17,690 nucleotides of DNA, from NCBI GenBank assembly GCA_003345595.1, contig PRDI01000008.1, positions 1 through 17,690 on the forward strand, read 5' to 3'. This document shows, in pieces, positions 1 through 17,690 of the stretch. How positions within the stretch are numbered: the stretch's first letter is position 1; every line of letters starts with the position of its first letter. The position numbers were made by a program, and so were the translations under genes. The notes beneath the pieces are model-generated. The model ran no database searches, was not told the origin of the DNA, and saw only the letters and a program-made list of their open reading frames with translations. The stretch comes from Candidatus Thorarchaeota archaeon. GTDB lineage: Archaea > Asgardarchaeota > Thorarchaeia > Thorarchaeales > Thorarchaeaceae.

Positions 1-166
1 TGGACCACATCTTCTTCCGAGCATTCTGCGGCGCGACAGTATGGCAAAGCTCATCTTTTCTCCTATGACACCCAAGTATGGCCTAACGCGACCCCGTTTC
101 TTACCAAGAAACACCTCGAAAGTGTTATAGCCTCCCACTATATTGTGTGGGTTTCGTCGTGTGTTC

Positions 167-2572
167 ATGAGTGAGGTGCAGATGCAGCTCAGCTGGAGCA
201 CAGTCGTGACCGGTTTTGTGATCAGTATGGCACTGGTAATGGGCATGATTGTCGCTATCATGAACCCCTCGTATTCAACCAGGTTCGGGCCGCCGTTTGG
301 CACCGGGAGCATCGACATCGAGTACACCTCGGAGATAAACCAGACCCTCGGCCAGTCTGTCACGAGGGAGTATTCGCCATCCGTGAGTCGCGTCGTTTTG
401 CTGAATGAAACCCCCCTCCACCAGTACCTAGGTGTCCAAGTGCCCGTATATGACTATGATGAGGTACACGTGTCCGCAACCGTGGAGGCAGTGAGCGACG
501 TTGTTGCTGCAGAACTTGTCGTCTTGATCCACTTTGCCAACTCCACATCACGACATATCGAACAGACGATAGAGAGGGGTCAGTGGACAAATCTCGTTCT
601 CACAGTTGACATGGATTCGGTAAGAAACGCATCATCCTCTTGGACGAACTACTGGCACATCGAGGTTAATCCATATGAGGATCTCATCTGGCACAATGTT
701 GCGGTATGGGCTAGTTCTTCCAAGCCATTGTCCAGAGTGATTGTGGATGTTCAGTCGACGGCGGGCGCAAGCCTGTTTCAGTACGAAATGATGAGATTTC
801 TGGCAGAGTCACCTTACTTGGACGTCGGTAGAGAGAACGAAACCAGAAGCGGGTTCTCTCTACACAAGGCCAACTGTTCGCTCTATTTGGCCCCGGGGGA
901 GATAGCGGGCCTCATAGGATGGGGCAGTGATTCCAACATCTATGATGGCCTCCCGCTGAATCTCACGATTCATGAAAACGAAACCGTTCGGTGGAACATC
1001 AGGATTCTAGCGATAAGATTGGACTTTGCAGTCAACGTAAGGTGTTCGGTAGGCTATCTCTGGGTTTATGGGTCATCGGACCCTGGTACGCATGTAGACC
1101 TCTACGATGCCCACGTTGACTTCGACAGACTTGACTCCCTCTATATGCCCCCACGCCGTTCCCTATATGTCGAAGTGCGCTGGCTTGATTTGCTCGGGGA
1201 TTATAGCAAATCGAACTACCGGGAGAGAGCAGAAGGACAAGCGGGGAACTGGTCAGCACCACTCGGCACAGAAAACATACAGATTTCTATTGAGTTCCCG
1301 GGCTGGGATGCTTATGGTTTCGCACTGAATACCGGCGATATGCTTCTGTTGAGCTCTGGATTGATGTTGATGGCTGCAGTGATAGTTCGGTCGGCCCTCC
1401 TTGTGCCTAGGAAACCGGGCGACGGACTGCGTCTGGGAAGCAGGCTAGTTCCGATCATCTTGATGCTTGGGTTGTCACTGTTTCCTTGGTATGAGTCGTC
1501 AAGAACCATATCCGACTGGTGGAACGCCGCCAACCCAATACAAGTGAACATGGTATTGTTCGGACCGATTCCTGTGATTCTAGCATCGACATCTGGCTCC
1601 CTGATGTCTTTTATTCTGCCGCAGTCTGCTCTGTACTGGGCGGCTCTTGCGTTCTTCGTGTACTGGCTGCCCCTGATCTACGCTACGGTGAGGGCGCCAG
1701 CGGCTAGTGACTGGGCTGGGAACTTGCGTAGGGTGTTCCTTCTCGCAATGCCAGCGCTCTACGCACTTGTGTTCCCGGTCGTGATGCCTCTCCCAGTCCA
1801 TCTTGAACTCGTGCCAACCCCCGTAGTCTTGCTCACGTACATCGTTCCGATAGCTTGGCTTGCCGCGGCCACTATTGCGCTACTGCTTGAACGCCACAAC
1901 ACACGAGTTCGGGCATTATCCACAGGAGGTTCTGGCAAGAGTGGGGGTTTGACTGAGCAGGTATCCAGCAAGGCTGCCCAGGCATCCGCCTCCGAATCGG
2001 ACTCATCCCGGCTTGGGGCGGTCCTGTTCACCCGAGGACTTGGCAACAGAAAGGTGAAACTGCTGCTAGTGCTCCTGCTGTTGTCGCCGACGCTCGTAGG
2101 GTTCCACTACGCATCACCTCAATATGACTGGCAGTCACAGCGCTTCGAGGTGCTCGAAGGAATCGTATGGGAGTTTCCAGCTCTTATCTATCCCCTTCCG
2201 TTCGCCTATTCTCAGGTGGCCGGCTTCGATGTCATGTGGTGGCTGTTCTCAGTCCCATACGTCTTATGCTGCTACATCGCCATCGTGTTTCTCTGGTACT
2301 GGACGAGAAGAGGCACAGGCAAGGGTTACGTCAAAGCCTCGCTCTTCCTCGCGTTCACGGTATCGGTTGCCGCGCTCGTTGTTCGCTTTCCAATCCCGAG
2401 CTACCTATCCACAGTATGGGTTCCCACACCGATATCTGTGATAGCCATCGCTATCGCCTTGGGAGTTCAAGGCTCTAGTGCTGACCATTCGCCTAGGTCA
2501 GTACTCGCTGTCAAGGGGCAAGGTGAGCCGTTGACGGTCGCTCCCGCATCGTCTGGAACCACAGATAAATGA
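167..2572 (+). CDS. Large polytopic membrane protein of unknown function (N-terminal anchor, ~350-aa likely extracellular domain, multi-TM C-terminal region)
   Basis: ORF of ~800 aa with an N-terminal hydrophobic helix (VVTGFVISMALVMGMIVAI), a beta-rich soluble region with many N-x-S/T sequons (NQT, NET, NST, NAS, NCS, NLT, NWS), then two clusters of hydrophobic helices split by a Gly/Ser-rich linker. Start uncertain: TTG 143, ATG 167, or ATG 182 (GAGGTG at 173-178). TATA-like TTATAG at 125-130. Confidence 0.8.
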   Translation: MSEVQMQLSWSTVVTGFVISMALVMGMIVAIMNPSYSTRFGPPFGTGSIDIEYTSEINQTLGQSVTREYSPSVSRVVLLNETPLHQYLGVQVPVYDYDEVHVSATVEAVSDVVAAELVVLIHFANSTSRHIEQTIERGQWTNLVLTVDMDSVRNASSSWTNYWHIEVNPYEDLIWHNVAVWASSSKPLSRVIVDVQSTAGASLFQYEMMRFLAESPYLDVGRENETRSGFSLHKANCSLYLAPGEIAGLIGWGSDSNIYDGLPLNLTIHENETVRWNIRILAIRLDFAVNVRCSVGYLWVYGSSDPGTHVDLYDAHVDFDRLDSLYMPPRRSLYVEVRWLDLLGDYSKSNYRERAEGQAGNWSAPLGTENIQISIEFPGWDAYGFALNTGDMLLLSSGLMLMAAVIVRSALLVPRKPGDGLRLGSRLVPIILMLGLSLFPWYESSRTISDWWNAANPIQVNMVLFGPIPVILASTSGSLMSFILPQSALYWAALAFFVYWLPLIYATVRAPAASDWAGNLRRVFLLAMPALYALVFPVVMPLPVHLELVPTPVVLLTYIVPIAWLAAATIALLLERHNTRVRALSTGGSGKSGGLTEQVSSKAAQASASESDSSRLGAVLFTRGLGNRKVKLLLVLLLLSPTLVGFHYASPQYDWQSQRFEVLEGIVWEFPALIYPLPFAYSQVAGFDVMWWLFSVPYVLCCYIAIVFLWYWTRRGTGKGYVKASLFLAFTVSVAALVVRFPIPSYLSTVWVPTPISVIAIAIALGVQGSSADHSPRSVLAVKGQGEPLTVAPASSGTTDK

Positions 2573-2762
2573 TGCCTCGTCAGTCTATCTATTCTGTTCC
2601 AGATTTGCCAGTCGAATTAGTGGTATGGTCTGGGTCATCATGGCTATACTTCTGGCCCACTCAGAAACCGACCTAGTCAGGAGATTTTTAAGTTCCCACT
2701 CGAGGAAGTCCAAACTGTCCAGATTCTGGCTAGCTGCCACATACCGCCCTGGAGGCGGAACA

Positions 2763-3698
2763 ATGAATCAGGCGGAAATAAGAGAAACTGCAAGAATGGT
2801 CGAGATGGCAGGTCTCTCCAGTCCGATGCTCAGAGTGTTTCAGGTCAGGAGCGATTATCTTCTCCCATCTACATATGTCATCGAGTCCCCGAGTGCTCTG
2901 AAGATTCTGCTACGACCTTGGATTGTGGGAGGGAAGCTGGCAAGCTATGCACGAAGGAGTACTGCCGAGTTTCTTCGTGTGGCGTACGGAGTTTCCGAGG
3001 AATTGAGGGACTCGCATCTTGGGACTGTAACAGAAGTCATTCCGCTTGCAGGCTCTCTCTACTATGGTGTCGCGGAAGCATTTGAATCAGTCTTTGGAGA
3101 GCCCATCAACCGCTGTTTCATTGGTGCGAAGCGTCAGCTATCACCAACAGGTTGGGTGACCGAGCTTGCCTACGAGAACTTCGAGGCTTTATCGCCTGAG
3201 TCGGTGATCTTGATAGGGGACACTATAGCAACAGGTGGGACTATCGAACGCATCTTGGACGCCACGCTGGCCCGCGGTCCAGATATACGTGCAGTGATTG
3301 TCTATTCCATTGCAGGTGGCCTGATAGGGGCGCACCGTCTGAAACAACTCGCTGAACGCTTGCATATTCCCATCTATCTCTTCTTCTCTAATGCGATATT
3401 CGGTGTCGAGTCGAATGGTACGGACATGCCTTGGCTGCATCCGGGCACCGTGGTTTCCCCTGGAATCAGAGCGAAGGCGGAGAGCACCTATGGCACTGAT
3501 TTGGGACGCCGCTGGTGTTGTGTCTGGGACTGGGGCGACCGAGCCAAGCAACCGCTGAAGCATCTCGAAATGCTGTTGGCACGTTGCGATGAGGAACTGC
3601 ATGCTAACGTGACAGAGAAGACCAAGAACGTCCTTGAGAAGGTAAGACGGGAAACTCAGAATGCTCTTGAGGAATGGAAAAAACCGCTGCAGCTCTGA
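2763..3698 (+). CDS. Type I phosphoribosyltransferase, divergent uracil-PRTase-like
   Basis: PRPP-binding loop VILIGDTIATGGT; C-terminal WDWGDR resembles the UPRT GD(A/F)GDR motif. Start moved from 2625 to ATG 2763 because GGAGG lies at 2751-2755 and TATA-like TTTTTAAG at 2685-2692. Confidence 0.7.
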   Translation: MNQAEIRETARMVEMAGLSSPMLRVFQVRSDYLLPSTYVIESPSALKILLRPWIVGGKLASYARRSTAEFLRVAYGVSEELRDSHLGTVTEVIPLAGSLYYGVAEAFESVFGEPINRCFIGAKRQLSPTGWVTELAYENFEALSPESVILIGDTIATGGTIERILDATLARGPDIRAVIVYSIAGGLIGAHRLKQLAERLHIPIYLFFSNAIFGVESNGTDMPWLHPGTVVSPGIRAKAESTYGTDLGRRWCCVWDWGDRAKQPLKHLEMLLARCDEELHANVTEKTKNVLEKVRRETQNALEEWKKPLQL

Positions 3699-3767
3699 AG
3701 CATTCTGCCAGCGGTGCAGAACACGTTGTTTAAGTCATGACCAGTAGTAGTCGGGTGGGGCAAACAG

Positions 3768-4796
3768 ATGGCACTGACTGATGAACAGAGGGAGCGATAC
3801 TCCCGGACTCTGGCTCTCCGCGACTTCGGAGAGAAAGAAATGGTGTCCGTCTTGAGAACCACGGTATCTGTGGTCGGGGCCGGCGGACTGGGCAGCCCGG
3901 CACTTCGTTTCTTGGTGGCCATGGGCTTTGGCAAGGTCCGTATCATAGACCGTGACATAGTGGAGTTGTCCAACATCCAACGACAGACCGTATACAATAC
4001 GAGTGACATCGGCCGACCAAAAGCGGAGGCAGCCGCCTCTAATCTTGCGCTCATGAACCCCGATGTGGAGTTTGAGCCGATCACAGTATCCATAGACATG
4101 AACAACGCCCAAGACCTGTTGAAGGGTTCGGACATCATCCTAGACGGTCTAGATACTGTCCAGTCAAGACGCGCTGTCAACTTCGCAAGTGTCAGACTGA
4201 AGATACCCTACGTGTTTGCGGGCGCAATCGAATACTATGCTAACATCACGACATTCCTGCCGGGGCAGACCGGGTGTCTACAATGCTTGATGGGCGATGT
4301 TCAAGACAACCCTGAGAATACGTGTCAGAGGGTCGGTGTTTCACCAACGCTCTTGCCCATGGCAGCTTCTGTAGAGGTTCAAGAGGCTGTCCTCATAGCA
4401 GTGAGTCGGCATCCTCGTCTGGCAGGACGCCTGATGGCAATAGACATGAACGACTTGGCCTTTGACTTCTTTGACATAGGGCGGGTGGAGGACTGTCCTG
4501 TATGTTCAGCCCCAACAAAGAGAACAGCAGAGAAGCACGATTCTCCATCTGTCACTATGCTCTGTTCGGGCAGCTTCAACATCTCCCCGGCGGGACCCAC
4601 TGCCATTGACACTTCTGCTGTGGCAAGACGTGCGAAACGGAAGTACAAGGCAGTCGAGCGACCGGGGTTTGTGAGAATCGAAACAGACGTCGGTGCACAG
4701 ATTACTATCATGCAGAGTGGAAATGCGATCGTGAAAGGCGTCAGTACAGCAAGCCAAGCTCTTCACTTGTATCAGGAGATGCTGAACGGGTTCTGA
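3768..4796 (+). CDS. ThiF/MoeB/HesA family E1-like adenylyltransferase with C-terminal extension
   Basis: RYSR, GAGGLG nucleotide-binding loop, DRDIVELSNIQRQ, Zn motifs CLQC and CPVC, putative catalytic Cys in NTCQRVG. The ~90-aa C-terminal domain resembles the long (~340 aa) MoeB/ThiF forms. TATA-like TTTAAG at 3729-3734. Confidence 0.93.
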   Translation: MALTDEQRERYSRTLALRDFGEKEMVSVLRTTVSVVGAGGLGSPALRFLVAMGFGKVRIIDRDIVELSNIQRQTVYNTSDIGRPKAEAAASNLALMNPDVEFEPITVSIDMNNAQDLLKGSDIILDGLDTVQSRRAVNFASVRLKIPYVFAGAIEYYANITTFLPGQTGCLQCLMGDVQDNPENTCQRVGVSPTLLPMAASVEVQEAVLIAVSRHPRLAGRLMAIDMNDLAFDFFDIGRVEDCPVCSAPTKRTAEKHDSPSVTMLCSGSFNISPAGPTAIDTSAVARRAKRKYKAVERPGFVRIETDVGAQITIMQSGNAIVKGVSTASQALHLYQEMLNGF

Positions 4797-4916
4797 TGTG
4801 GAAGACGGTATGACCTCGTCCGATGAACCGCAGACGATACTATGTCCAGAGAAAACTCGTCAGCTCTCTTTCGGAATGGGTTCGTTGGAACACGTGTTCC
4901 AAGAGCCTGTGAGGCT

Positions 4917-5918
4917 TTACCTTGAGTCTGTCGGGCTTTCACCTGTCTTGGCTTCCTGATTAGAGGCGAGTCTCCGGGCTTGGTCCACCTGCACGAGAGC
5001 CACACAGACGCCTAGCACCACCAGCCCCGCCCAATCCAAGAGCGTAGGCATTTCGCCGAGAAACCAGACGGCGAGCAGGGCAATCTGTGGCATCATAGTG
5101 CTGTTGATGATTGACATATCGATAGCTCGGAGAGTCTGCATAGCTCTGTTCCACAGCGTAAAAGCAAGGGCAGTGTTCACCACGCTCAGCCACACGATGT
5201 AGACTACCGCCATGGCCGTCAATGGCACTACTCCTTCAACGGCAAACCCTGCTGTCAAGAGGAGAACTGAGCCGATAGTCATGCTTAACCCAGTGACTAC
5301 AATTGGTGGCGAATCACGTTCTCTGTTGATTGACCTGCCCATTATCGATGACGCCGCATTTGCAAAGACTGCTACAATGACAACCAATACTCCAAAGACC
5401 TGCGAAGCATTATACTGGACTGGATACACATAGATCATTGCCCCGAGTACGCTGAGTATGATCAGGGCTACCTGACGACGAGAAGGGACCTCCCTTAGCA
5501 GGTTACTTCCAAACAATAGCACTAGTATGGGTGTCAGGTTCAGCAGCATAGACACTGTTATAGCGTCTAGGAATGCAAGCCCGACATACTGAGCCCCCTG
5601 AGTGACTGCGACAAAGACTATTCCGTATGCTACTATCATTTCCCACCATCGCCTGTTTCTGCTCCTGAGGAACGTCCGGTGTTTCGACCTGCCCAGTATT
5701 GCACCTAGGAGAATAGCTGACGCGGCTGAGTATCTGAGGCCTGAAAAGACCAATGGTGGGACGTCCTGAAGTCCGAACTTGATGAGCACCCATGAGGAGG
5801 ACCACAGGACTGTGACGAAGAGCGCCAGCATCACTGCAAATGTGTGACTGCTCTGCAGCGACTTGGCGTGTGTGATAGTCGCAGAGTCTCTTCCGACTGT
5901 AGGCCTGTTCTGAGTCAT
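4917..5918 (-). CDS. DMT superfamily (EamA) transporter
   Basis: About 10 hydrophobic helices in two EamA repeats; motifs LWSSSWVLIK, PPLVFSGLRY, LNLTP, LAFTLWN, FLGE. Confidence 0.93.
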   Translation of the reverse strand: MTQNRPTVGRDSATITHAKSLQSSHTFAVMLALFVTVLWSSSWVLIKFGLQDVPPLVFSGLRYSAASAILLGAILGRSKHRTFLRSRNRRWWEMIVAYGIVFVAVTQGAQYVGLAFLDAITVSMLLNLTPILVLLFGSNLLREVPSRRQVALIILSVLGAMIYVYPVQYNASQVFGVLVVIVAVFANAASSIMGRSINRERDSPPIVVTGLSMTIGSVLLLTAGFAVEGVVPLTAMAVVYIVWLSVVNTALAFTLWNRAMQTLRAIDMSIINSTMMPQIALLAVWFLGEMPTLLDWAGLVVLGVCVALVQVDQARRLASNQEAKTGESPTDSR

Positions 5919-6192
5919 TGATCGAATAGCACCGCTCCGGCCTTGGCCTTAACCCATCGCATGGAAACGCCGCCCACGAGCTGGGCAACGCCTGACATCT
6001 TGAATGCCGTCTTAAATAGCTCTTGACCGGGTTCGCACTTGCGGTCGACTCACACAGTCCCGATTCAAGGAGTGGCCTCGAGCATCGTGTCCCGGATTAC
6101 CAAGCACGCCTATGTCAATCATGACTCAACCTGCAGATTGCGGTCATGTCTTGAATTCCGTCGGTGAGCTATTCAAGGCAAAGTTCCTAATG

Positions 6193-6268
6193 AAAAAGAA
6201 ACAGTACCGGACTGGTCTGCAAGCAGTAGCGCTATGCGCTCTGTAGCTTCCTACAGACCGAGCCCGGT
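6193..6268 (-). terminator. Long hairpin plus U-tract downstream of the ferritin-like gene
   Basis: Stem-loop 6206-6268 whose mismatches on + become G-U pairs on -, followed on - by TGTTTCTTTTT (6203-6193). Confidence 0.6.
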
Positions 6269-6282
6269 GGGGTTACGGAGTT

Positions 6283-6699
6283 CTACTTCTGTAGCAGTGT
6301 CATGAACACGTTGTGGTGGTCCTCTTCATCTTCAAGAATGTCTTCGAAGAGTTCCCTTGTGACGTGATCCTTCTCCGCGAACGCTTTCTCAATGATCTGT
6401 CTATAGAGTGTAATGGCTTCTTCCTCGGCCTTCTTGTCTATTGCGATCATCTCTTCAGCTTCTTTGCCGACGGTTATCGTGGCGGGTACAGTCGTTGGTT
6501 CGAAACCCAAGTAGTCGACTCGGTCTGCGATGCTTTCGGCATGCTTCATCTCCTGAATTGCTATCTTCTTCAGCTCATCAGCTATAGGGAGATGGTTGAA
6601 GCCGTATATCCGCACATGCTGCCACATGTATTGGATGCTCACCTGTATCTCTCTTGAGATTCCCTTGTTCATTAGGTCAATCAGTTCCTTTGATGCCAT
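6283..6699 (-). CDS. Ferritin-like di-iron four-helix-bundle protein (bacterioferritin/rubrerythrin-like)
   Basis: Di-iron ligand pattern REIQVSIQY...EMKH...EEEAITLY...EEDH. Likely start ATG 6699 (MASKELIDL, 138 aa) with GGGATG upstream. Confidence 0.92.
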   Translation of the reverse strand: MASKELIDLMNKGISREIQVSIQYMWQHVRIYGFNHLPIADELKKIAIQEMKHAESIADRVDYLGFEPTTVPATITVGKEAEEMIAIDKKAEEEAITLYRQIIEKAFAEKDHVTRELFEDILEDEEDHHNVFMTLLQK

Positions 6700-6752
6700 A
6701 ATCGTCATCCCCGGACTAGACTGTGTCCAGCCCATCGTGGAATACAGGTCCC

Positions 6753-6847
6753 TTATTAATTGTACAGCAGTGACATTTCCGAAAATACGAACGCAGGCAT
6801 CGCAGGTGTACGTGACATCACCGAGTACTCAAAAACAACGTTATATA
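6753..6847. promoter_or_regulatory. Divergent archaeal promoters for the ferritin-like and HEAT-repeat genes
   Basis: ATTAATAA on - at 6760-6753; TTATATA on + at 6841-6847 preceded by an A-rich BRE-like stretch, ~35-45 nt before the HEAT gene start. Confidence 0.55.
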
Positions 6848-6878
6848 CGAAACGGACGTTTCTCTCCAGTATTCTGAG

Positions 6879-8102
6879 TTGAATGAGATGCCTCCAGCCG
6901 AGATTGTCGATATGATTCTCAAGAAACAAGCGGGCCGGCTGAGAGATGTGATTGAAGAGGGTCTCGCTGGCAACAGTGTCCTTGAGCTTGTTGGCCATCT
7001 TCGGAAACTATCGCTGACACAGCAGTTTCAATCGCGGTGGGGCCTATTCAGGCAAGCAATATTCGATGCTCTCGACATCTCCGACCTACGAGGACTGGAT
7101 AGAAACCCCTTGGACATCATCGATGGGATGGGACGTCTCAAGACTAATCGAGGAATCGCGTCCGCAAGGGCGATTGCAGTCCGTCTTCTTCGTGAACAGG
7201 TTTCCAGTGGGAATACGTTCTTCTTGGATGTGACCTCTCTTGAAAGGTCATCTGCAGCTGTTCTGATTCCCGACATTCTCGAAACCAGACGTGTTGAGAT
7301 CGAGCGCACTTGCAGGGGCTCCATTGATGCTTGCTCACTCGCCTCCACATACTATGGCTTCGTATTCATGACCTCTACCATTAGAGACAGGTTGCCCGAC
7401 ACGGGATTCGAGAGGTTTCTAAGCGGCCTAGGGGTTGATAGTGCCAACATATCGTGCGAAACATGCAGCAATCTCGACCCGGCCCAAGTTTCCTTCACAA
7501 ACACATCAGGACAGGGCGCCGAGCTGCTGAGGGCTATTCTTACTCTCACAGGTAAGAACTCGACTGAGCGTGCTGCTGCAGCTGAAGAGCTGGGGAGAAT
7601 CGATGACCCGAGAGCTGAGCCCTATCTGGGTGCGGCCGTGAAGGACCAGTATTCCTGGGTGCGAAAGGCAGCCGTCACTGCACTTGGTCAGATTGCATTG
7701 CCCAGTAGTGCGCGAGTGCTCGCTGAAGCACTGAATGATTTCGACTCCTGCGTCCAAACCGAGGCCGTACAGAGCCTGATTATAATCGGGCATGATGCAG
7801 TGCCTGTCCTCATTGACCTGCTTTCTCATGAGCGTCGAGTTGGGTATGCCGATGCGCTTCAAGCTGTTGAGGTATCTCACCCTAGGTCGCTAGACAGTTT
7901 TGAGGCCGCACTGGCGCAGAGAGGAAGGGTGGCAAGGAAACTGGCTGCTGAAGCCCTTGGGCTGATTGGGGACGTTCGAGCAATCCCTACTCTCACTCGT
8001 GCAAGTCTTGACTTGGACGAGGAATTGAGAGTAGCTGCTTCAGACGCTCTCAAGGCGATGGCGCCGGGCATTTCCGAACCGCGGTTGACGGGTTCCTCCT
8101 AG
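6879..8102 (+). CDS. HEAT (PBS-lyase-like) repeat protein with uncharacterised N-terminal domain
   Basis: C-terminal repeats ERAAAAEELGRIDDPRAEPYL, VRKAAVTALGQI, VQTEAVQSLIIIGHDAVPVL, ARKLAAEALGLIGDVRAIPTL, LRVAASDAL. Start TTG 6879 or ATG 6888. Confidence 0.85.
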   Translation: MNEMPPAEIVDMILKKQAGRLRDVIEEGLAGNSVLELVGHLRKLSLTQQFQSRWGLFRQAIFDALDISDLRGLDRNPLDIIDGMGRLKTNRGIASARAIAVRLLREQVSSGNTFFLDVTSLERSSAAVLIPDILETRRVEIERTCRGSIDACSLASTYYGFVFMTSTIRDRLPDTGFERFLSGLGVDSANISCETCSNLDPAQVSFTNTSGQGAELLRAILTLTGKNSTERAAAAEELGRIDDPRAEPYLGAAVKDQYSWVRKAAVTALGQIALPSSARVLAEALNDFDSCVQTEAVQSLIIIGHDAVPVLIDLLSHERRVGYADALQAVEVSHPRSLDSFEAALAQRGRVARKLAAEALGLIGDVRAIPTLTRASLDLDEELRVAASDALKAMAPGISEPRLTGSS

Positions 8103-8156
8103 CATCTGCACATACTCCCTAGTAGATGATGCCAGAGTGACTACACCATCTATGGA

Positions 8157-10169
8157 TTACTGGTCTGCAAGTAGCTCCTTGGCTCGCTGGGAGATATTGT
8201 CTGCCGAGAAGCCGTACCGTTCAAAGACAACTTGGGACGGCGCAGATGCACCGAATCTCTCAATAGAAACGAAGGCTCCCTTATCGCCAGTCCATCGTGC
8301 CCATCCTTGTGAAACGCCGGCTTCAACAGCGAGCCGCGCAGTGATACTGGGCAGCAGTACTGAGTCACGATAGTCCTTGTCTTGAGCAGCGAAGAGCTCC
8401 CAGCTAGGAAAAGAAATCACTCTCGCTCCGATTCCTTCGGACGCCAGCTTCTCTGCCGCCTTCAAAGTCGGGCTCACCTCGGATCCTGATGCCATTAGGA
8501 TGACATCTGGTGGATAGCCGCGTAGGTCGGTTAGAACGTATGCACCACGCTTCAGGCCACTTGCCGCGGTGACCGTTCGTCGATCTAGGACTGGCAGGTT
8601 CTGACGCGAGAGCACCAGGACGGTCGGGCCATCTCTGCGAGCGATGGCAATTTTCCAGGCCTCAGTCACCTCATTTGCGTCTGCGGGTCGGATCACCACA
8701 ACGTTCGGGATTGCCCGGAGCGCAGCGAGATGCTCGACCGGCTGATGAGTTGGACCGTCTTCTCCGAGACCTATGCTGTCATGCGTGTAGAGCCAGATGC
8801 TCGGATATCTCGAAACAGCGGACAGCCGAATTGCTGGCCGCATGTAATCTGAAAAGACCAAGAAAGTGCCGCAGAAGGGGATGATGCCGCCATGAACAGC
8901 GATGCCATTCATGATTGCTCCCATCGCATGTTCGCGGACGCCGAAGTGGAGGTTCCGCCCCAGTGGGGCATCCCTCTGAAACGCAGGGCCTCCGTCAATC
9001 CAAGTCTTGTTGGAGGTTGTAAGATCTGCTGAGCCCCCCATCATCTCAGGGAGTCGCCCCGCGAGTACATTGATTACCTTGCCGGATGCGGCTCGAGTCG
9101 CCATTCCCTTTGGGTCAGCTGAGAAGGATGGCAGGTCTGAGTCCCAGCCTGTCTTCAGTTTCCCTGCAAGACGACGTTCGAGTTCCACTGCTTGGTCAGG
9201 GTACGCCTGACGATAACGCTCCATGCGCCCCTTCCATTCCGACTCCAATTTCCTTCCTCGACCTAGTGCTTCACGGAAGTGCTTGAGGACGTCGTCAGGT
9301 ATGTAGAACCTAGGTTCGAGTGGCCAACCAAGCTTGAGCTTGGCTCCATTCAGTTCCTCCTCTCCGGGCGGCTCACCGTGTGCCTCTGCAGTGTCTTGCT
9401 TCTTCGGCAACCCATATCCTATGTGAGTCCTACAGATTATCAACGAAGGACGAGGATCCTCTTTTGCTTTCTTGATTGCATTGTCGACAGCATCGACATC
9501 ATTTCCATCCTGAACAGCCTGCACATGCCAGCCTTGGGCCTCGAAGCGGGCCTTTCGGTCTTCTGTGAATGTTAGGTCTGTGCTGCCATCAATGGAGATG
9601 CGGTTGTCATCATAGAGCACAATCAGCTTGCCTAGGCGTAGATGTCCCGCAAGGGAGGAGGTTTCGTATGACAGCCCCTCCATCAGGTCACCGTCCGTCG
9701 CTATGACATACGTGTAATGGTCAACGACTTTGTGACCCGCACGATTGAATTCTGCCTCTAGATGTGTCTCAGCGATTGCCATGCCGACAGCATTGCCGAA
9801 ACCTTGGCCTAGCGGTCCTGTTGTGACCTCAACCCCTGGCGTCAGTCCTCTCTCGGGGTGGCCTGGAGTCCGCGATTTCCATTGGCGGAAAGCCTTCAGT
9901 TCTTCGAGTGGCAACTCATAGCCTGTGAGATGCAGGAGGGCGTAGAGGAGCATGGAACCGTGTCCGCCTGAAAGCACAAACCTGTCTCTATCTGGCCAAG
10001 CTGGGTTCTGAGGGTTGAAGCGTAGATGTCGTGTCCAAAGAGCATAGGCCATTGCAGCTGTGCCCATGGGCATTCCAGGGTGACCTGAGTTTGCAGTCTG
10101 TACAGCATCTGCTGCTAGGAACCGTATTGTGTTGATGGCCTTGTCCTGAATAGTGGATGTGGATGACAT
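8157..10169 (-). CDS. tkt: Transketolase (single-chain, bacterial type)
   Basis: 670 aa; [30 protein letters not shown], ThDP motif DGDLMEG...[28 protein letters not shown]. Confidence 0.98.
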
Positions 10170-10384
10170 GAGAGGTATCCTTCATGCATTCTCTGACAGA
10201 GCACTGGATTGTTGTCCGGGCGTGGAAAAATGCTGCTTTTGGTTGTTGCGTTTTTCAGTTAATCTCCACCTGTAATCCGTTCGCATCCGTGCGCACTGCT
10301 TGCGAGGTTAGTTGCCGGCTAGGCAGTAGATGAACGGCAGAAACTGGTCCAGTTCTGTCCTAGGGGTAGTGAGATCTAGGTGCT

Positions 10385-10846
10385 CTATTCGCGCTTCTCC
10401 ATCTTCAAGGTCTGTTCGAGATACTCGATGTTGTCAAACCCTTTCTTGGATTTCCGACTTTGTTCTCTCATCCATTTCTCATAGCCTGTTTCCTTGATTC
10501 TCGCGTAGTTGTCATCGATTCTGTACGTCTGCTTCTGGTAGATGAGCTTCTGACAGGACGGAAAACTGGCACACGAGTAGCAGTTGTCCTTCCCGCGTCC
10601 CGAACAGCACTCCTTTACCTCGCAGTGGGGCATACCACCTCCACTAGGACAACCCCTACAGCCAGAGGACATGAACCATCCTAGGCCTTTCATGAGGTTA
10701 TCGAGGTCGAACTCGTTCGTCACATTGTGTATCCACTGTGCGTAGCCGTAGGCGTCGATGAATCTCTTGAGGTCCTTGGCCAATTCGGGCACCCGTTCCC
10801 GCATGGCGCAGTGATCACAACAGACGCCGCAATAAGCTATTGTCAC
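10385..10846 (-). CDS. DUF3795-like cysteine-rich metal-binding protein
   Basis: AYCGVCCDHC...CRGC...CEVKECC...NCYSCASFPSC pattern typical of DUF3795; GTG start preceded by AGAGGA. Confidence 0.8.
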   Translation of the reverse strand: MTIAYCGVCCDHCAMRERVPELAKDLKRFIDAYGYAQWIHNVTNEFDLDNLMKGLGWFMSSGCRGCPSGGGMPHCEVKECCSGRGKDNCYSCASFPSCQKLIYQKQTYRIDDNYARIKETGYEKWMREQSRKSKKGFDNIEYLEQTLKMEKRE

Positions 10847-11091
10847 GTCAGTCCTCTGAGTAATGATGTTCTCACCTCATTGTGCTAACGGTGCAGCTAC
10901 GGTATTGAAACCAGAAAGACCTGTCGTGAAAATCATGCGAGTTCTCTCGTCTTTCATAGAGAATCGCGACCTGCATCAAGCTGCGTGCGAAACAACTCTG
11001 CCGGGATTCTCCGCTTCAAACCAGTGGCTCAAGAACAACAGGCATTGGCGATAATGAGGCTTTAAGAGGCACGGCATAAACTCTTGCGAAC

Positions 11092-11754
11092 ATGCTTGAC
11101 AGACTCGTCCTTCTCATAGGGATACTTGGCGCATGGATTGTTTCTGGCGCGATCACAGCCGTATTGAGAAGGAAAAGAGGGCATCGTCTGCCACCAGGCT
11201 CCATCGTGCTTGAGCAGCCGGAATCGGGGGTAGTGCACCGTGCACCAGGCATGAGATGGTCCAAGTTTGGTGTCACACTGGCCATGGGGGGCAACATGGT
11301 ATTTGTCTTTGCAGTCGTCGGAGGGCTTCTCTTCGACCCTCTGCAGAACGCACTCTTGAACGTGACATGGGACCTTCCTTGGTACGTCAACGTCATCGGG
11401 CTGGTTGGCATCTGGTGCCATCTTGTCATGGGTGTGGGTGTCTACTACTACAATGTTAACTACACACCATTATACAAACCAATGCCGGAAACCTATGTGC
11501 TTGCCACAGGTGGACCTTACAAACTAGTGAGGCATCCAATGTATGTATCATACCTTGCAGAAACTCTCTTCATCTTCTTGACAACAGGGATCTGGCTGAT
11601 TGCAGTCACAGCAATCGGTTGGGTTTCTCTCCCGCATCAGGTTCGCGAGGAAGAGGATGAGCTGGGTGTGTTGTTCGGTGAGGCATATAGTCAGTATGCC
11701 GCCATGACAGGCAGGTTGCTTCCAAGGTTTAGTGAGTTCAAAAGGCAGCAGTGA
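11092..11754 (+). CDS. Isoprenylcysteine carboxyl methyltransferase / PEMT (Ste14-like) family membrane methyltransferase
   Basis: Hydrophobic helices plus LATGGPYKLVRHPMY and EEDELGVLFGEAYSQY...GRLLP motifs. TATA-like TTTAAG at 11061-11066 suggests a short or absent leader. Confidence 0.88.
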   Translation: MLDRLVLLIGILGAWIVSGAITAVLRRKRGHRLPPGSIVLEQPESGVVHRAPGMRWSKFGVTLAMGGNMVFVFAVVGGLLFDPLQNALLNVTWDLPWYVNVIGLVGIWCHLVMGVGVYYYNVNYTPLYKPMPETYVLATGGPYKLVRHPMYVSYLAETLFIFLTTGIWLIAVTAIGWVSLPHQVREEEDELGVLFGEAYSQYAAMTGRLLPRFSEFKRQQ

Positions 11755-11782
11755 TCCTGGATCTCGTGGTCGCGAATTGGGA

Positions 11783-12364
11783 CTATGGCTCCCCAATCTT
11801 GGAACCTGGGGGGTACTCCTTCATGAAGTCGCTCTTCAGTATGTCCATGATCACAGTGTCACGGAACTCGCCTTCCACGAACAACGCTTGCCTAAGGACG
11901 CCCACTCTCTTGAAGTGGTTCTTCTCGTAGACATGTAGAGCACGTGAGTTGTGAGCCAGAGCGTGCAGGTAGATGGCATTTAGACCGAGAACATGGAAGC
12001 CGACCCACAGCATCACTCGTGTCGCATCTGTTCCATATCCCTTCCCGAAGTTCTTTGGGTCATGTATCGCGATCCCAAACTCCGCTCTCCTGTCCTGCCT
12101 AGAGATTGAATGGAGGCCGGTAGTGCCAAGGAACTCGCTTGTCTTTTTGTTCTCGATGGCGAGCACCATGTTTCCGTCTCTCCAAGGGTCGAACTTTGTC
12201 GCGCGGTCTAGCCATTCTCTCTCAGCATTCTCTGACATGGGCAGCATGGATGCAAGGAAGCGGCGCATCTCGAAGTTGTTCCAGCCTTTCATTATGTTGG
12301 CAAGGTCGGTCATCTCAAGGGCCCGAAGTCGAACGATCTGGCCAGAATACATGGCCCAACCCAT
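11783..12364 (-). CDS. GNAT family N-acetyltransferase (RimJ/RimL-like)
   Basis: VRLRALE, RRAEFGIAI, acetyl-CoA motif NFGKGYGT, NSRALHVYEKNHFKRVG. Start ATG 12364 or 12352. Confidence 0.92.
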   Translation of the reverse strand: MGWAMYSGQIVRLRALEMTDLANIMKGWNNFEMRRFLASMLPMSENAEREWLDRATKFDPWRDGNMVLAIENKKTSEFLGTTGLHSISRQDRRAEFGIAIHDPKNFGKGYGTDATRVMLWVGFHVLGLNAIYLHALAHNSRALHVYEKNHFKRVGVLRQALFVEGEFRDTVIMDILKSDFMKEYPPGSKIGEP

Positions 12365-12779
12365 AGTGCAGCTTTCAGATAAGTATGTGCAAACTACAAT
12401 GATCCATGTTGGTTCTCAAGAGTATCGACTGACCGTCGATCCCACAGTAAAAACGTGGGAGTTCCGTATCGCGATTCAGTCGATTCCTCTTGCCTAGTCT
12501 ATGCTCTGACGAATGTCATGAAGGCATAGGCGAGTGCCTGAGTCGATTGCCTAGTCACCAGTTTCTTGCCGCAGAGCATTGGCAATTTCTGAGAGTTGCT
12601 TTCGTGTGCCATATTGATTCACAAGTAGTCATGAGCTGGTCACTTGATATGCTGGTTCTGATACTCAATGACCAGTTTAGTGACCACACAGTGGCCAGCG
12701 AGTATCGCTCTAGCGCAATTCGACAGACTAATCAAGACCGAGAGATGGACAAGTGTTTAGGACTGTTCGAGGTTGATCT

Positions 12780-13376
12780 GTGAGCCCACGGAGAGAGGTA
12801 TTTGAGAAACCCATAGTGAGAGTCACAATGGACAAGATACAGTTTCCAAGGATCTGTCCCGTGTGTGGCAGTCGGGCTACAAAGGCCCTTCGAGTGACTA
12901 CGATGCCTGGACGAAAGCAATACCTGCGACCCTCTTGGGACCCGATGAACATTCCCAGTGTCAGGAAACGGCTCGACATGACCCTTGGAAACCCGATGGC
13001 ACTCTTGGTCCCCGTATGTGAGGATCACTTCTATTCGAGCGACGACGACTGCCGATACAAGCTCCTCTGTCTGATATCTGATGGCATTCTAATGGCTATG
13101 TTGGCGTTCGCACTGATGATCATCGGCGGCGATCTATGGCAAGGACAAGCAAGCAGTTTCTGGGTCTATGCCGTCGTCACACTGGCTGTGGCATCATTCA
13201 TCATAACTGTAGTGGCGTTCCGGCCTCGGCCAATAGAAGCGGCAGTTCGGATAGTCGGTTTCGATCCGGGCCTGCAGAACATCTGGTTGGACTTCGCAAA
13301 CAGGAGCTATCAGGATGCATTCCTGAATGAGAATCCAATCTACTCTGAGCTGGTCAGCTGGATAATCAGGACTTAG
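12780..13376 (+). CDS. Hypothetical two-TM membrane protein with CxxC...CxxH putative Zn site
   Basis: GTG start after GAGGT; FPRICPVCG...VPVCEDH, two hydrophobic helices, then FANRSYQDAFLNEN. Confidence 0.75.
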   Translation: MSPRREVFEKPIVRVTMDKIQFPRICPVCGSRATKALRVTTMPGRKQYLRPSWDPMNIPSVRKRLDMTLGNPMALLVPVCEDHFYSSDDDCRYKLLCLISDGILMAMLAFALMIIGGDLWQGQASSFWVYAVVTLAVASFIITVVAFRPRPIEAAVRIVGFDPGLQNIWLDFANRSYQDAFLNENPIYSELVSWIIRT

Positions 13377-13522
13377 AACACCGCGCGCTGCTACAAGTCT
13401 ATCTGAACCAAGCATTGAGAAGTGGACTGGCCGCACTTGCTGAATAAGCCACCACAATGCCTTTGACCAAGGCTGGACATCGCTGCTAGTAGCCAATAGG
13501 TGAGAGAGGACTGAGCCAACAA

Positions 13523-13828
13523 ATGAAGGACGTAACCGTCACGGGGCTGATATCGAAGATCATGAACCGCTATGTGATTACTGCTGATGACGGCACACAG
13601 TACGAACTCTCAGCGATACACCCATGGGAAGCAGTCGCCCCCGACTTTGGTTCCGGCGTTTTTGCTGAGAGTCTCGGAAGGCGGATGACAGCAATGGGTG
13701 CTACTGACGGTCACACCATCTGGAAGGCTAGTCTGATGCCGCCCGAACCGGTTTCAGATAGCACGAAACCTGTATCGCATTCTGCCAAGCGTCCTACCAA
13801 GAAGAGGAGCCCAAGCCGCAAACAGTGA
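13523..13828 (+). CDS. Small hypothetical protein (beta-rich N-terminal domain, basic tail)
   Basis: ATG preceded by AGGTGAGAGAGG; fills the gap between neighbours and ends near a hairpin; Lys/Arg/Ser-rich C-terminus. Confidence 0.65.
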   Translation: MKDVTVTGLISKIMNRYVITADDGTQYELSAIHPWEAVAPDFGSGVFAESLGRRMTAMGATDGHTIWKASLMPPEPVSDSTKPVSHSAKRPTKKRSPSRKQ

Positions 13829-13854
13829 GTGTCAGCTATCGAACACGTGTCACG

Positions 13855-13891
13855 AAAAACAGAATCAAGGCCTGCCGCAGTGGGCAGGCCT
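13855..13891 (-). terminator. GC hairpin plus U-tract downstream of sor
   Basis: Perfect 9-bp stem AGGCCTGCC (13868-13876) / GGCAGGCCT (13883-13891), followed on - by TTCTGTTTTT; lies between convergent genes. Confidence 0.65.
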
Positions 13892-13911
13892 CATACAGTC
13901 TGGTGCAGGAA

Positions 13912-14304
13912 CTACTTGACTGCAACGTCCTTTTCGCTCTTCCAGAGACCGTGGATGTTACAGTAAGAAGTAGCCATGAGAGTTCCTGGTTTCGTTATCT
14001 TGAATGCAAATACTGCGAAGGGTTCAGTGTACAGCGGACCCGTGTTCGGGCCTTGAGTAGACTCTCCGTGTGTGTCGAAGGTGGCATAGCCCACCTCCAT
14101 CGGGAACTTCTCTCCATCAGCCCAGAAGAACAGGTCTAACCACTTTATGTGATGCTCGGTGACATTCGGGTGTGGAATCTGTTTTCCGACAGAAACGGTC
14201 ACCTTCACCACCTCTCCTTTCTTCACAACATCAGGAGCCTCTATCACGGGCACATGCTTTTCACTCTTCCAATCAGCAGTCTGCATCCATGTCTTGTCTG
14301 GCAT
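13912..14304 (-). CDS. sor: Superoxide reductase, 1Fe type (neelaredoxin)
   Basis: EKHVP, HPNVTEHHIKW and YCNIHGLW iron-site motifs; no desulforedoxin domain. Likely start ATG 14304 after GAGGT. Confidence 0.95.
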   Translation of the reverse strand: MPDKTWMQTADWKSEKHVPVIEAPDVVKKGEVVKVTVSVGKQIPHPNVTEHHIKWLDLFFWADGEKFPMEVGYATFDTHGESTQGPNTGPLYTEPFAVFAFKITKPGTLMATSYCNIHGLWKSEKDVAVK

Positions 14305-14419
14305 TCTTCCCAACCTCTATGTCACAATACAGGACATCCGTTGAGGTCTGTCCTCTATATTCACTATGTGCCAGCTGTTAAAACACTTCTCCTATGTTAC
14401 ATAATGGAAGGGCCTTGGA

Positions 14420-15913
14420 TCAGTCAGACAGCCGCTCAAGCTGATTCAGTGTCCACTTCCCGCGTTCTGACAGCTCATAGTATCTTCGGTATCTGCCATC
14501 GAAGGTTCGTTCAGACCGAGTACTAGCAATGAGGCCACTTGCCTTCAGTTCCACAAGGTGTTGGTACACACTCGGGATTCTGAGTCTGACTCCATGGTCC
14601 TCCTGAAGACCCTTCCAGATTTCGTATCCATAAGATTCACCCTTGGCCAGAATGTGTAGTATATGCACCTTGGTCTTTCCCAGATGGGTGGTGAATCGTC
14701 GATCCTCGACCTGACTGAGCAAGTTTTCAAGCTCGGTTCTGCCCTTGACCAGCGTTCTGGCAATCTCAGGGTATTTCAGTCCCATGCCTGTTATGACACA
14801 AACTACGCGGTCAGTCCGGCTTATCTCCTTAGACTCCATGAGTGCCCTCAATGCGGCAATCGACGTTGCTGATGAAGGTTCAGCGAACACTCCCTCTTGT
14901 CGTGCCAGATCACCCAACGCCTTCAGGATGTCCTTGTCGTGTACAGCTATCGCATGGCCCCTCGATTCACGTATGGCATTGAGGGCCATCCGTCCACAGG
15001 AAGGTTTCTTCACACTGATGTCGAGCGAAAGTGTTGACACCGTTGCACATGGGCTGACTTCGTCTGCATTGCTGTCAAAGGCTTCCACGATTGGAGCACA
15101 GCCCTTCGCCTGCACACCCACAAGCTTCGTCTTGTTGGTTTCAAGGAGGCCAACCTGATTGAGTTCGCGTAGTCCTTTCCATATCATTGAAAGATGACCT
15201 CCATTCCCCATCGGGACTATGATCCAGTCTGGTCCGGTCCATTGAAGCTGTTCGCACACCTCATAGACCGTGGTCTTCACACCCTCAAGAAAATGTGGAC
15301 TGGATGGGCTGATGATGCGACTGTGAGATGATTCTTGGTTGGCTCTTGCTTCGGCCTCTTCATGGTCCCTGACCACTTCGACATCCGCCCCATATGCAAG
15401 AATCTGGTAGAACTTCCCGACGTCCACACCCCCTCTTTGTGGAATGAAGACTTTGCTGCTAAGTCCTGCTCTTGCGGCATAGGCGACAAGAGAAGCTGCC
15501 AGATTGCCAGTTGATCCGCAGCACATCGACTTGAACCCTCTCTCCTTTGCGACCGAAACCTCCACTGCGGTTCCCCTGTCGATGAATGCACCGGTAGGAT
15601 TGGTAGTTTCGTCCTTCAGGTACAGCTCCTGCATCCCGGTACTTCTTGCCAGTCCATCACACTTGTGAAGAAAGGTACCACCTTCCCCCAGAGAAACAAC
15701 AGTGTCAAGGTTCACGACTGGGAGAAGCTCAGAGTACTTCCAGATGCCCGGCAACCGCCGCGCAAGCTCAGTGCTTTTGAAACGCCTTCTCAGCTGACTG
15801 AGGTCATAGGTCACATTGAGCACGCCATCGCACACAGCGCAGATAGTGATTCGTTCATCTGACGGGTACTCATGGCCGCACTGAGTGCATTTGAGTGCAG
15901 TAACGAAGGACAT
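14420..15913 (-). CDS. Threonine-synthase-like fold-type II PLP domain lacking the catalytic Lys, fused to a C-terminal PadR-type winged HTH; predicted transcription regulator
   Basis: N-terminal Zn ribbon (CTQC...CAVC), SLGEGGT, NPTGAFIDRG (canonical NPTGSFKDRG), STGN, PMGNGG, EPSSA, TGMGLK. The last ~85 aa (ILHILAKGESYGYEI...SVYQHLVELKASGLI...RRYYELSERGK) match the PadR pattern. Confidence 0.9.
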   Translation of the reverse strand: MSFVTALKCTQCGHEYPSDERITICAVCDGVLNVTYDLSQLRRRFKSTELARRLPGIWKYSELLPVVNLDTVVSLGEGGTFLHKCDGLARSTGMQELYLKDETTNPTGAFIDRGTAVEVSVAKERGFKSMCCGSTGNLAASLVAYAARAGLSSKVFIPQRGGVDVGKFYQILAYGADVEVVRDHEEAEARANQESSHSRIISPSSPHFLEGVKTTVYEVCEQLQWTGPDWIIVPMGNGGHLSMIWKGLRELNQVGLLETNKTKLVGVQAKGCAPIVEAFDSNADEVSPCATVSTLSLDISVKKPSCGRMALNAIRESRGHAIAVHDKDILKALGDLARQEGVFAEPSSATSIAALRALMESKEISRTDRVVCVITGMGLKYPEIARTLVKGRTELENLLSQVEDRRFTTHLGKTKVHILHILAKGESYGYEIWKGLQEDHGVRLRIPSVYQHLVELKASGLIASTRSERTFDGRYRRYYELSERGKWTLNQLERLSD

Positions 15914-15919
15914 AGAATC

Positions 15920-15948
15920 TGCCTATATATAGGCACAGGCTTATATAT
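15920..15948. promoter_or_regulatory. Perfect 16-bp palindrome (candidate operator) next to a TATA box in a divergent promoter
   Basis: TGCCTATATATAGGCA at 15920-15935 is its own reverse complement; TTATATAT at 15941-15948. Confidence 0.7.
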
Positions 15949-16071
15949 CATCCTCCAGCGTGCGCTCGGTGCTGAAGGCACGATGGAGGTTCACTGTCGT
16001 GACATCTGTTCTGACAGTAGCTGCCGACAGGAATCTCGCCTTCGGCAGAACCCTCTTGGTGTTGGTCGGCC

Positions 16072-16680
16072 ATGATGAAGCAATCACGTGCCTTTGGACC
16101 CTACCCGGCGTTTTATGTCGCATTGCTGGCTGTGCTGACCGCGTTGACAACTGTTGCAACACTCATTCTAGCGATTCCATTTCCGACAACACAAGGGTAC
16201 TTCAACTTGGGGGATTCTCTAGTAATGATCAGCGGCTTCCTCCTAGGTCCACTTGGGGGTTTCGTCGCTGGGGGCGTTGGTTCGGCTATGGCCGACCTGA
16301 TTGCGGCGCCAACCTATGCACCCATAACTCTCCTGTCAAAGGGATTAGAAGGAGCACTGGTCGGACTCTTTAGTCGTCGCACTCGAAGGGATACGAAACT
16401 CGGTTGGTGGGACATTCTTGGTCTACTCCTTGGCGCTACTGCCATGTTGACCGGATACCTGTTCGGAGAAACCCTCGTACTCGGCTTCTCTTGGGAGGTG
16501 GCAGTCGTAGAGATGATTTCGATTAACTCAGTGCAGGTAATCAGCGGCGCAATCGTGACAGTGTTAGCGGGGCCTGTCATCAGGGAGTATCTAAGGGGAA
16601 CGACATACTGGCCCGGAGATGAGGGCGTCGGGACCATTGAGAATCTGCAGCATGATGATCAGTCTGTCAACAGTCTTTAG
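16072..16680 (+). CDS. ECF transporter S-component (COG4720; HmpT/PdxU-like)
   Basis: About 6 TM helices; AxxxA motif (LLAVLTAL), IPFPTTQGYFNLGD, LGPLGGFVAGGVGSAMADL, YAPITLLSKGLEGALVG. Substrate is inferred from the family, not shown. Confidence 0.9.
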   Translation: MMKQSRAFGPYPAFYVALLAVLTALTTVATLILAIPFPTTQGYFNLGDSLVMISGFLLGPLGGFVAGGVGSAMADLIAAPTYAPITLLSKGLEGALVGLFSRRTRRDTKLGWWDILGLLLGATAMLTGYLFGETLVLGFSWEVAVVEMISINSVQVISGAIVTVLAGPVIREYLRGTTYWPGDEGVGTIENLQHDDQSVNSL

Positions 16681-16823
16681 TTCATGAATGGCGGAATCCG
16701 AGCTTCTTTTGATGTTGTTAGAAACGAGAGTCGACTGGCCGTCGGAATCTTTTATTTGGACGCACTCAGCAACACTCCTTGGTCCACGGACAATGTCAGT
16801 GTCAACACCAGAAGGTACGCTTG

Positions 16824-17690
16824 ATGATTGATAGAAAGAGGTTCAGGATAGGTCCTGAGAATCTAAGGAAGGTCAACGATTTTCTAGTACGTGAGGACAA
16901 TCCGCTCACGACTGGTCTCCTCGAAGTGATTGACAAGTACGGCGGTGTTGATGAGATCAACAGAAAGGCGCACGAAGCATGCAAACTGGAGAACCTAATT
17001 GCTCAACTTGAAACAAGAAAGTCACCGTTCGTGCGGGATCTAAGATGGTTGGAGAAACAACGTGACGAGAGTGCCTTCATCAGTATTCCAGAATATCGAA
17101 CGAGGATACTAGGTGAGAGAGCAGGGTCAATGGTGTTTGACGACAGCTTTGCCGTGACCCTAGAGATAAGCGCATGCCAGTACTTCCCATGGATAATCGA
17201 GGAAGCGCATCATGCCATTGATGACCGAGATCTGATGCCCGGGCGTTTCATTCGAGTGAGGAACATGAAGGAACAGACTGCAGATGATCAGGTGATCGCC
17301 TTTGCTGCGGCCATGCAAATCGTTGGCTCATCGTATGTTGAGACACTCGACACGAAAGGGACTATGCTTGGACCCGACGGAGCCCCCGCGAATGTTCATC
17401 TTGGTGGTCCTGCGACAATCACGGGCTACTTCGGCGGCGTGGGGATGCCAAACGACTTTCCTCTCAGGTGGGCAGACGAGTATCTTCACTACTACACCAC
17501 CTATGGAGTGAAGCAGGTATTGAATGTGAACTCTGGTAGCATACTTGTCGGCTACATGATGCATAAGCTAGGGATAGACATGGAGTTCAAGATCTCGGTT
17601 TTCACAGGCAATGACAATCCCTTTGCGTGTCTATGGACAATGATGACTGCGAAGCTTTTCAGTCGAAGCGATGGCAGCAGTCCTCTGATC
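16824..17690 (+). CDS. Hypothetical soluble protein, 3'-truncated by the window edge (absent from ORF track)
   Basis: Manual translation gives 289 open codons from ATG 16824 to the window end (MIDRKRFRIGPENLRKVNDFL...LFSRSDGSSPLI); GAAGGT at 16811-16816; TTTATTT at ~16750. Confidence 0.85.
   Translation, partial: MIDRKRFRIGPENLRKVNDFLVREDNPLTTGLLEVIDKYGGVDEINRKAHEACKLENLIAQLETRKSPFVRDLRWLEKQRDESAFISIPEYRTRILGERAGSMVFDDSFAVTLEISACQYFPWIIEEAHHAIDDRDLMPGRFIRVRNMKEQTADDQVIAFAAAMQIVGSSYVETLDTKGTMLGPDGAPANVHLGGPATITGYFGGVGMPNDFPLRWADEYLHYYTTYGVKQVLNVNSGSILVGYMMHKLGIDMEFKISVFTGNDNPFACLWTMMTAKLFSRSDGSSPLI

Follow-up and report, generated by a model that had tools for sequence, protein, structure and literature searches.

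Bacterial PdxR regulators, which belong to the MocR type together with GabR and TauR, consist of a winged helix-turn-helix (wHTH) domain joined to a sensor that derives from a PLP enzyme and is no longer enzymatic (PMC5320631). The regulator is divergently encoded and self-regulating, and PdxR regulons include pdxST, pdxK and pdxU, that is, both the PLP synthase genes and the PdxU transporter (PMC5320631). MocR regulators have been reported absent from Archaea (PMC5320631). In PdxR/MocR proteins the sensor is of fold-type I (aminotransferase) and the wHTH is N-terminal and of GntR type.

One-component vitamin regulators that arose by fusion of an enzyme with an HTH domain are found in Archaea, namely RbkR, in which riboflavin kinase is fused to an HTH, and ThiR, in which ThiN is the fused partner. 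In both cases the donor was an enzyme of the metabolism of the same vitamin. Classical PadR proteins (PadR, LmrR, Rv3488) are about 110-180 aa long, lack an enzyme-like sensor, and have a wHTH with a C-terminal helix and a palindrome beside their own gene.

Here, we analyzed a locus within a 17,690-nt stretch of Thorarchaeota DNA (the window; Table 1). We consider it probable that a lysine-less protein derived from threonine synthase (ThrC) and fused to a PadR domain is a vitamin B6-sensing regulator that represses itself and an ECF transporter S-component gene via a palindrome, and that pdxS-pdxT takes the place of the S-component gene in some other Asgard archaea. In this reading, the identity of the ligand, the binding to DNA, the formation of a dimer, and a repressing and not activating effect are inferred. 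The protein resembles PdxR in joining a wHTH to a PLP-enzyme-derived sensor and differs from it in having a C-terminal, PadR-type wHTH, in lacking the Schiff-base lysine, and in being archaeal. Its sensor is of fold-type II (threonine synthase), and the match to the PALP domain bears out the contrast with the fold-type I of bacterial B6 regulators that an earlier note on this DNA had drawn. By analogy, the fusion is a functional analogue of PdxR, its function being inferred, and not a member of MocR/PdxR; the likeness would be one of convergence. RbkR and ThiR resemble the fusion in origin but involve other vitamins, folds and DNA-binding domains. Threonine synthase uses the B6 cofactor but has no part in B6 metabolism, so sensing would fall to the cofactor site itself. 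The literature searched held no relevant report of a ThrC-PadR fusion or other fold-type II regulator, of an archaeal B6 regulator, or of B6 auxotrophy in Asgard archaea.

Table 1. Features of the regulator and S-component locus (positions are those of the window).
Feature	Position	Strand	Basis
Regulator gene, 497 aa	14420..15913	(-)	ORF call; Pfam and NCBIfam matches
PadR wHTH, residues 418-490	14444..14662	(-)	PF03551, E 3.8e-13, 74/75 profile positions
PALP (threonine-synthase-like) domain, residues 73-376	14786..15697	(-)	Pfam PF00291, E 5.8e-65
Ile111 codon (Schiff-base Lys position)	15581-15583	(-)	HMMER alignment to 2zsj
Putative operator, perfect 16-bp palindrome TGCCTATATATAGGCA, core CCTATATATAGG	15920..15935		Sequence; 6 nt upstream of regulator ATG
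TTATATAT box, likely shared TATA box of divergent promoters	15941..15948		Centred ~31 nt from regulator ATG
Probable S-component mRNA 5' leader, this genus only	15949..16071	(+)	Longer spacer than relatives
ECF transporter S-component, PdxU/PdxU2/HmpT family, 202 aa	16072..16680	(+)	PF07155 ECF-ribofla_trS, E 1.1e-31

A threonine synthase-like protein fused to a PadR domain

From its N- to its C-terminus, the 497-aa protein comprises a four-cysteine zinc ribbon, a fold-type II PLP domain without lysine, a flexible linker, and the PadR wHTH. It exceeds the cut-offs of the NCBIfam threonine synthase model PRK08197 (332 bits, cut-off 303) and of TIGR00260 (201 bits, cut-off 167), and ThrC structures (2zsj and 6cgq) are the best PDB folds for its AF2 model (pLDDT 92.1, with low confidence only in linker residues 404-409). 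It shares the four-cysteine N-terminal ribbon and nearly all invariant residues with ThrC of the TIGR00260/PRK08197 type, at 36-38% identity and a TM of 0.87 to the Aquifex and Bacillus enzymes. However, ThrC has Lys111 and no PadR domain, whereas the fusion has Ile111 and the appended PadR domain. Another model named threonine synthase, PRK05638 (442 positions), spans a wHTH; the protein stays below its cut-off (289 bits against 421), no control genome passed it, and no named characterised member was obtained for comparison.

The wHTH has PDB sequence matches to the PadR regulators 5dym, 5zhc, and 6abq, and in the AF2 model residues 413-496 form three helices, a beta hairpin, and a C-terminal helix. 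Unlike in classical PadR proteins, a 400-aa PLP-fold domain stands ahead of it. The recognition helix reads ...SVYQHLVEL..., and (V/I)YQHLxEL is kept in all three fusion clades; within it His452 is invariant and Tyr450, Gln451, and Leu453 are nearly so. In the zinc ribbon, Cys9, Cys12, and Cys28 are invariant across the fusion alignment and Cys25 nearly invariant. Fusions share 50-65% identity across the family with an invariant recognition helix, a pattern of conservation that we take as strong purifying selection on the fusion. A midpoint-rooted tree cannot settle whether the two fusion blocks have a single origin; their common recognition helix suggests that they do. The PadR domain probably acts as a dimer, with both dimerisation and DNA binding inferred.

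The HMMER alignment pairs NPTGAFIDRG of this protein with NPTGSFKDRG of Aquifex ThrC (2zsj), which places Ile111 at the position of the Schiff-base lysine. Because 115 of the 120 best homologues have isoleucine or leucine there, loss of the lysine is a trait of the family and not an error. We compared alignment columns between 53 fusions and 33 lysine-bearing ThrCs, and Lys111 was the sole invariant ThrC column altered in every fusion. Columns that are kept comprise K100, N105, P106, F110, D112, R113, G136, N137, Q170, E210, G211, K213, T214, E218, G236, G238, E345, P346, T375, G376, G378, and K380. Among relatives, Lys111 is replaced by I, L, V, M, T, N, R, S, or A. A pocket without the lysine may hold PLP only weakly or hold another molecule, which counts against B6 sensing.

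The earlier note had described a fold-type II PLP protein that lacks its catalytic lysine and is fused to a PadR domain. The Pfam and NCBIfam matches and the alignment to 2zsj uphold this for the 497-aa protein, and the lysine is also missing from most of its homologues. It does not extend to one fusion clade, of Lokiarchaeia type, which retains the Schiff-base lysine; four of the five genomes examined (two of which are 100% complete) contain no other match to the ThrC family. The Thorarchaeota genome itself encodes a separate lysine-bearing ThrC-like protein (SFKDRG), its gene split over the ends of contigs C87 and C36, so there is no need for catalysis by the fusion. Thus, the 497-aa protein is most likely a one-component transcription factor and not a threonine synthase, although its lack of threonine-synthase activity and its DNA binding are both inferred. 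Its gene carries the label threonine synthase in databases, which ought to be dropped since the Schiff-base lysine is absent.

The divergent promoter region

The two genes are separated by 158 bp (15914-16071), and the perfect palindrome that the earlier note had reported in this region is indeed present. The computed chance expectation of a perfect 16-bp palindrome in 158 bp is about 0.002, and the assembly of 2.73 Mb contains the 12-bp core a single time, where base composition would predict 0.135 occurrences. Among 34 loci at which fusion identity is at least 49%, 33 have the motif C[CT]TATATATA[AG]G at a distance of 8-26 nt ahead of the fusion ATG; it also occurs at two pdxST-linked loci (L047 and L082) and at locus L054. 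None of 14 syntenic loci that miss only the fusion has the motif, which has decayed there to CCTATGTAGG-like remnants, while these relatives keep the S-component gene and the TATA/BRE segment (the ggctcaagGTTATAT part upstream of the S-component). We therefore assign the palindrome to the regulator; since the promoter appears to work where the palindrome is gone, repression is favoured. Every Thor-type locus has a conserved (a/c/g)TTATATAT at 6-7 nt from the palindrome; at the locus described here the TTATATAT box is 5 nt away. The proposal that the palindrome is an operator therefore stands as likely, since it persists where the regulator does and disappears with it, and is refined in that the adjoining TTATATAT is likely the shared TATA box. 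TATA and BRE are inferred from archaeal promoter geometry, and there are no binding data.

At loci of convergent or same-strand arrangement, arrays of related TATA-rich palindromes stand in front of the S-component gene, and of 25 pattern matches 8 fall within the 1% of sequence that lies upstream of S-components. Ahead of the pdxS genes that are unlinked in clade-B genomes (G114-G117 and G006) we found no convincing operator-like site of the CCTATATA type, with start codons uncertain there.

The spacer ahead of the S-component gene measures some 60 nt in most relatives, against about 144 nt at this locus and at locus L016. A role of the resulting leader in the mechanism was set aside: it has no Rfam match, including none to a TPP riboswitch, at E up to 1, it folds only marginally more stably than shuffled sequences (z-score -1.96), and the long form is restricted to this genus.

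In the mechanism we propose, the ThrC-derived domain, which keeps the PLP pocket and in which the catalytic Schiff base is impossible, would act as a sensor of intracellular B6, its ligand being PLP or a related phosphorylated vitamer. The PadR domain, probably dimeric, would bind TGCCTATATATAGGCA, which lies between the presumed shared TATA box and the start of the regulator gene and, with respect to the divergent S-component promoter, immediately on the BRE side. With plentiful B6 the liganded protein would sit on the operator and keep both its own gene and the S-component gene off; when B6 is scarce it would leave the DNA and uptake would increase. The S-component would then catch external B6 for an EcfAA'T module encoded elsewhere. 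In other Asgard archaea the same regulator would control pdxS-pdxT (PLP synthase) instead.

The sign of regulation is open, because the operator is upstream of the BRE/TATA of the S-component, a position that archaeal activators also use. A site directly upstream of the TATA box is typical of archaeal activators, and seen from the S-component promoter the palindrome immediately precedes the TTATATAT box. This regulator and its operator could thus work in the mode of bacterial PdxR, for which there is a precedent: apo-PdxR activates pdxST and represses pdxR from one common intergenic region (PMC5320631). We regard this as unlikely. The 14 relatives without the regulator keep both the BRE/TATA segment and the S-component gene, so the promoter appears functional without an activator. 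Moreover, a bound dimer should occlude the BRE, since only 5-6 nt separate palindrome and TATA box.

Gene linkage and the S-component

The fusion adjoins an S-component gene (within about 1 kb) in 50 of 60 Asgard genomes of many families, in divergent, same-strand, or convergent arrangement. It adjoins pdxS-pdxT in two of the 60 (divergent in G308, in the same operon in G005), and a third pdxS-pdxT neighbour was found on the metagenome contig of locus L082. Linkage of such fusions to S-components or to pdxS/pdxT had been put forward in the earlier note as a test of its proposal, and these counts give a positive answer. They also support the view that the fusion works like PdxR, with PdxR-type targets beside it, PF07155 genes at most loci and pdxST at three. 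On one metagenome contig a complete S-EcfA-EcfA'-EcfT operon runs divergently to a Njordarchaeales fusion, and a PF07155 gene is convergent to a fusion from a cluster that includes a Bathyarchaeota-named member. Eight of the 60 fusions lack a B6-related neighbour. Because the whole neighbourhood is syntenic within family f1, adjacency inside that family is not independent evidence, and the argument is carried by the rearranged loci outside f1.

The divergent ORF was correctly recognized in the earlier note as an ECF S-component, and the assignment of HmpT and PdxU to COG4720 made there agrees with the literature, in which PF07155/COG4720 is the family of PdxU and PdxU2/HmpT (PMC9997740). Its only PDB sequence match is 4hzu_S (PdxU2/HmpT of Lactobacillus brevis; E 5.9e-10), which is also the best fold match of its AF2 model (pLDDT 88; 26% identity, TM 0.82), ahead of RibU (16% identity) and then other S-components. 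PdxU2/HmpT binds pyridoxamine (PMC4860826). The archaeal protein and PdxU2/HmpT thus share Pfam family and the six-helix S-component fold but differ in sequence and, within the pocket, at His84 of PdxU2, which is Lys90 in the Asgard protein. The other pocket positions map as E41 to D48, Y120 to Y129, N140 to N152, Q143 to Q155, and W76 to Y82, so that five of the six mapped residues are conserved or conservatively replaced. Across 30 Asgard sequences K90, Y129, and Q155 show no variation, and conservation of N152 is at least 90%. An EcfA-EcfA'-EcfT module (CbiQ/EcfT and two ABC ATPases) is encoded elsewhere in the genome, on contig C114. The S-component most likely captures a B6 vitamer, with binding and transport inferred from indirect evidence, and we predict that it is the regulated target of the fusion.

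The threonine synthase descent of the sensor domain raises the possibility that it reads O-phosphohomoserine, threonine, or a PLP-amino-acid aldimine, as in GabR, and that the substrate of the S-component is a metabolite related to amino acids or some other one. The STGN loop is partly kept, as are many residues on the substrate side, and the lysine-bearing Lokiarchaeia-type fusions, as the sole ThrC-family match in most genomes checked, suggest that some members may still handle ThrC substrates. We nevertheless find an amino-acid signal improbable, given pdxS-pdxT beside the fusion in three independent loci, the membership of the S-component in the PdxU/PdxU2 family, and the lack of any threonine or homoserine pathway gene among conserved neighbours of the fusion. 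In addition, the arginine of the PYR motif of Aquifex ThrC, to which a role in binding the substrate phosphate is ascribed from Thermus ThrC structures, is phenylalanine here and F, L, Y, or A in at least 82% of fusions.

Members of PF07155 originally bore the name HmpT, and some have been assigned to hydroxymethylpyrimidine (HMP), which is structurally similar to pyridoxine; in simulations HMP contacted one conserved pocket residue (PMC4860826). The S-component might then be a true HmpT, and the dead ThrC domain a sensor of HMP-P or a thiamine-related ligand. Against this, the fusion is linked to pdxST and not to thi genes, the leader has neither a TPP riboswitch nor another Rfam element, and the sensor retains a PLP-type pocket, which together leave an HMP uptake module very improbable. 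That there is no regulator at all, with the fusion an inactive or atypical enzyme relic, its wHTH structural and the palindrome a mere TATA element of the promoter, is scarcely credible: the palindrome core TATATATA does resemble an archaeal TATA box, but a single occurrence in 2.73 Mb is not that of a generic promoter element, the motif has disappeared from precisely those loci that have lost the fusion, with the adjacent TATA box retained, and the fusion is under strong purifying selection with an invariant recognition helix.

Probable vitamin B6 dependence and a possible history of the fusion

If the preferred reading of a B6-sensing repressor is correct, the fusion fills the gap left in Archaea by the reported absence of the MocR/PdxR type, and does so by convergent evolution on the same targets, pdxST and PdxU, from a different PLP fold (type II vs type I) and a different DNA-binding domain (PadR vs GntR). 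The hypothesis can be tested in vitro, with a defined 16-bp putative operator and a soluble 497-aa protein. A broader version, in which the family is the missing archaeal B6 regulator, senses occupancy of the cofactor site, and displays among its members the steps from enzyme to dead sensor, is only tentative and rather doubtful as it stands. As part of it, the lysine may have been lost repeatedly (to I/L/V/M/T/N in one clade and to R/S in another) after a separate ThrC took over catalysis. The Lokiarchaeia-type members, whose lysine-bearing fusion is mostly the only ThrC homologue, may therefore be bifunctional, both threonine synthase and regulator, by analogy with RbkR for riboflavin. Hundreds of threonine synthase annotations in MAGs of Asgard and related archaea are probably wrong, with the effect of distorting reconstructions of threonine synthesis.

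The S-component is kept in 78 of the 86 genomes of the Thorarchaeia-type family, many of which lack the regulator. PdxS was found in none of the 86 and PdxJ in none of 21 relatives. The data indicate that this family is without PLP synthase and depends on imported B6. Such a dependence matters for the syntrophic ways of life that have been suggested for the archaea most closely related to eukaryotes, and for efforts to bring these archaea into culture.

The ORF downstream of the S-component gene (16779-17690) was considered as a salvage enzyme and rejected, having no Pfam, NCBIfam, PDB, or informative Atlas match; it is left out of the system because its linkage stops at family f1. No protein in the genome reaches the threshold for PF08543 pyridoxal kinase (best 21.5 bits), and there are only two kinases of the PfkB family, of unassigned specificity, so that salvage following uptake has no enzyme assigned to it, which counts against the B6 reading. 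The genome has nine matches to the PALP family of PLP enzymes.

The threonine-synthase-like fusion

The earlier note proposed a B6-sensing module made of a PLP-fold/PadR regulator without its catalytic Lys, a palindrome and a divergent ECF S-component (substrate-capture subunit); domain matches and the palindrome sequence confirm that all three parts are real. The window that holds them is an entire 17.7-kb contig (C8) of a 2.73-Mb Asgard MAG (completeness 83%). Both domains of the fusion are full, and its nearest named homologues are Thorarchaeota MAG proteins. NCBIfam labels it a threonine synthase (ThrC; PRK08197, 332 bits), and the HMMER alignment places Ile111 at the Schiff-base Lys (NPTGAFIDRG versus NPTGSFKDRG of Aquifex ThrC 2zsj). 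The fusion passes the ThrC profile tests and fails the one for the defining catalytic Lys, and because that residue is missing it should not be named threonine synthase.

Features of the window, and loci elsewhere that bear on them
Feature	Location	Strand	Remarks
ORF, 809 aa	143-2572	+	5' of ThiF-family gene
ORF, 357 aa	2625-3698	+	5' of ThiF-family gene
ThiF-family (E1-like) gene	3768-4796
Desulfoferrodoxin (superoxide reductase), neelaredoxin type	13912-14313	-	directly downstream of regulator, same orientation
Fusion (proposed regulator)	14420-15913	-	497 aa; PALP residues 73-376 (E 5.8e-65); PadR 418-490 (E 3.8e-13)
Palindrome TGCCTATATATAGGCA	15920-15935		perfect; within 158-bp intergenic region
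(a/c/g)TTATATAT box	15941-15948		conserved, 6-7 nt beyond palindrome
Probable S-component 5' leader	15949-16071
S-component	16072-16680	+	PF07155 (E 1.1e-31)
ORF, 426 aa when complete	16779-17690	+	directly 3' of S-component; truncated by contig end; complete in L025:7204-8484
Lys-bearing ThrC-like gene, same genome (G000)	C87:4-~780, and end of C36	- (C87)	split over two contig ends
Regulator/S-component pairs, genome G370	C14:52818-54904; C68:4923-7021		both complete; separate contigs

The 120 best homologues come from Thor-, Loki-, Hod-, Odin- and Sif-archaeal MAGs and all carry the annotation 'threonine synthase'; in 115 of them I or L replaces the Lys. Among 1.84 billion representative proteins searched exhaustively with HMMER, matches of ~460-500 aa (ThrC plus wHTH) nearly all lacked the Lys, with I/L/V/M/T/N/R/S/A instead, and ThrCs of ~400-420 aa without the wHTH retained it. 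Judged from these sequences, Lys loss is characteristic of the family. When 53 fusions were compared by column with 33 Lys-bearing ThrCs, the Lys was the sole invariant ThrC column altered in every fusion; ~20 further invariant residues are retained, including the Gly-rich loop G236/G238 and T375-G376-x-G378-L-K380. Opposite the Arg of the Aquifex ThrC 'PYR' motif, a residue that binds the substrate phosphate in Thermus ThrC structures, the 497-aa protein has Phe, and at least 82% of fusions have F/L/Y/A. On this evidence selection acts on the cofactor pocket and not on catalysis, the pattern expected of a sensor. The AF2 model (pLDDT 92, pTM 0.81, disorder only in linker residues 404-409) superposes onto ThrC structures with a TM of 0.87, and its comparison with solved structures found no two-domain ThrC plus PadR architecture.

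The same genome has a separate, canonical ThrC-like gene with the Lys (NPTSSFKDRG) and an N-terminal zinc ribbon. As this gene is split, gene callers see fragments only, and the fusion may be mistaken for the threonine synthase of this organism.

The fusions form three groups sharing the recognition helix (V/I)YQHLxEL: Thor-type group A (Lys replaced by I/L/V/M/T/N), group B (NPTNSF[R/S]DRA) and Lokiarchaeia-type group C, which keeps the Lys and includes a cluster with a Bathyarchaeota-named member. Forms with K and R interleave in the tree, so loss of the Lys occurred repeatedly. Five Lokiarchaeia-type genomes were checked; in four of these (G149:C10, locus L067; G188; G229; G185), two being 100% complete, the ThrC model matched nothing but the Lys-bearing fusion. 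These fusions may still be enzymes, bifunctional in the manner of RbkR, a riboflavin kinase that doubles as a regulator (PMC8305020); alternatively, the organisms may have no threonine synthase.

Gene linkage and the putative operator

We fetched ~13 kb around the fusion from 60 Asgard genomes of many families and found an S-component within ~1 kb in 50. Adjacency to S-component or pdxS/pdxT genes, which the earlier note counted as support together with ligand-dependent DNA binding, is conserved: two of the remaining ten loci have pdxS-pdxT, divergent from the fusion in G308 (L047) and in one operon with it in G005 (L052). The other eight have unrelated neighbours (GINS, MCM, hydrogenase, peptidases). 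Cases inside the window's own Thorarchaeia-type family (86 genomes) are not independent, because the entire neighbourhood is syntenic there. Outside it the pair survives rearrangement, being divergent, same-strand with the S-component downstream (L058, L061) or convergent (L062, L064, L066-L071, L073, L074). On metagenome contigs, a third fusion adjoins pdxST (L082), a Njordarchaeales fusion and a full S-EcfA-EcfA'-EcfT operon are divergently arranged (L080), and a fusion from the cluster with the Bathyarchaeota-named member is convergent with PF07155.

Genome G370 carries two regulator/S-component pairs, their regulators 59% and 62% identical to the window's fusion; these could reflect duplication, strain mixture or two specificities.

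The 12-bp core CCTATATATAGG of the palindrome occurs once in the assembly (0.135 expected) and is therefore not a generic promoter element. Among the 34 loci with fusions at least 49% identical, 33 carry the motif C[CT]TATATATA[AG]G at a distance of 8-26 nt upstream from the fusion ATG; it recurs in L047, one of the pdxST loci, and in L054, and L082 has CTTATATATAAG between pdxS and the fusion. More distant loci have imperfect copies (two or three per locus) or everted half-sites, the latter as in L080 (TATATAGG-N6-CCTATATA). At convergent and same-strand loci, related palindromes arranged in arrays (ATATAAGTT-N2-AACTTATAT) precede the S-component and not the fusion; of 25 pattern matches, 8 lie upstream of S-components, in regions making up 1% of the sequence, a count that is descriptive only, the pattern having been derived from those same regions. 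The putative operator thus appears to follow the S-component gene, which would make that gene a regulated target.

Many genomes of the window's family lack the fusion, and the S-component is kept in 78 of 86 (22 of 23 high-quality ones). We fetched 14 such fusion-less loci with an S-component. All keep the order orf12780, desulfoferrodoxin, S-component, orf16779, with the fusion missing between the middle two, and none has the operator motif. The ggctcaagGTTATAT segment upstream of the S-component is retained, whereas only degenerate remnants of the palindrome are left, for example CCTATGTAGG (L085, L096, L094). This natural deletion indicates that the palindrome belongs to the regulator, that the retained TTATAT box is the TATA box of the S-component, and that its promoter functions without the regulator, box and gene having persisted.

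In the window's genus alone, the spacer between promoter box and S-component ATG is ~85 nt longer (operator centre to ATG ~144 nt versus ~60 in most relatives). Hairpins are predicted in this leader, though with a folding z-score of only -1.96, and an Rfam search of it gave no match.

Probable link to vitamin B6 and inferred mode of action

Only three B6 transporters have been described in prokaryotes, and two of them, PdxU and PdxU2/HmpT, belong to PF07155/COG4720 (PMC9997740). The only PDB sequence match of the S-component (E 5.9e-10), and its best fold match (26% identity, TM 0.82), is 4hzu_S, a transporter shown to bind pyridoxamine (PMC4860826). By our own alignment, the pocket residues named in that study correspond as E41/D48, W76/Y82, H84/K90, Y120/Y129, N140/N152 and Q143/Q155; across 30 Asgard sequences there is no variation at K90, Y129 or Q155 and hardly any at N152. 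PdxS was found in none of the 86 family genomes (23 high-quality ones included) and in only 50 of 400 Asgard genomes, and PdxJ was not found in 21 relatives, suggesting widespread B6 auxotrophy. The PLP-enzyme (PALP) family is nevertheless matched nine times in the window's genome, which also encodes an EcfA-EcfA'-EcfT module (C114). Given these enzymes, the importer genes and the missing synthases, the lineage appears dependent on imported B6, with this S-component its only PdxU-type candidate. No PF08543 pyridoxal kinase match in this genome reached threshold; there are just two PfkB kinases, of unknown specificity, and the salvage kinase thus has no assigned gene.

The bacterial PdxR regulon comprises B6 synthase and a PdxU-family importer (PMC5320631), and the fusion likewise adjoins one or the other. 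It has PadR in place of GntR and fold-type II in place of fold-type I; with both domains from different families, it lies outside the MocR/PdxR subfamily, although by analogy its function would match. Full-text searches turned up no account of a regulator built from ThrC and PadR, nor of any B6 regulator in Archaea, and a major survey of PLP pathways mentions none (PMC9997740).

At the regulator gene, the TATA box would be centred ~31 nt from the ATG, with the palindrome between it and the start, where archaeal repressors classically bind; at the S-component gene the palindrome would abut this TATA box on its BRE side, so a single bound dimer could block both divergent promoters. A promoter that functions without the regulator likewise favours repression over activation; an apo form acting as activator, as in PdxR, is not excluded. 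Biochemical data are lacking throughout. We nevertheless hold with high confidence that the fusion binds the operator and regulates the neighbouring S-component, consider vitamin B6 its probable signal, and lean only slightly towards PLP-dependent repression.

Neighbouring genes

Pfam matched neither of the two large ORFs at the start of the window, and their NCBIfam matches are marginal at best and far below threshold. The product of the ORF 3' of the S-component matched nothing in Pfam, NCBIfam or PDB sequences and nothing informative in ESM-Atlas, and its linkage does not extend beyond the window's family. Within that Thorarchaeia-type family it is ~70% identical, exceeding the conservation of regulator and transporter, and regulator-less genomes have it too. 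The desulfoferrodoxin gene is likewise syntenic family-wide, regulator-less genomes included.

Follow-up and report, generated by a model that had tools for sequence, protein, structure and literature searches.

The locus described here raises the question of what a protein labeled as threonine synthase does once its Schiff-base lysine is gone. The window, a stretch of 17,690 nt from a Candidatus Thorarchaeota archaeon, contains on its minus strand (14420–15913) an open reading frame whose translation, the 497-residue protein P0001, fuses a threonine synthase-like (ThrC-like) part to a PadR part. The Schiff-base lysine of fold-type II PLP enzymes is both the anchor of the cofactor and the catalytic base. 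The corresponding motif of P0001 reads NPTGAFIDRG (residues 105–114; 15572–15601, minus strand), with Ile111 in place of the lysine, and the codon is ATC (15583–15581, minus strand), from which AAA or AAG is two substitutions away. The answer that we favor, with moderate confidence, is that P0001 is a non-catalytic, B6-responsive one-component transcription factor, an archaeal analogue of the bacterial regulator PdxR. Its ligand and its DNA binding are inferred, and the absence of activity is likewise inferred from the sequence alone.

P0001 begins with a four-cysteine zinc ribbon (C9, C12, C25, and C28; 15830–15889, minus strand); C9, C12, and C28 were invariant and C25 almost so in an alignment of 65 fused homologues. 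Residues 73–376 (14786–15697, minus strand) form a fold-type II PLP-enzyme domain of the threonine-synthase-like type (Pfam PALP, 5.8e-65), which we propose, as one part of the regulator reading and with the same moderate confidence, to be the sensor domain. The AF2 model of the protein has a mean pLDDT of 93.2, and its top Foldseek matches are the solved threonine synthases 2C2B, 6CGQ, 2ZSJ, and 1UIM (E 1e-27 to 1e-31, identity 34–38%, target TM-score 0.84–0.88). A PadR-type winged helix-turn-helix closes the protein (residues 418–490; 14444–14662, minus strand), with a PF03551 score of 49.7 bits against a gathering cut-off of 27 (E 3.8e-13). PadR regulators in the PDB (5DYM and 5ZHC) match residues 413–492, and this part is modeled with pLDDT of 90–98 as three helices, a beta hairpin, and a C-terminal helix. 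In the helix segment VYQHL (449–453), Y450 and H452 are nearly invariant across the 65 fused homologues, as is L456. The Pfam search for DNA-binding domains in P0001 returned only this C-terminal PadR domain and no N-terminal GntR-type winged helix. The PadR module is predicted to bind specific DNA sequences as a dimer, an inference for which there are no binding data.

The loss of the lysine is a property of a whole family. Phmmer alignments place Ile111 opposite the lysine of NPTGSFKDRG in 2ZSJ, 6CGQ, 2D1F, and 1UIM, which is residue 61 in 1UIM numbering when counted along the alignment. The 120 closest homologues of P0001 come from Asgard archaea (51–65% identity) and all but one of them (119/120) carry the PadR domain; together with P0001, they present 106 isoleucines, 15 leucines, and no lysine in this column. 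A wider comparison was based on representatives at 50% identity, namely 56 PadR-fused proteins of the same family (clade A) and 71 unfused relatives. Lysine was found in 0/56 of the former and in 71/71 of the latter, and the residues that occupy the column in clade A (I/L/V/M/T/N/F/A) are mostly aliphatic. When the lysine column was masked, the tree still grouped 54 of the 56 clade-A proteins and three truncated lysine-less entries into a single clan with a support of 98. Separately, we observed a second, sister fused clade with lysine or arginine at the Schiff-base site (P0193, P0209, and L115).

A sequencing error or a decaying thrC pseudogene would account for the missing lysine, although it has nothing more than this absence in its favor. 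This explanation can be set aside almost entirely: the same class of residue is found, with length and domains conserved, in over 170 independent homologues that represent several archaeal phyla. Because isoleucine or leucine is kept across homologues, the change requires two nucleotide substitutions, and the reading frame is intact across 497 codons, the loss of the lysine is neither a sequencing error nor a fresh pseudogene.

A second possibility is that P0001 remains catalytically active as a threonine synthase or related lyase, either without the canonical lysine or with some other base, and that PadR serves for autoregulation as in RbkR. Three points can be raised in its support. P0001 passes the NCBIfam cut-offs for thrC, with 332.3 bits against 303 for NF006050 ("threonine synthase") and 201.2 bits against 167.1 for TIGR00260; RbkR is an archaeal precedent for enzyme–regulator bifunctionality (PMC8305020); and the sister fused clade carries lysine or arginine. 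We consider this possibility very unlikely in view of the 71/71 and 0/56 lysine counts, the lack of a substitute lysine, and the presence of a lysine-bearing thrC in the genome. Regarding the substitute, no family-specific conserved lysine was detected among the clade-A columns, and the lysines conserved at 90% or more in the enzyme-like part (K100, K167, K213, and K380) are equally conserved in lysine-bearing relatives. The canonical thrC is split across two contig ends, and its two pieces cover complementary parts of the PRK08197 profile with scores of 301 and 87 bits; a lysine-bearing fragment of it also presents the N-terminal cysteine motif. The role of threonine synthase is thus filled by this separate gene.

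These results bear on an earlier note on the locus, whose claims largely held. It had reported the replacement of the Schiff-base lysine by Ile111 with a codon two substitutions from lysine, which the sequence and the alignment to four solved threonine synthases confirm, and the integrity of the frame and of the other pocket motifs, which are indeed all present. Its proposal of a maintained pseudoenzyme is supported by the absence of lysine in 120/120 close homologues and 56/56 clade-A representatives. Its expectation that pipelines would call the protein ThrC also held, since P0001 passes the NF006050 cut-off and both NCBI and JGI label its homologues threonine synthase. The checks that it had proposed gave a co-occurrence of lysine loss with the PadR fusion, no substitute lysine, and a second, canonical thrC. 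It had named lysine-bearing close orthologues or another lysine at the site as grounds for refutation, and those grounds that can be checked in silico all came out in its favor.

The cut-off of NF004170/PRK05638, a thrC model that also spans the PadR part, was reached in none of 14 control genomes. A contig scan with a back-translated motif pattern, in which the lysine position was left free, returned mostly canonical threonine synthases and seven usable fused loci, including L015–L018, L020, and L025.

Beyond the lysine, the cofactor pocket is preserved. P0001 presents the motifs GSTGN (133–137), PMGNGG (234–239), EPSSA (345–349), and TGMGLK (375–380). Across the fused family, pocket residues are conserved at 87–100% (F110 92%, D112 100%, R113 100%, G136 96%, N137 87%, G236 94%, G238 100%, T375 98%, and G376 100%, with E345 in the same range), relative to a mean column identity of 43%, and this conservation is equal to or above that of lysine-bearing relatives. 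Only four conserved columns are specific to the family: L138, G166, Y169, and D298. Y169 is conserved at 93% and D298 at 79%, and the latter aligns inside the TAIRIGNP segment of 1UIM, which we take to be part of the active-site region. Two positions show the opposite trend from lysine-bearing relatives to the lysine-less family, as conservation falls from 90% to 36% at S134 and from 90% to 34% at T294. Finally, T88, N154, S155, and R160 of Thermus thermophilus ThrC, which we take to be the residues that bind the substrate phosphate, align with L138, S202, P203, and F208 of P0001 and are therefore changed. These columns are also variable in the nearest lysine-bearing relatives, so that this mismatch carries little weight.

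The conserved pocket residues suggest that a B6 vitamer may be bound non-covalently in the lysine-less pocket. The earlier note had inferred non-covalent binding of the cofactor, and this remains an inference: there are no binding data, and no experiment or coordinate-level evidence indicates that the Ile111 pocket still accommodates PLP. Alternatively, the dead enzyme domain might act only as a dimerization scaffold of a transcription factor that binds no small molecule and is controlled by its abundance or by a protein partner. The loss of the catalytic lysine is compatible with this idea. Threonine synthases and PadR proteins are generally dimers, which fits it as well. A mere scaffold, however, would not be expected to hold pocket residues at 87–100% against a protein average of 43%, nor to gain the family-specific Y169 and D298, and we regard this explanation as unlikely.

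The B6-regulator reading draws its ligand from the neighboring genes. Divergent from the regulator lies a gene for an ECF-transporter S-component of the HmpT/PdxU2 type (16072–16680, plus strand; Pfam PF07155, 1.1e-31). A PDB sequence search with an E limit of 10 returned nothing but chain S of 4HZU (HmpT/PdxU2), at 5.9e-10 with the single sequence and at 5e-26 with a profile of 16 orthologues, the latter covering residues 10–159 of the 166 in the chain. HmpT/PdxU2 has been described as a pyridoxine/pyridoxamine transporter; the initial prediction gave it hydroxymethylpyrimidine as cargo, and the support for B6 consists of context, simulation, and a limited set of assays (PMC4860826). The gene is thus likely a B6-type uptake gene and a target of the regulator, with a substrate assigned by homology to HmpT and transport itself inferred. 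A gene for EcfT (CbiQ) is present on another contig (C114). The neighborhoods of the family were observed directly. Of 18 clade-A loci sampled across Asgard archaea, Bathyarchaeia, and Nitrososphaerota, 13 have the S-component next to the regulator and two others have pdxS or pdxST there: the regulator and pdxS-pdxT are arranged divergently in G020, and the regulator lies 44 nt upstream of pdxS in G007. A B6-related neighbor is missing from the remaining 3/18.

It is possible, though less likely, that P0001 is a transcription factor with a ligand other than a B6 vitamer, such as threonine, homoserine, O-phosphohomoserine, hydroxymethylpyrimidine, or the external aldimine of PLP with an amino acid. 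The sensor descends from an amino-acid-metabolizing enzyme, hydroxymethylpyrimidine was the cargo in the original HmpT prediction, and a lysine-less pocket would trap a PLP–amino-acid aldimine. Lysine-to-alanine mutants of PLP enzymes are known to hold external aldimines tightly. The location of an R-type fused gene near a canonical thrC at L025 is also in line with this alternative. Against it, both recurrent neighbors, the PdxU2-type S-component and pdxS/pdxST, point to B6; S134 and T294, columns close to the substrate site that are conserved in canonical relatives, are relaxed; and no threonine-pathway gene was found as a recurrent neighbor of the regulator in the sampled loci.

Further genes help to place the locus in its host. 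A very conserved 426-residue protein of unknown function starts within the window downstream of the S-component and in the same direction (16779–17690, plus strand), and it possibly forms one unit with it in Thor and Loki lineages, although its membership is uncertain. Pfam, NCBIfam, and the ESM Atlas returned nothing useful for this protein, Foldseek found nothing with E below 1e-3, and VIA-align gave only generic TIM-barrel matches (Z 7–8.6). We did not detect PdxS, PdxT, or PdxJ in the host assembly (83% complete), nor PdxS in any of 11 genomes of the host family (88–99% complete); the regulator itself is missing from 5 of 11 genomes of this family. A clear pyridoxal kinase was not found in the host assembly either, the best PF08543 match scoring 21.5 bits, so that the route for salvage of imported B6 has a gap in the present annotation.

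The 158-bp intergenic region between the two divergent genes contains a perfect 16-bp palindrome, TGCCTATATATAGGCA (15920–15935), with the core CCTATATATAGG at 15922–15933, located 6 nt upstream of the ATG of the regulator. It occurs only once in exact form in the 2.73-Mb assembly, against an expected 0.135. When up to one mismatch is allowed, 10 of 15 clade-A loci have it about 35 nt or less from the start codon, against a background of 2.3e-4 per 160 nt, and it is kept beside the regulator in loci of Thor, Loki, Hod, Bathyarchaeia, and Nitrososphaerota. A second, degenerate box (15937–15948) includes the TATA-like element ATATATAA (minus strand, 15941–15948). The two boxes follow a conserved arrangement, ATATATA[AG]G-N6-CCTATATAT, and an 18-bp phasing was seen in L097, L098, L108, and L109. 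While the conservation of the palindrome is directly observed, its role as an operator is inferred without binding data. Its core is itself TATA-like, and it is possible that promoter function explains part of its conservation. Three copies with one mismatch occur elsewhere in the genome (on C24, C59, and C120); we did not count them as members of a regulon, and the copy on C24, just upstream of a hemerythrin-like ORF, resembles an ordinary TATA box. A search of the intergenic region for known riboswitches gave no Rfam hit with E of 1 or less.

Under the B6-regulator reading, the threonine-synthase-fold domain, which lost the Schiff-base lysine and retained the pocket, would be the sensor and the C-terminal PadR winged helix the output. 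The pocket would hold PLP or a closely related B6 vitamer, for instance PMP or PNP, without a covalent bond; this binding would shift the enzyme-like domains and make the PadR dimer bind more tightly to ATATATA[AG]G-N6-CCTATATATAGG. This pair of boxes covers the TATA-to-start stretch of the putative promoter of the regulator itself, within the shared divergent control region. When B6 is plentiful, the boxes would be occupied, which would switch off the regulator and the HmpT/PdxU2-type B6 uptake gene that diverges from it. Other lineages have the same regulator beside pdxS or pdxST instead. In this scheme, the identity of the ligand and its non-covalent mode of binding are inferred, as are the binding to DNA and the direction of regulation.

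The proposed regulator resembles several known systems without matching any of them. Compared to archaeal zinc-ribbon threonine synthases (PRK08197/NF006050, TIGR00260; 2ZSJ, 6CGQ, 2D1F, and 1UIM), P0001 shares the fold, the zinc ribbon, and most pocket motifs, but it has isoleucine for the Schiff-base lysine, relaxed S134 and T294 positions, the family-specific Y169 and D298, an appended PadR domain, and a gene neighborhood related to B6 uptake or synthesis rather than to threonine biosynthesis. As in PdxR and other regulators of the MocR/GabR subfamily, a sensor with a PLP-enzyme fold and a winged helix are joined in one polypeptide. Bacterial PdxR regulons comprise pdxST, pdxK, and pdxU (PMC5320631). 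Genes for PdxR are divergent from pdxST, and those of the P0001 family have neighbors of a similar kind, a PdxU2-type S-component or pdxS/pdxST (the latter in G020 and G007); operators are made of repeated boxes in both, the boxes of P0001 being putative. The effector domain of MocR regulators is of the fold-type I, aminotransferase-like kind and their winged helix is N-terminal and of the GntR type, while P0001 combines a fold-type II, threonine-synthase-like domain with a C-terminal PadR-type winged helix. GabR is known to anchor PLP through a lysine aldimine, and the anchoring lysine is lost in P0001. By analogy, P0001 would be a functional counterpart of PdxR/MocR and not a member of the subfamily.

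With PadR regulators (PF03551; 5DYM, 5ZHC, and 6ABQ), P0001 shares a winged helix-turn-helix of ~75 residues and the C-terminal helix after it, and also a palindromic candidate operator near its own gene with probable autoregulation, for which no binding data exist. Classical PadR proteins are typically ~110–180 residues long, with ligand sites at the dimer interface; P0001 differs by the 400-residue enzyme-derived domain that precedes its winged helix. RbkR, an archaeal riboflavin kinase fused to a helix-turn-helix, is bifunctional and keeps its enzyme activity (PMC8305020). Both proteins would be archaeal one-component regulators of vitamin metabolism that combine a vitamin-related enzyme fold with a DNA-binding domain, but P0001 lacks the catalytic residue and the vitamin differs. 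ThiR is another enzyme-derived vitamin regulator of Archaea.

A bolder reading, which we judge as likely to fail as to hold, is that this family supplies the regulator so far missing for B6 homeostasis in Archaea (Asgard archaea, Bathyarchaeia, and Nitrososphaerota), sensing free vitamers and repressing uptake or synthesis through boxes that overlap the TATA element. As a component of that reading, and no more certain than the whole, the exchange of a covalent lysine anchor for an aliphatic residue together with the gain of Y169 and D298 would amount to a new way of sensing, in which the level of free vitamer is read reversibly. It is also possible that PMP or PNP is preferred over PLP, or that a PLP–amino-acid aldimine is read. 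No description of a lysine-less ThrC-like/PadR family was found in the literature searched, where its absence is no proof, and none of a regulator of B6 uptake or synthesis in Archaea was found there. MocR regulators have been reported as absent from Archaea (PMC5320631); if our reading is true, the family fills a gap in archaeal B6 control.

For the host family, the lack of a detectable PdxS points to B6 auxotrophy and a reliance on vitamers supplied by the community. At the level of annotation, hundreds of archaeal genes labeled "threonine synthase" are probably regulators, and the admission of P0001 by NF006050 indicates that metabolic reconstructions of Asgard and other archaea count threonine biosynthesis too often. 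The fusion to PadR and the loss of the Schiff-base lysine in a single clade constitute a clean natural case of the passage from enzyme to sensor.

The candidate regulator, the ThrC-like/PadR fusion P0001, is encoded at 14420-15913 on the minus strand by an intact frame of 497 codons. Residues 105-114 read NPTGAFIDRG, and Ile111 (codon ATC, 15583-15581, minus strand) falls under the lysine of NPTGSFKDRG when phmmer aligns the protein with four threonine synthases of known structure (2ZSJ, 6CGQ, 2D1F, and 1UIM). Counted along the alignment, the equivalent position of 1UIM is residue 61, which we take to be the Schiff-base lysine of the Thermus enzyme. The isoleucine codon lies two substitutions from either lysine codon, and the motifs GSTGN (133-137), PMGNGG (234-239), EPSSA (345-349), and TGMGLK (375-380) are all present. 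The earlier note had claimed this replacement of the catalytic lysine, the two-substitution codon, and the integrity of the other motifs and of the frame; all of these claims held. A full PALP domain (residues 73-376, Pfam 5.8e-65) is followed C-terminally by a PadR winged helix (418-490, 3.8e-13). An AlphaFold2 model built with 65 homologues has a mean pLDDT of 93.2 with disorder only in the linker 404-409, and its top structural matches are threonine synthases (E 1e-27 to 1e-31). The protein scores 332 bits against the NCBIfam threonine synthase model NF006050 (cut-off 303), and NCBI and JGI label its homologues "threonine synthase"; the note's prediction of mis-annotation as thrC is therefore correct.

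Among the 120 best homologues (51-65% identity; Thor-, Loki-, Hod-, Odin-, and Sif-type Asgard archaea), a PadR domain is recorded for 119, the exception being P0117 (433 aa). With the query counted, the lysine column of these 121 sequences contains 106 Ile, 15 Leu, and no Lys. A second sample, the 150 best hits of a search run exhaustively over representatives at 50% identity, was divided by architecture. The 56 PadR-fused proteins of clade A present L, I, V, M, T, N, F, or A at this column and never Lys, which is found in 71 of the 71 unfused relatives and in all nine fusions to a LeuA allosteric domain; the nine members of a second fused clade, clade B, carry Arg (six), Lys (two), or Ser (one). 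A FastTree tree was inferred from the enzyme part only, with the lysine column masked. In this tree, a branch with support 98 separates 54 of the 56 clade-A proteins, plus three truncated entries that also lack the lysine, from the remaining sequences. Of the two exceptions, P0163 (Ala) has an unresolved position among Lys-bearing sequences and an N-terminally truncated entry was left out of the tree. Clade B stands apart (support 99) on the Lys-bearing side. The architecture split and the tree therefore show that loss of the lysine coincides with the PadR fusion, and they indicate that in clade A it probably occurred once. The lysine is thus retained in none of the close homologues or clade-A representatives, and its co-occurring loss with the fusion held for clade A. 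An artefact as the source of the missing lysine is all but excluded.

Other fusions of this fold were also observed. Clade B (P0165, P0168, P0193, P0199, P0206, P0209, P0210, P0219, and P0263; loci L099-L104 and L112-L116) consists of ThrC-PadR fusions of ~420-475 aa with the motif NPTNSF[RK]DRA, whose Schiff-base position is Arg, Lys, or Ser; the members that keep Lys may show the fusion in its ancestral form. In one Bathyarchaeia genome, locus L025 (891-2150, -, and 3118-4401, +) pairs a fused gene of the Arg type (NPTNSFRDRG) with a canonical thrC that keeps the lysine; the two are ~1 kb apart and on opposite strands. The LeuA-type group (P0174, P0191, P0198, P0216, P0217, P0222, P0230, P0233, and P0253) is threonine-synthase-like, 610-633 aa long, and retains the lysine. 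The C-terminal LeuA allosteric/dimerisation domain (PF08502) was detected in P0174 and P0191, the only two scanned; the other seven were assigned by length and tree position. We infer from sequence that this is a separate, different regulatory-looking fusion of the threonine-synthase fold.

Could another lysine take over the lost role? All enzyme-part lysines conserved at ≥90% in the family (K100, K167, K213, and K380) are equally conserved in Lys-bearing relatives, and no substitute lysine was found among the columns conserved only in clade A (L138, G166, Y169 at 93% vs 1%, and D298 at 79% vs 0%). On this point, the note's reading of a maintained pseudoenzyme was upheld. Conservation reaches 87-100% at the pocket positions F110, D112, R113, G136, N137, G236 and G238 of the Gly-rich loop, E345, T375, and G376, compared with a mean of 43% for the family; the roles of these residues are taken from the Thermus structure papers. 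Two positions are relaxed in clade A relative to canonical relatives: S134 (90% to 36%) and T294 (90% to 34%). Because the pocket residues are conserved, S134 and T294 are relaxed, and no clade-A-specific lysine exists, we infer that selection for binding a cofactor-like ligand persists and selection for catalysis does not; binding itself is inferred. A pure scaffold, with no role for a ligand, is unlikely alongside this conservation. A residual enzyme is less plausible still, and very unlikely.

The source assembly (2.73 Mb, 129 contigs, 83% complete) does encode a second, canonical thrC, whose lysine is kept in NPTSSFKDRG. It is divided between two contig ends (L006 and L008): C87:4-705 (-) matches NF006050 profile positions 3-242 (301 bits) and C36:15854-16204 (-) matches positions 263-385 (87 bits). 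This is an assembly break and not a broken gene. An additional Lys-bearing, PRK06381-type gene (364 bits) is found on contig C85. From these sequences we infer that the threonine synthase job is filled by a gene other than P0001.

Divergent from the regulator gene lies an ECF S-component gene (16072-16680, +; PF07155). Its sole PDB sequence match, covering nearly the whole chain, is 4HZU chain S (5.9e-10 with the single sequence, 5e-26 with a profile of 16 orthologues). This chain is HmpT, or PdxU2, discussed as a pyridoxine transporter with pyridoxamine proposed as substrate (PMC4860826). Regulator and S-component genes are also paired in Thor (L010, L015), Loki (L012), Hod (L013), Bathyarchaeia (L016), and Nitrososphaerota (L017, L018) loci and in five more Asgard genomes (L105-L109), amounting to 13 of the 18 sampled clade-A loci. 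In two other Asgard genomes, genes of B6 synthesis take the neighbouring place: the regulator gene is divergent from pdxS-pdxT in G020 and lies 44 nt upstream of pdxS in G007. No B6-related neighbour is present at three of the 18 sampled loci. A ligand other than B6 is possible but unlikely. Clade B genes often adjoin the same S-component type, mostly convergently (L099, L112, L114-L116), and the transporter association is therefore likely older than the lysine loss; other clade B genes adjoin GINS and MCM genes.

Two further neighbours were noted. The next gene downstream of the regulator, also on the minus strand, encodes a desulfoferrodoxin (superoxide reductase; 13912-14313); its position is conserved in Thor (L010) and Loki (L012), where a rubrerythrin gene is close by. 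A 426-aa protein (16779-17690, +, 3' open; full length in L015:883-2163, -) matches no Pfam or NCBIfam family. Its gene comes after the S-component gene, in the same direction, at Thor and Loki loci and not in Hod. It has >8000 database homologues and 78-91% identity across Thorarchaeota, far above the regulator's conservation; its AlphaFold2 model (pLDDT 71) predicts a TIM-barrel-like fold over residues ~105-420 with generic matches only (Z 7-8.6).

A perfect 16-bp palindrome, TGCCTATATATAGGCA (15920-15935), lies 6 nt upstream of the regulator's ATG. Its 12-bp core occurs in exact form only here in the assembly (0.135 copies expected). Matches with ≤1 mismatch occur within ~35 nt of the start codon at 10 of 15 clade-A loci, against a genomic background of 2.3e-4 per 160 nt. 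The extended pattern is ATATATA[AG]G-N6-CCTATATAT, and the box repeats every 18 bp in L097, L098, L108, and L109. A TATA-like element ~32 nt from the ATG falls within an upstream box (15937-15948), and the palindrome sits between this element and the start codon, where archaeal repressors are usually placed. The cores of the boxes also resemble TATA elements, and promoter function may account for part of the conservation. Because the CC/GG flanks are conserved and the core is unique in the genome, we argue for a specific protein site, in the absence of binding data. A one-mismatch copy, CCGATATATAGG (contig C24:6082-6093 of the same assembly), precedes a hemerythrin-like ORF by ~40-50 nt and is probably a standard TATA box, not a second operator. 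The intergenic region measures 158 bp here vs ~81 bp in L010, L012, L013, and L015; the added length, within 15949-16071, includes an inverted repeat whose arms (15952-15963 and 15978-15989) are 92% complementary. The region has no Rfam hit at E up to 1.

No PdxS, PdxT, or PdxJ was found in the 83% complete source assembly, and PdxS was detected in none of 11 same-family genomes (88-99% complete) and in 19 of 81 sampled Asgard genomes. The source genome has an EcfT gene; no clear pyridoxal kinase was identified in it, leaving a gap in the salvage route. No description of the clade-A ThrC-PadR family was found in the full-text literature searched. Bacterial PdxR, whose regulons are made up of pdxST, pdxK, and pdxU, offers an analogy; the family to which it belongs reportedly does not occur in Archaea (PMC5320631). 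P0001 is not a MocR member, because its effector fold, DNA-binding domain, domain order, and lysine all differ. P0001 is very likely a non-catalytic transcription factor, its catalytic loss and DNA binding being inferred, and ligand sensing, also inferred, completes the best-supported reading. We lean only slightly towards the full B6 mechanism, in which both ligand and DNA binding are inferred. Under that mechanism, P0001 would be an archaeal analogue of PdxR that controls B6 uptake in the source genome, and regulators of its type would control B6 synthesis in some relatives.
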